Shown: positions 1 through 64,000 of the stretch, one piece after another
How positions within the stretch are numbered: position 1 is the stretch's first letter
Layout of the letters: each line of letters starts with the position of its first letter
NCBI RefSeq assembly: GCF_041248615.1
Contig: NZ_CP158426.1
Origin: Escherichia coli
GTDB taxonomy: Bacteria; Pseudomonadota; Gammaproteobacteria; Enterobacterales; Enterobacteriaceae
DNA length: 64,000 nucleotides
Direction: 5' to 3' (one strand)
Program-made: the position numbers and the translations under genes
Notes under the pieces: generated by a model
Database searches by the model: none
Seen by the model: the letters and a program-made list of their open reading frames with translations, nothing else
Told to the model about the DNA's origin: nothing

Positions 1-139
1 GTTTCACGTCTATCAGATATATGCAGTTTGTGAACGTCAGGGCGCAGAGATCCCCGGGCCGTATGCCCGTTTATTTCTGGCGACATTCTTTATGGATTGC
101 CGGGCGCATTGCGCTTACCCGGCTTACAGAACAAAAAGA

Positions 140-697
140 TTAAAACGTGGTGGGCGTATGGGCGCTGATAATTCGGCAAATACCTGCCGACGTATTACTG
201 AAACTGTGCGGGATGCCGGTATTAATGGCATAACTTTGCCCCGCGACGAGGTGGTAATCCTGACCATTAATCGTCAGAACAATTTCACCTTCCAGTACAG
301 TGCCTATTTCCTCACCCTGATGCTTAATTCTTTCCCCAGTGGTTGTGCCCGGCTGGTACGTTTCAAAGATCATCGCCAGCGTGCGATTCGGGTTACCGTT
401 ATGAACCAGCTTCATTGACACACCCTGACTGCCCATCTCAATTAAGTCGTCCTGATTAATGACGACCTGCGGCTCATCAGGTTTTTCCGGCTCGGAAAAG
501 AATTCCGAGAGTGACAGACCATACACCTTCAGCAGCTTTTGCAGCGTACTGATGGCAGGGCTGACTTTATCTTGTTCTATCGTACTGATAGCACTGTGAG
601 TCAGCCCGGAGAGTTCGGCGGCACGACGTTGTGAAAGCCCCTGCTGCTGGCGGATTTCCGACAAGCGTTTTCCTGGCGCCAGTCCCTCATCACTCAT
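140..697 (-). CDS. puuR: HTH-type transcriptional repressor PuuR (putrescine utilisation)
   Basis: 185-aa ORF recognised as E. coli PuuR (N-terminal HTH, C-terminal cupin); position downstream of puuD matches the puuDR arrangement. Confidence 0.9.
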   Translation of the reverse strand: MSDEGLAPGKRLSEIRQQQGLSQRRAAELSGLTHSAISTIEQDKVSPAISTLQKLLKVYGLSLSEFFSEPEKPDEPQVVINQDDLIEMGSQGVSMKLVHNGNPNRTLAMIFETYQPGTTTGERIKHQGEEIGTVLEGEIVLTINGQDYHLVAGQSYAINTGIPHSFSNTSAGICRIISAHTPTTF

Positions 698-723
698 ATT
701 TGCATTTCCTTAAACTGTAGTGG

Positions 724-1488
724 TCAGAGTCGCTGTTTTTCAGCGATATGGTGCTGACAAGCGGTGATAAAGCCCTCGAACAATATACGCGAAAGCGCGT
801 ACTCGCTACTGTTCCATTCCGGGTGCCACTGTACGCCCAGCGCAAAAGGATGATTGATGACGCTAACCGCCTCAACTAAGCCATCCGGCGAGCGAGCTTC
901 AACACGCAACCGTGGGCTAACGACCTTCGCCCCTTGTCCATGCAGAGAGTTTACCCAAAAGTTGCTACATTCAGGTAACAACGCAGACAGTAATCCCCCC
1001 TCTTCAACCAGAACTTCATGCGACGGCGCATATTGCTGCTCCACCGGCAGTTCGGGATCTTCCCGATGTTCCAGCAATTCAGGCTGTTCGCACAGCTTGC
1101 GATGCAACGAACCACCGGTTGCCACCACCAGTTCCTGTAAACCCCGGCAGATGGCGAAAATGGGGATGCGCCTTTCGAGTGCGGCATTAATTAACGCCAT
1201 GCTCAGAAGATCACGCCCGGGATCGGCGTCAGGCTCATCGCCGTTTTCACCATATAGGTGCGGCTGCACATTGCTGGGACTACCAGGAAGATAAATACCA
1301 TCGAGTTTCGGCAAAAGTTGTTCAAGTAATGACGGTTCCGCCAGCGCATGTGGCAGCGCAATTGGCAAGCCGCCTGCGTGGATGATGGCATTCAGGTACT
1401 TTTCTTGCAGAGTCTGGGTCGCATGACCCTTAAGCCTGTTCCTGCACATTACGACACCGATAACCGGATTGTTCATTATATTTTCCAT
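724..1488 (-). CDS. puuD: gamma-glutamyl-gamma-aminobutyrate hydrolase PuuD
   Basis: ORF matches PuuD (class I glutamine amidotransferase-like); start trimmed to the MENIMNNPVIG methionine giving 254 aa. Confidence 0.88.
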   Translation of the reverse strand: MENIMNNPVIGVVMCRNRLKGHATQTLQEKYLNAIIHAGGLPIALPHALAEPSLLEQLLPKLDGIYLPGSPSNVQPHLYGENGDEPDADPGRDLLSMALINAALERRIPIFAICRGLQELVVATGGSLHRKLCEQPELLEHREDPELPVEQQYAPSHEVLVEEGGLLSALLPECSNFWVNSLHGQGAKVVSPRLRVEARSPDGLVEAVSVINHPFALGVQWHPEWNSSEYALSRILFEGFITACQHHIAEKQRL

Positions 1489-1699
1489 GCTCAATCTCAC
1501 AAAGTGGACTAAATTATCGCCATTACTGCGCTTTAAATGACCTTTATGTTCAATATTTTTTCAATCTAGCAGTGGGTTTTCATTTTTGCAAACTCAATTT
1601 AACATTTGACAAACATTTAGTTTGCATACAGATTCGAATGGTGGTCATTATATTTTACGCTTTGATAACGAGCGGAAAACAAACCAAAGGCGAAGAATC
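1489..1699. promoter_or_regulatory. divergent puuD / puuA promoter-operator region
   Basis: 211-bp AT-rich intergenic region between divergently oriented puuD and puuA; the known site of PuuR control in E. coli; exact sites not mapped here. Confidence 0.5.
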
Positions 1700-3118
1700 A
1701 TGGAAACCAATATCGTTGAAGTAGAGAACTTTGTTCAGCAGTCAGAAGAGAGGCGGGGTAGCGCCTTTACGCAGGAAGTGAAACGCTACCTGGAGCGCTA
1801 CCCGAATACACAATATGTTGATGTTTTACTTACCGATTTGAATGGTTGCTTCCGTGGAAAACGTATTCCTGTTTCAAGCCTTAAGAAGCTCGAGAAAGGG
1901 TGTTATTTCCCGGCCTCGGTATTTGCAATGGATATTCTGGGTAATGTAGTAGAAGAAGCGGGCCTGGGTCAGGAAATGGGCGAGCCGGATCGTACCTGTG
2001 TTCCTGTTCTCGGTTCCTTAACCCCTTCTGCCGCCGATCCAGAGTTTATAGGTCAGATGCTCCTGACCATGGTCGATGAAGATGGCGCTCCCTTTGACGT
2101 TGAGCCGCGGAACGTTCTTAACCGCCTGTGGCAGCAGCTGCGCCAGCGCGGATTGTTCCCGGTCGTAGCGGTAGAGCTGGAGTTCTATTTACTGGATCGC
2201 CAGCGCGACGCTGAAGGGTATCTGCAACCGCCCTGCGCGCCCGGCACCGATGACCGCAATACACAAAGCCAGGTTTACTCCGTTGATAACCTCAACCACT
2301 TCGCCGACGTGCTCAATGATATTGATGAGCTGGCGCAGTTACAGCTGATTCCGGCAGATGGCGCGGTCGCCGAGGCCTCGCCAGGTCAGTTTGAAATCAA
2401 TCTTTACCATACCGATAACGTGCTGGAAGCTTGCGATGATGCGCTGGCACTAAAACGCCTGGTGCGTCTGATGGCAGAAAAGCATAAGATGCACGCCACT
2501 TTTATGGCGAAGCCGTATGAAGAGCACGCGGGCAGCGGGATGCATATCCATATCAGTATGCAAAATAACCGTGGCGAGAACGTGCTTTCTGACGCGGAAG
2601 GCGAAGATTCGCCGCTGCTGAAAAAGATGCTCGCCGGGATGATTGACCTGATGCCGTCATCAATGGCGTTGCTGGCACCAAACGTGAACTCGTATCGCCG
2701 CTTCCAGCCGGGAATGTATGTGCCGACGCAGGCGTCGTGGGGCCATAACAACCGCACCGTCGCCCTGCGTATTCCCTGCGGCGATCGCCATAATCACCGC
2801 GTGGAATATCGCGTGGCGGGTGCCGATGCCAACCCGTATCTGGTGATGGCGGCGATTTTTGCCGGTATTTTGCATGGCCTTGATAACGAACTGCCATTAC
2901 AGGAAGAAGTCGAAGGCAACGGGCTGGAACAGGAAGGCTTACCCTTCCCGATTCGCCAGAGCGATGCCCTGGGTGAGTTTATCGAGAATGATCACCTGCG
3001 CCGCTATTTAGGCGAACGCTTCTGCCATGTCTATCACGCCTGTAAAAATGATGAGCTGTTGCAGTTTGAGCGCCTCATCACAGAAACAGAAATTGAGTGG
3101 ATGTTGAAAAACGCGTAA
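1700..3118 (+). CDS. puuA: gamma-glutamylputrescine synthetase PuuA (glutamine synthetase family)
   Basis: ORF matches PuuA; start trimmed to METNIVEVENF giving 472 aa; the ORF-track start at 1622 is a non-ATG upstream extension. Confidence 0.9.
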   Translation: METNIVEVENFVQQSEERRGSAFTQEVKRYLERYPNTQYVDVLLTDLNGCFRGKRIPVSSLKKLEKGCYFPASVFAMDILGNVVEEAGLGQEMGEPDRTCVPVLGSLTPSAADPEFIGQMLLTMVDEDGAPFDVEPRNVLNRLWQQLRQRGLFPVVAVELEFYLLDRQRDAEGYLQPPCAPGTDDRNTQSQVYSVDNLNHFADVLNDIDELAQLQLIPADGAVAEASPGQFEINLYHTDNVLEACDDALALKRLVRLMAEKHKMHATFMAKPYEEHAGSGMHIHISMQNNRGENVLSDAEGEDSPLLKKMLAGMIDLMPSSMALLAPNVNSYRRFQPGMYVPTQASWGHNNRTVALRIPCGDRHNHRVEYRVAGADANPYLVMAAIFAGILHGLDNELPLQEEVEGNGLEQEGLPFPIRQSDALGEFIENDHLRRYLGERFCHVYHACKNDELLQFERLITETEIEWMLKNA

Positions 3119-3420
3119 TACCCCTTGCGGGGTTGTTTCATCGGCCTGAGCGGAGCCAGGCCTGACATTTGCTGGTAATCCAGACATTTCCCGGATGTCG
3201 CGTTATGGAGCGCAGGCGGCAACGGGCTTCCGTTAACGATTAAGACTGTGACGAGGAAATGAGATGATGCCGATGATTAAATCCCCGCATGGCGAGGGAG
3301 GCTGCGTATGCGCCCCTCCTGCGACTGACTGGACTCCGCCCCCTTTGCTTCCCTTGCTAAACAGGTTTGATTTCAGGTCGACACGACCGCAAACCTTATT
3401 ACGCAGGGGAGGCAGCAACT

Positions 3421-4806
3421 ATGGCTATTAATTCACCACTGACTATTGCTGCGCAATCTGGCAAAACCCGTCTGCGAAAATCACTGAAATTGTGGCAGGT
3501 GGTGATGATGGGTCTGGCCTATCTCACGCCGATGACCGTATTTGATACTTTTGGTATTGTCTCCGGCATTAGCGACGGTCACGTTCCGGCGTCCTATTTG
3601 CTGGCGCTGGCGAGCGTGCTGTTTACCGCTATCAGCTACGGCAAACTGGTTCGCCAGTTTCCGGAGGCCGGTTCGGCCTATACCTACGCGCAAAAGTCGA
3701 TTAACCCGCACGTCGGATTTATGGTCGGCTGGTCATCACTGCTGGATTATCTCTTTTTGCCAATGATCAACGTTTTGTTGGCGAAAATCTATCTCTCCGC
3801 CCTCTTCCCGGAAGTGCCGCCGTGGGTGTGGGTGGTAACCTTCGTCGCCATTTTAACCGCCGCGAATCTGAAGAGCGTCAACCTGGTCGCTAACTTCAAT
3901 ACCCTGTTTGTACTGGTGCAAATCTCCATCATGGTGGTGTTTATCTTCCTGGTGGTTCAGGGACTGCATAAAGGAGAAGGCGTTGGCACCGTCTGGTCAC
4001 TTCAGCCGTTTATCAGCGAGAACGCGCACCTGATCCCGATTATTACCGGGGCGACGATTGTCTGTTTCTCCTTCCTCGGTTTCGATGCGGTGACCACGCT
4101 TTCGGAAGAGACGCCGGACGCCGCACGCGTGATCCCGAAAGCCATCTTCCTGACGGCGGTATACGGCGGCGTTATCTTTATCGCTGCGTCGTTCTTTATG
4201 CAGCTGTTCTTTCCCGATATCAGCCGCTTTAAAGACCCGGACGCCGCACTGCCTGAAATTGCGCTATACGTCGGCGGCAAGCTCTTCCAGTCGATTTTCC
4301 TCTGTACCACGTTTGTGAACACGTTAGCGTCTGGCCTGGCGTCGCACGCCAGCGTGTCGCGTCTGCTGTATGTGATGGGGCGTGACAATGTGTTTCCGGA
4401 GCGCGTGTTTGGCTATGTGCACCCGAAATGGCGGACTCCGGCACTGAACGTCATTATGGTCGGGATTGTCGCGTTGTCAGCGCTGTTCTTTGATTTAGTC
4501 ACCGCGACAGCATTGATTAACTTCGGTGCTCTGGTGGCATTTACCTTCGTAAATCTGTCGGTGTTTAATCATTTCTGGCGGCGTAAAGGAATGAATAAAA
4601 GCTGGAAGGATCACTTCCACTATTTGCTGATGCCGCTGGTTGGCGCGCTGACGGTGGGTGTGCTGTGGGTTAATCTCGAGTCAACGTCACTGACACTCGG
4701 TCTGGTATGGGCTTCGTTAGGCGGCGCATATTTGTGGTATCTGATCCGCCGCTATCGCAAAGTGCCGTTGTATGATGGTGACAGAGCGCCGGTGAGCGAA
4801 ACGTAA
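3421..4806 (+). CDS. puuP: putrescine importer PuuP (APC family permease)
   Basis: ORF matches PuuP from [12 protein letters not shown] (461 aa); multiple hydrophobic helices; ATG at 3421. Confidence 0.9.
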
Positions 4807-4939
4807 TAGTCGGATGCGCGGCGCATTATCCTGCCTGAGGGTAATGCACCGCGCCATTAACTATAAAAAGATGTATGACCCGGATCACGAGTGCTATCAT
4901 CCGCCCTTATGCTTAGCGCATTAACCCCAGGGGGAAATA

Positions 4940-5185
4940 ATGAACCACGATATCCCGCTAAAATATTTTGATATTGCCGATGAGTACGCGACCGAATGCG
5001 CAGAGCCTGTCGCAGACGCTGAACGCACACCGCTGGCCCTCTACTTCCAGTTACTGCTCACCCGTTTGATGAACAATGAAGAGATCAGCGAAGAAGCCCA
5101 ACATGAAATGGCTGCTGAAGCGGGGATTAATCCCGTACGCATTGATGAGATCGCAGAGTTTTTGAATCAATGGGGTAATGAGTAA
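4940..5185 (+). CDS. ymjA: small protein YmjA (DUF2543)
   Basis: 81-aa ORF matching E. coli YmjA; conserved position between puuP and sapA. Confidence 0.8.
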
Positions 5186-5218
5186 TTATTTCATTGCAGA
5201 CGCTCGGTCAGTATCGTT

Positions 5219-5249
5219 GCCCGGATAAAGCGTTCACGCCGCATCCGGC
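5219..5249. repeat. REP (repetitive extragenic palindromic) element
   Basis: sequence gcccggataaagcgttcacgccgcatccggc is the reverse complement of the canonical REP core GCCGGATGCGGCGTGAACGC-TTATCCGG; extragenic, downstream of ymjA. Confidence 0.6.
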
Positions 5250-5497
5250 TAACAATGACGCGCACTGCAGCGTGCTTTAATGGGTTTCTCACGATCGTAC
5301 CGCTCTGCTCCTCGCTAAGTTGTTCTGTGAGTTATAGTTATAGAGAAATCACGGGTACGAATGTTGAACAGATGGCGACGTCACCTGTTCAACGACCAAC
5401 CACACGGCCCTCATTACGACCCCTGAACACAAACGGTAATGGCAAATGTCATTAAATATTAGTAAGATAGCCTCTTTACATAAAATCCCTTAATATT

Positions 5498-7141
5498 ATG
5501 CGCCAGGTATTATCGTCTCTTTTGGTGATTGCTGGACTTGTGAGTGGTCAGGCAATCGCCGCGCCTGAATCCCCCCCGCATGCTGATATCCGCGACAGCG
5601 GTTTTGTCTATTGCGTCAGCGGGCAAGTCAACACCTTTAACCCATCCAAAGCGAGCAGTGGGTTAATTGTCGATACCCTTGCCGCCCAGTTTTATGATCG
5701 ACTGCTGGATGTCGATCCCTATACCTATCGCCTGATGCCGGAACTTGCCGAAAGCTGGGAAGTTCTCGATAACGGCGCGACCTATCGCTTCCACCTGCGT
5801 CGCGATGTTCCGTTTCAAAAAACCGACTGGTTTACTCCCACTCGTAAAATGAATGCCGACGATGTGGTGTTTACCTTCCAGCGAATTTTTGACCGCAACA
5901 ACCCGTGGCATAACGTCAACGGCAGCAACTTCCCCTACTTCGACAGCCTGCAATTTGCCGATAACGTGAAAAGCGTCCGCAAACTGGATAATCATACGGT
6001 TGAGTTCCGACTCGCCCAGCCGGATGCTTCTTTTTTGTGGCACCTGGCGACCCATTATGCATCGGTCATGTCGGCAGAATATGCCCGGAAGTTAGAGAAA
6101 GAAGATCGTCAGGAACAACTCGACCGTCAGCCGGTCGGCACTGGACCGTATCAGTTGTCGGAATACCGCGCCGGGCAATTTATTCGCCTACAACGTCATG
6201 ATGACTTCTGGCGCGGCAAACCGTTAATGCCGCAGGTGGTGGTGGATTTAGGCTCCGGCGGCACCGGACGTCTGTCGAAACTCCTGACTGGTGAATGCGA
6301 CGTTCTGGCCTGGCCTGCTGCCAGCCAGCTATCCATTTTGCGTGACGACCCACGCTTGCGTTTAACGCTGCGTCCAGGGATGAATGTCGCCTATCTGGCA
6401 TTTAACACCGCTAAACCGCCGCTAAATAATCCCGCTGTCCGCCATGCGCTGGCACTGGCGATCAATAACCAGCGTCTGATGCAATCCATCTATTATGGTA
6501 CGGCTGAAACGGCAGCCTCTATTTTACCGCGCGCCTCGTGGGCCTATGACAACGAGGCTAAAATTACTGAATATAATCCGGCGAAATCGCGCGAACGGTT
6601 GAAGGCGTTGGGGCTGGAAAACTTAACGCTGAAACTGTGGGTACCAACACGTTCGCAGGCGTGGAACCCCAGTCCACTGAAAACTGCCGAATTGATTCAG
6701 GCGGATATGGCACAGGTTGGCGTAAAAGTGGTGATTGTGCCGGTAGAAGGTCGTTTTCAGGAGGCGCGGTTGATGGATATGAGCCATGATCTGACGTTAT
6801 CCGGTTGGGCGACGGACAGTAACGACCCGGACAGTTTCTTCCGTCCGTTACTGAGCTGCGCAGCAATTCATTCGCAGACCAACCTCGCCCACTGGTGCGA
6901 TCCGAAATTCGACAGCGTATTGCGTAAGGCGCTCTCTTCGCAGCAGCTGGCGGCGCGTATTGAAGCCTATGACGAAGCGCAAAGTATTCTGGCGCAGGAA
7001 TTACCTATTCTGCCGCTGGCGTCGTCATTGCGCTTGCAGGCCTATCGGTACGATATCAAAGGTCTGGTACTTAGTCCGTTTGGTAACGCCTCCTTTGCTG
7101 GGGTGTATCGCGAGAAACCGGATGAGGTGAAAAAACCATGA
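5498..7141 (+). CDS. sapA: peptide ABC transporter periplasmic binding protein SapA
   Basis: 547-aa ORF with N-terminal signal peptide; matches SapA; first gene of sapABCDF. Confidence 0.9.
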
Positions 7142-8103
7142 TTATCTTCACCTTACGCCGCATTTTGTTATTGATTGTCACCTTGTTCCTGCTGACCTTC
7201 GTTGGCTTCAGCTTGAGCTATTTCACCCCACATGCGCCGTTACAAGGCGCGTCACTGTGGAATGCCTGGGTGTTCTGGTTTAATGGCCTGATCCACTGGG
7301 ATTTTGGTGTTTCCAGCATTAACGGTCAACCGATTGCCGAACAGTTAAAAGAGGTCTTCCCGGCGACGATGGAACTGTGCATCCTCGCCTTCGGTTTTGC
7401 GCTGATTGTTGGCATCCCCGTGGGGATGATTGCCGGGATTACGCGCCATAAGTGGCAGGATAACTTGATCAACGCCATCGCCTTACTGGGCTTTTCCATC
7501 CCGGTGTTCTGGCTGGCGCTTCTGTTGACGCTGTTTTGTTCACTCACGCTAGGTTGGTTGCCCGTTTCAGGGCGTTTCGATCTGCTCTACGAAGTGAAAC
7601 CGATTACCGGTTTTGCGTTGATTGATGCCTGGCTTTCGGACTCACCATGGCGGGATGAAATGGTCATGAGCGCAATCCGCCATATGATATTGCCCGTGAT
7701 CACCCTGTCGGTTGCGCCAACAACTGAAGTGATCCGACTGATGCGTATTAGCACTATCGAAGTGTATGACCAGAACTATGTTAAAGCAGCGGCGACCCGC
7801 GGTTTGTCGCGCTTTACTATTTTGCGTCGCCACGTTCTGCATAACGCGTTACCTCCGGTTATTCCTCGCCTGGGCTTACAGTTTTCTACCATGCTGACGC
7901 TGGCGATGATCACCGAAATGGTTTTTAGCTGGCCGGGTTTAGGCCGCTGGTTAATTAACGCTATCCGCCAGCAGGATTACGCAGCCATTTCCGCCGGAGT
8001 GATGGTGTGTGGCTCACTGGTCATTATTGTTAACGTGATTTCTGATATTTTGGGTGCCATGGCTAACCCTCTGAAACATAAGGAATGGTATGCCTTACGA
8101 TAG
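7138..8103 (+). CDS. sapB: peptide ABC transporter permease SapB
   Basis: 321-aa polytopic membrane ORF; 4-nt ATGA overlap with the sapA stop. Confidence 0.9.
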
Positions 8104-8980
8104 CGTATACAGCGAAAAGCGCCCGCCGGGCACGCTGCGTACCGCCTGGCGCAAATTTTATAGTGACGCCTCTGCGATGGTCGGCCTGTACGGCTGCGCG
8201 GGGCTGGCTGTACTGTGTATTTTTGGCGGCTGGTTTGCGCCTTACGGCATCGATCAGCAATTTCTCGGTTATCAATTATTGCCGCCGTCATGGTCGCGCT
8301 ATGGCGAAGTTTCTTTCTTCCTTGGGACTGACGACCTCGGACGCGATGTTTTAAGCCGTTTACTGAGCGGAGCTGCGCCAACCGTAGGCGGCGCATTTGT
8401 GGTGACGCTTGCCGCGACGATCTGTGGCCTGGTACTGGGCACCTTCGCCGGGGCGACGCACGGCCTACGCTCAGCGGTGCTTAACCATATTCTGGATACC
8501 TTACTGGCGATCCCTTCCCTACTGCTGGCAATTATCGTTGTAGCGTTTGCCGGACCGAGTTTGTCTCACGCCATGTTTGCCGTCTGGCTGGCGCTGCTGC
8601 CTCGTATGGTACGTTCGATTTACAGCATGGTGCATGACGAACTGGAAAAAGAGTACGTTATCGCCGCCCGTCTGGATGGCGCATCAACGCTGAATATTCT
8701 CTGGTTTGCTGTGATGCCAAACATCACCGCCGGGCTGGTCACCGAGATCACCCGCGCACTGTCGATGGCAATTCTCGATATCGCCGCGCTGGGCTTTCTC
8801 GATCTCGGCGCACAACTCCCCTCGCCTGAATGGGGAGCGATGCTCGGTGATGCGCTGGAACTGATTTATGTCGCCCCGTGGACTGTCATGCTGCCAGGTG
8901 CGGCAATTATGATTAGCGTGCTGTTGGTTAACCTCCTTGGCGACGGTGTCCGTCGTGCAATTATTGCGGGGGTGGAATAA
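8090..8980 (+). CDS. sapC: peptide ABC transporter permease SapC
   Basis: 296-aa membrane ORF; overlaps the sapB 3' end. Confidence 0.9.
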
Positions 8981-9972
8981 TGCCATTACTCGATATTCGT
9001 AACCTGACCATTGAATTTAAAACCGGTGATGAGTGGGTTAAAGCCGTCGACCGCGTAAGTATGACCTTAACCGAAGGTGAAATCCGCGGTCTTGTTGGCG
9101 AATCAGGTTCCGGCAAAAGTTTGATTGCGAAAGCAATTTGTGGGGTGAATAAAGATAACTGGCGTGTTACAGCTGATCGTATGCGTTTTGATGATATCGA
9201 TTTGCTGCGTCTCTCCGCACGAGAACGGCGCAAGCTGGTTGGTCACAACGTGTCGATGATTTTCCAGGAACCGCAGTCGTGTCTTGATCCTTCAGAACGA
9301 GTGGGTCGCCAGTTGATGCAAAACATCCCAGCCTGGACCTATAAAGGCCGTTGGTGGCAGCGTTTTGGCTGGCGCAAACGCCGTGCCATTGAACTGCTGC
9401 ACCGCGTGGGGATTAAAGATCACAAAGATGCGATGCGCAGTTTTCCCTATGAGTTGACCGAAGGCGAATGTCAGAAAGTGATGATAGCCATTGCACTGGC
9501 GAATCAACCGCGTCTGCTGATTGCTGACGAACCGACAAACTCAATGGAGCCAACAACCCAGGCGCAAATCTTTCGCCTCCTGACGCGTCTCAACCAAAAC
9601 AGCAATACCACTATTTTGCTTATCAGCCATGACTTACAAATGCTTAGCCAATGGGCGGATAAAATTAACGTGCTTTACTGCGGTCAAACGGTGGAAACCG
9701 CGCCAAGTAAGGAGTTGGTGACAATGCCACATCATCCTTATACCCAGGCGCTGATCCGCGCGATACCAGACTTCGGCAGCGCGATGCCGCATAAAAGTCG
9801 CCTCAATACGCTGCCCGGCGCTATCCCACTGCTGGAACAGTTACCGATTGGGTGTCGTCTGGGGCCGCGTTGCCCGTATGCACAACGAGAATGCATTGTG
9901 ACGCCACGTTTGACGGGGGCGAAAAATCATCTCTATGCCTGTCATTTCCCGCTGAACATGGAGAAAGAGTGA
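8980..9972 (+). CDS. sapD: ABC transporter ATP-binding protein SapD
   Basis: 330-aa ORF with Walker A GESGSGKS; start overlaps the sapC stop. Confidence 0.9.
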
Positions 9973-9973
9973 G

Positions 9974-10780
9974 ATGATCGAAACGCTGCTTGAAGTGCGT
10001 AATTTAAGTAAAACGTTCCGCTACCGGACCGGCTGGTTTCGTCGTCAGACCGTAGAAGCGGTAAAACCCTTGAGCTTTACGCTACGTGAAGGCCAGACAC
10101 TGGCGATTATTGGCGAGAATGGTTCGGGTAAATCCACGCTGGCAAAAATGCTGGCGGGAATGATAGAACCTACCAGCGGCGAGTTATTAATTGACGATCA
10201 TCCGCTGCATTTTGGCGATTATTCCTTCCGTAGTCAGCGTATTCGCATGATTTTTCAGGATCCTTCGACCTCGTTGAATCCCCGTCAACGTATCTCGCAA
10301 ATCCTGGATTTTCCACTGCGTCTGAACACCGACCTGGAACCGGAACAGCGTCGCAAACAGATTATTGAAACGATGCGTATGGTTGGGCTGCTACCGGATC
10401 ACGTCAGTTACTATCCGCATATGTTGGCACCCGGGCAAAAACAGCGTCTGGGGCTGGCGCGCGCGCTGATATTGCGCCCAAAAGTCATTATTGCCGATGA
10501 AGCCCTCGCCTCACTGGATATGTCGATGCGTTCGCAGTTGATTAATCTGATGCTGGAGTTACAGGAAAAACAGGGCATTTCGTATATTTATGTTACCCAG
10601 CATATCGGAATGATGAAGCACATTAGCGACCAGGTGCTGGTGATGCATCAGGGCGAGGTTGTCGAGCGAGGCAGCACCGCAGATGTGCTGGCATCGCCGC
10701 TGCATGAACTCACCAAACGGCTGATTACCGGTCATTTTGGCGAGGCATTGACGGCGGATGCGTGGCGTAAGGACCGTTAG
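9974..10780 (+). CDS. sapF: ABC transporter ATP-binding protein SapF
   Basis: 268-aa ORF with Walker A GENGSGKST. Confidence 0.9.
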   Translation: MIETLLEVRNLSKTFRYRTGWFRRQTVEAVKPLSFTLREGQTLAIIGENGSGKSTLAKMLAGMIEPTSGELLIDDHPLHFGDYSFRSQRIRMIFQDPSTSLNPRQRISQILDFPLRLNTDLEPEQRRKQIIETMRMVGLLPDHVSYYPHMLAPGQKQRLGLARALILRPKVIIADEALASLDMSMRSQLINLMLELQEKQGISYIYVTQHIGMMKHISDQVLVMHQGEVVERGSTADVLASPLHELTKRLITGHFGEALTADAWRKDR

Positions 10781-10787
10781 TGTTTTG

Positions 10788-10824
10788 CACCTCATCCTGA
10801 CAGGGCCCCCCTCAGGATGAGGTG
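10788..10824. terminator. bidirectional hairpin between the convergent sapF and MFS genes
   Basis: perfect inverted repeat cacctcatcctga ... tcaggatgaggtg with a short loop. Confidence 0.6.
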
Positions 10825-10828
10825 TTCA

Positions 10829-11992
10829 TTACTTTTGATTGTCGATTCTGGTGAGAGCAACCAGCAATGCCAGCGTATAACACACCGTAATTGCCAGACT
10901 CATTTTTAACAGTGTTTCTCCGCCAATTCCCGACAATGGCGCGGCTATACCGCCGAAGACAAACATGCTCATCCCCATCAACGCAGACGCCGTTCCAGAT
11001 TCCTGCGTCCCTACTGCACTCATAGCCTCTGCCCCGCCAACAGTGCCGATGCCGCTACAAAATGCGATGGTGAAAAATAATGCCACCAGTGCCGGAATGG
11101 GCAATTGTATCCATGCGCATAAGACCGTGAGCAATGCACACAAAATTGCCGCTATCAGGCCACCTCGCAACAATGTCATCGCGTTAATCCGTCGCGCCAG
11201 GCGCGAGAAGATCCATGAAGCAATGATAAGTCCGATGCCGTTAAGGCCAAACACCAGGCTAAATTGCATTGGACTAAAGCCAAATTCCTTCTGCAACACG
11301 AACGACGAAGAGCCGATATATGCAAACAAACCGGCCAGCATAAAACTTTGAATCAGGCAAAAGCGCATAAAACGGCGGTTCTGCACCACGCTTCGTCCGG
11401 TTAATAGCAATGATGAGCCCCTTTTATTTTCTGGCAAGGTCTCATTAATAAATAACAGGCAGCCCAGCAACAGTACGGTGCTAATTTCAGCCATTACCCA
11501 GAATAAAGTGCGCCAGTCAAAAGTGCTGACAATGTACCCGCCCAGCACTGGCGACAACACCGGTGCCAGGCCATTCACCGTCATTAACAGCGCAAAAAAC
11601 TGGGTCAACGTTACTCCCTGATATTTGTCACGAGCAATAGAACGAGAGAGCACCGAACCACCCGCCCCCGCGATCCCTTGAATAAAACGCCAGACCACCA
11701 GCCAGTAAATATTGTTCGTTGTCGCGCACAAAATGGAAGAAACAATAAACAATAGCAACGACAAGATTAACGGACGTTTACGCCCTATTTTGTCGCTCAG
11801 AGGGCCAAATAACAGTTGTCCGACGCCAAGACCGATCAGCGATGCGGTCAGGGTTAATTGCGTTATGGTCGTGGTTGCCGCCAGTTGCTCAGACATCTCC
11901 GGCAAAGCCGGCAAATAAAGATCGGTACACATCGGGCCGATACCGGCTAAAAGACCAAGAATCAATGCCCATGAAAGAGAGACTCTAGCCAT
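10829..11992 (-). CDS. MFS drug efflux transporter (Bcr/CflA-like, DHA1 family)
   Basis: 387-aa ORF with about 12 predicted TM helices and MFS-type motifs (GPLSDKIGRKRP); last gene of the accessory efflux cluster. Confidence 0.75.
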   Translation of the reverse strand: MARVSLSWALILGLLAGIGPMCTDLYLPALPEMSEQLAATTTITQLTLTASLIGLGVGQLLFGPLSDKIGRKRPLILSLLLFIVSSILCATTNNIYWLVVWRFIQGIAGAGGSVLSRSIARDKYQGVTLTQFFALLMTVNGLAPVLSPVLGGYIVSTFDWRTLFWVMAEISTVLLLGCLLFINETLPENKRGSSLLLTGRSVVQNRRFMRFCLIQSFMLAGLFAYIGSSSFVLQKEFGFSPMQFSLVFGLNGIGLIIASWIFSRLARRINAMTLLRGGLIAAILCALLTVLCAWIQLPIPALVALFFTIAFCSGIGTVGGAEAMSAVGTQESGTASALMGMSMFVFGGIAAPLSGIGGETLLKMSLAITVCYTLALLVALTRIDNQK

Positions 11993-12000
11993 ATTATTCC

Positions 12001-13374
12001 TTACTTGAGTGATGACATGCCGCCGCCCAGCGACTGCCAGAGCGTGATTCGGTTTGTAAAATCAGTCAGTTGCAGTGCCAGCAGCTCCTGCTGTGCGCTC
12101 CACAAGCTGCGCTGCGCCGTCAACACGGTCAGGTAATCACCAACACCCGCCTGATAGCGACGCAAGCCAACATCGACCGTTTGTTGCTCAGCTTTAACAT
12201 ACTGGCGCTGTGCATCCAGTTGCTCTTCAAGCGTGGTCCGCCGCGCCAGTGCGTTAGCGACATCTTTAAATGCGCTCTGAACGGTTTTTTCATAGGTGGC
12301 AATGAGTCCACGCTTTTGTGCTTCTGCGTAACGAAGCTGCGCCAAATTACTTCCGCCAGTGAACAGCGGTAATGTGACCGATGGCGTAAATGACCAGATC
12401 TGCATTCCGTAGCTGAACAACGACGACAATGCGTCACTGCCAACACCAGCGCTGGCAGTCAGCGAAATCGTCGGAAAAAAGTTAGCCCGCGCCGCGCCAA
12501 TATCGGCATTGGCGCTCTTCAAATTATGTTCCGCTTCCTGGATATCCGGGCGACGCAGCAGAACGTCAGATGACACTCCCGCAGGAACCAGACTTATCAT
12601 CTGTTCCGGCAGGCTTTCCAGTGTTCCCGGTAGCAAATTTTCCTCAAGCGTTGTACCTGCCAGTAAGTTCAGCGCATTTTTATCCTGCATCACTTGTGTC
12701 TGATAGCTGGCAACGCTGGCGCGCGCTTGCTGATAAACACTCATCGCCTCACTGACATCTGTCGCTGCCGCCGTGCCAACCTGTTGCTGGCGCTGGATAA
12801 TTTTCAATGAGTTTTCTGCACTGGCCATCGTTTCTTTTGCCAGGGCCAGGTTGCTGTTATCAGCCGCCAGTGTCAGCCAGGCGGTGCTGATTTCAGCAAT
12901 CAGCGTTAAACGAGTGTTCTGGGCTGTAAATTCACTGGCAAGCCAGGTTTCCCGCGCCGCCCGAGATAAACTCTGATTACGACCAAACAGATCTAACGTA
13001 TAACTGGACACCGTGCCGTCAGCCTCGGCAGTTGTTCCCGTACCATTCGCCAGCGAACGACTGCGAGTCGAACTTAAGGCCGCATTCACCGTCGGGAATA
13101 ACGACGCATTAGTTTGCCCATAGAGCGCCCGTGCTGAGTCAATATCAGCAATCGCTTTTTGCACATCGCGGTTACTGTTCAGTGCAATGGTTACTACCTG
13201 CTGCAATCGGGGATCGTGGATCACCTGCTGCCAGTCATGGCTGATTGCCTTCCCCTGGCCCTGTGCTCCCGGCAAGGTCGCCGGGATTGGGGATTCAGGC
13301 GTACTGTAGTGGGGATCGAGCGAGACACATCCCGCACTCAACAGCACCAGAAAAATAAGAGAACGACGCAACAT
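12001..13374 (-). CDS. efflux outer-membrane factor lipoprotein (NodT/OprM family)
   Basis: 457-aa ORF with lipoprotein signal (LLSAGC); two-repeat architecture typical of TolC-like OMF proteins. Confidence 0.8.
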   Translation of the reverse strand: MLRRSLIFLVLLSAGCVSLDPHYSTPESPIPATLPGAQGQGKAISHDWQQVIHDPRLQQVVTIALNSNRDVQKAIADIDSARALYGQTNASLFPTVNAALSSTRSRSLANGTGTTAEADGTVSSYTLDLFGRNQSLSRAARETWLASEFTAQNTRLTLIAEISTAWLTLAADNSNLALAKETMASAENSLKIIQRQQQVGTAAATDVSEAMSVYQQARASVASYQTQVMQDKNALNLLAGTTLEENLLPGTLESLPEQMISLVPAGVSSDVLLRRPDIQEAEHNLKSANADIGAARANFFPTISLTASAGVGSDALSSLFSYGMQIWSFTPSVTLPLFTGGSNLAQLRYAEAQKRGLIATYEKTVQSAFKDVANALARRTTLEEQLDAQRQYVKAEQQTVDVGLRRYQAGVGDYLTVLTAQRSLWSAQQELLALQLTDFTNRITLWQSLGGGMSSLK

Positions 13375-13377
13375 AAC

Positions 13378-16300
13378 TTACTCCTGACGGCGCGGTTTAC
13401 CGGCAAACAAACGTTTCACCAGTACAAAAAACAGAGGAACAAAGAAAATAGCCAGCAACGTAGCGGTCAGCGTACCGCCAATAATGCCCGTACCAATGGC
13501 GATGCGGCTGTTCGCCCCTGCGCCGGTTGCTATCGCCAGCGGCATTACCCCCGCAATAAACGCCAGCGAGGTCATGATGATTGGGCGTAAACGAGTCTGC
13601 GCCGCGCGTAATGCCGCACGACTCAAGGAATAGCCCTCTGCAACCGCCGCTTCAGCAAATTCCACAATCAGAATGGCGTTTTTCGACGACAAGCCGATAG
13701 TGGTTAATAGCGCCACCTGGAAGTAAACATCGTTGTTTAAATCACGCATCCAGGCCGCCAGCGCCGCGCCAAGAAGCCCCAGAGGGATCACCAGAATGAC
13801 CGAGAACGGGACTGACCAGCTTTCGTACAGTGCTGCAAGGCAGAGGAAAACCACCAGAATAGAAACTGCATACAGACTTAATGCCTGACCGCTGGCCAGT
13901 TTCTCCTGCAATGACAAACCACTCCAGGCCCAGGTTGTTCCCGCAGGAAGACTGTTTGCCAGTTCCTCCATTTTTGTCATTGCATCGCCGGAACTAAAGC
14001 CAGTCGCATTTTCCCCCTGAATTTCATAGGCTGCAGAACCGTTGTAGCGCACCAGTCTTTCCGGTCCATACAGCCAGCGGGTGGTCGCAAAAGCAGAGAA
14101 TGGTGTCATGGCGTTATCGCTACCGCGCACAAACCATTTACCTAAGTCTGACGGCGCGGAACGAAATTCACTGTCGCCCTGAATGTAGACTTTTTTCACA
14201 CGACCACGGTCAATAAAGTCATTCACATAAGTACCGCCCCACGCACTGGACAGGGTGTCGGTGACATCATTCAAACTCAACCCTAATGACACCGCTTTAT
14301 TACTATCAATATCTACCTGCAATTGCGGCATTTGTGGCAAATCATTAGCACGCACAGAATGTAACTCCGGACTTTGATTCGCTTTTTCTATCAACTGATT
14401 ACGCATTTGCAGTAGTGTTTCGCGATCGGTTCCACCGTTAGCTAACAATTCAAACGTAAAACCATTGCTTTGCCCCAGCCCATCAACGGCTGGCGGCGTC
14501 ATCGCAAATACCGTGGCATCACGAATTGTGCCCAGCTCTTTGGTTGCCCGTAGGGCGATAGCCTGGGCGGTGTTTTCTGCCCCTTTACGTTGAGACCAGT
14601 TTTTCAACGAAACAAACGCCATCCCGGTGTTCTGTCCGCTGCCGCTAAAACTGAAACCATCAACGGTAAAAATAACATCGGTATTTGCTTTCTCATTAAT
14701 CAGGAACCAGTCAACAATCTGGCGATTCACTTCTGCTGTACGGGCAGCGGTCGCCCCGGCCGGCAGCGTGTACTGCACCATGATTTCGCCCTGGTCTTCA
14801 GTGGGTAAGAAACTGCCCGGCAGTTTCCACATCATCAGGGCCATTCCACCACCCAGTACGACATAAAGCCCCATCGTTCGAGCAGCACGGCGCAGGACAT
14901 AAATTACGCCTCGCTGATATTTATCTTCAGTACGGCGGTAAAAGCGGTTAAATGCGCCGAAAAAGCCTTTTTTATGTGGCGGAACATGCTGGAGGACGGA
15001 ACCGCACAGGGCGGGAGTCAAGGTCAATGCCACTACCACGGAAAGCAGCATTGCGGAGATAATGGTTATCGAAAACTGACGATAAATTACCCCCGTAGAT
15101 CCCCCAAAGAAGGCCATAGGCAGGAATACGGCTGATAACACCAGCGCAATGGCAACCAGTGCGCCAGAAATCTCGCCCATTGATTTTTCCGTGGCTTCAC
15201 GCGCGGGCAACCCTTCGTCACGCATAATGCGTTCGACGTTCTCCACCACCACAATGGCATCGTCCACCAGCAAGCCGATCGCCAGGACCATTGCAAACAA
15301 CGTCAGGGTATTAATCGAATAGCCAAACAACGCAAGAACGCCGAATGTGCCCAGCAAAACGACGGGGACAGCTAACGCCGGAATCAGTGTGGCACGCAGG
15401 TTTTGCAGGAATAAATACATCACGCAAACCACCAATACGATGGCTTCAAACAGCGTCTGAATTACGTCCTCTACAGAGATTTTAATAAATTCAGTGCTGT
15501 CTTTCGGGTATGCGATGTCGTATCCCTGCGGCATGTTCCGCTGGAATTCGGCAATCTTATCCTTGACCAGCGTCGCCGTATTCAGCGCATTCGCACCGGG
15601 CGAAAGCATTACAGCAACCCCGGCAGACGGGTGACCGTTAAGTTTGCCGATAGCGGTATAATCTTCACTGCCCATCTCAACGCGAGCCACATCTTTTATA
15701 CGAACAACTGCGCCGTCTGACTGGCTTTTCACGATAATATTTTTGAACTGATCCACCGTCTGCAAGCGAGACTGCGCACGTACCGTTGCGGTCAGTTGCT
15801 GAGTATTCGGTGAAGGCAATGCCCCTATTTTCCCGGCAGTAACCTGCACGTTTTGCGCTTCAATAGCACTTTGCACGTCTGAAGGCATTAGCGAGTAAGA
15901 CGCCAGTTTGGCCGGGTCAAGCCAGATGCGCATAGCGTATTCCGCGCCAAAGACTTGCAGACTCCCCACACCTTCAACACGCGCCAGCGGGTCCTGAACG
16001 TTACTAACCAACCAGTCGGCGATATCCGAACTGGAGGCTTTATCAGTGGTGTCATACACGGCAGCAATCAGCAAAAAGTTGCTTTGTGATTTCTCCACCG
16101 TAACACCCGTTTGCTGCACTTCGCTGGGTAGGCGCGACTCCGCCTGCTGAATTTTATTCTGCACCTGAACCTGTGCAGTATCTGGATCGGTACCTTGTTC
16201 AAAGGTCACATTAATACTGACCGAACCATCAGAGCTACTGGTTGAGCTGAAATAGAGTAAATTATCAAGCCCAGTGAGTTGTTGCTCGATAACCTGAGTC

Positions 16301-16485
16301 ACGCTGTTCTCCAGCGTTTCGGCAGAAGCACCAGTATAAGTGGCTGAAATTTTAATGGTCGGCGGTGCAACGTCAGGATATTGCGCGACGGGTAATGTGC
16401 GAATAGCCAGAATCCCCGCCAACATAATCAAAATGGCGATAACCCAGGCAAAGACCGGGCGGCGAACAAAAAAGCGCGAAAACAT
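13378..16485 (-). CDS. RND multidrug efflux pump, inner-membrane permease (AcrB/MexB-like HAE1)
   Basis: 1035-aa ORF; N-terminus MFSRFFVRRPVFAWVIAILIMLAG is the hallmark AcrB-family start; 12 TM helices and two large periplasmic loops. Confidence 0.9.
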   Translation of the reverse strand: MFSRFFVRRPVFAWVIAILIMLAGILAIRTLPVAQYPDVAPPTIKISATYTGASAETLENSVTQVIEQQLTGLDNLLYFSSTSSSDGSVSINVTFEQGTDPDTAQVQVQNKIQQAESRLPSEVQQTGVTVEKSQSNFLLIAAVYDTTDKASSSDIADWLVSNVQDPLARVEGVGSLQVFGAEYAMRIWLDPAKLASYSLMPSDVQSAIEAQNVQVTAGKIGALPSPNTQQLTATVRAQSRLQTVDQFKNIIVKSQSDGAVVRIKDVARVEMGSEDYTAIGKLNGHPSAGVAVMLSPGANALNTATLVKDKIAEFQRNMPQGYDIAYPKDSTEFIKISVEDVIQTLFEAIVLVVCVMYLFLQNLRATLIPALAVPVVLLGTFGVLALFGYSINTLTLFAMVLAIGLLVDDAIVVVENVERIMRDEGLPAREATEKSMGEISGALVAIALVLSAVFLPMAFFGGSTGVIYRQFSITIISAMLLSVVVALTLTPALCGSVLQHVPPHKKGFFGAFNRFYRRTEDKYQRGVIYVLRRAARTMGLYVVLGGGMALMMWKLPGSFLPTEDQGEIMVQYTLPAGATAARTAEVNRQIVDWFLINEKANTDVIFTVDGFSFSGSGQNTGMAFVSLKNWSQRKGAENTAQAIALRATKELGTIRDATVFAMTPPAVDGLGQSNGFTFELLANGGTDRETLLQMRNQLIEKANQSPELHSVRANDLPQMPQLQVDIDSNKAVSLGLSLNDVTDTLSSAWGGTYVNDFIDRGRVKKVYIQGDSEFRSAPSDLGKWFVRGSDNAMTPFSAFATTRWLYGPERLVRYNGSAAYEIQGENATGFSSGDAMTKMEELANSLPAGTTWAWSGLSLQEKLASGQALSLYAVSILVVFLCLAALYESWSVPFSVILVIPLGLLGAALAAWMRDLNNDVYFQVALLTTIGLSSKNAILIVEFAEAAVAEGYSLSRAALRAAQTRLRPIIMTSLAFIAGVMPLAIATGAGANSRIAIGTGIIGGTLTATLLAIFFVPLFFVLVKRLFAGKPRRQE

Positions 16486-17606
16486 CAGGCGTTGCCTCCA
16501 TTAGCCTGAACTTCAACAGCCTTGACGGTCTGCCCTGAAGTGACTTTGGCAGAACCTTCAACAATCAGTCGGTCGCCGTTGTGCAGGCCGTTCAGCACCA
16601 GCCATTTATCACCATACGTTTCTCCCGTTTCGAGCGTTCGCTGCTCTACTTTATTGTCTTTATTCACCACCAGCGCAGTTGCATTGCCTTTAGCATCGCG
16701 CGTGACGCCCTGTTGCGGCGCGAGAATAGCGTCTTCCATCACGCCTTCATCGACACGAGCGCGAACAAACATTCCCGGTAATAACTGCTGTTGTGGATTG
16801 GGGAAAATCGCCCGTAATGTCACCGAACCGGTAGACTCATCTACAGCGACTTCGGTGAGTTCCAGACGCCCTTTTTCGCTGTAGGTTGTGCCATCTTCCA
16901 GAATAAGTGAGACGCTCATGGTGTCACTGTTGGTCGCCAGTGACTGTTTACGCAGACGTAATAAATCGACACTGGAGCGAGTGAGGTCGACATACATTGT
17001 ATCCAGACCACGAATAGTCGTTAACGCTGTATCTTGCGACGCGGTCACCAGTGCGCCAGGGGTTACCGACGAAATGCCAATGCGCCCTGAAATCGGTGCG
17101 GTTACCGTGGTCCAGTCAAGATTAATGCGCGCAGTTTCCAGCGCGGCTTTTTTCGCCTCTACACTGGCTTTATCTTGTGCACAGGTAGACTGAGCATCAT
17201 CAGCATCCTGTTGTGAAACACCGTTCTCTTTCACCAGTCGGGCATAACGCTGCGCTTTCTGGCAATCGGCTTTTACCAGTGCCTGTGCTTGTTGTAATGC
17301 TGCCCGAGCTTCATTCCATGCAGCCTGATAACTGGCCGCATCAATCTGGTAGAGAGGCTGTCCAGCCTTGACCAGATCACCTTCCTTAAATAAGCGTTTC
17401 TGGATAATTCCCCCAACCTGCGGACGTACTTCAGCACTGAGCGCAGCACTGGTGCGTCCGGTTAATTCACTGACTACCGAAACAGGTTGAGATTTGAGCG
17501 TAACAACGCCGACTTCTGTTTCTGACGGGGATGAATTGTTACTTTGCGTATTATCACAACCCGATAAGAGCAGCATTGCCACTACAGATGTTGCTATATA
17601 CTTCAT
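16485..17606 (-). CDS. RND efflux membrane fusion protein (AcrA/MexA-like periplasmic adaptor)
   Basis: ORF with lipoprotein signal MKYIATSVVAMLLLSGC; start chosen at the ATG preceded by GGAG (ORF track extends to 17639); 1-nt overlap with the RND gene. Confidence 0.8.
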   Translation of the reverse strand: MKYIATSVVAMLLLSGCDNTQSNNSSPSETEVGVVTLKSQPVSVVSELTGRTSAALSAEVRPQVGGIIQKRLFKEGDLVKAGQPLYQIDAASYQAAWNEARAALQQAQALVKADCQKAQRYARLVKENGVSQQDADDAQSTCAQDKASVEAKKAALETARINLDWTTVTAPISGRIGISSVTPGALVTASQDTALTTIRGLDTMYVDLTRSSVDLLRLRKQSLATNSDTMSVSLILEDGTTYSEKGRLELTEVAVDESTGSVTLRAIFPNPQQQLLPGMFVRARVDEGVMEDAILAPQQGVTRDAKGNATALVVNKDNKVEQRTLETGETYGDKWLVLNGLHNGDRLIVEGSAKVTSGQTVKAVEVQANGGNA

Positions 17607-17657
17607 TATTTTCTCCAGGGTGAGAAATACCCTCCTCATTGAAATTAATGAGGATAT

Positions 17658-17736
17658 GTCAGGGATATTCAGTTATAACGAACCCGCATCGCGAAATGAA
17701 TTTCGCAATGAAATAAGGGGGATTAATATCCCCCGC
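17658..17736. promoter_or_regulatory. palindrome-rich region between the tetR-like gene and the efflux operon (candidate operator plus terminator hairpin)
   Basis: inverted repeats cctcatt-N6-aatgagg and gcgaaat-ga-atttcgc, followed by the hairpin gggggattaatatccccc. Confidence 0.4.
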
Positions 17737-17754
17737 TATTGGTTAATTCTGTTC

Positions 17755-18321
17755 TTATTTATTTATCAACATACTAACAATATCCTGATATATTTCCTGC
17801 AGATGTTGTGGATCGCTTTTTTGCGGTGTTAAACGACGATAAACCGTACCTTCCATCATGGTAGCAAACACTTCAACGCAGCAACGAATGTGCTCGTCGC
17901 TAAGATGGGGATGCATTCTTTTCATATGTGCACAACCGTTAGCGAACATTCTGGCGTCAGCTTCTTCAAGCATTGCCATAACCCGCGGGTTGCGTGTGGC
18001 TTCTGCAGCCACTTCCAGCATCAGCGCGTCGTCGTCCTCATTTAAGGATTTACGCAAGGCAAGGACTTCCGGGAAGTGATCGGTACGCGCGTCAATGTCC
18101 ATTTGGGCAATACGAAAGTCGATGATACGGCGAACCATCTCTTCAATAATGGCGTCTTTGTTGGCGAAGTAACGATATATCTGACCCACGCTAAGCTGAG
18201 CTTCGCTGGCAATTTGCGACATACTGGCGGCATGAAACCCGCAGCGACGAAAACACCGACGGGCGGCGTTAATGATTTCATCCTGACGCTGTTTGTGGCG
18301 TATCTCCAGCTTGCTGGTCAT
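17755..18321 (-). CDS. TetR/AcrR-family transcriptional regulator
   Basis: TetR-type HTH (AARRCFRRCGFHAASMSQIASEAQLSVGQIYRYFANKD) near the N-terminus when started at MTSKLEIRH (AGGAGA RBS); ORF track extends to 18420. Confidence 0.75.
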   Translation of the reverse strand: MTSKLEIRHKQRQDEIINAARRCFRRCGFHAASMSQIASEAQLSVGQIYRYFANKDAIIEEMVRRIIDFRIAQMDIDARTDHFPEVLALRKSLNEDDDALMLEVAAEATRNPRVMAMLEEADARMFANGCAHMKRMHPHLSDEHIRCCVEVFATMMEGTVYRRLTPQKSDPQHLQEIYQDIVSMLINK

Positions 18322-18346
18322 TTCTGTCTCCTGGCCTATCACTTGG

Positions 18347-18364
18347 TGAGAATGATCGTTCTCA
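18347..18364. promoter_or_regulatory. 18-bp near-perfect palindrome upstream of the tetR-like start (candidate autoregulatory operator)
   Basis: TGAGAATGATCGTTCTCA, symmetric with 2 central mismatches, 26 bp upstream of the proposed start codon. Confidence 0.4.
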
Positions 18365-18798
18365 TTTTTGCTGATTATACGTTTCTCCAAAGTAATGGAA
18401 AGTATTTTTATCTTATTCATGGTGCATATTCTGATAATGAAGAGATTGTGGAGATTATGTGAAGATAGTTGACAATATTAAGTTGGGGTCAATTCATCAG
18501 AAAGGCTGCTACTTGTTGTCGCCAGTTCTGTTTTCATCATCAAACTTATCGGAGCTAATACGAATAGTTTCAGAGTCAGATTCTATAAGATATTCCCCCA
18601 ACCTACCCCTTGCAGGCGTCAAGAGTAGATAACGCAAAATGCTCTGTACCGCAGCTTCTCTCCGGTACAGAAAGCGCAACTATAGCCACCCACAGCCAGG
18701 TTGATTATAATAACCGTTTATCTGTTCGTACTGTTTACTAAAACGACGAATCGCCTGATTTTCAGGCACAACAAGCATCAACAATAAGGATTAAAGCT

Positions 18799-19587
18799 AT
18801 GGGTTTTCTTTCCGGTAAGCGCATTCTGGTAACCGGTGTTGCCAGCAAACTGTCCATCGCCTACGGTATCGCTCAGGCGATGCACCGCGAAGGAGCTGAA
18901 CTGGCATTCACCTACCAGAACGACAAACTGAAAGGCCGCGTAGAAGAATTTGCAGCTCAATTGGGTTCTGACATCGTTCTGCAGTGCGATGTTGCCGAAG
19001 ATGCCAGCATCGACACCATGTTCGCTGAACTGGCGAAAGTTTGGCCGAAATTTGACGGTTTCGTACACTCTATTGGTTTTGCACCTGGCGATCAGCTGGA
19101 TGGTGACTATGTTAACGCCGTTACCCGTGAAGGCTTCAAAATTGCTCACGACATCAGCTCCTACAGCTTCGTTGCAATGGCAAAAGCTTGCCGCTCCATG
19201 CTGAATCCGGGTTCTGCCCTGCTGACCCTTTCCTACCTTGGCGCTGAGCGCGCTATCCCGAACTACAACGTTATGGGTCTGGCAAAAGCGTCTCTGGAAG
19301 CAAACGTGCGCTATATGGCGAACGCGATGGGTCCGGAAGGTGTGCGTGTTAACGCCATCTCTGCGGGTCCGATCCGTACTCTGGCGGCTTCCGGTATCAA
19401 AGACTTCCGCAAAATGCTGGCTCATTGCGAAGCCGTTACCCCGATTCGCCGTACCGTTACCATTGAAGATGTGGGTAACTCTGCGGCATTCCTGTGCTCC
19501 GATCTCTCTGCCGGTATCTCCGGTGAAGTGGTCCACGTTGACGGCGGTTTCAGCATCGCTGCAATGAACGAACTCGAACTGAAATAA
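18799..19587 (+). CDS. fabI: enoyl-ACP reductase (NADH) FabI
   Basis: 262-aa ORF matching FabI, including the [16 protein letters not shown] start. Confidence 0.95.
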
Positions 19588-19604
19588 TCGTTCTGTTGGT
19601 CAAG

Positions 19605-19630
19605 ACGGGCGGCGTTCTGCCGCCCGTTAT
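19605..19630 (+). terminator. fabI intrinsic terminator
   Basis: hairpin gacgggcggc-gttct-gccgcccgt followed by a T-rich tract. Confidence 0.6.
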
Positions 19631-19730
19631 CTCTGTTATACCTTTCTGATATTTGTTATCGCCGATCCGTCTTTCTCCCCTTCCCGCCTTGCGTCAGGAT
19701 AACGATTTCCTTTACGACCAAGGAGCGCCC

Positions 19731-20858
19731 ATGGAACAACGCCACATCACCGGCAAAAGCCACTGGTATCATGAAACGCAATCCAGTACTGCGGAATATG
19801 ACGTTCTGCCTCTGGTCCCGGAAGCCGCAAAGGTCAGCGATCCCTTTCTGCTCGACGTGATCCTTGATGAAGAAACGCTGTCACCCTTCCTTTCATGGCT
19901 GGTCCCTGCGCGCGTTCTTGCAGTGGAGTTGTTCCCTGACCAGCTTACCGTGACCCGTTCACAGACCTTCACCGCTTATGAACGCTTGTCGACGGCCCTG
20001 ACGGTTGCTCAGGTTTGCGGCGTCCAGCGGTTATGTAACTACTATTCGGCGCGACTTACGCCGCTCCCCGGGCCTGATTCCTCCAGGGAAAGTAATCATC
20101 GGTTAGCACAAATCACGCAATATGCCCGCCAACTGGCTAGCTCGCCTTCTATTATCGACAACCGATCGCGCCAGCATCTGAATGACGTCGGTCTTACTGT
20201 CTGGGACTGTGTGATCATTAATCAAATCATTGGTTTTATTGGCTTTCAGGCGCGGACCATTGCGACATTTCAGGCTTATCTCGGGCATCCGGTACGCTGG
20301 TTACCCGGTCTGGAGATACAAAACTATGCCGACGCGTCACTGTTTGCTGATGAGTCAATACGCTGGCGAAGCAGCTATGAGGTGGAAAAACTACCTGAAG
20401 AGCACACAAAAAGTTCAACTGCAGAACTTTGCCAACTGGCCGAAACACTCTCTCTCCACCCTATTTCACTTTCCCTTCTCGAAAAGTTGCTAAACAGCAC
20501 ACGGGTCAATACACAGCCGGATAATCAGCTTGCGGCGTTGTTATGCGCGCGGATAAATGGCAGTCCTGCTTGTTTTGCCATCTGTATGGATTCATCAAAT
20601 GAATATAAAAAAATCAGCGCCCTTCTGCGCAAGGGCGAAAATGAAATTAACCAATGGGCTGACCGTCATTCTGTTGAGCGCGCTACCGTTCAGGCGATAC
20701 AATGGCTGACCCGAGCACCCGATCGCTTTAGCGCCGCCCAGTTCAGCCCATTACTCGAACACGAAAAATCATCAACGCAGATTATTAATCTGCTGGTATG
20801 GAGCGGGCTGTGTGGCTGGATAAATCGCTTAAAAATCGCGTTGGGTGAGACATATTAA
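19731..20858 (+). CDS. yciW: CMD-domain protein YciW
   Basis: ORF matches YciW; start trimmed to MEQRHITG (AAGGAG RBS) giving 375 aa. Confidence 0.8.
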
Positions 20859-20925
20859 CCTTGCCGCGTCAGACAGATTCGCGTAAAACTGTCAGCCGCT
20901 CTAATGGCCACCAAAATAGACAATT

Positions 20926-22860
20926 ATGTTTCAGGACAACCCGCTGCTAGCGCAGCTTAAACAGCAACTGCATTCCCAGACGCCACGCGCTGAAGGGGTG
21001 GTAAAAGCCACAGAAAAAGGCTTTGGCTTCCTGGAAGTCGACGCGCAAAAAAGTTATTTCATTCCGCCGCCGCAGATGAAAAAAGTCATGCATGGCGACC
21101 GAATTATCGCGGTGATCCACAGTGAAAAAGAACGTGAATCCGCAGAGCCAGAAGAACTGGTTGAACCGTTCCTGACTCGTTTCGTGGGTAAAGTTCAGGG
21201 CAAAAATGACCGTCTGGCCATCGTTCCTGATCATCCACTCTTAAAAGACGCCATTCCTTGCCGCGCAGCCCGTGGCCTGAACCACGAGTTTAAAGAAGGC
21301 GACTGGGCGGTTGCCGAAATGCGCCGTCATCCGCTGAAAGGCGATCGTTCTTTCTATGCTGAACTGACACAATACATCACTTTTGGTGACGACCACTTTG
21401 TACCGTGGTGGGTTACACTTGCGCGCCATAATCTGGAAAAAGAAGCACCAGACGGCGTCGCTACCGAAATGCTCGATGAAGGTCTGTTTCGTGAAGATCT
21501 GACCGCGCTGGATTTTGTCACCATCGACAGTGCCAGCACAGAAGATATGGATGACGCCCTTTTCGCTAAGGCGTTGCCGGATGACAAACTTCAGCTGATT
21601 GTGGCGATTGCCGATCCAACCGCGTGGATTGCTGAAGGCAGCAAGCTGGACAAAGCCGCGAAAATTCGCGCATTCACCAACTATCTGCCTGGCTTCAACA
21701 TCCCTATGCTGCCTCGCGAGCTTTCTGACGATCTCTGCTCACTGCGCGCCAATGAAGTCCGCCCGGTACTGGCATGCCGCATGACGCTCTCCGCTGATGG
21801 CACCATTGAAGATAATATCGAATTCTTTGCCGCCACCATCGAATCCAAAGCGAAGCTGGTGTATGACCAGGTCTCTGACTGGCTGGAAAATACCGGTGAC
21901 TGGAAGCCTGAAAGTGAAGCAATTGCCGAACAAGTCAGTTTGTTAGCGCAAATTTGCCAACGCCGCGGCGAGTGGCGTCATAACCACGCACTGGTATTTA
22001 AAGATCGCCCGGATTACCGCTTTATTCTCGGTGAAAAAGGTGAAGTGCTGGATATCGTCGCCGAGCCTCGTCGCATTGCCAACCGTATCGTCGAAGAAGC
22101 GATGATTGCCGCTAACATTTGTGCGGCCCGCGTACTGCGCGATAAGCTCGGTTTTGGTATCTATAACGTGCATATGGGCTTTGATCCGGCAAATGCCGAC
22201 GCGCTGGCAGCGTTGCTGAAAACGCACGGTCTGCATGTCGATGCCGAAGAAGTGCTCACGCTGGACGGTTTCTGCAAACTGCGTCGTGAACTGGATGCGC
22301 AACCAACTGGTTTCCTCGACAGCCGCATTCGTCGCTTCCAGTCATTTGCTGAAATTAGCACTGAACCCGGTCCTCACTTTGGCCTCGGTCTGGAGGCATA
22401 CGCCACCTGGACTTCGCCGATCCGTAAATATGGCGACATGATCAACCACCGTCTGCTGAAAGCGGTTATCAAAGGCGAAACTGCGACGCGTCCGCAGGAT
22501 GAAATCACTGTCCAAATGGCCGAGCGTCGCCGTCTCAACCGAATGGCAGAACGTGATGTTGGCGACTGGTTATACGCACGCTTCCTGAAAGACAAAGCCG
22601 GGACCGACACCCGTTTCGCGGCGGAAATTGTCGATATCAGCCGTGGTGGCATGCGTGTGCGTTTGGTTGATAACGGCGCTATCGCCTTTATTCCGGCACC
22701 TTTCTTACACGCTGTGCGCGATGAACTGGTTTGCAGCCAGGAAAACGGCACTGTACAAATTAAAGGTGAAACGGCTTACAAAGTGACTGACGTTATTGAC
22801 GTCACCATTGCCGAAGTCCGCATGGAAACCCGCAGCATTATTGCGCGCCCGGTCGCGTAA
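20926..22860 (+). CDS. rnb: exoribonuclease II (RNase II)
   Basis: 644-aa ORF matching E. coli Rnb (cold-shock, RNB and S1 domains). Confidence 0.95.
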
Positions 22861-22868
22861 TCTCCTTT

Positions 22869-22903
22869 CACGGCCCATTCCTTATGAATGGGCCGTTTAT
22901 TTC
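22869..22903 (+). terminator. rnb intrinsic terminator
   Basis: hairpin cggcccatt-ccttatga-atgggccg followed by tttattt. Confidence 0.6.
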
Positions 22904-23093
22904 CCCGCTCTACCTTCATCATATCCCGGCAGTTTTTTAACTGACTTTCGTTTGAAAACTGGCGTTTTTCCAAAACTGGATTACAAATAAATATATAAAA
23001 AAACAATGCGTTTAGCCGCCGTTAATTTCATGTAAGTCATGTTGTTCCTTTTATTTAACCGCGGACTCCGCTGTTAACCGGAGGATATGCATC

Positions 23094-25079
23094 ATGAAAA
23101 CCGTTAGGGAGTCCACAACGTTGTACAACTTTCTCGGATCGCACAATCCATACTGGCGGTTAACGGAAAGCAGCGATGTTTTGCGCTTTTCTACCACCGA
23201 AACCACAGAACCTGAACGTACGTTGCAGTTATCTGCCGAACAGGCTGCTCGCATCAGGGAAATGACAGTCATCACTTCCAGTCTGATGATGAGTCTGACC
23301 GTCGATGAAAGCGATCTTTCTGTGCATCTGGTAGGACGAAAAATCAATAAACGGGAATGGGCTGGCAACGCGTCGGCATGGCATGACACACCGGCGGTTG
23401 CTCGTGATTTATCACACGGGCTTTCCTTTGCTGAGCAGGTAGTTTCTGAAGCACATTCCGCAATAGTGATTCTCGACAGTCGGGGGAATATCCAGCGCTT
23501 CAATCGGTTATGTGAAGATTACACAGGGTTGAAAGAACACGACGTCATTGGGCAAAGCGTGTTTAAACTGTTTATGAGCCGTCGTGAAGCTGCGGCATCC
23601 AGGCGCAATAACCGTGTATTTTTTCGAAGCGGCAATGCATATGAAGTCGAACTGTGGATACCAACACGTAAAGGCCAGCGGCTGTTTCTGTTTCGCAATA
23701 AATTTGTCCACAGCGGCAGTGGCAAAAACGAGATTTTTTTAATCTGTTCCGGCACCGACATTACCGAAGAGCGCCGCGCTCAGGAGCGACTGCGTATTCT
23801 GGCAAATACCGACAGTATCACCGGACTGCCGAATCGTAACGCAATGCAGGAGTTAATCGATCACGCAATTAATCATACAGATAACAATAAAGTTGGGGTT
23901 GTGTATCTTGATTTGGATAATTTTAAAAAGGTCAACGACGCCTATGGGCATTTGTTTGGTGACCAGCTATTACGCGACGTGTCATTGGCTATTTTAAGCT
24001 GTCTCGAACATGACCAGGTGTTGGCGCGTCCAGGTGGCGATGAGTTTTTGGTACTCGCATCCAATACCTCACAAAGCGCGCTGGAAGCAATGGCATCACG
24101 AATTTTGACTCGCTTACGGCTCCCCTTTCGTATTGGTTTAATTGAAGTTTATACCAGCTGTTCAGTAGGTATTTCGCTCTCTCCCGAACATGGTTCGGAC
24201 AGCGCAACTATTATTCGTCACGCCGACACAGCAATGTACACAGCGAAGGAAGGCGGACGAGGACAATTTTGCGTTTTTACTCCAGAAATGAATCAGCGGG
24301 TATTTGAATATCTCTGGCTGGATACCAACTTGCGTAAAGCACTGGAAAACGATCAGTTGGTTATTCACTATCAACCGAAAATCACCTGGCGTGGCGAAGT
24401 GCGCAGTCTGGAAGCACTAGTACGTTGGCAGTCACCTGAACGTGGGTTGATTCCACCGTTGGACTTCATTTCCTACGCCGAAGAGTCAGGGCTAATTGTG
24501 CCTTTAGGCCGTTGGGTGATTCTCGATGTCGTACGCCAGGTGGCAAAGTGGCGGGATAAAGGTATTAACCTGCGAGTGGCGGTAAACATTTCTGCACGTC
24601 AGCTCGCCGATCAAACCATTTTCACCGCCCTGAAACAGGTTCTCCAGGAACTCAATTTTGAATACTGCCCTATTGATGTTGAACTGACGGAGAGCTGCCT
24701 GATTGAGAATGATGAACTGGCACTTTCTGTTATTCAACAATTTAGCCAACTAGGTGCGCAAGTGCATCTGGACGATTTTGGTACCGGCTACTCTTCACTT
24801 TCGCAACTGGCGCGCTTTCCGATCGATGCCATCAAACTTGACCAGGTTTTTGTTCGAGATATTCACAAACAACCTGTCTCGCAGTCACTGGTCCGGGCGA
24901 TCGTCGCTGTGGCCCAGGCATTGAATCTTCAGGTGATCGCTGAAGGAGTGGAGAGTAAAAAGGAAGATGCTTTTTTAACCAAGAACGGGATCAATGAGCG
25001 GCAAGGATTTTTGTTTGCCAAACCGATGCCCGCCGTCGCCTTCGAACGTTGGTATAAACGCTATCTGAAGCGCGCATAA
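23094..25079 (+). CDS. pdeR: c-di-GMP phosphodiesterase PdeR (YciR; PAS-GGDEF-EAL)
   Basis: 661-aa ORF matching YciR/PdeR; degenerate GGDEF region followed by an EAL domain. Confidence 0.9.
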   Translation: MKTVRESTTLYNFLGSHNPYWRLTESSDVLRFSTTETTEPERTLQLSAEQAARIREMTVITSSLMMSLTVDESDLSVHLVGRKINKREWAGNASAWHDTPAVARDLSHGLSFAEQVVSEAHSAIVILDSRGNIQRFNRLCEDYTGLKEHDVIGQSVFKLFMSRREAAASRRNNRVFFRSGNAYEVELWIPTRKGQRLFLFRNKFVHSGSGKNEIFLICSGTDITEERRAQERLRILANTDSITGLPNRNAMQELIDHAINHTDNNKVGVVYLDLDNFKKVNDAYGHLFGDQLLRDVSLAILSCLEHDQVLARPGGDEFLVLASNTSQSALEAMASRILTRLRLPFRIGLIEVYTSCSVGISLSPEHGSDSATIIRHADTAMYTAKEGGRGQFCVFTPEMNQRVFEYLWLDTNLRKALENDQLVIHYQPKITWRGEVRSLEALVRWQSPERGLIPPLDFISYAEESGLIVPLGRWVILDVVRQVAKWRDKGINLRVAVNISARQLADQTIFTALKQVLQELNFEYCPIDVELTESCLIENDELALSVIQQFSQLGAQVHLDDFGTGYSSLSQLARFPIDAIKLDQVFVRDIHKQPVSQSLVRAIVAVAQALNLQVIAEGVESKKEDAFLTKNGINERQGFLFAKPMPAVAFERWYKRYLKRA

Positions 25080-25225
25080 GTAGATGAATATATATACTTA
25101 GCGATATATTCCGTAATTATATATCGTATTCCCGGATGATAATTAGCCGTTGCTGTTAAACACTTCTCTTTTAGCGGCAATTTTTGCATTATTCATTTTC
25201 CCCTTTTGCTATAAGGATGTCCTTG

Positions 25226-25399
25226 ATGTCTGAATTTGATGCCCAGCGCGTTGCCGAACGTATTGATATTGTGTTAGATATCCTTGTGGCAGGCGATTAC
25301 CACTCTGCGATCCATAATCTCGAGATACTTAAAGCAGAACTCTTGCGCCAGGTTGCTGAATCTACGCCAGACATCCCGAAGGCACCGTGGGAGATTTAA
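25226..25399 (+). CDS. yciZ: small protein YciZ (UPF0509)
   Basis: 57-aa ORF from [18 protein letters not shown]; matches YciZ; trimmed from a longer track ORF. Confidence 0.7.
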
Positions 25400-25488
25400 C
25401 AATCGTGCCTTCAGGTTTTCCTATTTGAGGATGCCCGGCGCGTCAGTATTTTTTTATTTAGTATTATAACGTTATAAGAATTACAGCG

Positions 25489-26238
25489 ATGAATTCCCGA
25501 CAACAAACTATTCTACAGATGGTCATTGACCAGGGTCAGGTTAGCGTAACCGATCTGGCAAAAGCCACTGGAGTTTCTGAAGTTACCATTCGCCAGGATC
25601 TCAACACCCTCGAAAAACTGAGTTACCTCCGCCGTGCACATGGCTTTGCAGTATCGCTTGATAGTGATGACGTCGAAACTCGTATGATGAGCAACTATAC
25701 GCTGAAGCGTGAACTCGCCGAGTTTGCCGCGTCACTGGTTCAACCGGGCGAAACCATCTTTATCGAAAATGGCAGCAGCAATGCCCTGCTCGCCCGGACT
25801 CTGGGCGAGCAGAAGAAAAATGTCACTATCATCACGGTCAGCAGCTACATCGCGCATTTGCTGAAAGACGCGCCTTGTGAAGTTATTTTGCTCGGTGGCG
25901 TGTACCAGAAAAAAAGCGAAAGTATGGTTGGCCCGTTGACACGCCAGTGCATCCAACAGGTGCATTTCAGCAAAGCATTTATTGGTATTGATGGCTGGCA
26001 ACCTGAAACTGGGTTTACCGGTCGCGATATGATGCGTACCGATGTGGTCAATGCCGTGCTGGAAAAAGAGTGCGAAGCGATAGTCCTGACTGACAGCTCG
26101 AAATTTGGTGCTGTACATTCATACTCCATCGGCCCCGTTGAGCGATTCAATCGCGTGATTACCGATTCGAAAATACGCGCCAGCGATCTGATGCATCTTG
26201 AGCACAGTAAACTCACCGTTCACGTCGTTGACATTTAA
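25489..26238 (+). CDS. yciT: DeoR-family transcriptional regulator YciT (DeoT)
   Basis: 249-aa ORF with N-terminal DeoR HTH and C-terminal sugar-phosphate-binding-like domain. Confidence 0.85.
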
Positions 26239-26506
26239 CCATTTCCCTTCTCTACGGATGATTTGCTGTTTTGCAAATCATCCGCTCTAAGATGATTCCT
26301 GGTTGATAATTAAGACTATTTACCTGTTATTAACACTCTCAAGATATAAAATTATTATCAGCGATATAACAGGAAGTCATTATCACCTGCGTGATATAAC
26401 CCTGCGCGCGAGCGGATTTCACGGAATAATTTCACCAGGCTTATTCTTAGCTATTATAGTTATAGTGAGCTTACTTCCGTGAATCATAAATTCAGGAGAG
26501 AGTATT

Positions 26507-26725
26507 ATGTTTGTAACGAGCAAAAAAATGACCGCGGCTGTTCTGGCAATTACCCTGGCAATGTCTCTGAGTGCCTGTTCTAACTGGTCTAAACGGGACC
26601 GCAACACCGCAATCGGTGCAGGTGCAGGGGCATTAGGCGGTGCAGTACTGACCGATGGCAGTACGTTGGGTACATTAGGTGGTGCAGCCGTCGGTGGTGT
26701 TATTGGTCACCAGGTCGGTAAATAA
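26507..26725 (+). CDS. osmB: osmotically inducible lipoprotein OsmB
   Basis: 72-aa ORF with lipobox LSAC and Gly-rich body; matches OsmB. Confidence 0.9.
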   Translation: MFVTSKKMTAAVLAITLAMSLSACSNWSKRDRNTAIGAGAGALGGAVLTDGSTLGTLGGAAVGGVIGHQVGK

Positions 26726-26820
26726 TCGTAAATAAATGTCGATTATCGACTCGCAATTATAATACGCTTGATTCTGTTCAGTACGAAATAACTGAATAAT
26801 ACACACAGTAAAATATTCGA

Positions 26821-26847
26821 AAGCCACGGATATATCCGTGGCTTTTT
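26821..26847. terminator. bidirectional terminator between osmB and yciH
   Basis: hairpin agccacgga-tatat-ccgtggct flanked by A/T runs. Confidence 0.6.
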
Positions 26848-26850
26848 ATG

Positions 26851-27180
26851 TTAGCCGCCTGCGAGTTTTACCTTCATCCCTTTCGCTTCAAGCAGTGATT
26901 TTAATAAATCACGCTTATCGCCCTGGATTTCAATAATTCCATCTTTAACTGCTCCGCCGCAGCCGCATTTTTTCTTCAGTTCCGCTGCCAGTTTCGTCAG
27001 TTCGGCATCATCGAGATCGACACCGGTAATCAGGCAAACGCCCTTACCTTTACGTCCACTGGTCTGACGCTGAATACGCACCACACCGTCGCCTTTAGGG
27101 CGTACAGGGGCCGCTTTTGGCTCATCAATACGTCCGGTTTCCGTTGAGTAGACCAGACGGCTGTTGGAATCACTCATCAT
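26851..27180 (-). CDS. yciH: SUI1/eIF1-like translation initiation factor YciH
   Basis: 109-aa ORF matching YciH; 4-nt overlap with pyrF. Confidence 0.85.
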
Positions 27181-27914
27181 GCACTCCGCTGTAAAGAGGC
27201 GTTGATCGCTTTCAGCGTCTGCGCTGGATCTACCGATTGCGTTACCGGGCGACCAATCACCATATAATCAACACCAGCCGCCAACGCCTGTTCTGGCGTC
27301 ATAATGCGGCGCTGGTCACCAGCATCACTCCCCTGCGGACGAATGCCCGGCGTAACCAGTTTGAACTCCTGACCGAATACCTGTTTAAAGCGCACAGCTT
27401 CCTGAGCAGAACACACCACACCATCAAGGCCACATTTTTGCGTCAGTGCCGCCAGACGTTCTGCATAATCTGCAGGTGACAGTGTCACGCCAAGATCGGC
27501 CAGGTCGCTGGCTTCCATGCTGGTCAACACTGTCACAGCAATCAAAAGCGGTGCATCTTTGCCAAACGGAACCAGTGCCTCACGCGCTGCGGTCATCATA
27601 CGCGCCCCACCGGAGGCGTGAACATTCACCATCCACACGCCTAAGTCAGCTGCAGCAGCGACAGCGTGCGCTGCAGTGTTGGGAATATCGTGAAATTTCA
27701 GGTCAAGGAAGATATCAAAACCACGCTGTTGAAGTTCGCGTACAAATTGAGGTCCAAACAGCGTAAACATCTCTTTGCCGACTTTCAGACGACAATCGCG
27801 TGGGTCGATCTTGTCGACAAAGGCCAGCGCGGCATCACGATTATGATAATCAAGGGCAACAACCATAGGAGAATTCGTAACAGCGCGGGAAGAAGATGAA
27901 GCAGTTAACGTCAT
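27177..27914 (-). CDS. pyrF: orotidine-5'-phosphate decarboxylase
   Basis: ORF matches PyrF from [16 protein letters not shown] (245 aa); track ORF has a 20-aa upstream extension. Confidence 0.9.
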
Positions 27915-28104
27915 GACCAGACCTTCTTGATGATGGGCACCGGAAGTGGCGCGAAACAGGTAAACGGCGAGCATTCTACCCGTGGAAATAAAAAATTAAC
28001 AGTTGCGATTTCTCCCCTGGCAGGCTTTTCTGCGCCCGAGTTACCGGAGCACAATGAACATCAATTATTAGTATGTTGTAACTAAATTCAGATTTTTTTA
28101 AAAA

Positions 28105-29274
28105 TTACAGGCCATCAAGACCGCGAATCGGTTTAATGGTTGACCAGGCCCGACAAGACGGACAATGCCAGTAGAGGGTGTATGCGGTAAAACCACATTT
28201 CTGGCAGCGATAACGAGGCTTACTACGCACCTTCTCGCCAACCATGTCACGCAGCACCATCAGACTCTCTTTGGCACGCCCTTCTTCCGCTTCATTTAAG
28301 TGGTAATCCATTAGCTTATGGAACACACGCATGGTTGGATGACGCTGAAGCTGACGCGTAATATAGACCTGTGCGGCCTCACTACCGTCGCGCGCTTCGA
28401 TGATGTCCGCAAGCATCAGTTCAGCATCGGCACCGGTGTTCTCTTCCACCGCGCGCTGCAGGAACTCTGCCCATTCGGCAGTTTTACCCAACTGCTGGTA
28501 GCAGGTTTGCAACATTTCAAGCGTTTCGCTGACCAGTTCTCTGTCCTGGGATATCACGCGTTGCAAACTTTCGACGGCTTTGGCGTATTCTCCTTTCGCC
28601 ATAAACACGCGTCCCATCATGATGGATACGCGGGCGCTGTTTTTATCTGCCGCAGCCCCTTTTTTTAGCAAGGTCATGGCACGATCGAGATCGTCGCTGG
28701 CCATATGCTGCAGGGCTAACTCACAGTAGAAATGGGCAATTTCGACGCGCTGTTTATCTTTACCCAGCTTCACCAGGCGTTCGGCAACATCAATTGCTTT
28801 CTGCCACTCGCTGGTAGCCTGGTAGATTTGTAGCAACTGTTGCAGCGCGCCAATGCGGAAGTCAGTTTCATCGGTCAGCTGATTGAACATGTCTTCCGCG
28901 CGGTCGTATAACCCGGCGGCCATGTAATCACGCCCCAATTGTTGAATCGCCAACAGACGCTGTTCATAGGTCAGCGAGGCGCTTTCCATTAGGGTCTGAT
29001 GGATGCGAATAGCGCGATCAACTTCGCCACGCGAACGGAACAGGTTTCCGAGCGTAAGGTGGGCTTCAACGGTACCCGTATCCTCTTTAAGCATATCGAG
29101 AAACAGGTCTACCGCTTTATCCTGTTGATTACTAAGCAGGAAGTTAACCCCCGCTACGTAATCACGCGACAAGCGGTTGGCTTCATCTTGCTTGTTTTGT
29201 TGCGCACTTCTGCGGCCCATATACCAGCCATAGGCAGCGGCTACAGGCAAAAGCAGAAACAACAACTCCAGCAT
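28105..29274 (-). CDS. lapB: LPS assembly protein LapB (YciM; TPR plus rubredoxin-like zinc ribbon)
   Basis: 389-aa ORF; N-terminal TM helix, TPR repeats, C-terminal CxxC...CxxC. Confidence 0.9.
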   Translation of the reverse strand: MLELLFLLLPVAAAYGWYMGRRSAQQNKQDEANRLSRDYVAGVNFLLSNQQDKAVDLFLDMLKEDTGTVEAHLTLGNLFRSRGEVDRAIRIHQTLMESASLTYEQRLLAIQQLGRDYMAAGLYDRAEDMFNQLTDETDFRIGALQQLLQIYQATSEWQKAIDVAERLVKLGKDKQRVEIAHFYCELALQHMASDDLDRAMTLLKKGAAADKNSARVSIMMGRVFMAKGEYAKAVESLQRVISQDRELVSETLEMLQTCYQQLGKTAEWAEFLQRAVEENTGADAELMLADIIEARDGSEAAQVYITRQLQRHPTMRVFHKLMDYHLNEAEEGRAKESLMVLRDMVGEKVRSKPRYRCQKCGFTAYTLYWHCPSCRAWSTIKPIRGLDGL

Positions 29275-29280
29275 AGAAAG

Positions 29281-29589
29281 TTATTCCTTCGCCGCTGACG
29301 AATGCGGCGCTACAGCCACGTCAGTCGCGGGTGAAAGCTGGTTTTCCAGTCGCTTTATTTTACGTTCAGCGCGCGCCAGGGAAACACGAACTCGCAGCCA
29401 GAACAGACCGCAAATCAGCCAACCGATAGCAAACCCCGCAGCAAACAATACCGCCAGCAATGTGGAAATACGGTACTCCCCTTGCGCTAACAGATAATTA
29501 AACGTCACCTGTTGATCGTTCTGCGCACCTAACGTGACCGAAATCACGAAGATCGCTAACACCAGTAAGAAAATGAGTAAATATTTCAC
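29281..29589 (-). CDS. lapA: LPS assembly protein LapA (YciS)
   Basis: 102-aa two-TM ORF directly upstream of lapB. Confidence 0.85.
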   Translation of the reverse strand: MKYLLIFLLVLAIFVISVTLGAQNDQQVTFNYLLAQGEYRISTLLAVLFAAGFAIGWLICGLFWLRVRVSLARAERKIKRLENQLSPATDVAVAPHSSAAKE

Positions 29590-29737
29590 ATTACTTCCCG
29601 TTATGTGGTTAGAGCGAATAAATTATGGTCAACTTACCGCAATAGCCCTTTAAAGTACCATTTTCGCGCCGTCTGCGAAATGGCATCCACGCGCATTGTT
29701 GATGATTTAAGGGCTAAATTCGGAAAATCAACCAGCG

Positions 29738-30502
29738 TTAACTTTCTTGTTCTCGTTGTGCAATTTCGCGATTTTCTTCCGCAGGTGGTGTTAATGGCCC
29801 ACAAATTCGTTGCGCAAGCCACGTTGCCACCGCCACCAGCGCCCACGAAATCAACGTAGCTACCACCAGATCGCGTGGCCAATGCATCCCGAGCAGCAGG
29901 CGGCTTCCCATGACTCCCGTTGCCCAGACCAACAAGATAGCAATGGTTAATGTTCGCCGACGCGGCCACAGCAAACCAACGGCCAGCAGCGCCCAACTGG
30001 CAGCAAACATCGTGTGACCGGAAGGAAAGGCAAACCCAGTCTCTTTCTGCCAGTGTGAACGCAAATATTGTGGGATGTTTTTCTCTTCAGCCAACTGTTC
30101 TTTCACTAGATTTCCGCGTTCTGCTCGCTTTAAAGTGTAGAACTCATCAACCGGAATATGATGTGTTTTTTCCAGCCAGATAACAAAAGGTCGTGGTTCC
30201 TGGACTTTGTCTTTGATCCAGGATTTAACGCCTTGTCCCACAAGAATTGCCGCCGCCAGAATGGCAAATAACATAATGGCAGCCTTAATGCGAAAACGCA
30301 GACACCAGAGAAACCAACCGAATAAAATCAAATGTGTAATGACGCCCCAGGGCTGGGTGACAGTTTCAGTAACCCAAAAAGCCGCTTTTAGTAGCCAACT
30401 TTGTTCTCCAGGTTGCCAACGCCAGCCAGAAATCCATACGGCTACTGGCATAACAAGCAATAGTGCAGCTCCCACTGCGGTACGTCTGGCAATCGAACGC
30501 AT
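29738..30502 (-). CDS. pgpB: phosphatidylglycerophosphatase B (PAP2 family)
   Basis: 254-aa membrane ORF matching PgpB. Confidence 0.9.
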   Translation of the reverse strand: MRSIARRTAVGAALLLVMPVAVWISGWRWQPGEQSWLLKAAFWVTETVTQPWGVITHLILFGWFLWCLRFRIKAAIMLFAILAAAILVGQGVKSWIKDKVQEPRPFVIWLEKTHHIPVDEFYTLKRAERGNLVKEQLAEEKNIPQYLRSHWQKETGFAFPSGHTMFAASWALLAVGLLWPRRRTLTIAILLVWATGVMGSRLLLGMHWPRDLVVATLISWALVAVATWLAQRICGPLTPPAEENREIAQREQES

Positions 30503-30671
30503 GGCCTCTCCTTTTTGATAAGTCCCACAATCATAACTGAAAATGCCAGTTCCAGGAAAAATTGACAGATTTGTGCCATTCCGTGAACGATCGACGCGTC
30601 GTGATTAGGTGAACCCCTTCTCGTTATGGCAAAATAAGCCAATACAGAACCAGCATTATCTGGAGAATTTC

Positions 30672-31262
30672 ATGCAGCTTAAACGTGTGGCAGAAGCCAA
30701 ACTGCCAACCCCATGGGGCGATTTCCTGATGGTGGGATTTGAAGAACTGGCAACCGGACACGATCATGTCGCGCTAGTCTATGGCGATATTTCCGGGCAT
30801 ACCCCGGTACTTGCACGCGTCCATTCCGAATGTCTGACCGGTGACGCCCTGTTCAGCTTGCGCTGCGATTGTGGCTTCCAGCTCGAAGCGGCACTGACGC
30901 AAATTGCCGAAGAAGGCCGTGGTATTTTGCTGTATCACCGTCAGGAAGGTCGTAACATTGGTCTGCTGAATAAAATCCGCGCTTATGCACTGCAGGATCA
31001 AGGTTACGATACTGTAGAGGCTAACCACCAGTTAGGCTTCGCCGCTGATGAGCGCGACTTCACTCTTTGCGCTGATATGTTCAAACTCCTTGGCGTCAAT
31101 GAAGTCCGCTTGTTAACCAATAACCCGAAAAAAGTCGAAATTCTGACCGAAGCAGGGATTAATATTGTTGAACGCGTACCGTTGATTGTAGGTCGTAACC
31201 CCAATAACGAACATTATCTCGATACCAAAGCCGAGAAAATGGGTCATTTGCTGAACAAATAA
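30672..31262 (+). CDS. ribA: GTP cyclohydrolase II
   Basis: ORF matches RibA from [16 protein letters not shown] (196 aa); track ORF has a 21-aa extension. Confidence 0.9.
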
Positions 31263-31283
31263 CCCTCTTGCATTGTGTAATTC

Positions 31284-31320
31284 ATTTGCTTGCCGGAAGC
31301 AAAATAACCGGCAAGCAAAT
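31284..31320. terminator. bidirectional terminator between the convergent ribA and acnA
   Basis: 13-bp inverted repeat atttgcttgccgg ... ccggcaagcaaat. Confidence 0.6.
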
Positions 31321-31325
31321 ACTTG

Positions 31326-34001
31326 TTACTTCAACATATTACGAATGACATAATGCAAAATGCCGTCGTTCTGGTAGTAGGTCAACTCCGTCGCGGTGTC
31401 GATACGACAACGGCAGGGTACGACATCCTGGCTACCATCCGCGCGCGTAAGCGTCACCGGAACCGTCGCGCCGGGTTGTAGACTTTGCAGATCGACAATA
31501 TCAATCTTCTCTTCCCCGATTAGCCCTAACGTTTTACGCGTCACGCCTTGCGGAAATTCCAGCGGCAGGATGCCCATGCCAATTAAATTCGAGCGGTGAA
31601 TTCGTTCAAACGATTCGGCAATCACCACACGAATTCCAAGCAGACGCGGACCTTTTGCCGCCCAGTCACGGCTGGAGCCTGATCCATACTCTTTCCCGGC
31701 AATCACCGCCAGCGGCGTTTGCTCCTGCTTATAGCGCATCGCAGCATCATAAATAGAGACTACGTCGCTGTCAGGTAAATGCCGCGTCATCCCCCCTTCA
31801 ACGCCAGGCACCATTTCATTACGGATGCGAATATTGGCGAAGGTGCCGCGCATCATCACTTCATGGTTACCACGCCGCGAACCGTAGGAGTTAAAGTCTT
31901 TTCGCTCAACACCCCGACCTTGTAGATATCGACCCGCCGGGCTGTCGGGCTTAATACTGCCCGCCGGAGAGATATGGTCAGTGGTGACTGAATCCCCCAG
32001 CATTGCGAGGATCCGCGCACCGTGAATATCTTCCACAGGTGCTGGTGTTGCCTGCATTTCATCAAAGAAAGGCGATAAGCGAATATAGGTTGAATCCTCC
32101 TGCCAACCGTAGGTATCGGATCGTGCGACGTTAATTTCCTTCCACTCTGCTGTGCCTTCAAAAACTTCTGCGTACTCTTTACGGAACATTTCTGTGGAGA
32201 CTTGTTCTACCGCACGGGCAATTTCTTGTGCCGAGGGCCAGATATCTTTCAGATATACCGGGTCGCCTTTACGATCGTGACCAATAGGCTCAGAAGCGAG
32301 GTTAATATTCATATTTCCCGCCAGCGCATAGGCAACCACCAGCGGCGGCGAGGCCAGCCAGTTAGTTTTAACCAGCGGATGGATACGGCCTTCAAAGTTA
32401 CGGTTGCCGGACAGCACCGCACCGACGGTTAAATCGCCTTTTTTGATTGCCGTTTCGATAGGATCGGGCAATGGACCAGAGTTACCAATACAGGTGGTAC
32501 AACCGTATCCCACAAGGTTAAATCCCAGTTCATCCAGATACGGTGTCAGTTTCGCTTTTGCCAGATAATCAGAAACGACTTTCGAGCCTGGTGCCAGCGA
32601 CGCTTTGACCCACGGTTGCCGCTTGAGGCCCAGAGTTACGGCTTTTTTCGCCAGCAAACCTGCGGCCATCAGCACACTTGGGTTAGAGGTGTTGGTGCAC
32701 GACGTTATCGCAGCAATGACCACCGCGCCATCAGGTAACTGATACTGATGTCCGTTCATAACATAATCGACCGGCTGGCGATCTTTATGCGTGGCATTTA
32801 CTTCCAGTTCGTTACTGGCGGCAAATGCTTTTGGTACATCGGGCAGTGCAACGCGATCCTGTGGGCGTTTTGGCCCTGCCAGGCTCGCTTCAACGTCATT
32901 CATATCCAGTTCTAACGTACTGGTAAAAATCGGTTCATCGCCCGGGTTACGCCACATGCCCTGCGCTTTGGCATATTTTTCGACCAACTCGACCTGATCT
33001 TCGCTGCGCCCGCTTAAACGCATGTAATCGAGGGTGACAGCATCGATTGGGAAGAAGCCACAGGTGGCACCATATTCTGGCGACATATTGGCAATGGTGG
33101 CGCGATCCGCCAGCGGTAGTGAATCCAGCCCATCACCATAAAATTCGACGAATTTCCCCACCACACCATGTTTGCGCAGCATTTGGGTAACGGTGAGAAC
33201 CAGGTCTGTGGCGGTAATACCTTCACGTAATTTTCCGGTGAGTTTAAAGCCCACTACGTCTGGGATAAGCATGGAAACCGGCTGACCTAACATTGCGGCT
33301 TCTGCTTCGATCCCCCCCACGCCCCACCCCAGCACGCCAAGGCCGTTGATCATGGTGGTGTGCGAGTCAGTACCAACGAGTGTATCCGGATAAGCAATCC
33401 ATTCACCGTCCTGCAATTCGCTCCACACTGCTTTGCCGAGATATTCGAGGTTAACCTGATGGCAAATGCCTGTGCCTGGCGGCACGACGCTAAAACGACT
33501 GAACGCCTGCTTTCCCCATTTCAGGAACACATAACGTTCGTGGTTGCGCTCCATTTCCAGGCGCACGTTTTCTTCAAATGCCTCATCATCACCAAAACGA
33601 TCGACGGTCACCGAGTGGTCAATGACCAGGTCGACCGGTGAGAGCGGGTTAACCTTTGCAGTATCGCCACCGAGGCGTTTAACCGCTTCGCGCATTGCCG
33701 CCAGATCAACAACGGCAGGTACGCCGGTAAAGTCCTGCATCAGCACCCTTGCCGGGCGGTAGGCAATTTCACGGTCAGCATGGGCATTTTTCAGCCATCC
33801 CGCCAGCGCGTGGATATCCTCTTCGGTAACCGAGTTACCATCCTGCCAGCGCAGCAGGTTTTCGAGCAAAACTTTGAGTGACTTGGGCAGACGGGTGATA
33901 TTGCCCAGTGATTTGGCAGCAAGCGGCAGGCTGTAGTAGTGGTAAGTTTTATCTTTGGCCTGCAACGTGTCCTTACTGGCTTCTCGTAGGGTTGACGACA
34001 T
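31326..34001 (-). CDS. acnA: aconitate hydratase A
   Basis: 891-aa ORF matching AcnA. Confidence 0.95.
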
Positions 34002-34164
34002 AGCTCCTCCTTAATGACAGGGTTGCGACGCCCTGATTCTCTTCAGGGTGAATATTAAAGATAACACAAACATCGCGTAACGATTTGATAACAACCCAAA
34101 TTGATAAAAGAGGAGAAACCTTGTGGCAAAGCAAATGAAAACCCCGCCGCAGCGGGGTCAGGTA

Positions 34165-34260
34165 TCAGTGAGTAATGATCCAGAGGAATTCGGCCCAGAA
34201 GAGCATCGACAGAGAAAACGCGCCCATCCAGGACCAATATTTCATATTTGTGTTGATCAT
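34165..34260 (-). CDS. 31-aa hydrophobic small ORF upstream of acnA (possibly the small protein annotated as ymiC in K-12)
   Basis: hand translation of the minus strand gives MINTNMKYWSWMGAFSLSMLFWAEFLWIITH with an AAGGTG-like RBS; below the ORF-track length cutoff. Confidence 0.4.
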   Translation of the reverse strand: MINTNMKYWSWMGAFSLSMLFWAEFLWIITH

Positions 34261-34373
34261 AGGCTACACCTTTAACGGTTATTACTTTGTGTTGAGATAA
34301 CTCAACCTGTTATTGCTGCGGTGTATTAAAAGCCCTTTAATTCATTAAAAATGGGTAATAAGAATGATGATAA

Positions 34374-34541
34374 TTATTGTTTCGGCTGATCATCTTCAGC
34401 AAACAGTTCTATAAAGGCTTGCTGCTGCGATGTTAGTTGCCAGTCGTCTGGAATAACGACGGAACATTCCCGTTTCGTTTCTGTGTCATTGTCACTATGC
34501 TGGCATAATGGTGACGACTCCAGTTGCTCCTGACCGACCAT
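34374..34541 (-). CDS. yciX: small protein YciX
   Basis: ORF matches YciX from MVGQEQLESSPLCQHSDNDTETKRE (55 aa). Confidence 0.65.
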   Translation of the reverse strand: MVGQEQLESSPLCQHSDNDTETKRECSVVIPDDWQLTSQQQAFIELFAEDDQPKQ

Positions 34542-34543
34542 AG

Positions 34544-34684
34544 TTATCCCCACACTTTCCAAATCAGCAGTGCGACAACCACCCAGAAAAGTGCAGAACC
34601 AAGAAAAACCGCCAGCCAGGCTTTACGTTTTAATTCAGGATCGCGGCGGGGTTCCTGATTTCCAGAAGGCATTGCTAACCTCAT
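34544..34684 (-). CDS. ymiA: small membrane protein YmiA
   Basis: hand translation of the minus strand gives MRLAMPSGNQEPRRDPELKRKAWLAVFLGSALFWVVVALLIWKVWG; sits directly upstream of and abutting yciX as in K-12; below the ORF-track cutoff. Confidence 0.55.
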   Translation of the reverse strand: MRLAMPSGNQEPRRDPELKRKAWLAVFLGSALFWVVVALLIWKVWG

Positions 34685-34917
34685 ATAATCGCCATCACTT
34701 ATCAGCAAGACGTTGAACGATTGGTGTAATTAATCATACGATGAGACAAATCCTAAAGAAACTTTAGTCAAAAATCCAGCGAATTTACGAATCGTCTCCA
34801 GTGAATAATTCAATCTTTTGACCTGAAATAGATATTTGAAAACTGGAATTTGCGAGGCGGGTAATTAGACACTACTTTACAGGTAATTTACCCTATAAAT
34901 ATGAGGGATAAAAATAT

Positions 34918-34926
34918 TGTGCACGG
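34918..34926. repeat. IS1 target-site duplication, left copy (TGTGCACGG)
   Basis: 9-bp direct repeat identical to 35695..35703, immediately flanking the IS1 ends. Confidence 0.85.
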
Positions 34927-34981
34927 GGTGATGCTGCCAACTTACTGATTTAGTGTATGATGGTGTTTTTGAGGTGCTCCA

Positions 34982-35257
34982 GTGGCTTCTGTTTCTATCA
35001 GCTGTCCCTCCTGTTCAGCTACTGACGGGGTGGTGCGTAACGGCAAAAGCACCGCCGGACATCAGCGCTATCTCTGCTCTCACTGCCGTAAAACATGGCA
35101 ACTGCAGTTCACTTACACCGCTTCTCAACCCGGTACGCACCAGAAAATCATTGATATGGCCATGAATGGCGTTGGATGCCGGGCAACCGCCCGCATTATG
35201 GGCGTTGGCCTCAACACGATTTTCCGCCATTTAAAAAACTCAGGCCGCAGTCGGTAA
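34982..35257 (+). CDS. insA: IS1 InsA (transposition inhibitor / N-terminal part of the transposase)
   Basis: 91-aa ORF with zinc-finger CPSC...CSHC; matches IS1 InsA. Confidence 0.9.
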
Positions 35258-35679
35258 CCTCGCGCATACAGCCGGGCAGTGACGTCATCGTCTGCGCGGA
35301 AATGGACGAACAGTGGGGATACGTCGGGGCTAAATCGCGCCAGCGCTGGCTGTTTTACGCGTATGACAGGCTCCGGAAGACGGTTGTTGCGCACGTATTC
35401 GGTGAACGCACTATGGCGACGCTGGGGCGTCTTATGAGCCTGCTGTCACCCTTTGACGTGGTGATATGGATGACGGATGGCTGGCCGCTGTATGAATCCC
35501 GCCTGAAGGGAAAGCTGCACGTAATCAGCAAGCGATATACGCAGCGAATTGAGCGGCATAACCTGAATCTGAGGCAGCACCTGGCACGGCTGGGACGGAA
35601 GTCGCTGTCGTTCTCAAAATCGGTGGAGCTGCATGACAAAGTCATCGGGCATTATCTGAACATAAAACACTATCAATAA
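35176..35679 (+). CDS. insB: IS1 InsB frame (expressed as the InsAB' transposase by -1 frameshift at the A6C motif near 35233)
   Basis: 167-aa ORF matching IS1 InsB; overlaps insA in the -1 frame; slippery sequence TTTAAAAAAC present. Confidence 0.85.
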
Positions 35680-35694
35680 GTTGGAGTCATTACC

Positions 35695-35703
35695 TGTGCA
35701 CGG
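35695..35703. repeat. IS1 target-site duplication, right copy (TGTGCACGG)
   Basis: identical to 34918..34926. Confidence 0.85.
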
Positions 35704-35779
35704 TATACAAATAAGTAACAAAAGAGAATATATTCCGGCACCTTCGCTACATAAAAGGTGCCGAAAATAACGCAAGAAA

Positions 35780-36778
<999 letters not shown>

Positions 36779-36963
36779 TCAGAACATCGTTTTTTCGTCA
36801 CACCTGGCGGGTGACTAATACGATTTAATAATAAAAAAGGTGCTAACTATAACCACTATATCATTTATAGCCTTAGTGTATAGGTGTGAAGAAAAAATAA
36901 TATGCAATAAAAAAGGGCCGCTTTCGCGACCCTTTGTTTATAAAAACCTGACAGAATTAAAGG

Positions 36964-39561
36964 TTATTTTTTCCCTTCAACCCATTTGCCATCAACATAA
37001 AATGCTGACCAGCCAGTCGCCTTTCCGTCTTTTTCCGAAGAGACATATTGCTGTTTGGTTTTACGGCTAAAGCGAACCATGGTCTTATTACCTTCCGGAT
37101 CCTGCTGTGGCGCATCGGCCAGATAACGCAGTTTTTCCGGCAGACGGTCGCGGAAGCGATAAAGCTCTTCCACCAATGGCGCACGTGTTTCACGCGATTT
37201 CGGGAAGGTATTGGCCGCCAGGAACACACCGGCAGCACCGTCACGCAGCACGAAATAGGCATCTGATTTTTCGCACGGCAGCTCAGGTAATGGCACCGGA
37301 TCTTCTTTCGGTGGTGCCACTTCGCCGTTACGTAAAATCTTACGTGTGTTTTTACACTCTTCGTTGGTGCAGGCCATGTATTTACCGAAACGCCCCATTT
37401 TCAGGTGCATTTCAGAGCCACATTTTTCACACTCAACGATCGGGCCGTCATAACCTTTAATGCGGAATTCGCCCTCTTCGATCTCGTAACCGTCGCAGGT
37501 TGGGTTATTACCACAGACATGCAACTTACGTTTCGGATCGATGAGATAGCTGTCCATCGCCGTGCCGCATTTCGGGCAACGACGTTTTGCGCGCAGCGCG
37601 TTGGTTTCAGCGTCTTCACCTTCCAGCACGTTCAGCACTTCGTTTTCCGGCACCAGGTTAATGGTGGTTTTGCAACGCTCTTTTGGCGGCAGCGCATAAC
37701 CAGAACAGCCAAGGAATACCCCGGTGCTCGCTGTGCGAATCCCCATTTTGCGACCACAAGTCGGGCAGTCAATGCTGGTCAGAACCATCTGGTTCGGGCG
37801 CATACCCCCCTCTTCCGGATCTTTTTCAGCTTTATCTAACTGCTGGGTGAAATCCGAGAAGAAGTGATCCAGTACAGCTTTCCACTCTGCTTCGTGATTT
37901 GCCACCTGGTCGAGGCTGTTTTCCATCTGCGCGGTGAAGTCGTAGTTCATTAACTCGCGGAAATTCTCTTCCAGGCGATCGGTGACGATTTCGCCCATTT
38001 TTTCCGCATAGAAACGACGATTTTCTACTCGCACATAGCCACGATCCTGAATGGTCGAAATGATCGATGCATAGGTAGACGGACGACCGATACCGCGTTT
38101 TTCCAGCTCTTTAACCAGCGATGCTTCACTAAAACGGGCTGGCGGCTTGGTAAAGTGCTGGGCTGGTGTCAGTTCAACGAGCGTCAGAGCATCGCCTTTA
38201 TCGACTGCCGGTAAGATACGATCTTCATCGCCTTTACGCAGTGCAGGCATCACTTTTGTCCAGCCATCAAAGCGCAAAATACGACCGCGTGCTTTCAGGC
38301 GGAAATCGCCCGCACCAACGGTCAGCGTCGTGGAGTCATATTTCGCTGGGGTCATCTGGCAGGCAACGAACTGACGCCAGATTAACTGGTACAGTTTCTG
38401 CGCATCTGCTTCCATATCCTTCAGCGATTCCGCCATCACATTGACGTCAGAAGGACGAATCGCTTCGTGCGCTTCCTGTGAGTTTTCTTTGCTGGCGTAC
38501 TGATTCGGACTTTCCGGCAGATATTTCTTACCAAAATTATCGCTGATATAACCGCGAACCATATTTACCGCGTCCTGACTCAGGTTAGTGGAGTCGGTAC
38601 GCATGTAAGTGATATAGCCTGCTTCATACAAACGCTGCGCCATCATCATGGTTTTTTTCACGCCAAAACCAAGACGGGTGCTGGCAGCTTGTTGCAGCGT
38701 AGAGGTAATAAAAGGAGCGCCAGGTTTACTGGTTGTCGGTTTGTCTTCACGTTCCAGCACGCTGTAGCGCGCTTTTTCCAGCAGACTTACCGCAGCCTGA
38801 GTTTGTTCTTTGTTGACCGGGCGGAACGGTTTGTCGTTCTGATGAGTCACCTGCAACGCCAACGCATCACCAGATGGCGTGGTTGTGCTGGCATCGACTT
38901 CCCAGAACTCTTCCGGTACGAACGCTTTAATTTCACGCTCACGCTCGACCACCAGTCGAACCGCCACCGACTGAACACGACCTGCAGACAGACCACGAGC
39001 GATCTTTTTCCACAGCAGCGGCGAAACCATATACCCCACCACGCGGTCCATAAAGCGACGCGCCTGCTGGGCATTAACACGATCAATATTCAGCTCACCT
39101 GGTTTGTTAAATGCCTGGCGGATCGCGTTTTTAGTAATTTCGTTAAACACCACTCGGCTATAGCGCGCATCATCACCACCAATCACTTCCCGCAGGTGCC
39201 ATGCAATGGCTTCCCCTTCGCGGTCAAGGTCGGTTGCGAGATAGATGTGGTCGGCTTTTTCAGCCAGTTGTTTCAGTTCAGAGACGACCTTCTCTTTACC
39301 AGGCAACACTTCATAGTGCGCCTCCCAATTGTGCCACGGGTCAACCCCCATACGGTTGACGAGAGCGCCACGTTCATCCTTTTTAGGCTTTTTAGCCGTC
39401 TTGGTGGAGGTAGAGTCGGCACTCTTTTTGGCAGCTGAGCCACTGGTCGGCAAATCGCGGATGTGACCGACGCTGGATTTCACCACGTAGTCACTACCCA
39501 GATACTTGTTGATCGTTTTGGCTTTTGCCGGGGACTCAACGATGACAAGAGCTTTACCCAT
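36964..39561 (-). CDS. topA: DNA topoisomerase I
   Basis: ORF matches TopA from [22 protein letters not shown] (865 aa); C-terminal zinc ribbons present. Confidence 0.95.
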
Positions 39562-39940
39562 ATTCACCTTACCTAATTTGATTCTTCCAGGAATGCGTCG
39601 CACGTTGATAAACCTTCCACTGGCAACGAGTTACCGATATGGACTCGCTCTCTGCGGATATCAACCCCTTGTCGTGACTCTGTTCACGAAAATTCAGGTG
39701 ACTGAGTTAACAGGTCTTGGCCTACAGGCGCTATAGCACGACGGAATTTTGGTCGAATGTCAAGCAAATCTATTGCCAGATTGACGAAAGCGTCACACTG
39801 TACCTGATAAAATCCGATACGCAACTTTATTAGCATGCAAAATCCAAAGTTGCCAGTAAGGCGCTCTTGCCACCAGCGTGGTATATTTGTCTGCAAGCCA
39901 TGCCTGGCGTAGACTAATGTCCTTGTTTAAGGAGTAAATA

Positions 39941-40192
39941 ATGAACAAAGAGACACAACCCATCGACCGCGAGACGCTGTTGAAAGAGGCCAACAAAATC
40001 ATTCGTGAGCATGAGGATACGCTCGCAGGGATTGAAGCCACCGGCGTCACGCAGCGTAATGGCGTGCTGGTATTTACCGGCGACTACTTTTTAGATGAAC
40101 AAGGATTGCCAACAGCCAAAAGCACCGCGGTGTTTAATATGTTCAAACACCTGGCCCATGTGCTTTCAGAAAAATATCATCTGGTTGATTAA
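39941..40192 (+). CDS. yciN: small protein YciN
   Basis: 83-aa ORF matching YciN; divergent from topA. Confidence 0.85.
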
Positions 40193-40202
40193 AAATAAAT
40201 AT

Positions 40203-40226
40203 CCTCCGGCATAGCCGGAGGTTTTT
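40203..40226 (+). terminator. yciN intrinsic terminator
   Basis: hairpin cctccggc-ata-gccggagg followed by ttttt. Confidence 0.6.
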
Positions 40227-40227
40227 C

Positions 40228-40905
40228 AAATGCGCCTGTAAGGCTCTGTTACCAGCCGCGCCCTAACAGGCGCATACGATCTGACATTTGCATTCAACTT
40301 CGTTACTTACGGCCCGTAAACGGGCTGCCCGGATAGGGAATCGATAACTGCTCCCCCATTTTATCCTCTTCAAGCTGGTGCTTTATGTAGTCCTGTATCT
40401 TCGCCGTGTTCTTACCCACCGTATCGACATAGTACCCTCGGCACCAGAACTCCCTGTTTCTGTATTTGAATTTCAAATCCCCAAACTGCTCGTAAAGCAT
40501 CAGACTGCTTTTCCCTTTCAGATATCCCATAAAGCCGGATACGCTCATTTTGGGTGGGATTTCCACAAGCATATGGATATGATCTGCGCAGCACTCTGCT
40601 TCCAGAATCCGTACGCTTTTCCACTCACACAGCTTTCTCAAAATACTGCCTATCGCCCTACGCTTCTCTCCGTAAAACGCCAGTCTTCGGTATTTCGGCG
40701 CAAAAACTATGTGATATTTACAGTTCCAGCGGGTGTGCGCTAAGCTCTTTTCGTCCCCCATTGGGACCCCCTTTTGATTTCTTGTTTGACACTTGCAGTT
40801 GCCAGACCGCAAGGTGTTTTAACAAATCAAAAGGGGTTTTAATAACTGGCTCAAAGCTGAAAGCTTTCCGGAACCCCCAGCCTAGCTGGGGGTTTTCTGT
40901 GCACA
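40228..40905 (-). mobile_element. IS200-type insertion sequence (IS200/IS605 family); boundaries approximate
   Basis: contains a Y1 transposase gene matching IS200 TnpA, plus the characteristic 5' structures: an end-proximal hairpin (40873..40893) and a long stem-loop (about 40767..40836) that occludes the tnpA RBS; no TSD, as expected for this family. Confidence 0.6.
40303..40761 (-). CDS. tnpA: IS200 transposase TnpA (HUH/Y1 family)
   Basis: 152-aa ORF from MGDEKSLAHTRWNCKYHIVFAPKYRR with the HxH motif (ADHIHML) and catalytic Tyr region; track ORF has a 17-aa extension. Confidence 0.9.
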   Translation of the reverse strand: MGDEKSLAHTRWNCKYHIVFAPKYRRLAFYGEKRRAIGSILRKLCEWKSVRILEAECCADHIHMLVEIPPKMSVSGFMGYLKGKSSLMLYEQFGDLKFKYRNREFWCRGYYVDTVGKNTAKIQDYIKHQLEEDKMGEQLSIPYPGSPFTGRK

Positions 40906-40910
40906 ACAAA

Positions 40911-40932
40911 ACGCGAGGTCTTAGCCTCGCGT
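40911..40932 (-). terminator. sohB intrinsic terminator
   Basis: hairpin acgcgaggc-taag-cctcgcgt followed on the minus strand by tttgttgtg. Confidence 0.55.
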
Positions 40933-40939
40933 TTGTCTT

Positions 40940-41989
40940 TTACATCAATGGTTTTTGCCCCCGCTGCCACCAGCGTAACAACAATCGATCGGCGCTCTCT
41001 GCCGCGCTGCCGGTGAATCGGTCAATGAGTCGTTTACGCTGCATATAGCGTACATTGACCACTTCACGGCCTTCCATCAGGCTAAGAATAACTTCATCAC
41101 TGGTGTTGATTTCATCAACCAGGCCTTTCTCTACCGCCTGTTGTCCGTACCAGTGTTCACCCGTTGCCACCTGATCAATATTCAGAGACGGACGCATACG
41201 CTTCACAAAATCTTTAAATAACTGATGCGTTTCGTTCAGCTCTTCGCGGAATTTCTCCCGCCCTTCTTCGGTGTTTTCACCCAGCAAAGTCAGCGTGCGC
41301 TTATACTGCCCGGCGGTGTGCAGTTCGATATCAATATCTTTGCTTTTCAGGAAGCGGTTAAAGTTGGGCATTTGTGCCACCACGCCAATGGAACCCACAA
41401 TAGCAAACGGTGCGGAAACAATTTTGTCCGCCACACAGGCCATCATGTAACCGCCACTGGCAGCAACTTTGTCTACCGTAACAGTTAAAGGAATGTTTTT
41501 ATCACGCAGACGCTGCAGCTGCGAAGCCGCCAGCCCGTAACCATGCACCATGCCACCAGGGCTTTCCAGACGTAGCACAACCTGATCCTGCGGTTTGAAT
41601 GCTGCGAGTACCGCCGTTATCTCTTCACGTAGCGAGTTCACTTCATGGGCGTCCATGCTGCCTTTAAAATCCAGCACCCAGACGCGAGGTTTACTGTCAG
41701 TTGCCACCTCGCCCAGTTTGGCTTTCGCTTTTGCTGCTTTCGCTTCTTGCTTGTGCTTTTTCTTCTGCGCTTTGTGCCACTGTTTTTGCTGATGTGAGTC
41801 CATCAGCGCCGCGGCCAGTTCTTCTTTCATCTCCTTATACTGTTCGCTGAGATTGTTGACCCGTAACTCGCCACGCTGGCGTTTATTACGTTGAGCAACA
41901 TTGACAATAATGGCGGCAATCGCCGCAATCGCTAGCACAACGGTAACGATTTTCGCCAAAAACAAACCATATTCAGACAACAATTCCAC
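40940..41989 (-). CDS. sohB: inner-membrane peptidase SohB (S49 family)
   Basis: 349-aa ORF matching SohB. Confidence 0.9.
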   Translation of the reverse strand: MELLSEYGLFLAKIVTVVLAIAAIAAIIVNVAQRNKRQRGELRVNNLSEQYKEMKEELAAALMDSHQQKQWHKAQKKKHKQEAKAAKAKAKLGEVATDSKPRVWVLDFKGSMDAHEVNSLREEITAVLAAFKPQDQVVLRLESPGGMVHGYGLAASQLQRLRDKNIPLTVTVDKVAASGGYMMACVADKIVSAPFAIVGSIGVVAQMPNFNRFLKSKDIDIELHTAGQYKRTLTLLGENTEEGREKFREELNETHQLFKDFVKRMRPSLNIDQVATGEHWYGQQAVEKGLVDEINTSDEVILSLMEGREVVNVRYMQRKRLIDRFTGSAAESADRLLLRWWQRGQKPLM

Positions 41990-42208
41990 GAGTCCCCACC
42001 TTGGTTAAACAACGCTTTGGCTCACAGTTTACAACAGGCATGTTAAGCCGTCTCGCAGAGATGTTATTGCAGCGAAAGTATGACAAAGTATCCATTTTGC
42101 GGTGTTATCGCCCCAGGCTGATTGAAATGCCCTTCTGTTTCAGGCATAAAGCCCCAAAGTCATAAAGTACACTGGCAGCGCGACAGACAACGTCGTTGAG
42201 GAGTAGCC

Positions 42209-42967
42209 ATGCATTACCAGCCAAAACAAGATTTACTCAATGATCGCATTATCCTGGTGACGGGAGCCAGCGATGGTATTGGCCGTGAAGCCGCGATGAC
42301 GTATGCACGCTATGGTGCGACAGTGATTCTGTTGGGCCGTAATGAAGAAAAATTACGTCAGGTAGCCAGCCACATAAACGAAGAAACTGGACGTCAGCCA
42401 CAGTGGTTTATTCTCGATTTGCTGACCTGCACGTCCGAAGATTGCCAACAACTGGCACAGCGCATTGCCGTTAATTATCCGCGTCTGGATGGTGTTTTGC
42501 ATAATGCCGGATTGCTCGGCGATGTTTGCCCAATGAGCGAACAAAATCCGCAGGTCTGGCAGGACGTCATGCAGGTCAACGTTAATGCCACCTTTATGCT
42601 CACCCAGGCACTGCTTCCTTTATTACTCAAATCGGACGCCGGTTCACTGGTCTTTACTTCATCAAGCGTTGGACGTCAGGGACGAGCCAACTGGGGCGCA
42701 TATGCAGCGTCGAAATTTGCCACCGAAGGGATGATGCAGGTACTGGCCGATGAATATCAGCAGCGCCTGCGCGTCAACTGCATTAACCCAGGCGGTACGC
42801 GCACCGCAATGCGGGCCAGCGCCTTCCCGACCGAAGATCCACAGAAACTTAAAACACCCGCTGATATCATGCCGCTCTACCTCTGGCTGATGGGCGATGA
42901 CAGCCGCCGTAAAACCGGCATGACCTTTGACGCCCAACCGGGCCGTAAACCAGGAATTTCCCAATGA
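42209..42967 (+). CDS. yciK: short-chain dehydrogenase/reductase YciK
   Basis: 252-aa ORF with Rossmann motif TGASDGIG; matches YciK. Confidence 0.9.
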   Translation: MHYQPKQDLLNDRIILVTGASDGIGREAAMTYARYGATVILLGRNEEKLRQVASHINEETGRQPQWFILDLLTCTSEDCQQLAQRIAVNYPRLDGVLHNAGLLGDVCPMSEQNPQVWQDVMQVNVNATFMLTQALLPLLLKSDAGSLVFTSSSVGRQGRANWGAYAASKFATEGMMQVLADEYQQRLRVNCINPGGTRTAMRASAFPTEDPQKLKTPADIMPLYLWLMGDDSRRKTGMTFDAQPGRKPGISQ

Positions 42968-43554
42968 GTGATGAACGCTACCAACAGCGTCAGCAGCGAG
43001 TGAAAGAAAAAGTCGATGCTCGTGTGGCCCAGGCCCAGGATGAACGCGGTATTATCATCGTTTTTACCGGCAATGGAAAAGGCAAAACCACCGCGGCATT
43101 TGGTACGGCAACTCGTGCAGTAGGCCATGGCAAAAAAGTGGGTATCGTGCAGTTTATTAAAGGCACCTGGCCTAATGGCGAGCGCAATCTACTGGAGCCA
43201 CATGGCGTTGAGTTTCAGGTGATGGCAACGGGCTTTACCTGGGATACACAAAATCGCGAATCTGATACCGCGGCCTGCCGTGAAGTCTGGCAACATGCCA
43301 AACGAATGCTGGCCGATCCTTCACTGGATATGGTTTTGCTCGATGAGCTGACTTATATGGTGGCGTATGATTATTTGCCACTTGAAGAAGTGGTGAAGGC
43401 GTTAAATGAACGTCCACATCAGCAAACCGTCATTATTACGGGTCGTGGTTGTCATCGGGATATACTTGAACTGGCGGATACGGTAAGTGAATTACGCCCC
43501 GTGAAACATGCGTTTGATGCCGGTGTAAAAGCGCAGATAGGGATTGACTACTAA
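42964..43554 (+). CDS. btuR: cob(I)alamin adenosyltransferase BtuR (CobA)
   Basis: 196-aa ORF with P-loop GNGKGKTTAAFG; 4-nt overlap with yciK. Confidence 0.9.
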   Translation: MSDERYQQRQQRVKEKVDARVAQAQDERGIIIVFTGNGKGKTTAAFGTATRAVGHGKKVGIVQFIKGTWPNGERNLLEPHGVEFQVMATGFTWDTQNRESDTAACREVWQHAKRMLADPSLDMVLLDELTYMVAYDYLPLEEVVKALNERPHQQTVIITGRGCHRDILELADTVSELRPVKHAFDAGVKAQIGIDY

Positions 43555-43557
43555 GTG

Positions 43558-43590
43558 AAAGCACCTCAAAAGAAGCCTCTTGAGGTGCTT
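43558..43590. terminator. bidirectional hairpin between btuR and the accessory cassette
   Basis: inverted repeat agcacctcaa-aagaagcctc-ttgaggtgct flanked by A/T. Confidence 0.55.
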
Positions 43591-43605
43591 TAATCATGAT
43601 TATAT

Positions 43606-43914
43606 TCAAGCGGCAATAGCGAAATTCAGAATACGTGTAATCTCATTCAAATGTCCCGGATATGCTTCATGATTCTCAGCGTCAACATCTTCAATAAATA
43701 ATATCAGTTCAGTAATTAACGCATTAGCATCGTCATAATTTATCCCGGCTAACTCTGGCGAAGTTTCAGTACCATAGTTAATCGTCAGGTTGTTCATAAC
43801 TGTGAGGATATGGATAAAATATTTATGACAAACATTACATGTGGTTTTATTACCCAAAGTATTATACAGCATATCAAGTAATGCCAGTATTCTACGGTTT
43901 TGCACATCGTTCAT
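43606..43914 (-). CDS. hypothetical small acidic protein (102 aa), second gene of the AT-rich accessory cassette
   Basis: intact ORF; strong SD TAGGAGGC 6-7 nt upstream of the ATG; start lies 10 nt after the upstream lipoprotein stop; no signal peptide; no family recognised. Confidence 0.6.
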   Translation of the reverse strand: MNDVQNRRILALLDMLYNTLGNKTTCNVCHKYFIHILTVMNNLTINYGTETSPELAGINYDDANALITELILFIEDVDAENHEAYPGHLNEITRILNFAIAA

Positions 43915-43924
43915 AAAAAGCCTC

Positions 43925-44926
43925 CTATAACATTATTCCGCTGGCAATAAGTAATTTTGCCAGCCCCTCAGACGCCTTTAACCCACTAATGACCTGTGCG
44001 CGTAATATTTCATTTAATCTTTTTTGTTCAGCTGCCGTGCGTGTTTTATTAACGTATAAGCTTTTTAGATAATCACCCTTATCTATAAAGGCATTTAAAG
44101 CCTCAATCGCAGGCATGGCAGGTGCCGATGCCTGTAGTCTGGTTTCATTCACATTGATTACTGAACTTAGAAACTCCTTCCTGTTTTTCAGAGTGTTAAA
44201 CTCTGTATTCTTAGAGTTTTTAGATGCTGTATTATAATAAAACATATTATCATGCACATTCGCAAAGGTATAATTTTCAATCTTATTGCTTTTTGTATAA
44301 ATATCATTGCGCAAAACCGCCATGTTCTTTATAAGTCTTACCCAGTTTTCATCTGCCGTTTTGCCTATTTTTCCAGAATTGACTTTAATTATATATAACT
44401 CATTGAAATAATTTACCAAATCTTTAACCGCTGCTGCAGATTGAACTAAATCTTTGCTATGTGAAACACCAAGTAGTGTTTGTGCGTTGTTTGCGTGATC
44501 CAGAGCCTGTTTAAGTAATGCCACTTGCTGACTTTCCGTAGTTGCCATATCCTTTGTCAGAAGTTCCACATAAGCGCTCATGCTATTAATGACTTCCATT
44601 GAAGCCAGTAATTTTTCTTTCTCGAAAGGGACTAATTGTACTTGTTTTGTATTTGGCCCTGAACGCTGGCATAATTTTCCGCCATTCCCATCACCGCCTA
44701 TATCAATGGTATAATCAGGTCGCAGAGCACAATCCGGATTAGTCGCGTAGAAATTAACAAGGAAGTTTTCACGAGAAGCATAGTATTGTTTAAAGAAACT
44801 TGCATTCGCCGCTACTGCTTTGTTACCCGCAGTAATAACAGTTTCAGCTTGTTCGTTTTTCAATGCTTCAGTTGCACAACCTGAAAGCATTAACAGCGAT
44901 AGAAATATTCCACTATATCTAATCAT
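43925..44926 (-). CDS. hypothetical lipoprotein (333 aa), first gene of the AT-rich accessory cassette
   Basis: intact ORF with strong SD AAGAGGTGGG; type II signal peptide with lipobox LSGC; Ala at +2 predicts outer-membrane sorting; N/K/S-rich composition; no family recognised. Confidence 0.6.
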   Translation of the reverse strand: MIRYSGIFLSLLMLSGCATEALKNEQAETVITAGNKAVAANASFFKQYYASRENFLVNFYATNPDCALRPDYTIDIGGDGNGGKLCQRSGPNTKQVQLVPFEKEKLLASMEVINSMSAYVELLTKDMATTESQQVALLKQALDHANNAQTLLGVSHSKDLVQSAAAVKDLVNYFNELYIIKVNSGKIGKTADENWVRLIKNMAVLRNDIYTKSNKIENYTFANVHDNMFYYNTASKNSKNTEFNTLKNRKEFLSSVINVNETRLQASAPAMPAIEALNAFIDKGDYLKSLYVNKTRTAAEQKRLNEILRAQVISGLKASEGLAKLLIASGIML

Positions 44927-45051
44927 AACCCACCTCTTGACGTTGAGTTTATCTCAGATAATTAAATAGTAATGTGGCTATTTCCGGGTATTATTCATAA
45001 GCAAGTATGAAATTAAATTAAAATACTGCGACTATTTATCATGCTTCAAAT

Positions 45052-45080
45052 GAAGAAAAGGCCCCGCAGGGCCTTTATTT
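45052..45080. terminator. rluB terminator hairpin (bidirectional)
   Basis: ggccc-cgca-gggcc stem flanked by A-run and T-run. Confidence 0.55.
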
Positions 45081-45095
45081 TATACTTATCTTAAA

Positions 45096-45971
45096 TTAAC
45101 CGTTATTATTACGTCCGCCAGAACGGCGACCACCGCTCACCTGGCTATGACGTTTCACCGCACGACGAATCTGATTCGCCTTCATGCGACGACGGTCTTT
45201 TTCTACAGCGACTTTAGAGCTGGTTTCTGGCGGCAGCTCCACCAGTTCGCGCAGGTAGTTAGTCTGGGCGAGGTCCAGCTCCGTCCAGCCACCGCGTGGC
45301 AGACCTTTTGGCAGTGGGATATCACCGTAACGAACACGGATCAGGCGGCTTACCTGCACACCAACCGCTTCCCACAGACGACGAACTTCACGGTTACGGC
45401 CTTCGGTCAGAGTTACGTTGTACCACTGGTTGATCCCTTCGCCGCCGCTGAACTTGATGGTTTTAAAGGCTGCCGGACCATCTTCCAGCTGCACACCACG
45501 GCTTAAATCACGCAGTTTCGCGTCGTCAACCTGACCAAATACACGCACGGCATATTCACGTTCAACTTCACGGCTTGGGTGCATTAAACGGTTTGCCAGT
45601 TCACCATCGGTGGTGAACAGCAGCAGACCACAGGTATTAACGTCCAGGCGACCCACGGCAATCCAGCGTGCGCCACGCAGTTTTGGCAGACGGTCAAACA
45701 CCGTTGGACGTCCTTCCGGATCGTTACGGGTACACAACTCACCTTCCGGTTTGTAATAGGCCAGAACGCGACAAATTTGTTCAGCGGACTCACGTACCGA
45801 AATCAGGTGACCATCGATACGGATTTTCAATCCAGGGGTAATTTCAACACGATCGCCGAGTTTAGCAATTTTGCCATCAACACTCACACGACCGGCTTCA
45901 ATAATAGATTCGATTTCACGGCGAGAGCCGTGGCCGGCACGCGCCAGCACTTTCTGTAGCTTTTCGCTCAT
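45096..45971 (-). CDS. rluB: 23S rRNA pseudouridine(2605) synthase RluB
   Basis: 291-aa ORF matching RluB (S4 domain plus pseudouridine synthase core; Arg/Gly-rich C-terminus). Confidence 0.9.
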
Positions 45972-46181
45972 AGAGCTTCCTTTTGGTGTCGCCTTCCCAG
46001 GCGTCTGATATGCTTTTGTGCAACAGTGAGTCAGAACTTACATCTGACTCACTGATAGTAAAGTCTGTTTGAACTCTTCAGGCCTTAAGTAAACGACTCG
46101 ACGTTTATCGACCTGGCTTTGAGGCGCAACATACTACACTATCTTTATGGTTAAAGCTTGTTTCGATTAACGTCGATTTGG

Positions 46182-48077
46182 TTACCAACCACCACCGCCT
46201 CCGCCACCCGCACCGCCGCCAGCACCACCACCGGAATAGCTTCGCCCCAACAAACTGGTATAGGCCCCGCAACTCAGGTGCGTCTGCAATGAGAATAAAA
46301 CGCCACTACGGGCAATTTCCGGGGCGCTAACAGCCGCTGTGAGTGATGGGGTGATACGTTCTGCCCATTCTCTGCCAAGGTTTGCCGAGACCGCCCAACC
46401 TAACAATGCGTAATCCAGTTTCCGTGTTTCCCCTTTCCGCCGCCGCCCACTGTGTGTTGCCGCCTCTTTACGCGCAAGATAGTTAACGATAGCTTCACCG
46501 TGGGCATAACGTTGCTGCCCAGTTTGGGTAAACTTTGGCAGAAAAATATACCCTATGCCAGTGAGATAACCGGTCAGAAAAACAGCGCTAAAATAACCCG
46601 CTGGCATATACCAGTAAAAGAATACATCTCCGACATTGATATAGAGAGAATAAAAGGCCACGCCTGAACAAATCAGCGGTAAAAACAAAGTGATGATTAC
46701 ACAATTAACGCAAGGCTTGTCATCATCGCGGGCAAACAAAAGCTCAAGGGAACAAAATAAAAAAGGAAGAAGCCAGCAGATCATAATAAACATATCGCCC
46801 ACCAGACTCATTCCTGCCCAGCCTACGGGACTCAGGTTACCGTAGAGAATGACCGCTAATATCGCCATTCCCCCCCATTGCAAAAACGCATCAGGTCGGT
46901 AAAACGAAGACTTTTTACGCGGCAGATAAAATTTCTGCATCCGTAAAAATGCACTGCGTAAGACTCTGTTGCGTCTCCCCGTAAGAACGACCTTATCGCC
47001 TTTACGAAATAACGCTTCCAGTAATAACTTCTCTGCGGGCAGTAATACCGCATTATTTCTGGTCGCGCCTTCATTAACACGAATCAGGATTTGCTGGTTC
47101 TTGTCATACTGATCTTTCAGATGAATTTTGCCTTTCACAATCAGATTTACGATATCGGCACAAAAACCTTTATCGTCGTAAACCAGTTTCGCATCGAGAC
47201 GTAACATGCCGGGTGTGTAATCTGGCGGAATGACATCGGTTTCAATCACATCTACCGGCGTAAATTGCGGCCTGCGCTTCCAGAGATATAACCATCCACA
47301 CGCCAGGAACAGACACGGAAACCAAATTAACAACGATGACGTAGAGGGTAAAAGAAGATGGCTGAAAATATTCGTCGTTTGTGGTGCCGGGGCATTACCA
47401 AGTAAAGCGTGAGGCCAGCGGTAGAGGACCGTGAAGTCTTCACGATAAAACGGATCGCGGGATTCAATTCTTCCGTCCTCAAGGATGCGGCCATTTCGAT
47501 ATGTGTCGCCCTCTTCTCCAGTAAAGAGATCAATTTCGCTAAATGAATTACCCGCAATATCAGGCAACTGGAGAGAAAATCGGGTCTTATAGATTTCAAA
47601 CGGCCACTTGTTACCGGTCACGTTCCAGATTAACAGATCAGAATCTCCCTCACGCAGGAAAGCATTTTTAACCTGATAATGAATTTGATAATGATAGTCA
47701 CCTTGAGGCAAGAAACGTTGTTTATCGCCCACGACAATACTCATTAAACCGATATGCCAGTCAAGATGCCAGGGTTCAGGAACACCATCACGGGTGACGC
47801 CAACAATATGATAGTTCAGCAGTGCAGCGTCACCATTAGGCTGCATCCATAGTCGTGGTAAATCACGATAAAATCCGTGCTTAATCTGCTGATTTCGCGC
47901 CTGAAAATGAATGTTCTCTTTGATGTCGAGCACCCCATCCAGTTGCAGGGTGGCTTCAACATCAAAGAGCGAGATCCCTTCTTCATAAGAAGGGATCTCC
48001 GTGTTTTCTGCATAACTTAGAGATGATACAAACAGCCCTGCTATCAACAGCAAAATGCAGCGAAACTTCCCTGCCAT
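46182..48077 (-). CDS. yciQ: DUF2207-family membrane protein YciQ
   Basis: 631-aa ORF with signal peptide and multiple TM segments; C-terminal Gly/Ala tract; matches YciQ. Confidence 0.85.
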   Translation of the reverse strand: MAGKFRCILLLIAGLFVSSLSYAENTEIPSYEEGISLFDVEATLQLDGVLDIKENIHFQARNQQIKHGFYRDLPRLWMQPNGDAALLNYHIVGVTRDGVPEPWHLDWHIGLMSIVVGDKQRFLPQGDYHYQIHYQVKNAFLREGDSDLLIWNVTGNKWPFEIYKTRFSLQLPDIAGNSFSEIDLFTGEEGDTYRNGRILEDGRIESRDPFYREDFTVLYRWPHALLGNAPAPQTTNIFSHLLLPSTSSLLIWFPCLFLACGWLYLWKRRPQFTPVDVIETDVIPPDYTPGMLRLDAKLVYDDKGFCADIVNLIVKGKIHLKDQYDKNQQILIRVNEGATRNNAVLLPAEKLLLEALFRKGDKVVLTGRRNRVLRSAFLRMQKFYLPRKKSSFYRPDAFLQWGGMAILAVILYGNLSPVGWAGMSLVGDMFIMICWLLPFLFCSLELLFARDDDKPCVNCVIITLFLPLICSGVAFYSLYINVGDVFFYWYMPAGYFSAVFLTGYLTGIGYIFLPKFTQTGQQRYAHGEAIVNYLARKEAATHSGRRRKGETRKLDYALLGWAVSANLGREWAERITPSLTAAVSAPEIARSGVLFSLQTHLSCGAYTSLLGRSYSGGGAGGGAGGGGGGGW

Positions 48078-48104
48078 AGTCTTCCATCCGTGGAACGCAA
48101 TTTG

Positions 48105-48725
48105 TTATAAGAAAGGCTTCACATCACCTACGCCTTCACGCACCACGACCGGCGTATCATCAGTAAGATCAATAACCGTTGTTGGTTTCTGCCCGAGATA
48201 GCCGCCGTGAATAATCAAATCCACCTGTTTTTCCAGACGGTCTTTAATTTCTTCCGGATCGGATTCGGTAAATTCGCTACCTGGCAGCATCAGTGATGTG
48301 GAAAGCATCGGTTCGCCCAATGCTTCAAGCAGCGCCTGCGCAATCGGGTTAGAAGGCACACGCATACCGATGGTTTTGCGTTTTTCCTGCAACAGACGGC
48401 GTGGCACTTCCTTCGTCCCCTTCAGGATGAAGGTATAGTTGCCCGGCGTGTTGTTTTTCATTAAACGAAACGCAACGTTATCGACAAATGAATAGGTCGA
48501 GAGTTCAGAAAGATCGCGACACATCAGGGTAAAGTTGTGACCGTCCGGCAGCTGGCGAATACGACAAATACGCTCCATCGCGTTTTTATCTTCAATTTTA
48601 CAGCCGAGCGCATAGCCGGAATCAGTTGGATAAACAATCACCCCGCCTTTACGCACGATCTCCACCGCCTGGTTGATCAGACGTTGCTGCGGGTTATCAG
48701 GATGAATATAAAAAAACTGGCTCAT
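48105..48725 (-). CDS. yciO: L-threonylcarbamoyladenylate synthase-like protein YciO (YrdC/Sua5 fold)
   Basis: ORF matches YciO from MSQFFYIHPDNPQQR (206 aa). Confidence 0.85.
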   Translation of the reverse strand: MSQFFYIHPDNPQQRLINQAVEIVRKGGVIVYPTDSGYALGCKIEDKNAMERICRIRQLPDGHNFTLMCRDLSELSTYSFVDNVAFRLMKNNTPGNYTFILKGTKEVPRRLLQEKRKTIGMRVPSNPIAQALLEALGEPMLSTSLMLPGSEFTESDPEEIKDRLEKQVDLIIHGGYLGQKPTTVIDLTDDTPVVVREGVGDVKPFL

Positions 48726-49603
48726 AATTCCCTCTCTGTGGTGTTCTGCGGCTGTTCCCATAGCTGCCAGACGCCTTCAACGCCTGCGGGCAGCCAGAGT
48801 TTACGACCCAGTTCGATCCACGGGCATGGCTGATGAAAATCAGATCCTTGTGATGCCCATAAATGATGCTGACGCGCAAGTGTCGCCAGCTGGGTGCGTT
48901 CATTGGGCGATTGCTGGCACTGCGCGACTTCCATCGCGTCGCCGTGGTGTTCGGCAAAATGCGCAACCAATCTTTTCAGCCATTTAGCACTAAGATTGTA
49001 CCGCCCAGGATGAGCTAGCACCGCCTTACCGCCAGAATGATGAATGACATCAATAGCTTGTTCTATTGTACACCACTGTGGCGGAACGTATCCGGTTTTC
49101 CCGCGCGCCAGATACTTTTTAAAGACATCCGCCATTGAACTGGCTTTGCCGCACTCCACAAGGAAACGCGCAAAATGACCGCGCGTCACCGCACCGCCCT
49201 GCGCCAGTCTTTGCGCGCCTTCCAGTGCCCCAGGTATTTGCGCTTTTTCAAGTCTTTCGGCAATCAGCTGCGCCCGCTGATTGCGCCGTTCTGTCTGCTG
49301 CGCGAGGAACTCACGCATTAGCGGATGAGTAATATCAATATTCAGCCCGACAATATGAATTTCATGATTTTCCCAGACTGTGGAAATTTCCACGCCGGGT
49401 ATAAGATTCAGCGCCAGTCCCGAACGTGAAATTTCCTCTCTTGCTGGCGCGATTGCAGCTGTGGTGTCATGGTCGGTGATCGCCAGGGTGCCGACGCGCA
49501 TCTCGACTGCACGGTGCACCAATGCTTCTGGCGTCAGGCAGCCATCGGAAGCTGTGGTATGGCTGTGCAGGTCGTAAATCACTGCGTAATTCGTGTCGCT
49601 CAA
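48722..49603 (-). CDS. trpH: PHP-domain 3',5'-nucleoside bisphosphate phosphatase / RNase AM (TrpH, YciV)
   Basis: 293-aa ORF with PHP motif HSHTTASDG; divergent from the trp operon. Confidence 0.9.
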   Translation of the reverse strand: MSDTNYAVIYDLHSHTTASDGCLTPEALVHRAVEMRVGTLAITDHDTTAAIAPAREEISRSGLALNLIPGVEISTVWENHEIHIVGLNIDITHPLMREFLAQQTERRNQRAQLIAERLEKAQIPGALEGAQRLAQGGAVTRGHFARFLVECGKASSMADVFKKYLARGKTGYVPPQWCTIEQAIDVIHHSGGKAVLAHPGRYNLSAKWLKRLVAHFAEHHGDAMEVAQCQQSPNERTQLATLARQHHLWASQGSDFHQPCPWIELGRKLWLPAGVEGVWQLWEQPQNTTEREL

Positions 49604-49672
49604 GGCGCACTCCCGTTCTGGATAATGTTTTTTGCGCCGACATCATAACGGTTCTGGCAAATATTCTGAAAT

Positions 49673-49715
49673 GAGCTGTTGACAATTAATCATTGAACTA
49701 GTTAACTAGTACGCA
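49673..49715 (+). promoter_or_regulatory. trp promoter with TrpR operator
   Basis: TTGACA (-35) at 49678..49683, TTAACT (-10) at 49701..49706, operator palindrome GAACTAGTTAACTAGTAC between them. Confidence 0.9.
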
Positions 49716-49740
49716 AGTTCACGTAAAAAGGGTATCGACA

Positions 49741-49785
49741 ATGAAAGCAATTTTCGTACTGAAAGGTTGGTGGCGCACTTCCTGA
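49741..49785 (+). CDS. trpL: trp operon leader peptide
   Basis: atgaaagcaattttcgtactgaaaggttggtggcgcacttcctga encodes [14 protein letters not shown] with tandem Trp codons. Confidence 0.95.
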
Positions 49786-49827
49786 AACGGGCAGTGTATT
49801 CACCATGCGTAAAGCAATCAGATACCC

Positions 49828-49857
49828 AGCCCGCCTAATGAGCGGGCTTTTTTTTGA
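49828..49857 (+). terminator. trp attenuator (3:4 terminator hairpin)
   Basis: agcccgcc-taatga-gcgggct followed by a run of 8 T. Confidence 0.95.
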
Positions 49858-49876
49858 ACAAAATTAGAGAATAACA

Positions 49877-51439
49877 ATGCAAACACAAAAACCGACTCTT
49901 GAACTGCTAACCTGCGAAGGCGCTTATCGCGACAACCCGACTGCGCTTTTTCACCAGTTGTGTGGGAATCGTCCAGCAACGCTGCTGCTGGAATCCGCAG
50001 ATATCGACAGCAAAGATGATTTAAAAAGCCTGCTGCTGGTAGACAGTGCGCTGCGCATTACAGCATTAGGTGACACGGTCACAATTCAGGCACTTTCCGG
50101 CAATGGTGAAGCCCTGCTGGCACTACTGGATAACGCCCTGCCTGCGGGTGTGGAAAATGAACAATCACCAAACTGCCGTGTGCTGCGCTTCCCCCCTGTC
50201 AGTCCACTGCTGGATGAAGACGCCCGCTTATGCTCCCTTTCGGTTTTTGACGCTTTCCGCTTATTACAGAATCTGTTGCATGTACCGAAGGAAGAACGAG
50301 AAGCAATGTTCTTCGGCGGCCTGTTCTCTTATGACCTTGTGGCGGGGTTTGAAGATTTACCGCAACTGTCAGCGGAAAATAACTGCCCTGATTTCTGTTT
50401 TTATCTCGCTGAAACGCTGATGGTGATTGACCATCAGAAAAAAAGCACCCGCATTCAGGCCAGCCTGTTTGCTCCGAATGAAGAAGAAAAACAACGTCTC
50501 ACTGCTCGCCTGAACGATCTTCGCCAGCAACTGACCGAAACCGCGCCACCGCTGCCGGTGGTTTCCGTGCCGCATATGCGTTGTGAATGTAACCAGAGCG
50601 ATGAAGAGTTCGGTGGCGTAGTGCGTTTGTTGCAAAAAGCGATTCGCGCTGGAGAAATTTTCCAGGTGGTGCCATCTCGCCGTTTCTCTCTGCCCTGCCC
50701 GTCACCGCTGGCGGCCTATTACGTGCTGAAAAAGAGTAATCCCAGCCCGTACATGTTTTTTATGCAGGATAATGATTTCACCCTGTTTGGCGCGTCGCCG
50801 GAAAGTTCGCTCAAGTATGACGCCACCAGCCGCCAGATTGAGATCTACCCGATTGCCGGAACACGCCCGCGCGGTCGTCGCGCCGATGGCTCGCTGGACA
50901 GAGACCTCGACAGCCGCATCGAACTGGAAATGCGTACCGATCATAAAGAGCTTTCTGAACATCTGATGCTGGTGGATCTCGCCCGTAATGATCTGGCACG
51001 CATTTGCACCCCCGGTAGTCGCTACGTCGCCGATCTCACCAAAGTTGACCGTTATTCTTATGTGATGCACCTCGTCTCCCGCGTGGTCGGTGAGCTGCGC
51101 CACGATCTCGACGCCCTGCACGCTTACCGCGCCTGTATGAATATGGGGACATTAAGCGGTGCGCCGAAAGTGCGCGCCATGCAGTTAATTGCCGGGGCGG
51201 AAGGTCGTCGCCGCGGCAGCTACGGCGGCGCAGTAGGTTATTTCACCGCGCATGGCGATCTCGACACCTGCATTGTGATCCGCTCGGCGCTGGTGGAAAA
51301 CGGTATCGCCACCGTGCAAGCCGGTGCTGGCGTGGTACTTGATTCTGTTCCGCAGTCGGAAGCCGACGAAACCCGTAATAAAGCCCGCGCTGTACTGCGC
51401 GCTATTGCCACCGCGCATCATGCACAGGAGACGTTCTGA
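49877..51439 (+). CDS. trpE: anthranilate synthase component I
   Basis: 520-aa ORF matching TrpE. Confidence 0.95.
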
Positions 51440-53034
51440 TGGCTGACATTCTGCTGCTCGATAATATCGACTCTTTTACTTACAACCTGGCAGATCAGTT
51501 GCGCAGCAATGGTCATAACGTGGTGATTTACCGCAACCATATTCCGGCGCAGACCTTAATTGAACGCCTGGCGACAATGAGCAATCCGGTGCTGATGCTT
51601 TCTCCTGGCCCCGGTGTGCCAAGCGAAGCCGGTTGTATGCCAGAACTCCTCACCCGCCTGCGCGGCAAGCTGCCAATTATTGGCATTTGCCTCGGTCATC
51701 AGGCGATTGTCGAAGCTTATGGGGGGTATGTCGGTCAGGCGGGCGAAATTCTTCACGGTAAAGCGTCGAGTATTGAACATGACGGTCAGGCGATGTTTGC
51801 CGGATTAACAAACCCATTGCCAGTGGCGCGTTATCACTCGCTGGTTGGCAGTAACATTCCGGCCGGTTTAACCATCAACGCCCATTTTAATGGCATGGTG
51901 ATGGCGGTGCGTCACGATGCAGATCGCGTTTGTGGATTCCAGTTCCATCCGGAATCCATTCTTACTACCCAGGGTGCTCGCCTGCTGGAACAAACGCTGG
52001 CCTGGGCGCAGCAGAAACTGGAACCGACCAACACGCTGCAACCGATTCTGGAAAAACTGTATCAGGCGCAGACCCTTAGCCAGCAGGAAAGTCACCAGCT
52101 GTTTTCAGCGGTGGTACGTGGCGAACTGAAACCGGAACAACTGGCGGCGGCGCTGGTGAGCATGAAAATTCGCGGCGAGCACCCGAACGAGATCGCCGGA
52201 GCAGCAACCGCGCTACTGGAAAATGCCGCGCCGTTCCCGCGCCCGGATTATCTGTTTGCTGATATCGTCGGTACTGGCGGTGACGGCAGTAACAGCATCA
52301 ATATTTCTACCGCCAGTGCGTTTGTCGCCGCGGCCTGTGGGCTGAAAGTGGCGAAACACGGCAACCGTAGCGTCTCCAGTAAATCCGGCTCGTCGGATCT
52401 GCTGGCGGCGTTCGGTATTAATCTTGATATGAACGCCGATAAATCGCGCCAGGCGCTGGATGAGTTAGGCGTCTGTTTCCTCTTTGCGCCGAAATATCAC
52501 ACCGGATTCCGCCACGCGATGCCGGTTCGCCAACAACTGAAAACCCGCACCCTGTTCAATGTGCTGGGGCCATTGATTAACCCGGCGCATCCGCCGCTGG
52601 CGCTAATTGGTGTTTATAGTCCGGAACTGGTGCTGCCGATTGCCGAAACCTTGCGCGTGCTGGGGTATCAACGCGCTGCGGTAGTGCACAGCGGCGGGAT
52701 GGATGAAGTTTCATTACACGCGCCGACAATCGTTGCCGAACTGCATGACGGTGAAATTAAGAGCTATCAGCTAACTGCAGAAGATTTTGGCCTGACACCC
52801 TACCACCAGGAGCAACTGGCAGGCGGAACACCGGAAGAAAACCGTGACATTTTAACACGCTTGTTACAAGGTAAAGGCGACGCCGCCCATGAAGCAGCCG
52901 TCGCGGCGAACGTCGCCATGTTAATGCGCCTGCATGGCCATGAAGATCTGCAAGCCAATGCGCAAACCGTTCTTGAGGTACTGCGCAGTGGTTCCGCTTA
53001 CGACAGAGTCACCGCACTGGCGGCACGAGGGTAA
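51439..53034 (+). CDS. trpD: bifunctional anthranilate synthase component II / anthranilate phosphoribosyltransferase
   Basis: 531-aa ORF matching the TrpG-D fusion; start overlaps the trpE stop (TGATG). Confidence 0.95.
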
Positions 53035-54396
53035 ATGATGCAAACCGTTTTAGCGAAAATCGTCGCAGACAAGGCGATTTGGGTAGAAACCCGCAAACAG
53101 CAGCAACCGCTGGCCAGTTTTCAGAATGAGGTTCAGCCGAGCACGCGACATTTTTATGATGCACTTCAGGGCGCACGCACGGCGTTTATTCTGGAGTGTA
53201 AAAAAGCGTCGCCGTCAAAAGGCGTGATCCGTGATGATTTCGATCCGGCACGCATTGCCGCCATTTATAAACATTACGCTTCGGCAATTTCGGTGCTGAC
53301 TGATGAGAAATATTTTCAGGGGAGCTTTGATTTCCTCCCCATCGTCAGCCAAATCGCCCCGCAGCCGATTTTATGTAAAGACTTCATTATCGATCCTTAC
53401 CAGATCTATCTGGCGCGCTATTACCAGGCCGATGCCTGCTTATTAATGCTTTCAGTACTGGATGACGAACAATATCGCCAGCTTGCTGCCGTCGCCCACA
53501 GTCTGGAGATGGGTGTGCTGACCGAAGTCAGTAATGAAGAGGAACTGGAGCGTGCCATTGCATTGGGGGCAAAGGTCGTTGGCATCAACAACCGCGATCT
53601 GCGTGATTTGTCGATTGATCTCAACCGTACCCGCGAGCTTGCGCCGAAACTGGGGCACAACGTGACGGTAATCAGCGAATCCGGCATCAATACTTACGCT
53701 CAGGTGCGCGAGTTAAGCCACTTCGCTAACGGTTTTCTGATTGGTTCGGCGTTGATGGCCCATGACGATTTGAACGCCGCCGTGCGCCGGGTGTTGCTTG
53801 GTGAGAATAAAGTGTGTGGCCTGACGCGTGGGCAAGATGCTAAAGCAGCTTATGACGCGGGCGCGATTTACGGTGGGTTGATTTTTGTTACAACGTCACC
53901 GCGTTGCGTCAGCGTTGAACAGGCGCAGGAAGTGATGGCTGCGGCACCGTTGCAATACGTTGGCGTATTCCGCAATCACGATATTGCCGATGTGGTGGAC
54001 AAAGCTAACGCGTTATCGCTGGCAGCAGTGCAACTGCATGGTAATGAAGATCAGCAATATATCGACGCACTGCGTGACGTGCTGCCCGCAAACGTTGCCA
54101 TCTGGAAAGCATTGAGCGTCGGTGAAACTCTTCCCGCACGCGATTTTCAGCACGTCGATAAATATGTTTTCGACAACGGCCAGGGTGGTAGCGGGCAACG
54201 TTTCGACTGGTCACTGTTAAACGGTCAATCGCTTGGCAACGTTCTGCTGGCGGGTGGCTTAGGCGCAGATAACTGCGTGGAAGCGGCACAAACCGGCTGC
54301 GCCGGACTTGATTTTAATTCTGCTGTAGAGTCACAACCGGGTATAAAAGACGCACATCTTTTGGCCTCGGTTTTCCAGACGCTGCGCGCATATTAA
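53035..54396 (+). CDS. trpC: bifunctional indole-3-glycerol-phosphate synthase / phosphoribosylanthranilate isomerase
   Basis: 453-aa ORF matching the TrpC-F fusion. Confidence 0.95.
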
Positions 54397-54407
54397 GGAA
54401 AGGAACA

Positions 54408-55601
54408 ATGACAACATTACTTAACCCCTATTTTGGTGAGTTTGGCGGCATGTACGTGCCACAAATCCTGATGCCTGCTCTGCGCCAGCTGGAAGAAGCT
54501 TTTGTCAGCGCGCAAAAAGATCCTGAATTTCAGGCCCAGTTCAACGACCTGTTGAAAAACTATGCCGGGCGTCCAACCGCACTGACCAAATGCCAGAACA
54601 TTACGGCTGGGACGAACACTACGCTGTATCTTAAGCGCGAAGATTTACTGCACGGCGGCGCGCATAAAACTAACCAGGTGCTCGGTCAGGCTTTACTGGC
54701 GAAGCGGATGGGTAAAACCGAAATCATCGCCGAAACCGGTGCCGGTCAGCATGGCGTGGCGTCGGCCCTTGCCAGTGCCCTGCTCGGCCTGAAATGCCGT
54801 ATTTATATGGGTGCCAAAGACGTTGAACGCCAGTCGCCAAACGTTTTTCGTATGCGCTTAATGGGTGCGGAAGTGATCCCGGTACATAGCGGTTCCGCGA
54901 CGCTGAAAGATGCCTGTAACGAGGCGCTACGCGACTGGTCCGGCAGTTATGAAACCGCGCACTATATGCTGGGCACCGCAGCTGGCCCGCATCCTTACCC
55001 GACCATTGTGCGTGAGTTTCAGCGAATGATTGGCGAAGAAACGAAAGCGCAGATTCTGGAAAGAGAAGGTCGCCTGCCGGATGCGGTTATCGCTTGTGTT
55101 GGCGGCGGTTCAAATGCCATCGGCATGTTTGCTGATTTCATCAACGAAACCGACGTCGGCCTGATTGGTGTCGAACCAGGCGGTCACGGTATCGAAACTG
55201 GCGAGCACGGCGCACCGTTAAAACACGGTCGCGTGGGCATCTATTTCGGTATGAAAGCGCCGATGATGCAAACCGAAGACGGGCAGATTGAAGAATCTTA
55301 CTCCATCTCCGCCGGACTGGATTTCCCGTCTGTCGGCCCACAACACGCGTATCTTAACAGCACTGGACGCGCTGATTACGTGTCAATTACCGATGATGAA
55401 GCACTGGAAGCCTTCAAAACGCTGTGCCTGCACGAAGGGATCATCCCGGCGCTGGAATCCTCCCACGCCCTGGCCCATGCGCTGAAAATGATGCGCGAAA
55501 ACCCGGAAAAAGAGCAGCTACTGGTGGTTAACCTTTCCGGTCGCGGCGATAAAGACATCTTCACCGTTCACGATATTTTGAAAGCACGAGGGGAAATCTG
55601 A
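54408..55601 (+). CDS. trpB: tryptophan synthase beta subunit
   Basis: 397-aa ORF matching TrpB. Confidence 0.95.
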
Positions 55602-56407
55602 TGCAACGCTACGAATCTCTGTTTGCCCAGTTGAAGGAGCGCAAAGAAGGCGCATTCGTTCCTTTCGTCACCCTCGGTGATCCGGGCATTGAGCAGTCGC
55701 TGAAAATTATCGACACGCTAATTGAAGCCGGTGCTGACGCGCTGGAGTTAGGTATCCCCTTCTCCGACCCACTGGCGGATGGCCCGACGATTCAAAACGC
55801 CACACTGCGTGCCTTTGCGGCAGGTGTGACCCCGGCACAGTGCTTTGAGATGCTGGCACTGATTCGCCAGAAGCACCCGACCATTCCCATCGGCCTTTTG
55901 ATGTATGCCAACCTGGTGTTTAACAAAGGCATTGATGAGTTTTATGCCCAGTGCGAGAAAGTCGGCGTCGATTCGGTGCTGGTTGCCGATGTGCCAGTGG
56001 AAGAGTCCGCTCCCTTCCGCCAGGCCGCGTTGCGTCATAATGTCGCACCTATCTTTATTTGCCCGCCGAATGCCGACGATGATTTGCTGCGCCAGATAGC
56101 CTCCTACGGTCGTGGATACACCTATTTATTGTCACGTGCGGGCGTGACCGGCGCAGAAAACCGCGCCGCGTTACCCCTCAATCATCTGGTCACGAAGCTG
56201 AAAGAGTACAATGCTGCGCCTCCATTGCAGGGCTTTGGTATTTCCGCCCCGGATCAGGTAAAAGCAGCGATTGATGCAGGAGCTGCGGGCGCGATTTCTG
56301 GTTCGGCCATTGTTAAAATCATCGAGCAACATATTAATGAGCCAGAGAAAATGCTGGCGGCACTGAAAGCTTTTGTACAACCGATGAAAGCGGCGACGCG
56401 CAGTTAA
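55601..56407 (+). CDS. trpA: tryptophan synthase alpha subunit
   Basis: 268-aa ORF matching TrpA; start overlaps the trpB stop. Confidence 0.95.
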
Positions 56408-56413
56408 TCCCAC

Positions 56414-56440
56414 AGCCGCCAGTACCGCTGGCGGCATTTT
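56414..56440 (+). terminator. trp operon terminator (trp t)
   Basis: agccgccag-taccg-ctggcggc followed by atttt. Confidence 0.8.
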
Positions 56441-56787
56441 AACTTTCTTTAACGAAGCCGGAAAAATCCTAAATTCATTTTATATTTATCTTTTTACCGT
56501 TTCGCTTACCCCTGTCGAACGTCAACTTACGTTATTTTTCCGCCCAACAGTAATATAATCAAACAAATTAATCCCGCAACATAACACCAGTAAAATAAAT
56601 AATTTTCTCTAAGTCACTTATTCCTCAGGCAATTGTTAATATATCCAGAACGTTCCTCATAATATATTTTCCCACTTTCTTCTCGTTACGCTTAATTTGA
56701 CTAATTCTCATTAGCGACTAATTTTAATGAGTGTCGACACACAACACTCATATTAATCAAACAATGCAACGCAACGGGAGAAATAAC

Positions 56788-56967
56788 ATGGCCGAACATC
56801 GTGGTGGTTCAGGAAATTTCGCCGAAGACCGTGAGAAGGCATCCGACGCAGGCCGTAAAGGCGGTCAGCATAGCGGCGGTAATTTTAAAAATGATCCGCA
56901 ACGCGCATCTGAAGCGGGTAAAAAAGGCGGTCAACAAAGCGGTGGTAATAAATCAGGCAAATCCTGA
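56788..56967 (+). CDS. yciG: KGG-repeat general stress protein YciG
   Basis: 59-aa ORF from MAEHRGGSGNF; two KGG-type repeats; track ORF has an upstream extension. Confidence 0.8.
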   Translation: MAEHRGGSGNFAEDREKASDAGRKGGQHSGGNFKNDPQRASEAGKKGGQQSGGNKSGKS

Positions 56968-57052
56968 TTCACCGTTAATTATTAATATCAGCTGATAAAG
57001 ATAATTTCATCTGCGGGCCGTATGGCTCGCAGTGATTCCACTGGAGAAAAAT

Positions 57053-57553
57053 ATGAATATGAAGACCATTGAAGATGTATTTATTCACCTGCTTTCAGAT
57101 ACCTACAGCGCAGAAAAACAATTAACCCGTGCACTGGCAAAACTCGCTAGAGCAACATCAAACGAAAAATTAAGTCAGGCTTTTCATGCGCACCTCGAGG
57201 AAACTCATGGACAGATTGAACGAATTGATCAAGTTGTGGAATCTGAATCGAACCTGAAAATTAAGCGCATGAAATGTGTGGCAATGGAAGGTCTCATTGA
57301 AGAAGCTAATGAGGTTATCGAAAGCACCGAGAAAAACGAAGTGCGTGATGCCGCACTGATTGCCGCAGCGCAGAAAGTCGAGCACTATGAGATCGCCAGT
57401 TACGGGACATTAGCGACGCTGGCTGAACAATTAGGTTACCGTAAAGCAGCGAAGCTTCTGAAAGAAACTCTTGAAGAAGAAAAGGCCACCGACATCAAAC
57501 TGACTGATCTGGCACTTAATAACGTAAATAAGAAAGCCGAAAATAAAGCCTGA
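57053..57553 (+). CDS. yciF: ferritin-like stress protein YciF (DUF892)
   Basis: ORF matches YciF from MNMKTIEDVFIHLL (166 aa). Confidence 0.85.
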   Translation: MNMKTIEDVFIHLLSDTYSAEKQLTRALAKLARATSNEKLSQAFHAHLEETHGQIERIDQVVESESNLKIKRMKCVAMEGLIEEANEVIESTEKNEVRDAALIAAAQKVEHYEIASYGTLATLAEQLGYRKAAKLLKETLEEEKATDIKLTDLALNNVNKKAENKA

Positions 57554-57598
57554 AATATGAATTTTCACTTTTAGTCATTTTATAAAGAGGACATTTTC

Positions 57599-58105
57599 AT
57601 GAATCGTATTGAACATTATCATGACTGGTTACGTGACGCCCACGCAATGGAAAAGCAAGCCGAATCTATGCTTGAATCCATGGCCAGTCGTATAGATAAT
57701 TATCCTGAACTACGCGCTCGTATTGAACAACATCTTAGTGAAACCAAAAACCAGATTGTTCAACTGGAAACTATTCTTGATCGTAATGACATTTCACGTT
57801 CAGTCATTAAAGATTCCATGAGTAAAATGGCTGCGCTTGGGCAGTCAATCGGTGGTATATTCCCTTCTGATGAAATAGTCAAAGGCTCTATTAGCGGATA
57901 TGTCTTCGAGCAATTTGAAATCGCCTGTTACACCTCACTCTTAGCAGCAGCAAAAAATGCCGGTGATACAGCTTCAATTCCAACCATCGAAGCGATTTTA
58001 AATGAGGAAAAAGAAATGGCCGACTGGCTGATTCAGCATATTCCGCAAACAACTGAGAAATTTTTAATTCGCTCTGAAACTGATGGCGTAGAAGCGAAGA
58101 AATAA
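57599..58105 (+). CDS. yciE: ferritin-like stress protein YciE (DUF892)
   Basis: 168-aa ORF matching YciE; paralogous to the upstream yciF. Confidence 0.85.
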   Translation: MNRIEHYHDWLRDAHAMEKQAESMLESMASRIDNYPELRARIEQHLSETKNQIVQLETILDRNDISRSVIKDSMSKMAALGQSIGGIFPSDEIVKGSISGYVFEQFEIACYTSLLAAAKNAGDTASIPTIEAILNEEKEMADWLIQHIPQTTEKFLIRSETDGVEAKK

Positions 58106-58129
58106 TACCCTTTATACCATGTCCTTATT

Positions 58130-58156
58130 GACCCCGTATATTACGGGGTCGTTTTT
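58130..58156. terminator. terminator between the convergent yciE and ompW
   Basis: gaccccgta-tat-tacggggtc followed by gttttt. Confidence 0.6.
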
Positions 58157-58164
58157 GTGCGGAA

Positions 58165-58803
58165 TTAAAAACGATATCCTGCTGAGAACATAAACACCCA
58201 CGGATCGAGGCGTACGCTATCGTGTTGCTGTGCACCGCCCAGCTTATAATTGGCGGTGGTATCAATATCCATGTACCACACTGACATGTTAACCAACCAG
58301 TCACGGTTAATCAGATAATCAACCCCCACCTGCCCGGCAGCTCCCCAGGAATCTTTCAGACTGAGATCGGAAAGCCCCGCCTCTTTGCCATGATCGTTAA
58401 ATCCATTATCAAAGAAGGTGGTGTAGTTAATACCTGCCCCAACGTAAGGACGGAATTTGCTGCTGGCATCACCAAAATACCACTGCGCCATCAGTGTTGG
58501 CGGCAGATGATGAACGGTTGCAATATCGCCGGTCGCCCGGGTGCCGATTTTATGGCGGAACGGCGTCGCTGCCAGCAATTCCACACCAATGTTATCGGTC
58601 GCCATATAAGTAAACGTCAGGCCCAGTTGCGTGTTATTGGTCACGCTGAATCCACCCAGACTTCCTAACGTACCACCAGCACCTTCTGTTGGACGTACGG
58701 TTGCAGAACCTGCACGCATAAAAAATTCGCCTGCTTCATGCGCAAAGGCACTGCCAGAGAGAAGAGTTGTTACTGCCAAAGCCGCCACTGTTAACTTTTT
58801 CAT
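58165..58803 (-). CDS. ompW: outer membrane protein W
   Basis: 212-aa ORF with signal peptide and C-terminal aromatic residue; matches OmpW. Confidence 0.95.
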   Translation of the reverse strand: MKKLTVAALAVTTLLSGSAFAHEAGEFFMRAGSATVRPTEGAGGTLGSLGGFSVTNNTQLGLTFTYMATDNIGVELLAATPFRHKIGTRATGDIATVHHLPPTLMAQWYFGDASSKFRPYVGAGINYTTFFDNGFNDHGKEAGLSDLSLKDSWGAAGQVGVDYLINRDWLVNMSVWYMDIDTTANYKLGGAQQHDSVRLDPWVFMFSAGYRF

Positions 58804-59159
58804 ATCCGCTCCGTCGTTATGGTTATAAAAACGTGACGAATATACCTACATTGGAGTAACAAATGATCCTACATAGATCACATTACATATGATAATTCAC
58901 CCTTTATTGATCTGGATTAATTTAGAAGTTGCATTGAGAATCCTGGTTAACGTGATTTAAATCAATTTTTAAATATTTTCGCTACGCAAATATTAACTCG
59001 TTCGCCACTTGCCGCGGTTTGCCCACGCCTGAAGGCCAGCAATTACCTCCGCTTTACAAAGATATGCTTTTCCATACAAGACCTGATGCTGCCACCCGAG
59101 GCTTAACCAGGGTACAATTGCCCGCTAATTAACACCTGCATAAAACTCAAGGAGAGTGC

Positions 59160-59903
59160 ATGTCTATCACGGCGCAGTCCGTATACCGTGACACCGGAAA
59201 TTTCTTCCGTAATCAATTTATGACCATTCTGTTGGTATCGTTGCTATGTGCGTTTATCACAGTGGTGTTAGGGCATGTTTTCTCACCCAGTGATGCACAG
59301 CTTGCGCAGCTCAATGATGGCGTGCCCGTTAGCGGCAGTAGTGGGTTGTTCGACCTGGTTCAGAATATGTCACCGGAACAGCAACAAATTTTGCTGCAGG
59401 CTTCAGCGGCGTCCACTTTTTCAGGATTAATCGGTAACGCCATTCTCGCCGGAGGCGTAATATTAATTATCCAGCTGGTGTCTGCGGGTCAGAGAGTCAG
59501 TGCGCTGCGAGGTATTGGTGCCAGTGCGCCGATATTGCCAAAGTTATTTATTCTGATTTTTCTGACTACCCTTTTAGTACAGATTGGCATCATGCTGGTG
59601 GTCGTTCCGGGAATTATCATGGCTATTTTACTGGCCCTGGCACCGGTGATGTTGGTACAGGACAAAATGGGCGTTTTTGCCTCGATGCGTAGCAGTATGC
59701 GGCTGACTTGGGCGAATATGCGTCTGGTGGCACCCGCAGTACTGAGCTGGTTGCTGGCAAAAACACTGTTGCTGCTTTTTGCCTCTTCTTTTGCCGCATT
59801 AACCCCGGAAATTGGTGCCGTACTGGCGAACACCTTGAGCAACCTGATTTCAGCCGTACTGCTCATCTATCTGTTCCGCCTGTATATGTTGATTCGCCAA
59901 TAA
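59160..59903 (+). CDS. yciC: inner membrane protein YciC (UPF0259)
   Basis: 247-aa polytopic membrane ORF matching YciC. Confidence 0.85.
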
Positions 59904-59932
59904 CCTTAAGCATTTGATTACGGAATCGTAAA

Positions 59933-60472
59933 ATGAAGCAGTTTCTTGATTTTTTACCGCTGGTTGTCTTTTTCGCGTTTTACAAGATTTATGACATCTA
60001 TGCGGCTACTGCGGCGCTGATCGTCGCCACGGCGATTGTGCTTATATATAGCTGGGTTCGCTTTCGTAAGGTTGAGAAGATGGCCCTGATCACTTTTGTT
60101 CTGGTGGTCGTCTTCGGTGGCTTAACCCTGTTCTTCCACAATGATGAGTTTATTAAATGGAAGGTTACTGTCATTTATGCCCTGTTTGCAGGTGCCCTGT
60201 TAGTCAGCCAATGGGTGATGAAAAAGCCGCTAATTCAGCGGATGCTGGGTAAAGAACTCACGCTGCCGCAACCGGTATGGTCGAAGCTGAATCTGGCCTG
60301 GGCTGTTTTCTTTATCCTTTGCGGTCTGGCAAACATCTACATCGCATTCTGGCTGCCGCAAAATATTTGGGTCAACTTTAAAGTGTTTGGCCTGACCGCT
60401 CTTACCTTAATCTTCACATTGTTAAGCGGTATCTATATCTACCGCCACATGCCGCAGGAAGATAAATCCTAA
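59933..60472 (+). CDS. yciB: inner membrane protein YciB (intracellular septation protein family)
   Basis: 179-aa ORF matching YciB. Confidence 0.85.
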
Positions 60473-60576
60473 CCAGACTGCCAGTCCTTCGGGGCTGGCG
60501 CTGTATCTCCTCTGTTCTCCTCAGGAAAATCATAGTAGCATCGCGCCTGTGATTTTCCTTTTAAGTCGGTTTTACC

Positions 60577-60975
60577 ATGTCTACAACACATAACGTCCCT
60601 CAGGGCGATCTTGTTTTACGTACTTTAGCCATGCCCGCCGATACCAATGCCAATGGTGACATCTTTGGTGGTTGGTTAATGTCACAAATGGATATTGGCG
60701 GCGCTATTCTGGCGAAAGAAATTGCCCACGGTCGCGTAGTGACCGTGCGGGTTGAAGGAATGACTTTCTTACGACCGGTTGCGGTCGGCGATGTAGTGTG
60801 CTGCTATGCACGCGGTGTCCAGAAAGGGACGACATCGGTCAGCATTAATATTGAAGTGTGGGTGAAAAAGGTCGCGTCTGAACCCATCGGGCAACGTTAT
60901 AAAGCGACAGAAGCATTATTTAAGTATGTCGCGGTTGATCCTGAAGGAAAACCTCGCGCCTTACCTGTTGAGTAA
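60577..60975 (+). CDS. yciA: acyl-CoA thioesterase YciA (hotdog fold)
   Basis: 132-aa ORF matching YciA. Confidence 0.9.
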   Translation: MSTTHNVPQGDLVLRTLAMPADTNANGDIFGGWLMSQMDIGGAILAKEIAHGRVVTVRVEGMTFLRPVAVGDVVCCYARGVQKGTTSVSINIEVWVKKVASEPIGQRYKATEALFKYVAVDPEGKPRALPVE

Positions 60976-60980
60976 TAATC

Positions 60981-61004
60981 AAAAGCCTCCGGTCGGAGGC
61001 TTTT
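60981..61004. terminator. bidirectional terminator between yciA and tonB
   Basis: aaaagcctccg-gt-cggaggctttt, a perfect hairpin flanked by A and T runs on both strands. Confidence 0.8.
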
Positions 61005-61014
61005 GACTTTCTGC

Positions 61015-61734
61015 TTACTGAATTTCGGTGGTGCCGTTAATTTTAAACAGGATATTCACCACAATCCCACTGCCTGGCTTACCCGGCTCATAACGCCATC
61101 TGCGCATCGCATTTTTCACCTCACGCTCAAACATGTTCGCAGGCTTGGCTGAGAGGATTTGCACGTTATCCACGCGACCATCCGGCGTGACATCAAATTT
61201 AACTTTAACCTGCCCTTCAATGCGCAATGCCTGTGCTCGTGCCGGATACTGCGGCTGATTGCGGCTTAATGCGCGTGGTCCTGAAGCCACACTGGTAACC
61301 GGCTTGCTGGTTGTAGCCGTCGCCGTACTTGATGTCGGGCGCGCGGGCGCCGTATTTTCAAACGGTGATGCCGGACGCGACTCTACGGGTTTGACATCGC
61401 GTTTTGGCTGCTCCTGTACCTTTTTCACCGGCTTCGGTTTTGGCTTAGGTTTCGGCTTCGGCTTTTCAATGACCACCGGTGCTTCTTTTGGCGGTTCGGG
61501 GATCGGCTCAGGTTCCGGTTCTGGCTCTACCACCGGCTCCGGTGGCGGCTGAACGGCTTGTGGCGGTTCGAGATCCGCAGGCGCAACCATCGTGACAGAA
61601 ATTGGCTGCGCAGGCGCAGGTAGTTCAATAACCTGATGTACCGAGGTATAGAGCAGACCCGCCACAACAGCACCATGAATGCAGACCGAAAGTAACGTCG
61701 GCCAGGGGAAGCGGCGAGGTAAATCAAGGGTCAT
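61015..61734 (-). CDS. tonB: energy transducer TonB
   Basis: ORF matches TonB from [29 protein letters not shown] (239 aa); Pro-rich (EP)n/(KP)n spacer; track ORF has a 17-aa extension. Confidence 0.95.
61404..61539 (-). repeat. TonB proline-rich spacer coding repeats, (Glu-Pro)n followed by (Lys-Pro)n; coordinates approximate
   Basis: translated [13 protein letters not shown] ... [12 protein letters not shown]; the DNA is a tandem 6-bp repeat. Confidence 0.7.
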
Positions 61735-61957
61735 TGAAGTCATAATCATTTCAGTAGAAAAACCAGGCCTCGATTTTAAATGCAAATAGCAATCATATTC
61801 AATAAGGCAAGACGATCAGGATCAGTGAAAATGTCATTTTTGGCGTAATTGACCTTACTTTTTAAATGGTCTTAACAAAGACATCATCTTTCCGTTGCAG
61901 ATCTTCGCCCTTTCAAATAACGTACTTTACAACTTTCCCGAACAAGGAGTTGTGCCC

Positions 61958-62254
61958 GTGTTGTATGTTATTTACGCTCAAGACAAAGCTGATAGCCTCG
62001 AAAAACGCCTTTCCGTTCGTCCGGCACATTTAGCACGTTTACAGTTACTGCATGATGAAGGTCGATTGTTGACCGCCGGTCCAATGCCAGCAGTAGACAG
62101 TAACGATCCAGGGGCTGCGGGATTTACTGGCTCAACCGTTATTGCTGAATTTGAATCGCTGGAAGCAGCTCAGGCCTGGGCCGATGCTGACCCGTACGTA
62201 GCGGCAGGAGTCTATGAATACGTTTCAGTGAAACCATTTAAGAAAGTGTTCTGA
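61958..62254 (+). CDS. yciI: YciI-like protein (Dabb-type fold)
   Basis: ORF matches YciI when started at the GTG preceding [16 protein letters not shown] (98 aa); AAGGAG RBS upstream. Confidence 0.75.
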
Positions 62255-62276
62255 ATAGAGATTCAATATTTAAGGG

Positions 62277-62303
62277 CACGGTTTTTGCAACCGTGTTCTT
62301 GTT
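62277..62303 (+). terminator. yciI terminator
   Basis: cacggtt-tttgc-aaccgtg followed by ttcttgttt. Confidence 0.55.
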
Positions 62304-62554
62304 TGGCCTTTCCTTATAGGTCGGTCAGTGCATTCACCCCTACAAGCAGATAATAACTTTATCTGTATTTCTTTATATGATGTGAGCATATTCAGGAAAA
62401 ATGCCCTTTCCTGACGCAGAGTTGCTCACTCAAAACCTTTGATTACTGCGGATAAAGTCATCTACTATTGTTTAACACATTCACGCGCTGCATGTATGTT
62501 CAGAAAATGTGCACGCTCAGATAATTAAACAAAATTGTGGTTACAGAGGTATCA

Positions 62555-63808
62555 GTGAGTCACTGGGCTACATTCAAACAAACAGCAACTAATTTATGGG
62601 TGACCCTACGGCACGACATTCTCGCGCTGGCCGTCTTTTTAAATGGATTGCTTATTTTTAAAACAATCTATGGTATGTCGGTCAATTTGCTAGATATTTT
62701 CCATATCAAAGCATTTTCAGAGTTGGATCTCTCCTTGCTGGCAAACGCCCCACTCTTTATGCTCGGCGTCTTTCTTGTCCTGAACTCCATTGGCTTACTG
62801 TTCCGGGCAAAGCTCGCATGGGCAATCAGTATCATTTTGTTGTTGATAGCGCTAATTTACACCCTGCATTTTTATCCCTGGCTGAAATTTAGTATTGGAT
62901 TTTGCATTTTTACGCTGGTGTTTTTGCTGATACTGCGCAAAGACTTCTCCCACAGTAGCGCCGCAGCCGGGACAATTTTCGCATTTATTAGTTTCACGAC
63001 GTTACTGTTTTACTCCACCTACGGTGCGCTTTATTTAAGCGAAGGTTTTAATCCGCGAATAGAAAGTTTGATGACCGCGTTCTATTTTTCGATAGAAACC
63101 ATGTCAACCGTCGGCTATGGCGATATTGTCCCTGTTTCTGAATCAGCACGATTGTTCACTATTTCGGTCATTATTTCCGGCATTACCGTTTTTGCCACCT
63201 CTATGACCTCAATTTTTGGTCCGCTTATCCGCGGGGGATTCAACAAACTTGTAAAAGGAAACAATCATACAATGCATCGTAAAGATCATTTTATTGTTTG
63301 CGGACATTCGATTCTCGCCATCAATACGATCCTGCAACTGAATCAACGCGGACAAAACGTAACGGTTATCAGCAACTTGCCTGAAGATGATATCAAGCAA
63401 CTTGAGCAACGCTTAGGCGATAACGCTGATGTTATCCCCGGTGACAGTAATGACAGTTCAGTCTTAAAGAAAGCGGGAATCGATCGTTGCCGGGCCATTC
63501 TGGCGCTGAGTGATAACGATGCAGATAACGCGTTTGTTGTACTCTCGGCAAAAGATATGAGCAGTGATGTCAAAACAGTTCTCGCCGTCAGTGATAGCAA
63601 AAACCTGAATAAGATTAAGATGGTACATCCGGATATCATTCTCTCGCCGCAACTGTTTGGCAGCGAAATTCTGGCGCGAGTTTTAAATGGTGAAGAGATT
63701 AATAATGATATGCTCGTTTCAATGTTGTTGAACTCCGGTCATGGCATTTTCAGCGATAACGATGAACAAGAAACGAAAGCTGACAGTAAAGAATCGGCGC
63801 AAAAATAG
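62555..63808 (+). CDS. kch: voltage-gated potassium channel Kch (TM domain with TVGYGD selectivity filter plus RCK domain)
   Basis: ORF matches Kch when started at the GTG giving MSHWATFKQTATN (417 aa). Confidence 0.9.
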   Translation: MSHWATFKQTATNLWVTLRHDILALAVFLNGLLIFKTIYGMSVNLLDIFHIKAFSELDLSLLANAPLFMLGVFLVLNSIGLLFRAKLAWAISIILLLIALIYTLHFYPWLKFSIGFCIFTLVFLLILRKDFSHSSAAAGTIFAFISFTTLLFYSTYGALYLSEGFNPRIESLMTAFYFSIETMSTVGYGDIVPVSESARLFTISVIISGITVFATSMTSIFGPLIRGGFNKLVKGNNHTMHRKDHFIVCGHSILAINTILQLNQRGQNVTVISNLPEDDIKQLEQRLGDNADVIPGDSNDSSVLKKAGIDRCRAILALSDNDADNAFVVLSAKDMSSDVKTVLAVSDSKNLNKIKMVHPDIILSPQLFGSEILARVLNGEEINNDMLVSMLLNSGHGIFSDNDEQETKADSKESAQK

Positions 63809-64000
63809 AGTTTAAAGACGGAAGAGTAAACTTATTGGGCACCGCAATGGTGCCCAGTACATTTAGATATTGTAGATCGCAAACAATAACGAGTTACGCT
63901 GTTTGTTTAGAATGCACTTCCTGATGCTGTGGATACGCATATTTCGGCGCGATTGCCCCTCAAGCCAACGCGATTTACGTCGGCTAGCCTGACGCTGCAT

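Follow-up and report, generated by a model that had tools for sequence, protein, structure and literature searches.

A shared control region between the divergent puuD and puuA genes of Escherichia coli, with four probable PuuR operators, two promoters and an ArcA site

The puu cluster of E. coli occupies positions 1–4800 of the window (the whole stretch of DNA that was analysed, 64 kb in length), in the order puuR, puuD, puuA, ymjE and puuP. Three of these genes surround or are governed from the region described here:

140–697, minus strand: puuR, encoding the XRE-HTH and cupin repressor (RefSeq annotation)
724–1488, minus strand: puuD, encoding gamma-glutamyl-GABA hydrolase, with a Peptidase_C26 domain at residues 8–224 (annotation)
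1700–3118, plus strand: puuA, encoding glutamate-putrescine ligase, with a Gln-synt_C domain (annotation); first gene of the rightward unit

Leftward transcription is headed by puuD, in a unit comprising puuD, puuR, puuC, puuB and puuE (Cho 2014). The PuuR repressor combines an XRE-type HTH (Pfam HTH_3, residues 13–66, E=6e-15) with a C-terminal cupin (Cupin_2, residues 111–178, E=6e-19), and a search for a solved PuuR structure found none, returning only a distant Xre HTH. Between the minus-strand puuD start codon, which ends at 1488, and the puuA ATG at 1700 lies a spacer of 211 bp (1489–1699), a length shared with the K-12 annotation, and the sequence from 1440 to 1730 is 100% identical to that of MG1655. 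K-12 coordinates (NC_000913.3) are obtained by subtracting the window position from 1362608. GC content is 34% in the spacer, 50% in the window and 53% in the flanking genes, bearing out an earlier sequence-only reading of this DNA, which had described an AT-rich spacer of 211 bp between two divergent genes.

Among complete E. coli genomes with the 246-bp control region, 4212 of 4371 are at least 99% identical over it; a 3.1-kb query that includes the genes reaches this level in only 751 of 4373 E. coli genomes. Allowing for the shorter query, the comparison is consistent with strong constraint on the control region. The puuR-puuD-puuA segment is without a match in 1053 of 5426 complete E. coli genomes (~19%). 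In strain EM18-18-42 (NZ_CP063473.1) the control-region query aligns at positions 183–246 only, which suggests that the spacer of this strain is disrupted.

Elsewhere in the window, a cluster between sapF and fabI (~10830–18320) encodes an MFS transporter, an outer-membrane factor, an RND permease, an adaptor and a TetR regulator, the gene names being those given in NZ_LT599825.1, a record that is 100% identical. This MFS/RND cluster is presumably missing from K-12. Comparison with Rfam gave no match in window 1–5000, which includes both leaders; the following were matched further along, each above the gathering score:

34131–34333, minus strand: sRNA STnc180
40771–40894, minus strand: Hfq-binding sRNA STnc490
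49762–49855, plus strand: tryptophan operon leader

The sequence-only reading had also pointed to partly symmetric AT-rich motifs near 1640–1660, which were thought to resemble a PuuR box. The string that it quoted, atggtggtcattatatttt, was found at 1638–1656, and a repeat search returned a family of 19-nt direct repeats with copies at 1470, 1547 and 1642. The 15-mer AAAATATAATGAACA, reportedly the published PuuR consensus, occurs on the minus strand at 1470–1484 with no mismatches, at 1642–1656 with one and at 1547–1561 with two; elsewhere in the 64 kb it never matches with fewer than three. The 15-mer of the first copy has two further matches in the spacer at ≤2 mismatches, against 0.005 expected, and two or more such matches arose in 0 of 5000 dinucleotide-preserving shuffles of the spacer.

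Eighty PuuR-orthologue loci were fetched, of which 59 have kept the divergent puuA/puuD-puuR arrangement, with spacers of 205–239 bp (mostly 210–213 bp). Alignment of these 59 loci revealed five conserved blocks with diverged sequence between them. Four of these are 20-bp boxes related to one another. They are kept in 59/59 puuA/puuD/puuR loci, all of which encode PuuR and which range over the Enterobacterales from Escherichia to genera such as Serratia, Erwinia and Hafnia. In the window the boxes are as follows, with scores from a position weight matrix (PWM) built from the non-Escherichia orthologues only:

1469–1488: PuuR box 1, plus strand TTGTTCATTATATTTTCCAT, minus strand ATGGAAAATATAATGAACAA; 23.5 bits, the best PWM match in the 64-kb window
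1504–1523: PuuR box 2, GTGGACTAAATTATCGCCAT; 17.6 bits, rank 4 in the window
1546–1565: PuuR box 3, ATGTTCAATATTTTTTCAAT; 21.9 bits
1641–1660: PuuR box 4, GTGGTCATTATATTTTACGC, minus strand ...AAAATATAATGACCAC; 18.5 bits

The four boxes outscore every other position in the window, a ranking that is not independent of the boxes because the matrix was trained on orthologues of the same sites. The array as a whole is far above chance: four sites of at least 17 bits were observed, and shuffles of 1460–1699 produced at most one such site (2000 trials). In each E. coli box a single good half-site is retained, along with an AT core. In the 59-locus alignment box 3 is conserved, as is GTGGaCATTATATTTaAC within box 4. 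Box 2, which was found through conservation and not through the 15-mer, is the weakest, scoring 14.8 bits by the symmetrised matrix, level with a chance-level match in sapB. Its block is nevertheless conserved as TGGACTAAATTATyGCCA in the 59 loci, and in E. coli both outer arms, TGGnC/GnCCA, are intact around a degenerate centre.

The sapB match, CTGGTCATTATTGTTAACGT, lies at 8017–8036 inside the gene, 54–73 bp before the sapC start, and scores 17.1 bits. Annotation of sapB as a putrescine-export permease makes a box there suggestive by function. As an extra PuuR site it was rejected as not significant, the chance expectation being 0.17–0.37 matches per 64 kb.

The motif quoted from the letters alone is therefore box 4, the last of the four conserved boxes found together with puuR in 59 loci, and its resemblance to a PuuR box is upheld. 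Where a candidate PuuR operator had been proposed in the spacer, the operator reading is supported and the number is revised, as there are four operators, not one, and the first of them lies outside the interval.

Box 1, outside 1489–1699, spans the puuD ATG and codons 2–7, or +69 to +88 relative to the puuD start site. The seven residues that it encodes precede the Peptidase_C26 domain of PuuD, and this N-terminal peptide varies among the 59 orthologues (MENIMNN, MGNIFDK, MVDIFYR and others). At codon 4, ATA is invariant (59/59 orthologues), while Ile at codon 10 is freely ATC or ATT; at codon 3 only AAT and GAT occur, with AAC/GAC in 0/59, and codon 5 is ATG or TTT, with TTC in 0/59. This codon usage, maintained despite a varying peptide, indicates that the synonymous sites are fixed by the operator core. 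The annotated puuD ATG is itself supported as the start by a GAGG-type Shine-Dalgarno block, conserved 6–10 nt upstream of it in the 59-locus alignment:

1495–1499, minus strand: puuD Shine-Dalgarno, TGAGA in E. coli and TGAGG in most genera

Symmetrisation of the box consensus from the non-Escherichia matrix gives the palindrome nTGGnCAATATATTGnCCAn, of which a perfectly palindromic form would be ATGGGCAATATATTGCCCAT. The matrix correlates with its own reverse complement at r=0.88, and at ≤0.34 in shifted registers. The E. coli boxes look like degenerate copies of this palindrome, so that the partial symmetry first remarked on near 1640–1660 is indeed present, as one good half-site in each E. 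coli box and as a palindrome across the family. A near-perfect palindrome, ATGGGCAATATATTTTCCAT, lies upstream of an S. rubidaea puuR that stands by itself (L067), and another, ATGGAAAATATATTGCCCAT, is found in a Serratia paralogue locus without puuD.

A second puuA/puuR pair without puuD is present in Serratia at loci L058, L059, L062, L064–L066, L068 and L070–L075. In one such paralogue spacer that was examined (~395 bp), the box 1 palindrome is retained together with a remnant puuD ATG, the box 3/puuD -10 block and box 4. This suggests that the Serratia paralogue loci arose by duplication, followed by deletion of puuD.

XRE-cupin repressors bind palindromes as dimers, at sites adjoining their own gene (Trouillon et al. 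2021, PMC7901475), and the palindrome found here fits the expectation for a repressor of this class. A 2025 paper describes the PuuR site as not palindromic, with no evidence of a dimer. The family-wide palindrome deduced from the orthologue matrix disagrees with the non-palindromic statement. Dimeric PuuR binding, and any cooperativity between boxes, are putative properties read from this sequence pattern.

The positions of the boxes become informative when set against the promoters of the two divergent units:

1556, minus strand: puuD start site, with a 68-nt leader; NC_000913.2 1359076(+), upstream ...TTTGCAAAAATGAAAACCCACTGCTAGATTGAAAAAA (Kim 2012, Cho 2014)
1563–1571, minus strand: puuD extended -10, TGcTAGATT, the hexamer ending 6 nt upstream of the start site
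1586–1591, minus strand: puuD -35, TTGCAA, with a 17-nt spacer; TTGCAA in 38/59 orthologues and TTGAAT in 13/59
1606–1611, plus strand: predicted puuA -35, TTGACA, a perfect hexamer present in 43/59 orthologues
1629–1634, plus strand: predicted puuA -10, CAGATT, with a 17-nt spacer; YAnnnT in every common orthologue variant

The puuD start site was placed on the window by sequence identity, and 1556 is the only start site within the spacer in the two published maps (Kim 2012, Cho 2014). The puuD -10 block, TGCTAGATT, is kept in 52/59 orthologues. Relative to the puuD start, box 3 covers -9 to +11 and box 2 lies in the leader at +34 to +53. For puuA, no experimental start site is given in Kim 2012, Cho 2014 or Park 2013 ('no TSS'); from the predicted hexamers we infer a start at ~1640–1642, which would place box 4 at about +1 to +20. 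A promoter scan missed this candidate because its -10 matches TATAAT at 3/6 positions. For puuD, an operator is thus seen to overlap the core promoter and the start of the transcribed sequence, as would suit a repressor; for puuA such overlap is no more than predicted.

The spacing between these elements is rigid. Box 3 is separated from the puuD -35 by 40 bp, and the puuD -35 from the predicted puuA -35 by 20 bp, in 59/59 orthologues; box 3 to box 4 measures 95 bp, about 9 helical turns, in 53/59, and box 4 lies 12 nt from the start of the predicted puuA -10 (1629) in 54/59. The puuA leader after box 4 is variable, at 54 to 89 nt. A need for DNA looping as the cause of the 95-bp spacing was considered and rejected, since every sub-interval is accounted for by promoter, operator or ArcA geometry.

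The promoter map also bears on whether the TATAAT-containing boxes might be promoter -10-like elements, or 'promoter-like' sites for RNA polymerase, as opposed to operators. Box 1 does hold a perfect TATAAT, used by the sole sigma-70-like scan match (TTGTGA-16-TATAAT, 1502 to 1475, minus strand), and the cores of boxes 3 and 4 are TATT/TATAT. Published start sites downstream of those elements are absent, however, the spacer having a start at 1556 only. In addition, -10 elements need no outer arms, yet TGGnC/GnCCA is conserved and the motif is palindromic, and the same palindrome precedes the lone puuR of S. rubidaea, making a promoter-like identity for the boxes highly unlikely.

Start sites outside the spacer have been mapped as well. 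Two internal puuD start sites lie on the minus strand, at 1240 (U00096.2 1359392, 465 reads) and 941 (1359691, 966 reads). Synonymous constraint in puuD is strongest at ~1213–1275 (codons 72–92) and 1159–1179 (codons 104–110), coinciding with the published internal start at 1240, which reads into puuR. The internal starts are without a PuuR box, and through them puuR appears to be provided with some transcript that escapes PuuR's own repression. On the other side, a puuP start site at window 3275 (plus strand; NC_000913.2 1357357), with a 146-nt leader (Kim 2012), falls inside the small ORF ymjE (3267–3431); with a separate start site, puuP does not rely on the puuA promoter alone.

The fifth conserved block of the 59-locus alignment, 1583–1627, lies mid-spacer. 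A repeat search found within it the inverted repeat TGCAAACT.../...AGTTTGCA (TGCAAACTCAAT/ATTTAGTTTGCA), and the block contains a known regulatory site:

1585–1627, minus strand: ArcA-P site ATGCAAACTAAATGTTTGTCAAATGTTAAATTGAGTTTGCAAA, four direct repeats with 11-bp phasing

Window 1585–1627 is the exact reverse complement of the four-repeat puuD/puuA entry of Park et al. 2013 (PMC3798270), who reported a ChIP peak at puuD/puuA and an ArcA box, atgtttgtcaaatgttaa, of 14 bits (U00096.2 1359005–1359047). In an arcA mutant puuA was derepressed 15.3-fold and puuDR 10.6-fold (Park et al. 2013, PMC3798270), and in published ChIP data sigma-70 occupancy at the spacer is 8-fold higher aerobically. The 43-bp element belongs to the multi-direct-repeat class of ArcA-P sites described in that work; it is separate from the PuuR boxes and is not the motif of the sequence-only reading.

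As the spacer is bound by ArcA, with repression of both operons, and reviews cite both ArcA and FNR sites for the puuA-puuD region, the quoted motif could be assigned to oxygen-responsive ArcA/FNR control in place of PuuR. The ArcA repeats end 14 bp before box 4, though, and the best spacer matches to the FNR box TTGAT-N4-ATCAA carry 3 mismatches, which is chance level. The FNR ChIP and predicted-site tables S5/S6 of Myers 2013 contain no puu entry, and on these two grounds an FNR site in the spacer was rejected. Assignment of the motif to ArcA/FNR is hardly credible. That the likeness of the boxes reflects chance in low-GC sequence (34% in the spacer) or generic nucleoid-protein binding (H-NS, IHF, Fis), an IHF ChIP-chip region adjoining the spacer at window 1727–2005 inside puuA, is effectively refuted by the shuffles (the 15-mer pattern in 0/5000, and at most one site of at least 17 bits in 2000), by blocks conserved base for base across genera amid diverged intervening sequence, and by the position of the boxes outside the IHF region.

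A sigma-54 promoter within the spacer was rejected, 1489–1699 having no match at ≤2 mismatches. Inside puuD, a sigma-54-type -24/-12 element, aGGtAC-N5-TTGCA, lies at 1394–1409 on the plus strand (puuD codons 27–32), directed toward puuA. As a sequence match it is at chance level (45 window matches against 44 expected). Its GG..GC is kept in 58/59 orthologues, codons 27–33 have a synonymous entropy of 0.33–0.36 against a median of 0.60 (rank 24–27 of 116 windows), and the sigma-54 ChIP-chip region SigN_82 (Cho 2014; window 1181–1567) has its centre 20–35 bp away from the element. An NtrC-sigma-54 promoter within the puu cluster is mentioned in a review, which credits it to Zhao 2010.

Taken as operators, the boxes agree with what has been published on PuuR. 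According to a passage in PMC9951944 that cites Nemoto 2012, the puuA-puuD spacer contains four DNA-binding motifs to which PuuR binds, and a published statement citing the same work has PuuR leave the DNA upon putrescine binding. Protection by purified PuuR (EMSA, DNase I), relieved by putrescine, is likewise reported. In reporters in a heterologous host, PuuR represses PpuuD 36-fold at full length and 6.9-fold when truncated, and PpuuA ~2-fold. The three-to-one distribution of the boxes agrees with this stronger repression of PpuuD than of PpuuA.

It is therefore concluded, with a probability of roughly 0.88, that the spacer is the shared control region of puuA(P) and puuDR(CBE), with four PuuR operators, two promoters and an ArcA site. 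The proposal of a puuD-puuA control region is in this respect confirmed, and the interval holds more than was first ascribed to it, namely two divergent promoters and an ArcA site mid-spacer.

In the mechanism proposed, PuuR would occupy all four boxes in the absence of putrescine. On the puuD side these are box 3 over the -10/+1, box 2 within the leader and box 1 on the start codon; on the puuA side, box 4 coincides with the predicted +1. Occupied boxes would block binding or escape of RNA polymerase in both directions, and puuR would be autoregulated through puuDR. Putrescine, bound in the cupin domain of PuuR, would bring about release of the repressor. ArcA-P, on the four-repeat site over the back-to-back -35 core, represses both promoters anaerobically.

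A more elaborate scheme can be drawn, and is considered possible but on balance doubtful. The 20-bp palindrome would be bound by a PuuR dimer; four phased operators (35, 42 and 95 bp) would act cooperatively, possibly looping out both promoters; operator 1 would in effect encode the seven-residue N-terminal extension of PuuD; and a sigma-54-type promoter at 1394–1409 would read through the array into puuA under nitrogen limitation. The published non-palindromic 15-mer view of PuuR recognition may be incomplete.

Much of this was to be expected, and the first reading had judged the biology as expected rather than novel, a judgement that stands: the region is identical in K-12 and was described earlier. 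The PuuR operators of the puuA-puuD region are reportedly the subject of work by Nemoto in 2012 (J Bacteriol 194:3437). The E. coli K-12 operators lie at the same locus with identical sequence, and are thus the same element in another strain. The site count is four in both, whereas the box coordinates and the 20-bp palindrome given here derive from 59 orthologous loci.

Close parallels are the XRE-cupin repressors PauR, PsdR and ErfA of Pseudomonas (PMC7901475), which share the domain architecture of PuuR. PauR has been described as a PuuR homologue for the gamma-glutamylation pathway (Trouillon et al. 2021, PMC7901475). Like PuuR, these regulators have palindromic operators in the core promoters of neighbouring metabolic genes and beside the regulator gene, and are released by a pathway metabolite. 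The operator sequence differs between PuuR and the Pseudomonas family, in which the three consensus sequences are themselves mutually quite different (PMC7901475). The arrangement differs also, PuuR having its four sites within a single 190-bp array that extends into coding sequence at one site, whereas PauR has 12 scattered genomic targets.

The control region is already known, its PuuR regulation from Nemoto 2012 and its ArcA regulation from Park 2013. It is the textbook switch of E. coli putrescine catabolism, in use in putrescine biosensors, and its discovery value is small. The additions made here are modest, and comprise the coordinate map, the family-wide palindromic consensus, the synonymous constraint in puuD and the rigid promoter/operator spacing. 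The map, which places the four operators, both promoters and the ArcA site, is of practical value, and could help in biosensor design.

Follow-up and report, generated by a model that had tools for sequence, protein, structure and literature searches.

ymjE as a probable translated leader of the putrescine importer gene puuP in Escherichia coli and related Enterobacterales

What does a 55-codon reading frame do in the spacer between puuA and puuP of Escherichia coli? The window analysed here is a stretch of 64,000 nucleotides, on the plus strand of which puuA (glutamate-putrescine ligase, 1700..3118; ORF list and RefSeq annotation of identical DNA) is followed, after a spacer of 302 nt, by puuP (putrescine/H+ symporter, 3421..4806; ORF list and RefSeq). 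An earlier note, made from the letters alone, had drawn attention to a frame opening in this spacer and proposed translational coupling or uORF-mediated control of puuP. Both the sequence and the ORF list confirmed the frame, which runs on the plus strand from ATG 3264 to the TAA at 3429-3431 (55 codons plus stop), and the GAGG-type Shine-Dalgarno (SD) element claimed for it is present at 3253-3256, 7 nt upstream of the ATG and within a conserved context, tgacGAGGaaatgagATGATG. The described overlap of stop and start codons needs correction: the two ORFs do overlap, by 11 nt (3421-3431), but the TAA occupies positions +8..+10 of puuP, outside its ATG triplet, and its T is the wobble base of puuP codon 3, while its two A's open codon 4.

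The ORF itself is already known, which the earlier note did not recognise: it is the gene ymjE, annotated and with a detected product. RefSeq places ymjE of E. coli genomes at window positions 3267-3431 (54 aa), and the peptide is WP_120795382.1, identical from Met2 onward and encoded at the same site between puuA and puuP. The frame described here and the public annotation thus differ by one ATG; since the first ATG (3264) is the one kept in every genus compared, we consider it at least as plausible a start as 3267. The translation matched the Pfam YmjE family PF23692 with 147.5 bits (E 1e-43; gathering cutoff 27), and the gene lies where members of this family are located, on the same strand between puuA and puuP and overlapping the puuP start; a search of NCBIfam found no YmjE model. 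VanOrsdel et al. 2018, who start ymjE at 3267 and count 54 aa, saw the SPA-tagged protein by immunoblot, and the gene was positive in a tetracycline ribosome-profiling screen (PMC6001520); YmjE abundance is low (bioRxiv 10.1101/511675). Public resources list ymjE/YmjE as a small protein of unknown function, without a cis-regulatory reading and without a distribution beyond Escherichia and Kluyvera, and the PF23692 model misses Klebsiella, Citrobacter, Serratia and others. What ymjE is for is absent from the databases and from the literature searched. Judging from comparative sequence data, we propose, with a probability of roughly two in three, that ymjE is a translated cis-acting leader ORF that hands translation on to puuP.

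Taken in a single sequence, the ORF is not significant, because 297 of 5000 dinucleotide-preserving shuffles of the 302-nt spacer (6%) produced an ORF that starts with ATG, spans 55 codons or more and ends no more than 15 nt from the puuP ATG; it is the comparative data that make it so. We compared about 60 related bacteria and collected 62 uORF-bearing puuP/plaP-type loci of Enterobacterales. All 62 carry a frame of 55-77 codons terminated at +8 relative to the transporter ATG, and wherever puuA directly precedes puuP with a long spacer between them (about 270-430 bp; ~2 kb in Hafnia), the species has an ATG-started ORF of 55-72 codons ending at +8. The fixed position of the stop can be read directly from the transporter codons. 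The wobble base of codon 3 is T in 62/62 loci, through six different codons (ATT, TTT, GCT, ACT, GAT and CAT), and codon 4 after this NNT begins with AA or AG in uORF-bearing loci; the codon-2 wobble is T in just 17 of the 62, and codon 3 ends in A in five Serratia loci that lack the uORF.

The reading frame, whose conservation across Enterobacterales the earlier note had proposed to check, is kept. Lengths from the SD to the puuP ATG take 15 distinct values, with within-group differences that are all multiples of 3, and pairwise indels in the ymjE region are almost all 3n. A coding signature is likewise observed directly: pN/pS is 0.51 in the ymjE frame and below 1 in 25/25 pairs, while the two other frames give 0.89 and 0.94. 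Over the ORF as a whole, a pN/pS of 0.51 means weak constraint.

The second line of evidence is a hairpin of 71 nt (3345..3415), the 5′ arm of which (UUGCUUCCCUUGCUAA) lies inside the ymjE coding sequence. Its 3′ side takes up the puuP SD, GGGGAGG (3406..3412), which, according to the sequence and the alignment, also encodes R-G-G of YmjE; the inner helix is AGGUUUG/CAAACCU. In E. coli the element folds with a dG of -35.3 kcal/mol (z -5.4), and none of 200 shuffles was as stable. Covariation is seen directly in the consensus of 29 Enterobacteriaceae, with compensatory changes in 7/13 pairs and 96.3% of cells paired; sliding the partners lowers paired cells to 35-54%, and the covariation score was reached by 0/500 shuffles. 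Pairing of a C-run with the SD occurs likewise in Serratia, Hafnia, Edwardsiella and Photorhabdus. The locus shows two features expected of a coupled leader, a stop few nucleotides from the downstream start and a downstream SD within a hairpin that needs unwinding. Overlapping RNA constraints also explain the rare Arg codons that the earlier note had counted against the frame: AGG and CGA are indeed present, but AGG 3405-3407 contributes to the puuP SD, whereas AGG 3363-3365 and CGA 3384-3386 belong to conserved hairpin helices. A transcription attenuator of the trpL/hisL type was considered and rejected, as the ymjE hairpin has no U-tract, ends at the puuP SD and is accompanied by no codon run. 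The sole terminator-like site that a pattern scan located in 2950-3550 lies upstream of ymjE (3120-3133); it belongs to a hairpin with a weak T-tract, ACCCCTTGCGGGGT (3120..3143), directly after the puuA stop, and other genera have hairpins of different sequence at the same place.

These features would fit the following course of events. In the joint transcript of puuA, ymjE and puuP, hairpin 3345-3415 would bury the ribosome-binding site of puuP (3406-3412), and a free 30S subunit could hardly start there. A ribosome starting at ymjE (ATG 3264/3267, SD 3253-3256) would have to unwind the hairpin, because its 5′ arm is ymjE coding sequence, and would terminate at UAA 3429-3431, a few nucleotides past the puuP AUG. 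Either the terminating ribosome or a newly recruited 30S subunit would then initiate at the exposed puuP SD and AUG, so that PuuP synthesis would be set by the frequency of ymjE translation. Initiation at ymjE might in turn be governed by the structured leader at 3138-3262, some segments of which show complementarity to the SD and the start codons of ymjE. We infer the dependence of puuP on ymjE translation, the regulatory role of the leader and the existence of some controlling signal. The proposed device would set the amount of the main putrescine importer after transcription is released from PuuR; on the comparative data, what had been an orphan small protein becomes a cis-regulatory device open to testing. 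The literature searched contained no experiment on ymjE-puuP coupling, and nothing was found there on a leader peptide, a riboswitch, a uORF or a role of RpoN in this region. Two counterpoints deserve mention: puuP has its own canonical SD-AUG spacing, and puuP expressed from a vector ribosome-binding site without ymjE complemented well (PMC11630599); the uORF is therefore not needed for PuuP function as such.

The leader (3138..3262), delimited by alignment, RNAalifold and pair counts, is the most conserved block of the puuA-puuP spacer. It comprises the helices P1 (3143-3148/3157-3162) and P2 (3171-3175/3180-3184), both with compensatory changes, P3 (3190-3192/3224-3226) and P4 (3197-3201/3216-3220); 96.9% of cells are paired, and 0/500 shuffles reached the score of this consensus. 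Two complementarities involve the initiation region of ymjE, CAUUUCC (3185-3191) with GGAAAUG (3255-3261) and UCAU (3138-3141) with AUGA (3264-3267). They would define two alternative conformations, a closing helix on the start codons versus an anti-SD on the SD, and the helices concerned are invariant. An Rfam scan of 2900-3700 on both strands (E up to 1) gave 0 matches, and sensitive blastn for a second leader copy in E. coli found a single locus per genome.

Two comparisons among relatives bear on the coupling that the earlier note had suggested, and together with the hairpin and the stop at +8 they support it. In Serratia, what comes after the shared leader and SD is in some genomes the uORF and in others puuP itself, and several Serratia without the ORF keep the leader and puuP. 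The other comparison is yoeI-plaP: in E. coli K-12, yoeI (b4678) overlaps plaP (b2014) by 11 nt and has its TAA at +8, in ATG-TCG-CAT-AAC. PuuP and PlaP are paralogs with 63% identity, and plaP complements better when supplied in a yoeI-plaP construct than on its own (PMC11630599), which suggests that yoeI boosts PlaP. The YoeI-type uORFs start with MGQFFAY and have the N-terminal pattern M-x-Q-x-F-x-Y in common with the YmjE type; the profile of the YmjE type aligns with that of the PlaP-type uORFs, which include longer ones than YoeI, at an hhalign probability of 92%. In this comparison two E. coli small proteins with separate names, YmjE and YoeI, become variants of a single leader-ORF family attached to paralogous importers. 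The two systems differ in that YoeI, with 20 codons, retains nothing but the N-terminus and the geometry of the stop, in that NCBIfam names it a membrane protein, and in that no obvious SD-sequestering hairpin was found at E. coli yoeI-plaP. Hairpin unmasking is therefore not universal in this uORF family.

Among known systems, ermCL-ermC and secM-secA also combine a short upstream ORF with a downstream SD held in a hairpin, which is opened by a ribosome on the leader. There, the hairpin is kept open by a programmed stall, which depends on a drug or on secretion, and the leader stops well short of the downstream start; ymjE, by contrast, reads through the hairpin and has its stop 8 nt beyond the puuP AUG, a geometry suited to termination-reinitiation. 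Ordinary operon coupling through ATGA or TAATG overlaps, as in trpE-trpD, has in common with ymjE-puuP an upstream stop within few nucleotides of the downstream start, and uORF versions in Erwinia show just such ATGA and TAATG overlaps. Unlike in trpE-trpD, the upstream partner is tiny, weakly constrained, without a predicted fold and placed behind a structured leader; ymjE has the look of a regulatory element more than of a second enzyme or subunit.

Control could also act on transcription. If ymjE ribosomes covered a C-rich rut-like site, an untranslated leader would lead to Rho-dependent termination before or within puuP, much as in tnaC, speFL and mdtU control; we regard this as on the unlikely side. 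A C-rich, G-poor tract with a rut-like composition does occupy the middle of ymjE (3311..3357), with C 0.47 and G 0.21 in E. coli and means of C 0.36 and G 0.22 over 53 loci, the flanks having about 0.25 and 0.30. Precedents for a uORF acting with Rho exist in polyamine genes, as uORF translation regulates speFL-speF/potE and mdtU-mdtJI mainly through Rho-dependent termination (PMC7815308). Those systems resemble ymjE in having small uORFs before genes of polyamine synthesis or transport, and the leader segment of ymjE is C-rich, but their uORFs do not overlap the downstream start, and no sequence similarity to ymjE was seen. Against Rho polarity, the same tract supplies the anti-SD arm of the hairpin, which needs C-richness as well, and a 3′-end/bicyclomycin dataset showed no signal in the ymjE/puuP leader, with the puu genes poorly expressed in the media used. 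The sole signal of that dataset at the locus was antisense in puuA.

The peptide itself deserves attention. The codons of its N-terminal motif (3264..3302; MMPMIKSPHGEGG in E. coli) vary synonymously across genera, where the family consensus is M-x-Q-x-F-x-Y-P-H/Q-G-E-G and diversity per site goes from 0.17 and 0.21 at the first two codon positions to 0.41 at the third. These diversities, and the occurrence of the motif in YoeI-type uORFs, are evidence of selection at the peptide level on roughly the first 12 residues. A second motif, RS(D/E)YG, also with synonymous variation, is found in Serratia, Hafnia, Franconibacter, Citrobacter, Edwardsiella and Photorhabdus. Coupling alone would let the peptide sequence drift, yet the motifs are kept, which points to a role beyond coupling. 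The G-rich GEGG codons were considered as a conserved anti-anti-SD partner and rejected, since the amino acids are kept and the nucleotide G-run is not.

Such a role could be that of a ligand-sensing nascent arrest peptide, whose motifs, inside the ribosomal exit tunnel, would make the ribosome pause in response to a metabolite (such as putrescine or another polyamine) and so alter either exposure of the puuP SD or Rho loading. This would elaborate the coupling model, and we consider it unlikely. It agrees with the conservation of the N-terminal motif at the amino-acid level in otherwise very divergent PuuP- and PlaP-type uORFs, even in the 20-aa YoeI, and with the presence of RS(D/E)YG(P) in most genera. 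The polyamine pathway offers precedents in speFL and mdtU-mdtJI (PMC7815308). Escherichia, on the other hand, has lost or diverged both motifs (MMPMIKS versus MMQMFKY, and no RSxYG), K. oxytoca has no Pro or Gly-Pro at the second, and overall constraint is weak (the pN/pS of 0.51). The motifs APP and PPP are stall-prone (EF-P), and E. coli YmjE carries both, with the PPP codons (3336-3344) just upstream of the anti-SD arm; neither is conserved, however: PPP varies within E. coli (PSP and PHP also occur) and most genera lack it, and a conserved EF-P-dependent pause at this site was rejected.

A wider reading would make ymjE and yoeI the E. coli members of one ancient leader-ORF family that accompanies the PuuP/PlaP importers throughout Enterobacterales, and in which the peptide motifs and the structured leader form a metabolite-responsive translational switch, possibly for polyamines. 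We consider this quite unlikely as a whole. Were the switch real, bacteria would have their own equivalent of the uORFs that sense polyamines in eukaryotes, and a response of the peptide motifs or leader RNA to polyamines would add a new post-transcriptional feedback loop to bacterial polyamine homeostasis.

That YmjE is a free small protein whose action is exerted in trans (on PuuP, PuuA or PuuR, for instance), with the overlap ensuring co-expression only, is decidedly improbable. The tagged protein is visible on immunoblots, pN/pS is below 1, and databases treat both YmjE and YoeI as proteins. A prediction with AlphaFold2 from a 49-sequence alignment, though, gave no secondary structure and no confident model (pLDDT 56, pTM 0.13), and the sequence contains no hydrophobic segment. 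Length varies between 55 and 77 residues, little of the central sequence is conserved, and at the C-terminus much of the conservation falls on RNA helices, on the SD and on the puuP start. Several Serratia dispense with the ORF while keeping leader and puuP, and the paralogous YoeI is cut to the N-terminus and the stop geometry. More generally, small ORFs detected by tagging or profiling may be regulatory leaders, not functional proteins.

The reservation of the earlier note, that the ORF may be fortuitous (the region then being conserved only as RNA or DNA), is highly improbable. The chance rate of about 6% in a single sequence speaks for it, and RNA helices explain part of the peptide conservation. 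Nevertheless, no locus among the 62 interrupts the frame, although the sequences have diverged extensively and carry many indels (nearly all 3n), an excess of third-position variation is confined to the ymjE frame, the stop is fixed through six codon-3 identities, the start context is conserved across Enterobacterales, and the protein of this annotated gene has been detected experimentally (PMC6001520). Finally, a programmed +1 frameshift at the ymjE stop (UAU UAA U read as UAU-AAU), fusing YmjE to PuuP from residue 4 onward in the manner of polyamine-stimulated antizyme frameshifting or prfB, would accord with puuP being in the +1 frame, the strictly conserved stop position and the G-rich SD-like element upstream, but is hardly credible given a variable last sense codon (UAU, UGC, GAC, GGC, CUU), an SD 13 nt from the shift site as against 3 nt at prfB, a puuP AUG at canonical SD distance in every species and the same PuuP N-terminus in species without the uORF.

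As to promoters, a sigma-70 scan of the spacer found nothing. A sigma-54-like sequence, AGGCCTGACATTTGCT, is present at 3158-3173 (GG-N10-GC, 3159-3172); it was rejected as a conserved feature, for the spacing is right only in Escherichia, being 12 nt in Klebsiella, and Cedecea and Citrobacter are without the GG. It could be an E. coli-specific sigma-54 promoter, and an EcoCyc-derived table gives RpoN and RpoS for puuP and ymjE; the upstream half of the leader may be absent from some puuP mRNAs. GGA motifs in conserved hairpin loops suggest CsrA binding as a candidate lead.

The ORF list identifies the locus in the window as the E. coli puu locus, with puuR (140-697) and puuD (724-1500) on the minus strand, puuA at 1700-3118 and the putrescine importer gene puuP at 3421-4806; ymjA and sapA are also carried by the window. 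Within the 302-nt puuA-puuP spacer a 55-codon frame runs from ATG 3264 to TAA 3429-3431, with the Shine-Dalgarno (SD) sequence GAGG at 3253-3256, 7 nt 5' of its start. Frame, GAGG and TAA are as the earlier note read them, except that the stop, said there to overlap the puuP ATG, does not touch that triplet: it occupies +8..+10 of puuP, so that both ORFs overlap by 11 nt. A mini-frame of three codons (ATG AGA TGA, 3259-3267) overlaps the start codons of the longer frame; most genera have it (aaATGagATGATG), and Klebsiella and Raoultella are without it (gtaggagATGATG). Antisense to the longer frame, the minus strand holds a 61-codon TTG-started frame (3233-3418), which has no support as a gene and probably mirrors the openness of the sense strand.

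The ORF is already known, as ymjE. Its peptide matches Pfam PF23692 'YmjE-like' (E 1e-43), and the annotated CDS (window 3267-3431) is the same frame begun at the second ATG. Of 5,426 complete E. coli genomes searched by megablast, 4,373 contain the spacer, and all 30 records among the matches listed have an annotated CDS at this position, mostly named ymjE or YmjE family protein and in two 'hypothetical protein'. The other 1,053 genomes lack the spacer; six of the matches are plasmid-borne. Synthesis of YmjE is known from the literature: VanOrsdel et al. 2018 (PMC6001520) detected the chromosomally SPA-tagged protein (54 aa, MPMIKSPHG...), an earlier unidentified positive of a tetracycline ribosome-profiling screen, and remarked on its position directly upstream of puuP; Weaver et al. 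(bioRxiv 10.1101/511675) place it among the least abundant small proteins. A literature search returned no paper tying puuP to a uORF, leader peptide or riboswitch. In E. coli CFSAN061770 (locus L084, 2668-3608) an IS1 element interrupts ymjE within its 3' third and parts the truncated frame from hairpin, SD and puuP.

An equally long ATG-ORF ending beside the puuP start arose in 6% of 5000 dinucleotide shuffles of the spacer; judged from a single sequence, the frame is not clearly more than chance, a matter that comparison with relatives settles. Eighty puuP-type loci were fetched, one genome per species. Wherever puuA is the gene directly upstream and the spacer is long (about 270-430 bp, ~2 kb in Hafnia), the species carries an ATG-started uORF in this frame, 55-72 codons in length and with its end at +8; among these species are Escherichia, Pseudocitrobacter, Klebsiella, Raoultella, Citrobacter, Enterobacter-like taxa, Cedecea, Trabulsiella, Lelliottia, Buttiauxella, Pluralibacter, Franconibacter, Hafnia and several Serratia. 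Fifteen different distances separate the conserved SD from the puuP ATG; within each of three groups they differ only by multiples of three, and pairwise nucleotide alignments show indels of 3, 6, 9, 12 and 15 nt, with one ambiguous exception. By Nei-Gojobori counts on nucleotide-aligned pairs, the ymjE frame has a pN/pS of 0.51, with 25/25 pairs under 1, vs 0.89 and 0.94 in the two alternative frames. In the first 12 codons, with consensus M-Q/P-M-F-K-Y-P-H/Q-G-E-G-G/E (M-P-M-I-K-S-P-H-G-E-G-G in E. coli), third positions are 2 to 2.5 times more variable than first and second. Frame conservation across relatives, a check proposed in the earlier note, is borne out; together these observations show that the frame is translated and that purifying selection on it is weak to moderate, with its maximum at the N-terminus.

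Leader and 5' uORF (3136-3300) reach at least 99% identity in 4,036 of the 4,373 E. coli genomes; the whole 351-nt stretch (3100-3450) is less conserved, with 1,424 genomes at 99%. A record titled Chryseobacterium sp. 18061 (L031) has a puuA-uORF-puuP locus typical of Enterobacteriaceae, in which PuuA shares 90% and PuuP 87% identity with the E. coli proteins; this assembly is probably mislabelled or contaminated.

Transporter codon 3 supplies the first base of the uORF stop, from its wobble position, and codon 4 the other two, from its first and second positions. That wobble base is T in 62/62 uORF-bearing loci, across six codons (ATT, TTT, GCT, ACT, GAT and CAT), and codon 4 begins with AA in 61 of them and with AG in one. 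T stands at the codon 2 wobble position in only 17/62, and five Serratia loci that lack the uORF have A as the last base of codon 3. The position of the stop itself is under selection.

The E. coli segment 3345-3415 forms a hairpin with a folding energy of -35.3 kcal/mol (z -5.4; 0/200 shuffles fold equally well), in which UUGCUUCCCUUGCUAA of the ymjE coding sequence pairs with the region holding the puuP SD (GGGGAGG, 3406-3412). RNAalifold on 29 Enterobacteriaceae returned the same two helices with compensatory double changes in 7 of 13 pairs, among them C-G to U-A and C-G to G-C in the SD helix; 96.3% of cells are paired, vs 35-54% with partners slid, and the covariation score was reached by 0/500 shuffles. 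A UCCCC run pairs with the G-rich SD also in Serratia, Hafnia, Franconibacter, Edwardsiella and Photorhabdus, whose sequences are quite different. On this evidence the puuP ribosome-binding site is locked inside the uORF. The rare Arg codons that the earlier note took as a possible sign of fortuity occur because SD and helices occupy those positions: AGG 3405-3407 lies in the SD, AGG 3363-3365 and CGA 3384-3386 in the hairpin helices.

The explanation to which we commit, with a probability of about 0.65, is cis-acting translational coupling of puuP to ymjE. Ribosomes initiating at ymjE would melt the hairpin that sequesters the puuP SD and then terminate right over the puuP start, and PuuP synthesis would accordingly follow ymjE translation; a structured leader upstream of ymjE would in turn probably set how often initiation occurs there. 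The earlier note had proposed coupling or uORF control, and the covarying hairpin, the stop fixed at +8 and the conserved frame speak for it; the dependence of puuP on ymjE, and any regulatory signal, we infer.

The uORF goes with the transporter rather than with puuA, and is removable. In Shimwellia, Edwardsiella and Photorhabdus it precedes a PuuP/PlaP-type gene (stop at +8) with unrelated genes upstream, and in Erwinia it is shorter (25 and 41 codons), ending in TAATG or ATGA overlaps. Five Serratia species (L043, L047, L052, L058 and L061) have no uORF; in the region about 130 nt upstream of puuP, a homologous leader, the hairpin GGCGUACAGGACGCC and an SD lead straight into the puuP ATG, and the same initiation region opens the uORF in congeneric Serratia. 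Both Serratia junctions read CCATGAC, compatible with a simple deletion between the two starts. Such a pattern is to be expected of a uORF that acts as a relay, inserted downstream of an initiation site under regulation and ahead of the transporter gene.

In K-12, plaP, the gene of a second putrescine importer, is preceded by the annotated 20-codon yoeI (MGQFFAYATVITVKENDHVA; L085 9053-9115, minus strand), which overlaps it by 11 nt, like ymjE and puuP, with TAA at +8 inside ATG-TCG-CAT-AAC. The YoeI N-terminus MGQFFAY is related to the family consensus MMQMFKY, and longer PlaP-type uORFs start similarly (MGQFFTLAP... in a Serratia paralog, MGQSFAFAP... in Edwardsiella, MEQLFSIAL... in Photorhabdus). 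PlaP-type and YmjE-type profiles align with an hhalign probability of 92%, a score that comes partly from the C-terminus encoded by the shared SD and ATG. The only experimental hint for the uORF family is that plaP alone complemented poorly and a yoeI-plaP construct fully restored function, from which an effect of yoeI on PlaP expression was suggested (Halvorsen et al. 2024, PMC11630599). Databases leave these ORFs unconnected: Klebsiella (25.3 bits vs cutoff 27), Citrobacter, Serratia and all PlaP-type members escape the Pfam YmjE model, the NCBIfam label is 'membrane protein YoeI', and the wider family occurs only sporadically, as 'hypothetical protein'. What is added here is the comparative case for ymjE and yoeI as a conserved leader ORF of putrescine importers, not an orphan small protein.

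Rho polarity as an added layer is unlikely, if compatible with the C-rich, G-poor middle of the uORF. A nascent-peptide sensor in YmjE seems improbable; there is room for it because coupling alone leaves unexplained the amino-acid conservation of the N-terminal peptide and, in most genera, of an RS(D/E)YG motif. Less likely, and quite doubtful, is a trans-acting small protein: AlphaFold2 predicts no fold (pLDDT 56, pTM 0.13), the central part of the peptide shows barely any conservation, loss of the ORF occurs and YoeI is reduced to 20 residues. Two readings are essentially ruled out: a fortuitous ORF, the worry of the earlier note, and fusion by a +1 frameshift. The feature would be of considerably more interest if peptide motifs or leader RNA sense polyamines.

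The best-conserved part of the spacer is the 125 nt before the uORF (3138-3262) rather than the uORF. This leader shows compensatory changes in P1 (G-C/U-A and C-G/U-A/G-C) and in P2 (A-U in 18 sequences, U-A in 16), and its hairpin loops are invariant (GAGCGGAGCC; A-N-GGAGC). Its strand CAUUUCC (3185-3191) is complementary to the ymjE SD (GGAAAUG), and UCAU (3138-3141; GCAUCAU in other genera) to the ymjE start codons (AUGAUGC); both pairings are invariant in all sequences and, because they never vary, covariation neither confirms nor separates them. With no Rfam match and a single copy in E. coli, the leader is a candidate regulatory RNA outside the coordinates of the ymjE finding. A sigma-54-like GG-N10-GC match (3159-3172, within AGGCCTGACATTTGCT, 3158-3173) was rejected as a conserved feature, its spacing or GG being lost in Klebsiella, Cedecea and Citrobacter; an EcoCyc-derived table enters RpoN and RpoS for puuP and ymjE (PMC10100675). 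The GGA motif in the leader loops and in the SD resembles CsrA binding sites, and Serratia has GUACAGGAC in a hairpin loop shortly before its SD.

Follow-up and report, generated by a model that had tools for sequence, protein, structure and literature searches.

The closest described system is the chromosomal eefRABCD operon of Escherichia coli, the 'seventh RND pump', reported by Colclough 2019 (PMC6790063), Pugh 2024/2026 (PMC12817139) and Shen 2025 (PMC12482432), the last two of which use the name EefD. It takes the place of ycjD in the sapF-fabI interval. Phylogroups B2, D, E, F and G carry it; these are infection-associated, and the operon is highly conserved in them (PMC12817139); Pugh counts ST11, of phylogroup E, among the eef-positive lineages. 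The operon has been lost in phylogroups A/B1/C, in ST69 and in ST182, and is IS-disrupted in S. dysenteriae (PMC12817139). Operator binding, co-transcription and a 27- to 83-fold derepression (ATCC 35218 and ATCC 25922 alleles) have been published. The operon is expressed at a very low level except in eefR mutants, and V45 and R50 of EefR are residues mutated in resistant mutants (PMC12482432). Upon overexpression in acrB-null hosts the pump exports ethidium and rhodamine 6G (Pugh 2026, PMC12817139), and sanguinarine, erythromycin, chloramphenicol, tetracycline, clindamycin and fusidic acid (Shen 2025, PMC12482432). The physiological substrate range is unsettled, because the two papers disagree on drug transport: Pugh reports dyes only, with no change in antibiotic MIC, whereas Shen reports 8- to 32-fold changes. 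Deletion of eefB or eefABC in ATCC 25922 did not alter MICs, heavy-metal tests were negative (PMC12817139), and neither Pugh nor Shen saw synergy between EefD and EefABC.

We analyzed a 64,000-nucleotide stretch of E. coli DNA (GCF_041248615.1, NZ_CP158426.1), referred to here as the window. An ORF scan places five intact, co-oriented ORFs, all on the minus strand, in the sapF-fabI interval (10781-18798). As first scanned these were MFS 10829-11992, OMF 12001-13374, RND 13378-16485, MFP 16485-17639 and TetR 17755-18420, so that the gene order along the operon is R-A-B-C-D (TetR regulator, adaptor, RND, OMF, MFS). The tight junctions reported in the preliminary description (13374/13378 and 16485) are as it gave them: eefA shares 1 nt with eefB (TGATG), and the eefB-eefC and eefC-eefD gaps are 3 nt and 8 nt. 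Its account of a tetR-like/MFP/RND/OMF/MFS cluster also stands, with a 1035-aa RND protein, curated NCBIfam cut-offs passed by the RND, MFP, OMF and MFS products, and TetR helix-turn-helix (HTH) matches. We identify the cluster as eefRABCD with a probability of about 0.93, and nothing in the window sequence contradicts this identification; the locus is already known and published. In a 100% identical record, NZ_LT599825.1, the RefSeq/PGAP gene coordinates agree with the two starts that we corrected. The features of the locus and its flanks are as follows.

9974-10780, plus strand: sapF, core gene on the left flank (588 bits to the NCBIfam SapF equivalog, cut-off 452; PGAP concurs)
10788-10824, no strand assigned: hairpin between convergent sapF and eefD, CACCTCATCCTGA...TCAGGATGAGGTG (inverted-repeat search)
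10829-11992, minus strand: eefD, 387-aa MFS exporter, Bcr/CflA subfamily (TIGR00710, 282 bits against 201; PGAP, multidrug efflux MFS transporter)
12001-13374, minus strand: eefC, 457-aa OprM/NodT-type outer-membrane factor lipoprotein, lipobox LSAGC, Cys16 (TIGR01845, 374 bits against 210)
13378-16485, minus strand: eefB, 1035-aa HAE-1 RND permease (TIGR00915, 1553 bits against 940)
16485-17606, minus strand: eefA, 373-aa periplasmic adaptor lipoprotein, start corrected, Cys17 in lipobox LLSGC (TIGR01730, 274 bits against 95; PGAP start 17606)
17607-17754, minus strand: eefR-eefA intergenic leader with three conserved hairpins, about 148 nt (folding, covariance model)
17755-18321, minus strand: eefR, 188-aa TetR/AcrR-family autorepressor, first operon gene, start corrected (TetR-type N-terminal HTH matches; PGAP coordinates)
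18347-18364, minus strand: EefR operator palindrome TGAGAACGATCATTCTCA (identical to the site validated by EMSA in PMC12482432; 0 chance matches expected)
18374-18401, minus strand: predicted eefR promoter, -35 TTTCCA, 16-nt spacer, -10 TATAAT, immediately before the operator (promoter scan)
18676-18798, plus strand: fabI upstream region common to eef-positive and ycjD alleles (alignment with K-12; eef-negative genomes match the query here and nowhere else)
18799-19587, plus strand: fabI, essential core gene on the right flank (595 bits to the NCBIfam FabI equivalog, cut-off 477)

Permease, adaptor and NodT/OprM-type OMF each score above the curated cut-off, as is expected of an HAE-1 RND tripartite system. 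EefB retains the proton relay D408, D409, K935 and T972, and EefA the RLS motif R120, L124, S131 and D136, as published; the EefC gate substitutions and residues D206, G412, L415, T416, L418 and T419 likewise agree with the published ones. Starting eefA at 17606 yields the lipoprotein signal MKYIATSVVAMLLLSGC, and this ATG and its Shine-Dalgarno sequence are conserved across genera. The preliminary description had proposed sorting the proteins between Mex and Acr homologues: the closest solved chains to EefB are AcrB-type pumps and MexB alike (about 1278-1292 bits), and the best solved relative of EefC is OprM (342 bits). EefD falls under the equivalog cut-offs for Bcr (229 versus 303), TcaB (316 versus 475) and EmrD, and is therefore a distinct orthologue.

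The predicted promoter and the EefR operator both fall inside the 221-aa ORF first scanned for eefR, and for this reason we moved the start to the ATG at 18321, giving 188 aa. Translated from this ATG, EefR carries V45 and R50 in its DNA-recognition helix; the HTH region matches many TetR-family models in NCBIfam and passes no equivalog cut-off. The operator lies about 40 nt upstream of eefR in 21/21 eefR-containing loci from other species. With 10/12 consensus matches the eefR promoter is the best promoter-like site of the region, and the arrangement of TATAAT followed by the operator is retained in K. pneumoniae and Raoultella too. A candidate second operator before eefA (17621-17638, one mismatch to TGAGAA-N6-TTCTCA) was rejected, as its half-site is not conserved even among other Escherichia (TTGTTCA).

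The spacer between eefR and eefA folds into three hairpins: H1 (17717-17734, followed by a U-run), which is terminator-like in our scan, and H2 (17687-17710) and H3 (17633-17654), which stand just before the eefA ribosome-binding site. Its minimum free energy is -45.3 kcal/mol (z = -4.21), and 0/200 shuffles fold equally well. From Escherichia to Klebsiella the leader is kept, also in loci that have lost eefR, and its covariance model finds one match per locus, always immediately upstream of eefA. In an alignment made with that model, which by construction leans toward the structure, 84.7% of cells are paired, compared with 44-56% for slid-partner controls, and 19/24 pairs show compensatory change. 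This alignment replaced a plain MAFFT alignment in which H1 and H3 were out of register. When the leader (17607-17754) was compared with Rfam covariance models, no match was obtained even with the cut-off relaxed to E <= 1; the sole Rfam match in the locus, a sub-threshold one to Bcj14 (E 0.1, 17341-17513), lies inside eefA and was judged to be due to chance. A consensus scan of the spacer for an internal sigma-70 promoter returned none at threshold (at least 4/6 matches per hexamer and 9/12 overall), the best candidate by eye being the weak TTCATT-17-TATAAC. We found no mention of the leader in the two E. coli eef papers that could be searched. We tentatively propose, while thinking it the less probable outcome, that terminator-like H1 and covarying H2 and H3 form an undescribed cis-regulatory RNA. 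Should H1 attenuate read-through, with H2 and H3 either modulating it or stabilizing the mRNA downstream, the leader would add a second, EefR-independent layer of control on pump expression. Such control could account for the cryptic pump and for the discord in phenotype between groups whose constructs differ. The conserved structured leader may be new, and it merits an experimental test.

Together with the published work, these features suggest how the operon may function. A single promoter, situated some 300 bp away from that of the divergent fabI, would give rise to one eefR-eefA-eefB-eefC-eefD transcript. EefR, as a dimer of the 188-aa TetR-family protein, would bind TGAGAACGATCATTCTCA just downstream of the -10 box and keep the whole operon, eefR included, nearly silent. 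Repression would be lost by eefR mutation, as published, or perhaps through a ligand, and EefA, EefB and EefC would then be made. Lipoprotein adaptor, proton-driven RND trimer and OprM-like lipoprotein channel would together make up a tripartite pump, self-sufficient and able to pick up amphiphilic compounds in the periplasm and inner-membrane leaflet and drive them out across the outer membrane. EefD, predicted to be a 12-TM Bcr/CflA-type MFS antiporter, would carry substrates from cytoplasm to periplasm and may thereby feed EefABC.

The full locus is present in 2037/5426 complete E. coli genomes (about 38%), a genome being counted if it holds at least 80% of the locus; in the remaining complete genomes the match is confined to the 123 bp before fabI. 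This is less than most of the species, and the preliminary description was right to call the locus accessory in the pangenome sense. Its DNA in the window is 100% identical to that of NRZ14408 and KE55, 98.7-99.7% identical to that of the other eef-positive strains listed, and 98.8-98.9% identical to that of O157:H7 EDL933 and EC4115. The operon is present in EDL933 (phylogroup E) and absent in K-12 (phylogroup A), in which, as the preliminary description stated and as we checked in MG1655, ycjD alone separates sapF from fabI. By blastn (word size 7), the K-12 spacer matches the window only at the sapF 3' end, the post-sapF hairpin and the 123-bp fabI upstream region; no eef remnants were found in it, and other matches were of at most 17 nt, at chance level. 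The hairpin, probably a two-way terminator, has the same stem in the K-12 allele, with T>C / A>G as a compensatory change. The alleles cease to be homologous just past it, and we take the hairpin as the left edge of the variable segment and the common fabI upstream region as its right edge. A promoter-like site, TAGCCA-17-TATAAT, lies in the latter at 18683-18711. No tblastn match to ycjD was found elsewhere in the window, nor were any Clermont phylogroup markers found within it. In the two E. coli 'plasmid' records with eef that we inspected, eef sits in a chromosomal context, and we caution against reading these two as plasmid-borne.

Presence/absence polymorphism within E. coli is what one would see if a genomic island had recently passed by horizontal transfer from a Pseudomonas-like or other donor into some lineages, and lateral transfer is raised in the Discussion of Pugh et al. 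The closest solved relative of EefC comes from Pseudomonas, and in other enterobacterial genera the operon is not beside sapF or fabI and must therefore have moved at some point in deeper history. However, the same sapF-fabI site is occupied in E. albertii, E. whittamii and a cryptic Escherichia species, at 94-98% protein identity, and the closest orthologues are enterobacterial, with EefB 85-89% identical in Klebsiella, Enterobacter and Kluyvera. The GC comparison with the flanks was also run: eef genes (GC 0.48-0.54, GC3 0.47-0.56) agree with sap, fabI and rnb, which speaks against a recent island. The search found no tRNA in the window and no RNA gene of any other kind near the locus, and no IS, integrase or att-like flanking direct repeats were found at its borders; the island hallmarks that we tested (deviant composition, tRNA/integrase/IS, repeats) are thus absent. 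We consider a recent acquisition improbable. Because the site is shared with E. albertii and E. whittamii, and there is no GC shift, tRNA, IS or flanking repeat, the sequences argue that the locus is ancestral to Escherichia and lineage-variable. The simplest history would be presence in the Escherichia ancestor, followed by replacement of eef by the ycjD allele in A/B1/C and a few sequence types.

The operon may export a host-derived or endogenous compound for gut colonization or acid/bile tolerance, its drug phenotypes being artefacts of overexpression. The unchanged MICs of the ATCC 25922 deletions and the confinement of the highly conserved operon to infection-associated phylogroups agree with such a role, as do a K. 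pneumoniae eefA mutant that is a poor colonizer and acid-sensitive (cited in the Introduction of Pugh) and a conserved structured leader suggestive of regulation beyond EefR. The heavy-metal tests, however, were negative, and the proposal concerns substrate rather than machinery, so it is compatible with the eefRABCD reading and not exclusive of it. We regard it as a serious possibility, somewhat short of even odds. The preliminary description called the substrate unknown; this holds for the natural substrate and not for the several dyes and antibiotics exported on overexpression in acrB-null hosts (Pugh 2026, Shen 2025). Very low expression unless eefR is mutated, together with the losses in A/B1/C, ST69 and ST182 and the IS disruption in S. 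dysenteriae, might instead point to a silent remnant in decay, which has ceased to contribute to fitness. Yet the five ORFs are intact and 98.7-100% identical in DNA to the eef-positive genomes listed, at least 80% of the locus persists in 2037 complete genomes, the catalytic and lipobox residues are preserved, and operator and leader bear signs of purifying and compensatory selection across genera. Decay is, to our judgment, very improbable.

As eefRABCD is already in the literature, finding the cluster adds no new biology and mainly confirms that K-12 is not representative of the E. coli species. Our re-analysis adds corrected eefR and eefA starts, the population frequency of the operon, its site in other Escherichia species, evidence that it is ancestral there in the genus and orthologous to the Enterobacter and Klebsiella eef operons, operator conservation across genera, the caution on plasmid records, and the structured leader. 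The clinical relevance is that of a seventh RND pump in infection-associated E. coli lineages, in which a single eefR mutation can derepress eef and lead to multidrug resistance when AcrB is compromised.

A tripartite pump with its own OMF had been considered unusual for Enterobacteriaceae, which overstates the case. Orthologous operons occur at other sites in at least 10 other enterobacterial genera, and Klebsiella, Raoultella, Enterobacter, Kluyvera, Lelliottia, Leclercia, Cedecea, Dryocola and others encode one with its own OMF. Between E. coli and the EefABC of Klebsiella aerogenes/K. pneumoniae or the eefRABC of Enterobacter, identity is 85-89% for EefB, 74-81% for EefA, 71-79% for EefC, 65-70% for EefD and 62-71% for EefR. 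Enterobacter-type loci have the same EefR operator as E. coli, and the three-hairpin leader is common to all of the Klebsiella and Enterobacter operons. Because operator and leader are held in common, we read E. coli eef as truly orthologous to these operons, against a remark in Pugh et al. The Klebsiella/Enterobacter loci differ in genomic location, with neither sapF nor fabI within 10 kb; K. pneumoniae and Raoultella have lost eefR while keeping the promoter and an orphan operator, and most Enterobacter, Lelliottia and Leclercia are without eefD. The K. aerogenes operon is reportedly H-NS-silenced.

MexAB-OprM of Pseudomonas aeruginosa is likewise a full tripartite pump of the HAE-1 RND type, encoded in an operon together with a lipoprotein channel of its own, of the OprM type. 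Its regulator is the divergent, MarR-type MexR, whereas EefR is a co-transcribed TetR protein; no MFS gene is linked to mexAB-oprM, as one is to eef. EefB scores about equally well against MexB and AcrB, and the published EefB-MexB identity is 56.8% (Pugh, PMC12817139). The RND and adaptor of E. coli AcrAB-TolC are paralogous to EefB and EefA, with the same proton relay and the same predicted architecture. AcrAB, however, relies on an unlinked TolC, whereas eef has its own EefC, and AcrR is divergently transcribed, unlike EefR, which heads its own operon. The equivalog/exception cut-offs for AcrB (EefB, 1380 versus 2150 bits), AcrD (1409 versus 1854), AcrA (391 versus 765) and MexA (EefA, 404 versus 750) were all missed, and we take these proteins to be paralogues of Eef rather than the same pump. 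EefD passes the subfamily model of the Bcr/CflA MFS exporters (Bcr, EmrD, MdfA group, TCDB 2.A.1.2) but is unlike them generally in its unusual co-transcription with an RND pump. With E. coli eefRABCD itself (ATCC 25922, SMS-3-5, ATCC 35218) there is no substantive difference: by the published descriptions of ATCC 25922 and ATCC 35218, order, site, operator, 188-aa EefR, residues and every other tested feature are the same, the distribution (O157:H7 with, K-12 without) agrees as well, and the window carries another allele of the same operon.

The gap between sapF and fabI runs exactly from 10781 to 18798 and is filled by five long, co-oriented minus-strand ORFs, which we identify as the published eefRABCD operon. 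The flanking genes and the ORFs as called are as follows.

9974-10780, plus strand: sapF, the left flank
10829-11992, minus strand: MFS transporter of the Bcr/CflA type, above its NCBIfam curated cut-off
12001-13374, minus strand: outer-membrane factor of the NodT/OprM type, above its NCBIfam curated cut-off
13378-16485, minus strand: HAE-1 RND permease of 1035 aa, above its NCBIfam curated cut-off
16485-17639 (as ORF), minus strand: RND adaptor, above its NCBIfam curated cut-off
17755-18420, minus strand: TetR-type ORF of 221 aa with an N-terminal HTH, passing no family or equivalog cut-off
18799-19587, plus strand: fabI, the right flank and an essential gene

The preliminary description had placed a five-gene efflux cluster here, with tight or overlapping junctions, at a site where K-12 carries ycjD alone. 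ORF positions and NCBIfam families bear out the cluster (the TetR ORF by its HTH only), the junctions include a 1-nt overlap and gaps of 3 nt and 8 nt, and MG1655 does have only ycjD between sapF and fabI. Both the observation and its interpretation were correct, yet the system had been described, and in part characterised, before; its name was recovered by full-text literature search.

The starts of two genes differ from those of the ORFs. The strongest promoter-like site (TTTCCA-16-TATAAT, 18401-18374, minus strand) and the EefR operator both fall within the 221-aa ORF, and we therefore place the eefR start at the ATG at 18321 (188 aa). Translation of eefA from 17606 (373 aa) yields the lipoprotein signal MKYIATSVVAMLLLSGC. 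PGAP coordinates of NZ_LT599825.1 (E. coli NRZ14408, 100% identical) agree with both corrected starts. N-terminal over-extension of the same kind is seen in yciW, for which a mechanical 401-aa ORF (19653-20858, TTG start) exceeds the annotated 375-aa CDS (19731-20858).

Colclough et al. (2019; PMC6790063) reported an eefR gene with eefA and eefB in E. albertii and in a subset of E. coli, and the locus has been mapped across 19,247 assemblies (Pugh et al., bioRxiv 2024; Microb Genom 2026, PMC12817139). Shen et al. (2025; PMC12482432) showed that EefR binds the palindrome TGAGAACGATCATTCTCA, that eefR-eefA-eefB-eefC-eefD share a common transcript, and that deletion of eefR raises eefA-D mRNA 27- to 83-fold. 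The window agrees with these reports on all testable diagnostic points. The operator TGAGAACGATCATTCTCA is present without mismatch at 18347-18364 (minus strand), EefR has V45 and R50, EefA has R120, L124, S131 and D136, EefB has the proton relay residues D408, D409, K935 and T972, and EefC has D206, G412, L415, T416, L418 and T419.

The published model of EefR-repressed efflux is the best-supported account of the locus. EefR would hold down one promoter for the whole operon, and derepression would yield both a self-sufficient, proton-driven tripartite pump, EefA-EefB-EefC, and the MFS antiporter EefD. The nearest solved relative of EefC is OprM, and EefB resembles AcrB-type pumps and MexB to a similar degree. 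EefB falls below all NCBIfam equivalog cut-offs, so the pump forms a distinct orthologue group within HAE-1. MG1655 is not known to have a T7 RNA polymerase. Pugh et al. (PMC12817139) worked in this host with uninduced pET vectors; Shen et al. (PMC12482432) overexpressed the system in acrB-null hosts and saw higher MICs for sanguinarine, erythromycin, chloramphenicol, tetracycline, clindamycin and fusidic acid. The two studies conflict on antibiotic transport, and differing expression level may be one cause.

The full locus (at least 80% of the 8-kb query) is present in 2037 of 5426 complete E. coli genomes (37.5%). It is thus missing from most of these genomes, and the label "accessory" in the preliminary description holds. 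Essentially all remaining genomes match positions 7896-8018 of the query alone, which correspond to the fabI upstream region at 18676-18798. O157:H7 strains EDL933 and EC4115 are positive and K-12 is negative, consistent with the survey of Pugh et al. (PMC12817139), in which eef occurs in phylogroups B2, D, E, F and G, is missing from A, B1, C, ST69 and ST182, and invariably lies between fabI and sapF, a site otherwise taken by ycjD.

Such a distribution could reflect a recently acquired island, but we argue against this, as eef shares the sapF-fabI site in other Escherichia species. Scanning one genome per species with EefC gave 38 loci, and sapF and fabI adjoin the operon only in four Escherichia loci (E. 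coli, E. whittamii, E. albertii and one further Escherichia species), with proteins 94-98% identical to those of the window. The operon lies at other sites in Klebsiella, Raoultella, Enterobacter, Kluyvera, Lelliottia, Leclercia, Cedecea, Dryocola and others. We found no flanking direct repeats, tRNA, or IS or integrase ORFs at the locus, and GC and GC3 of the eef genes do not deviate from those of the flanking core genes sap, fabI and rnb. Alignment to K-12 puts the left breakpoint directly past a hairpin downstream of sapF (10788-10824) and the right one 123 bp upstream of fabI. The hairpin occurs in both alleles, eef and ycjD, with differing loops and a stem change that is compensatory (T>C / A>G). 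Between the breakpoints, K-12 has ycjD and a G-rich repeat where the window has eefRABCD, and this alignment detected no homology between the alleles. The simplest reading is that eef occupied the sapF-fabI site in the Escherichia ancestor and that the ycjD allele was later substituted in some lineages, a history that fits the loss scenario given by Pugh et al. (PMC12817139). Only the eef allele has an AT-rich stretch of about 255 bp (18421-18675) between the eefR promoter and the common fabI promoter region, with an 8-bp inverted repeat, CTGTACCG...CGGTACAG, near 18640-18670.

Shen et al. (PMC12482432) reported five E. coli strains in which the operon is plasmid-borne. The PLSDB records that are labelled as E. 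coli plasmids and contain the full locus (CP141085.1, CP054253.1 and NZ_CP134663.1) comprise one of 4.9 Mb and two of 385 kb and 253 kb. The latter two are typed as non-mobilizable with no replicon type listed, and carry the chromosomal neighbourhood ymjA-sapABCDF-eefRABCD-fabI-yciW-rnb(-pdeR), including essential fabI. The E. coli records are probably mislabelled chromosome fragments, and their chromosomal context makes the case for plasmid spread weak. E. cloacae pAVS0889-b (NZ_CP092044.1; 90.8 kb, typed IncFIB) has a 75% nucleotide-identical eefRABC without eefD. Its neighbours are a cellobiose PTS operon, yicS and a GNAT gene, and its plasmid location is by record typing.

To this known system our analysis makes a modest addition that is open to experiment, a structured leader in the 148-nt spacer between eefR and eefA. 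The spacer has an MFE of -45.3 kcal/mol (z = -4.21), and none of 200 shuffles was equally stable. It contains three hairpins.

17734-17717, minus strand: H1, GGGGGAT-ATTA-ATCCCCC followed by TTATTT, flagged as terminator-like
17710-17687, minus strand: H2, stem CATTGCGAAA/TTTCGCGATG
17654-17633, minus strand: H3, stem TCCTCATT/AATGAGGA, directly preceding the conserved TTCACCCTGGAGAAAA-ATG

Most of 26 other loci have H1-H3 at matching distances from the eefA ATG, with differing stem sequences. The K. oxytoca group keeps H3 alone, the other hairpins being weak or missing, and H1 was uncalled in three further loci. RNAalifold recovered H2, with double changes in six of nine pairs. A covariance model seeded with 19 sequences and run over 761 kb gave exactly one match per locus, invariably directly upstream of eefA, including nine matches outside the seed. 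Its alignment is fitted to the structure and so biased towards it, but pairing held in 84.7% of cells against 44-56% with partners slid by 1-3 columns, compensatory change in 19 of 24 pairs against 8-14, and a covariation score of 0.400 against 0.12-0.22. We consider the signal real on the strength of these slid controls and of H2, which was recovered without such fitting; the covariation spans at least 10 genera. In Escherichia sp. MOD1-EC7003, an ERIC/IRU-like insertion of about 126 bp (L006:5494-5625) lies between the eefR stop codon and H1.

No Rfam family matches the leader (17607-17754), and neither a terminator nor a stem-loop or attenuator came up in term searches of the two E. coli eef papers. 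Retention of the leader in Klebsiella lineages that have lost eefR suggests that its role extends past eefR termination to the expression of eefABC. It may act by attenuation, by stabilisation or by being processed. Other annotated features of the window, the first three being gathering-level Rfam matches, are listed here.

34131-34333: STnc180 sRNA
40771-40894: Hfq-binding STnc490
49762-49855: trp operon leader
22937-23040: small frameshifted hypothetical pseudogene between rnb and pdeR (RefSeq annotation)

The three RNAs are ordinary core features without relation to the eef locus.

Identity to the proteins of other genera is 85-89% for EefB, 74-81% for EefA, 71-79% for EefC, 65-70% for EefD and 62-71% for EefR, and the operator about 40 nt upstream of eefR is kept in all 21 eefR-bearing loci. 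The eef operons across genera are therefore orthologous. Their gene content differs: eefD is absent from most Enterobacter, Lelliottia and Leclercia (eefRABC) and eefR from Klebsiella and Raoultella (eefABCD), while the complete five-gene set occurs in Escherichia, Kluyvera cryocrescens and Enterobacter soli. Where eefR is deleted, in K. pneumoniae ATCC 13883 (comparison locus L019, about 5540-5765), Raoultella terrigena and Enterobacter sp. 10-1 (likewise L014 and L042), the TATAAT box and the operator TGAGAATGATCATTCTCA persist some 210 nt ahead of eefA, with the leader after them. Such sites are orphan EefR operators with no cognate repressor gene adjoining. The eefRABC operons of Enterobacter, Lelliottia and Leclercia (L016, L021-L027, L038 and others) have the operator, the leader and 68-89% protein identity in common with the E. 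coli operon. Judged by these shared elements they are homologous to it, against the statement of non-homology by Pugh et al. (PMC12817139).

Follow-up and report, generated by a model that had tools for sequence, protein, structure and literature searches.

Inverted repeats between eefR and eefA of Escherichia coli as a probable leaky terminator and conserved mRNA stem-loops rather than EefR operators

Comparable systems and the eefRABCD locus

Leaky intrinsic terminators occur inside operons as intercistronic attenuators that set the ratio of proximal to distal expression. In papBA, in malEFG with its REP hairpins, and in the puf operon, intercistronic stem-loops govern the segmental stability or processing of the mRNA. 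Short perfect palindromes beside RND pump operons are found as operators under adjacent TetR-type repressors, as for CmeR at cmeABC and for AcrR and EnvR. The spacer between eefR and eefA of E. coli can be compared with each of these. It shares with the attenuators a GC-rich stem-loop and U-rich tail after the first cistron, together with co-transcription of the genes downstream, but its first gene is the operon's own repressor, and the U-tract of E. coli is interrupted. Like the papBA, malEFG, and puf stem-loops, the eef hairpins flank an AU-rich linker between regulator and structural cistrons and are conserved in their pairing and not in their sequence; the second and third hairpins (H2 and H3), however, are single-copy and are not REP repeats. 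As at CmeR, AcrR, and EnvR sites, short perfect palindromes lie beside an RND pump operon under an adjacent TetR-type repressor. However, the EefR operator, TGAGAACGATCATTCTCA, is located upstream of eefR, the spacer palindromes are unrelated to it in sequence, and the spacer does not compete for EefR.

The operon itself, eefRABCD, is the subject of Shen et al. 2025 (PMC12482432) and of Pugh et al. 2026 (PMC12817139), and theirs is the same locus as ours. It has only recently been recognized as E. coli's seventh RND efflux system and is restricted to infection-associated phylogroups of the species; the two studies disagree on whether it provides drug resistance (PMC12482432, PMC12817139). Hairpins and a terminator in the spacer are mentioned in neither, and the word "terminator" does not occur in either text.

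In the window (the whole 64-kb stretch of E. coli DNA that was analyzed), this accessory operon occupies the sapF–fabI interval and runs on the minus strand throughout. The gene eefR (17755..18321, minus strand) encodes a TetR-family repressor of 188 amino acids from the RefSeq start, as RefSeq annotates it in an identical E. coli locus and as NCBIfam TetR-family matches indicate. The window EefR is 99–100% identical to the EefR of Shen et al. (PMC12482432), and the spacer of their strain, ATCC 35218, is identical to the window spacer. Also on the minus strand are eefA, the membrane-fusion lipoprotein gene (16485–17606), and the RND permease gene (13378–16485). A 1.1-kb stretch was matched at 95–100% identity, on the chromosome, in 2043 of 5426 complete E. 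coli genomes; the matching loci are flanked by sapF and fabI and carry an outer-membrane factor gene and an MFS gene further along the operon.

RefSeq, the homologues, and the lipoprotein signal peptide MKYIATSVVAMLLLSGC agree on 17606 as the first position of eefA, and the tblastn alignments of all orthologues open at this Met. The Shine-Dalgarno sequence GGAG lies at 17613–17616 and the start codon at 17604–17606 (together 17604..17616, minus strand); the eefR–eefA spacer measures 148 nt (17607–17754) and is AT-rich (39% GC). The 115 bp given in the preliminary description falls short of this because an in-frame upstream ATG at 17639 was taken as the start. That ATG (17637–17639), 11 codons 5' of the annotated start, yields a 384-aa open reading frame in mechanical lists; it falls within the 3' arm of H3 and is not kept in other genera. 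In most genera the eefA Shine-Dalgarno sequence is weak and A-rich.

Inverted repeats and hairpins of the spacer

The preliminary description quoted three inverted repeats, and all three were found in the spacer, although the range it assigned to them, 17658–17736, covers two and leaves the cctcatt palindrome outside. As the genes are on the minus strand, the GC hairpin is transcribed first and the cctcatt palindrome last. In this order, gggggattaatatccccc is a 7+4+7 repeat at 17717–17734 (H1); gcgaaat-ga-atttcgc, at 17691–17706, extends with one mismatch to an 11+2+11 repeat at 17687–17710 (H2); and cctcatt-gaaatt-aatgagg forms an 8+6+8 repeat at 17633–17654 (H3). The repeats exceed chance: dinucleotide shuffling of the spacer yielded three perfect inverted repeats with a stem of at least 7 bp and a loop of 2–8 nt in just 3 of 5000 trials, and the spacer was the sole 148-nt tile of the window to hold three. 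The fold z-score of the spacer RNA was −3.6 for the sense strand and −2.6 for the antisense strand. Elsewhere in the 64-kb window, a search for a second GCGAAAT palindrome returned only matches with three mismatches, which is chance level. The other 148-nt tiles to hold two perfect repeats (stem of 7 bp or longer) lie at ~371–590, ~26197–26340, ~26789–26940, ~40849–41000, and ~62235–62456.

H1 has the anatomy of an intrinsic terminator (17707..17734, minus strand; repeat search and terminator scan). Its stem, GGGGGAU-AUUA-AUCCCCC at 17717–17734 (GGGGGAT-ATTA-ATCCCCC in DNA), has 7 bp, including five G-C pairs, around a 4-nt loop and is followed by TTATTTCATT, with the U-rich tail UUAUUUCAUU at 17707–17716. 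The terminator scan flagged it on the sense strand, where it begins 20 nt 3' of the eefR stop codon. H1 has the GC-rich stem-loop with an immediate U-rich tract on the transcribed strand, the place 3' of a stop codon, and the structural conservation in orthologues that mark an intrinsic terminator. The U-tract is interrupted in E. coli (UUAUUUCAUU) and poorer still in E. albertii (UGACUUCAUU); other genera have a different GC-rich stem and then a better U-run than E. coli, mostly CUUUUU(U). These U-tracts were compared by U counts after the core stem, which replaced an automated terminator scoring that was uninformative, the U-tract having been merged into extended A/U pairing.

The earlier proposal that this hairpin terminates the regulator transcript thus holds for its anatomy, the scan, and the orthologues, but not as a complete stop, as the eefR–eefA junction was amplified from cDNA (PMC12482432). 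In that study, RT-PCR gave products across all junctions, and eefR was co-transcribed with eefA, eefB, eefC, and eefD; knockout of eefR raised eefA 83-fold, and plasmid constructs with the Ptet promoter conferred 8- to 32-fold increases in MIC (PMC12482432). We mapped the inserts of the Ptet plasmids (PMC12482432) from 17919 down across the entire spacer, and transcription in these plasmids must therefore pass H1, unless an internal promoter exists. Because the junction is transcribed, the pump genes respond to loss of eefR, and the Ptet constructs starting at 17919 raise the MIC, we infer that H1 is a leaky, read-through terminator of eefR that ends transcription in part.

Downstream of H1, H2 (17687..17710, minus strand) was identified by repeat search, sense-strand folding, and covariation as the RNA stem-loop CAUUGCGAAA-UUCA-UUUCGCGAUG (in DNA, CATTGCGAAAT-TC-ATTTCGCGATG). 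The one mismatch is a wobble pair, U·G, confined to the sense strand, and 25 of 34 sequences have U·G at that pair. H3 (17633..17654, minus strand), found by repeat search, folding, and covariation, forms UCCUCAUU-AAUUUC-AAUGAGGA (in DNA, TCCTCATT-AATTTC-AATGAGGA) in the 5' leader of eefA. A further small helix, AGGGU/ACCCU, may form directly 5' of the Shine-Dalgarno sequence (17617..17633, minus strand), and we tentatively call it H4: in the minimum free energy (MFE) folds of most orthologues, the G-rich segment after H3 pairs with CCCUG/UCCU, in a register that varies. It falls between H3 and the start codon, where sequence conservation is highest within the spacer (…UUCACCCUGGA(G)AAAA…). 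Judging from position and conservation, H2, H3, and H4 most likely serve in mRNA processing or stability and in presentation of the ribosome-binding site.

Some candidate features were tried and rejected. A leader peptide at a recurrent AUG (GAUGCGG) would give open reading frames of 6–8 codons in some genera, while elsewhere the frame stays open or the AUG is missing; the AUG is buried in the H2 stem without a usable Shine-Dalgarno sequence, and frame and length vary. A long-range pairing between H2 and the Shine-Dalgarno region was dropped because the partner arm varies among genera. The H2 of Enterobacter (CCGGAGATGCGG) resembles the REP consensus, a likeness that we dismissed because the element is single-copy. 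An Rfam cmscan of 17300–18900 (E ≤ 1) gave no match in the spacer; the sole match, a weak one to Bcj14 inside the eefA coding sequence (17341–17513, minus strand; 27 bits against a gathering threshold of 59, E = 0.02) is almost certainly due to chance.

Conservation of pairing across genera

Alignment of 26 EefR homologues led to 80 loci fetched from reference genomes, and in about 37 of these eefR is followed by eefA. The genera with this arrangement are Escherichia, Raoultella, Enterobacter, Lelliottia, Leclercia, Pseudocitrobacter, Kluyvera, Cedecea, Phytobacter, and Dryocola, with one Kosakonia. Orthologous spacers were 129–155 nt long, and the same three hairpins appeared in nearly all individual MFE folds of 33 of them, though the sequences differed. 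The arms of H2, for example, are GCGAAA/UUUCGC in E. coli, UCUGGC/GCCAGA or UCCGGC/GCCGGA in Enterobacter, and UCCG/CGGA in Raoultella; those of H3 are CUCAUU/AAUGAG in E. coli, CUGUUAA/UUAACAG in Enterobacter, CUGCUA/UAGCAG in Raoultella, and CUCGC/GCGAG in Kluyvera. Compensatory or wobble changes in H2 and H3 also occur in E. albertii and further Escherichia, and the substitutions in H3 within Escherichia lead to G·U wobbles on the sense strand.

RNAalifold on a structure-blind MAFFT alignment recovered H2, with compensatory changes in six of nine pairs, but missed H1 and H3 because differences in loop length misaligned both. A covariance model was therefore built from 11 Enterobacter, Lelliottia, and Leclercia spacers, and all matches were realigned, giving an alignment of 34 spacers. 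Matches to the model were confined to eefR–eefA spacers in the 565 kb searched, with one in the 64-kb window. Across the 34 spacers, from about 12 genera, 91.8% of cells pair, compared with 46–56% when partners are slid. An alignment fitted to a model is biased towards the modeled structure, but three results argue for a real signal: the folds of single sequences, the controls with slid partners, and the recovery of H2 from the blind alignment. Changes on both sides were found in 22 of the 25 pairs, and none of the pairing measures was reached in any of 500 shuffles. By helix, both-sided changes affect four of six pairs in H1 (83% of cells pair), all 10 pairs in H2 (94%), and eight of nine pairs in H3 (95.6%). 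Among non-Watson-Crick cells on the sense strand, G·U outnumbered A·C by 84 to 17 (40:4 in H2 and 21:4 in H3). This asymmetry fits a sense-strand RNA and not a symmetric protein–DNA site. The three hairpins are thus conserved as pairing, with compensatory change, and not as sequence. Such a conserved RNA structure in the eefR–eefA spacer is new; its elements, a terminator and leader stem-loops, are of ordinary kinds, and covariation supports them well.

The arrangement varies among relatives. In K. aerogenes, H2 is absent and H1 is followed by A's and not U's. Klebsiella sp. BIGb0407 has an eefR–eefA spacer of 42 nt without hairpins (L040:3562-3603), and the spacer of Citrobacter sp. JGM124 (L055) is unrelated in sequence; the leader is therefore not universal. 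In Escherichia sp. MOD1-EC7003 (L003:3568-3839), a 124-bp insertion between the eefR stop codon and H1 holds …CACCCCAGTCACTTACTCTAGTAAGCTCCAGGGGATTCAC…, and H1 to H3 are intact downstream. The insertion presumably belongs with the ERIC/IRU repeats, which it resembles.

The EefR operator, alternative explanations, and a probable role in the mRNA

The experimentally defined EefR operator, TGAGAACGATCATTCTCA, has an exact match in the window at 18347..18364 (minus strand), supported by EMSA and point mutants (PMC12482432). PeefR, a promoter-like TTTCCA-16-TATAAT at 18374..18401 (minus strand) that matched at 10 of 12 positions in the promoter scan, has its −10 element just upstream of this operator. 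In the published work, EefR bound this 18-bp palindrome upstream of eefR, and single-base changes abolished the shift; a 316-bp upstream fragment drove gfp and was repressed by EefR; and a genome-wide motif search found no second EefR site (PMC12482432). Across our 80 loci the operator is conserved as sequence (TGAGAAYGATCRTTCTCA), exactly in 35 and with one mismatch in 27, and this conservation extends to genera in which EefR is only about 50% identical. The operator is kept even without a downstream eefA, in Kosakonia, Erwinia, Pantoea, and Serratia variants such as TGAGAATGAACGTTC[AG]CA, 66–117 nt before the start (L009-L081).

The same study used as "nonspecific" cold probe a fragment amplified with primers eefA-gel-F and eefA-gel-R, which did not compete for EefR, although the excess of competitor was low (1x and 2x according to the legend) and weak EefR binding is still compatible with the result (PMC12482432). 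These primers map to 17733–17752 and 17607–17627, respectively, and the probe thus spans H1, H2, and H3. A scan for the sigma-70 consensus found no promoter-like site on the sense strand between 17600 and 17920, and inspection by eye showed no −10/−35 pair at a conserved position in the spacer; TATAAC, which comes closest to a −10 element, lacks conservation already within Escherichia. Shen et al. suggest possible "native promoter elements" upstream of eefA (PMC12482432), but from these data an internal promoter in the spacer is unlikely. A promoter-like TCAACA-17-TATATT with an upstream TG, at 17766–17794 on the plus strand, lies inside the 3' end of eefR, reads antisense into that gene, and is probably a chance match.

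Besides the true operator, the only sequence in the window within one mismatch of TGAGAA-N6-TTCTCA is TGAGGAGGGTATTTCTCA (17621..17638, minus strand; motif search), which overlaps the 3' arm of H3 and lies 15–32 nt before the eefA ATG. The rough expectation for such matches by chance in 148 nt is ~3 × 10^-4. In UTI89-like strains (UTI89, NU14, UM146, and similar), which make up 17 of 2031 genomes, the match to TGAGAA…TTCTCA is perfect, the UTI89 (L084) allele being TGAGAAGGGTATTTCTCA; it arises by a G-to-A change that also breaks one base pair of H3. In other Escherichia the sequence has 3–4 mismatches, and in other genera 4–6. Its center, GGGTAT, is unlike the conserved YGATCR, and its half-sites are those of the published M1 mutant, in which a single-base change led to loss of binding (PMC12482432); it is also contained in the non-competing probe. 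On account of this poor conservation, odd center, M1-like half-sites, and lack of competition, we judge TGAGGAGGGTATTTCTCA to be coincidental and probably non-functional.

The preliminary description saw the two palindromes as placed like operators over the promoter of the efflux operon. In this model EefR would act on an internal eefABCD promoter, as CmeR does at cmeABC. Their location between regulator and pump genes, a dyad symmetry typical of TetR operators, and the one-mismatch copy at 17621–17638, perfect in 17 UTI89-like genomes, speak for it. Yet GCGAAAT-N2-ATTTCGC and CCTCATT-N6-AATGAGG both fail to resemble TGAGAA-N6-TTCTCA, neither overlaps a promoter of the regulated genes, and their half-sites, in contrast to those of the true operator, are not conserved, the paired bases differing among genera while pairing is kept. 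The operator maps instead to 18347–18364, with no second genomic site; the spacer probe did not compete; there is no promoter-like site on the sense strand, TATAAC being unconserved; and a change of the M1 type abolished binding. The published EMSA and RT-PCR (PMC12482432) essentially amount to non-binding of the regulator and a single transcript from upstream, so the operator assignment is not supported, and we consider it highly improbable. Binding by some other protein (a different transcription factor, H-NS, or a nucleoid protein of another kind) that acts on an internal promoter or stops elongation would fit the AT-rich spacer (39% GC), the speculation of Shen et al. on further regulators upstream of eefA (PMC12482432), and the reported silencing of K. 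aerogenes eefABC by H-NS, which the eef papers cite. It is at odds with pairing that is kept while bases change (GCGAAA/UUUCGC against UCUGGC/GCCAGA), a signature of RNA structure and not of protein–DNA contact, and with G·U exceeding A·C 5:1 and a U·G pair kept in H2, both of which break the dyad symmetry of the DNA in a strand-specific manner. A conserved promoter for such a protein to control was not found in the spacer either, and we regard this explanation as quite unlikely. Equally improbable as the operator model, if not more so, is that the repeats are chance or neutral palindromes, or a repeated element such as REP, BIME, or MITE, and play no part in the operon; the covariation already contradicts it. 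Short palindromes are common in AT-rich intergenic DNA, and MOD1-EC7003 has its ERIC-like insertion in this very spacer; but only 3 of 5000 shuffles matched the repeats, compensatory conservation spans about 12 genera, and the model matches nothing but eefR–eefA spacers in 565 kb. REP, BIME, and ERIC elements are present in many copies per genome, whereas this one is found in a single place in each of 2031 E. coli genomes.

If the repeats act in RNA, the spacer could also be a regulated switch, in which H1 or eefA translation answers a small molecule, an sRNA or RNA-binding protein, a stalled ribosome, or temperature, as a second layer of control independent of EefR. Such a switch would agree with a structure of ~135–150 nt that is conserved across genera with strong covariation and has no Rfam family, with the conserved primary sequence of its 3' part (…GG…UCGUUCACCCUGGAAAAA…), and with the reported need for sequence upstream of eefA for plasmid phenotypes (PMC12482432). 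It is nevertheless unlikely: inspection of folds and alignments found no conserved antiterminator pairing, a conserved leader ORF was not found either, each of the three hairpins is simple and stands by itself without a multi-helix junction, and some lineages lack the element or have it in reduced form. As H1 stands at the 5' end of the structured region, only the eefR coding sequence is transcribed early enough to switch it. A broader proposal, which we put forward tentatively and hold to be rather doubtful, is that the eefR–eefA spacer constitutes an undescribed, genus-spanning, cis-acting RNA leader, a terminator with three helices, that gates expression of the cryptic EefABC/EefD pumps after transcription initiation and independently of EefR. 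Gating of this kind could use, for example, regulated read-through, RNase processing, or an sRNA or protein on the conserved UUCACCCUGGAAAAA segment. Shen et al. found sequence upstream of eefA to be required for the phenotypes of multi-gene constructs (PMC12482432), a need that such gating, if true, would explain; Pugh et al. cloned eefABC at the NdeI site without the leader, in uninduced pET vectors (PMC12817139).

We think it probable that the repeats act as RNA hairpins, with H1 as a leaky terminator and H2 and H3 (and H4) as stem-loops of the eefA leader that shape the read-through mRNA. Direct support extends to the repeats, their compensatory pairing and sense-strand asymmetry, the binding of EefR elsewhere, and the co-transcription of eefR and eefA. 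In the mechanism that we propose, the 148-nt spacer would be transcribed within the eefRABCD mRNA from a single EefR-controlled promoter upstream of eefR. H1 would end a fraction of transcripts after eefR while the remainder continues, so that the repressor message would exceed the pump message and leaky pump expression would be damped under repression. After endonucleolytic processing, H2 and H3 may cap an eefR fragment at its 3' end and an eefABCD fragment at its 5' end, and they could also hold the weak, A-rich eefA ribosome-binding site free of upstream structure.

A repressor that acts only at PeefR bears on the design of expression constructs, with or without the leader, and helps in reading differences between eefR and eefA transcripts. 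Mutations that unlock the pump could also arise here, as a weaker H1 stem or an altered leader could raise pump expression with eefR untouched. The locus further corrects a tempting annotation, in that a palindrome beside a TetR gene is not necessarily its operator.

Finally, we note an arrangement in K. aerogenes that contrasts with the literature, where eefABC of this species is described without eefR. In GCA_029843285.1 (L082:3001-4837), a 202-aa EefR homologue (59% identical) is encoded directly upstream of eefA (76% identical), with an eefR–eefA spacer of 106 nt and an operator-like TGAGAACAATCACTCTCA preceding the EefR homologue.

Follow-up and report, generated by a model that had tools for sequence, protein, structure and literature searches.

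EefR and related repressor-operator systems

The TetR/tetO, AcrR/acrAB, and QacR/IR1 systems each pair a regulator bearing a TetR_N domain with an adjacent efflux function, and in each the regulator controls its own expression via an inverted repeat that adjoins the regulator's promoter or overlaps it. The locus studied here, which lies in a 64-kb stretch of Escherichia coli DNA (henceforth the window), resembles them in these respects but differs from acrR/acrAB and tetR/tetA in orientation: whereas the regulator is divergently transcribed in those systems, eefR points the same way as the pump genes and heads the transcript that it represses, so that one operator and one promoter serve both the regulator and the pump.

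The closest described counterpart is the EefR operator of E. coli ATCC 35218, which has already been described and experimentally validated (Shen et al., Virulence 2025, PMC12482432); hence, the palindrome itself is not new. In that strain the palindrome TGAGAACGATCATTCTCA lies upstream of eefR, between fabI and eefR, and the gene encodes a 188-aa regulator and belongs to a five-gene operon. Purified EefR specifically shifted a 129-bp probe in electrophoretic mobility shift assays (EMSAs) with competitor DNA; the shift was lost with a probe from which the palindrome had been deleted, and in the point mutants M1 to M6 even a single-base change in one half-site abolished it (PMC12482432). A PeefR-gfp fusion was repressed by EefR but not by proteins mutated at Val45 or Arg50, two residues of helix alpha3 whose mutation leads to loss of repression (PMC12482432). 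The same study showed by RT-PCR products across the gene junctions that the five eef genes are co-transcribed and by qRT-PCR that deletion of eefR raises eefA-D mRNA levels 27- to 83-fold. When the regions upstream of E. coli genes were scanned with MAST for TGAGAANNNNNNTTCTCA, no further site emerged (PMC12482432).

A homologous RND pump, also cryptic under laboratory conditions, is encoded by eefABC of Klebsiella (Enterobacter) aerogenes, with identities of 78% for EefA, 87% for EefB, and 75% for EefC (PMC12482432). The means of silencing differs, however, in that the E. coli pump is held down via a TetR-type operator, while the K. aerogenes genes, according to the work of Masi et al. (2005) as cited in PMC12817139, are without eefR and are silenced by H-NS. 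Thus, EefR is not the sole means by which such pumps are silenced, and H-NS may make an added contribution in E. coli, given the AT-rich region (39.6% G+C) upstream of the operon. Among solved structures, the closest relative of EefR by sequence is UidR (6ayi; E = 1.4e-12), with an identity of 21%, and the TGAGAA half-site resembles that of no characterized TetR-family regulator (both PMC12482432).

Through its operator, EefR silences a seventh RND multidrug pump. About 38% of complete E. coli genomes contain the operon (by BLAST, the eef segment is present in 2,034 to 2,039 of 5,426, O157:H7 included), and it occurs in infection-associated phylogroups (PMC12817139). Single mutations in eefR or in the operator can turn on multidrug resistance once AcrB is lost or inhibited (PMC12482432).

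The eefRABCD locus in the window

The window contains a co-directional eefR-eefA-eefB-eefC-eefD operon on the minus strand, with eefR as its first gene, so that a single operator controls the pump genes too. The regulator, for which we use the name EefR as in PMC12482432 and PMC12817139, is encoded at 17755 to 18321. Its open reading frame extends from 17755 to 18420, and an internal ATG at 18321 gives the 188-aa protein; the RefSeq start in the syntenic gene, annotated as a TetR/AcrR-family regulator, is identical. This ATG is preceded, at a distance of 5 nt, by a Shine-Dalgarno sequence, AGGAGA, at 18327 to 18332. Residues 16 to 62 of the protein match the TetR_N helix-turn-helix (Pfam code PF00440, E = 1.2e-15), and the whole shares 99% identity with a cluster of 1,296 protein sequences.

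The remaining genes, all on the minus strand, encode the parts of an efflux system: eefA (16485 to 17606), an RND periplasmic adaptor lipoprotein with the lipobox-containing signal peptide MKYIATSVVAMLLLSGC; eefB (13378 to 16485), a 1035-aa RND permease recognized by both Pfam (ACR_tran, 1243 bits) and NCBIfam; eefC (12001 to 13374), a 457-aa outer-membrane factor whose syntenic RefSeq gene is annotated "efflux transporter outer membrane subunit"; and eefD (10829 to 11992), a 387-aa MFS exporter whose syntenic RefSeq gene is a multidrug efflux MFS transporter. In E. coli O157:H7 PNUSAE145590 (L001, 4784 to 7886), eefB is annotated as a frameshifted pseudogene, while in the window it is an intact 1035-aa frame.

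The five genes sit between sapF and fabI, where K-12-type strains have ycjD, with fabI, yciW, and rnb following beyond eefR on the opposite strand. The layout agrees with the account that Pugh et al. (PMC12817139) give of the eefRABCD accessory operon, and by gene order, synteny, and sapF-fabI insertion site the locus passes as this operon of E. coli phylogroups B2/D/E/F/G. Positions 17600 to 18800 are 100% identical to E. coli KE55. In the complete E. coli genomes that lack the eef segment, homology is limited to the 125 bp nearest fabI, starting at about 18676, where the match to K-12-type strains (fabI promoter region) resumes. Just inside this boundary, on the island side, we observed a 12-bp inverted repeat, TCTGTACCGCAG/CTCCGGTACAGA, at 18643 to 18671, which could be a remnant terminator or a junction feature.

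The eefR-fabI intergenic region spans 477 bp (18322 to 18798) and is low in G+C (39.6%, against 49.9% for the window). The preliminary description had pictured a regulator divergent from fabI across a long intergenic region. The length of the region and the opposite strand of fabI hold good, while the pump genes, which are the target of the regulator, are co-directional with it rather than divergent. The fabI promoter lies about 320 bp from the operator, within DNA common to K-12, and we found no published evidence for control of fabI by EefR, PMC12482432 mentioning fabI only as a positional landmark.

The operator and its promoter

Direct reading of positions 17700 to 19300 places TGAGAATGATCGTTCTCA on the plus strand at exactly 18347 to 18364. 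Its reverse complement, in the sense of eefR on the minus strand, is TGAGAACGATCATTCTCA, which is letter for letter the EefR operator of Shen et al.; we found no difference from ATCC 35218 in the site itself, only in the strain. The operator is an 18-bp inverted repeat with TGAGAA half-sites around a GATC center. All but one of its nine base pairs are self-complementary, the exception being positions 7 and 12 (T and G), and a gap of 25 nt separates it from the eefR ATG (18321 to 18319). The coordinates and letters first given for this palindrome, and its distance from the regulator start (put at about 26 bp), are accordingly sound. The near-symmetry that had also been claimed is real, but the "two central mismatches" attributed to it are one and the same pair, positions 7 and 12, which flank a perfectly symmetric GATC and leave the exact center without a mismatch. 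The spacer between the half-sites is 6 nt in the window, in agreement with the Results section of PMC12482432 (N6) and not with its Discussion, where the motif is written TGAGAAN5TTCTCA.

Symmetry of this degree is not in itself unusual. Nine 18-mers in the window have eight or more complementary pairs out of nine, against 8.2 +/- 3.1 expected from Markov-1 simulations, i.e., palindromes of this kind are not enriched across the 64 kb, and the probability of at least one in a 477-bp stretch is about 0.06. The specific motif TGAGAA-N6-TTCTCA has just one exact match in the window, with a single further site at one mismatch (0.12 expected). The significance of the operator thus derives from its conservation, its position, and the published experiments, and not from symmetry as such.

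Upstream of the operator, a promoter scan with 10 of 12 consensus matches independently selected a predicted -35 element, TTTCCA (18396 to 18401), a 16-nt spacer, and a predicted -10 element, TATAAT (18374 to 18379), all on the minus strand; the -10 element ends 9 nt before the operator. A MAFFT alignment of 34 promoter regions recovered three conserved blocks amid otherwise diverged DNA, namely, an A-tract followed by the -35 element (TTTCCA or TTTTCA), the -10 block CGTATAAT, which is conserved across genera, and the operator, which is the best conserved of the three.

The distance between the -10 element and the operator takes two forms. In Escherichia, Raoultella, and Kluyvera, the operator begins 9 nt past the -10, whereas in Enterobacter and Leclercia (L020-L027, L067, L077) an 11-nt stretch between the two, relative to 18365 to 18379 of the window, is missing, and the TGAGAA of the operator overlaps the last T of TATAAT by one base. 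The two arrangements differ by about 10 nt, or about one helical turn, which indicates that the geometry of the operator is not strictly fixed. On the evidence of the predicted elements, the bound repressor would in both arrangements sit on or beside the predicted transcription start.

Taking these findings together, we regard it as nearly certain that the palindrome is the operator of EefR, the TetR-family repressor encoded first in the five-gene eefRABCD efflux operon. To the published data the present analysis adds the identity of the site with the validated one, its position relative to a conserved promoter, and its deep conservation across genera, and we found no evidence that contradicts this explanation. 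The TetR-family autoregulatory operator suggested in the preliminary description is thereby borne out, the adjacent TetR_N gene being that of EefR, which binds the site and represses its own promoter (PMC12482432). The checks proposed with that suggestion have their answers in the same study: binding in EMSA, lost upon deletion or point mutation of the palindrome; repression of the PeefR-gfp reporter, together with the half-site mutant probes; and a MAST scan for further palindromes, which returned no second site.

We propose that EefR, presumably as a dimer, contacts the two TGAGAA half-sites, which lie 6 bp apart. The operator would lie immediately downstream of the -10 element of the single operon promoter, at roughly +3 to +20 if transcription starts about 7 nt past the -10 as predicted. 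Bound EefR would then block RNA polymerase, probably by steric occlusion, and loss of binding would derepress the whole operon; release would be by a presumed small-molecule inducer. In PMC12482432, derepression came from eefR mutations, and a term search of that article for inducer or ligand led only to a domain description and reference titles, with no such experiment.

Conservation of the operator and the relatives of EefR

A protein search recovered relatives of EefR with about 55 to 72% identity in Enterobacter, Klebsiella, Raoultella, Kluyvera, Kosakonia, Cronobacter, Erwinia, Pantoea, and other genera. To sample the operator, one genome per species was scanned, yielding 80 loci whose EefR relatives are 48 to 98% identical, and a motif was scored if nine or more of the 12 half-site positions matched with a spacing of N6 or N10. 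All 80 loci have such a motif no more than about 130 nt ahead of the matched coding region; it had been noted at the outset that a palindrome not conserved in orthologous loci would speak against a regulatory role, and the reverse is observed.

Of the 44 Enterobacteriaceae species loci that were tabulated, whose regulators are only about 62 to 71% identical outside Escherichia, 29 match the half-sites at all 12 positions. Operator positions 2 to 6, 11, and 14 to 17 are invariant, the central GATC (18354 to 18357 in the window) is retained in 41 loci, and the consensus is TGAGAA-Y-GATC-R-TTCTCA. A pyrimidine (C or T) stands at position 7 and a purine (A or G) at position 12, and all four combinations are found (C/A in 24 loci, T/A in 10, C/G in 9, and T/G in 1); another E. 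coli locus (L003) carries the mirror image of the 7/12 pair seen in the window. The apparent imperfection of the window operator is hence a tolerated Y/R position, which allows the motif used to annotate eefR-type regulators to be sharpened to TGAGAAYGATCRTTCTCA. This motif and the conservation of both operator and promoter in many enterobacterial genera are the additions made here to the published account.

The protein side shows a matching constraint. The recognition helix, S44-V45-G46-Q47-I48-Y49-R50, is invariant in an alignment of 29 proteins, which fits the invariant half-sites, and it includes Val45 and Arg50, the residues mutated in the derepressed strains of PMC12482432.

Relatives at 48 to 63% identity that are encoded beside Bcr/EefD-like MFS genes, in Erwinia, Pantoea, Serratia, Brenneria, and Lonsdalea (L045, L048, L068, L069, L074, and L081 among them), have variant operators that read either TGAGAATGAACGTTC(A/G)CA or the 22-bp perfect palindrome TGAGAATGAACGTTCATTCTCA. 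In several of these loci, only a few nucleotides separate the motif from a TATAAT-like -10 element. Eight MFS-linked loci carry TGAGAATGAACGTTCATTCTCA, which corresponds to N10 spacing or, alternatively, to two overlapping N6-type sites, and the other MFS-linked relatives fit N6, three ties excepted. A changed half-site spacing in the distant relatives, which we entertained, is not required, as TGAGAATGAACGTTCATTCTCA can be read as overlapping N6 sites.

Alternative readings of the repeat

The retention of GATC at the center of 41 of the 44 Enterobacteriaceae operators raises the question of whether another factor reads the site in addition to or instead of EefR, be it Dam/SeqA at the GATC or a Fur-like protein. 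For the latter, the string GAGAATGAT in the operator resembles the Fur half-box GATAATGAT, but in most orthologues the sequence is GAGAACGATC, which departs more from the Fur hexamer. The GATC, for its part, is replaced by GAACGTTC or AAGC in the MFS-linked relatives, while the outer half-sites are kept. Deletion of eefR alone, moreover, suffices for the 27- to 83-fold derepression, and methylation did not turn up in a term search of PMC12482432. We therefore give little credence to a second or substitute reader.

A somewhat different proposal is that EefR remains the reader and that the central GATC either makes its binding sensitive to adenine methylation or is shielded from Dam by its occupancy. 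We consider this improbable, but were either version true, it would impose a heritable or replication-coupled ON/OFF heterogeneity on an otherwise cryptic efflux operon. The EMSAs in PMC12482432 used PCR-amplified probes, which were presumably unmethylated, so that methylation would not have been addressed by them.

The predicted transcription start, which places the repeat at the very beginning of the message, also allows for the possibility that it acts as a 5'-terminal hairpin of the eefR mRNA, with a 6-bp stem, and affects stability or translation. The predicted fold is weak (-5.9 kcal/mol, z = -0.33) and no better than chance, 69 of 200 shuffled sequences folding as well; on this ground, we rejected such a role. 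Further, the stem positions in the 44 loci are invariant rather than covarying, and in Enterobacter the repeat overlaps the -10 element and is probably in part untranscribed. All told, we accord this reading hardly any weight.

That the palindrome is a functionless chance repeat in AT-rich intergenic DNA, an idea that the unexceptional number of equally symmetric 18-mers in the window might encourage, has virtually no chance of being correct, as it is refuted by the presence of the motif in all 80 loci, with half-sites invariant amid diverging DNA, together with the specific binding demonstrated by EMSA with deletion and point mutants (PMC12482432).

The eefR-eefA leader

Between eefR and eefA lies an intergenic leader (17607 to 17754, minus strand). 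Here we considered a second operator, TGAGAAATACCCTCCTCA at 17621 to 17638, which has one mismatch to the motif and lies 14 nt upstream of the eefA ATG, and rejected it. The site is not conserved in E. albertii, E. whittamii, another E. coli, and other genera: its TTCTCA-like half is lost even within Escherichia, where TTGTTCA or TTATTCA is found instead, and the other genera have GTTCACCCTGG at this place. The published genome-wide motif scan, with no second site (PMC12482432), also speaks against it. It is probably a lineage-specific, chance match.

Independent minimum-free-energy folds predict three conserved hairpins, H1 to H3, in the leader. They keep their position but not their sequence in Escherichia, Raoultella, Enterobacter, Lelliottia, Kluyvera, and Phytobacter (spacers in L003-L077), and they recur in most of 23 orthologues folded separately, with the most diverged, those of Cedecea (L031) and Kosakonia (L046), fitting less well. 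H1 (17717 to 17734) directly follows the eefR stop codon and has a G+C-rich stem and then a U-rich tail, which gave a terminator-like match in a scan; from these sequence features it looks like an intrinsic terminator. Its stem varies by genus (GGGGGAU/AUCCCCC, GGGAAUU/AAUUCCC, or GGCGGUG/CACCGCC). H2 shows compensatory changes in six of its nine pairs, and H3 (17633 to 17654) adjoins or precedes the eefA ribosome-binding site. An Rfam scan of 17300 to 18900 returned no family at the gathering score; a sub-threshold match to the Bcj14 RNA inside eefA (27 bits versus a gathering score of 59) was taken as chance and set aside. The phenotypes of cloned eefAB and eefABC depend on sequence upstream of eefA (PMC12482432), a dependence that a structured leader or attenuator could explain.
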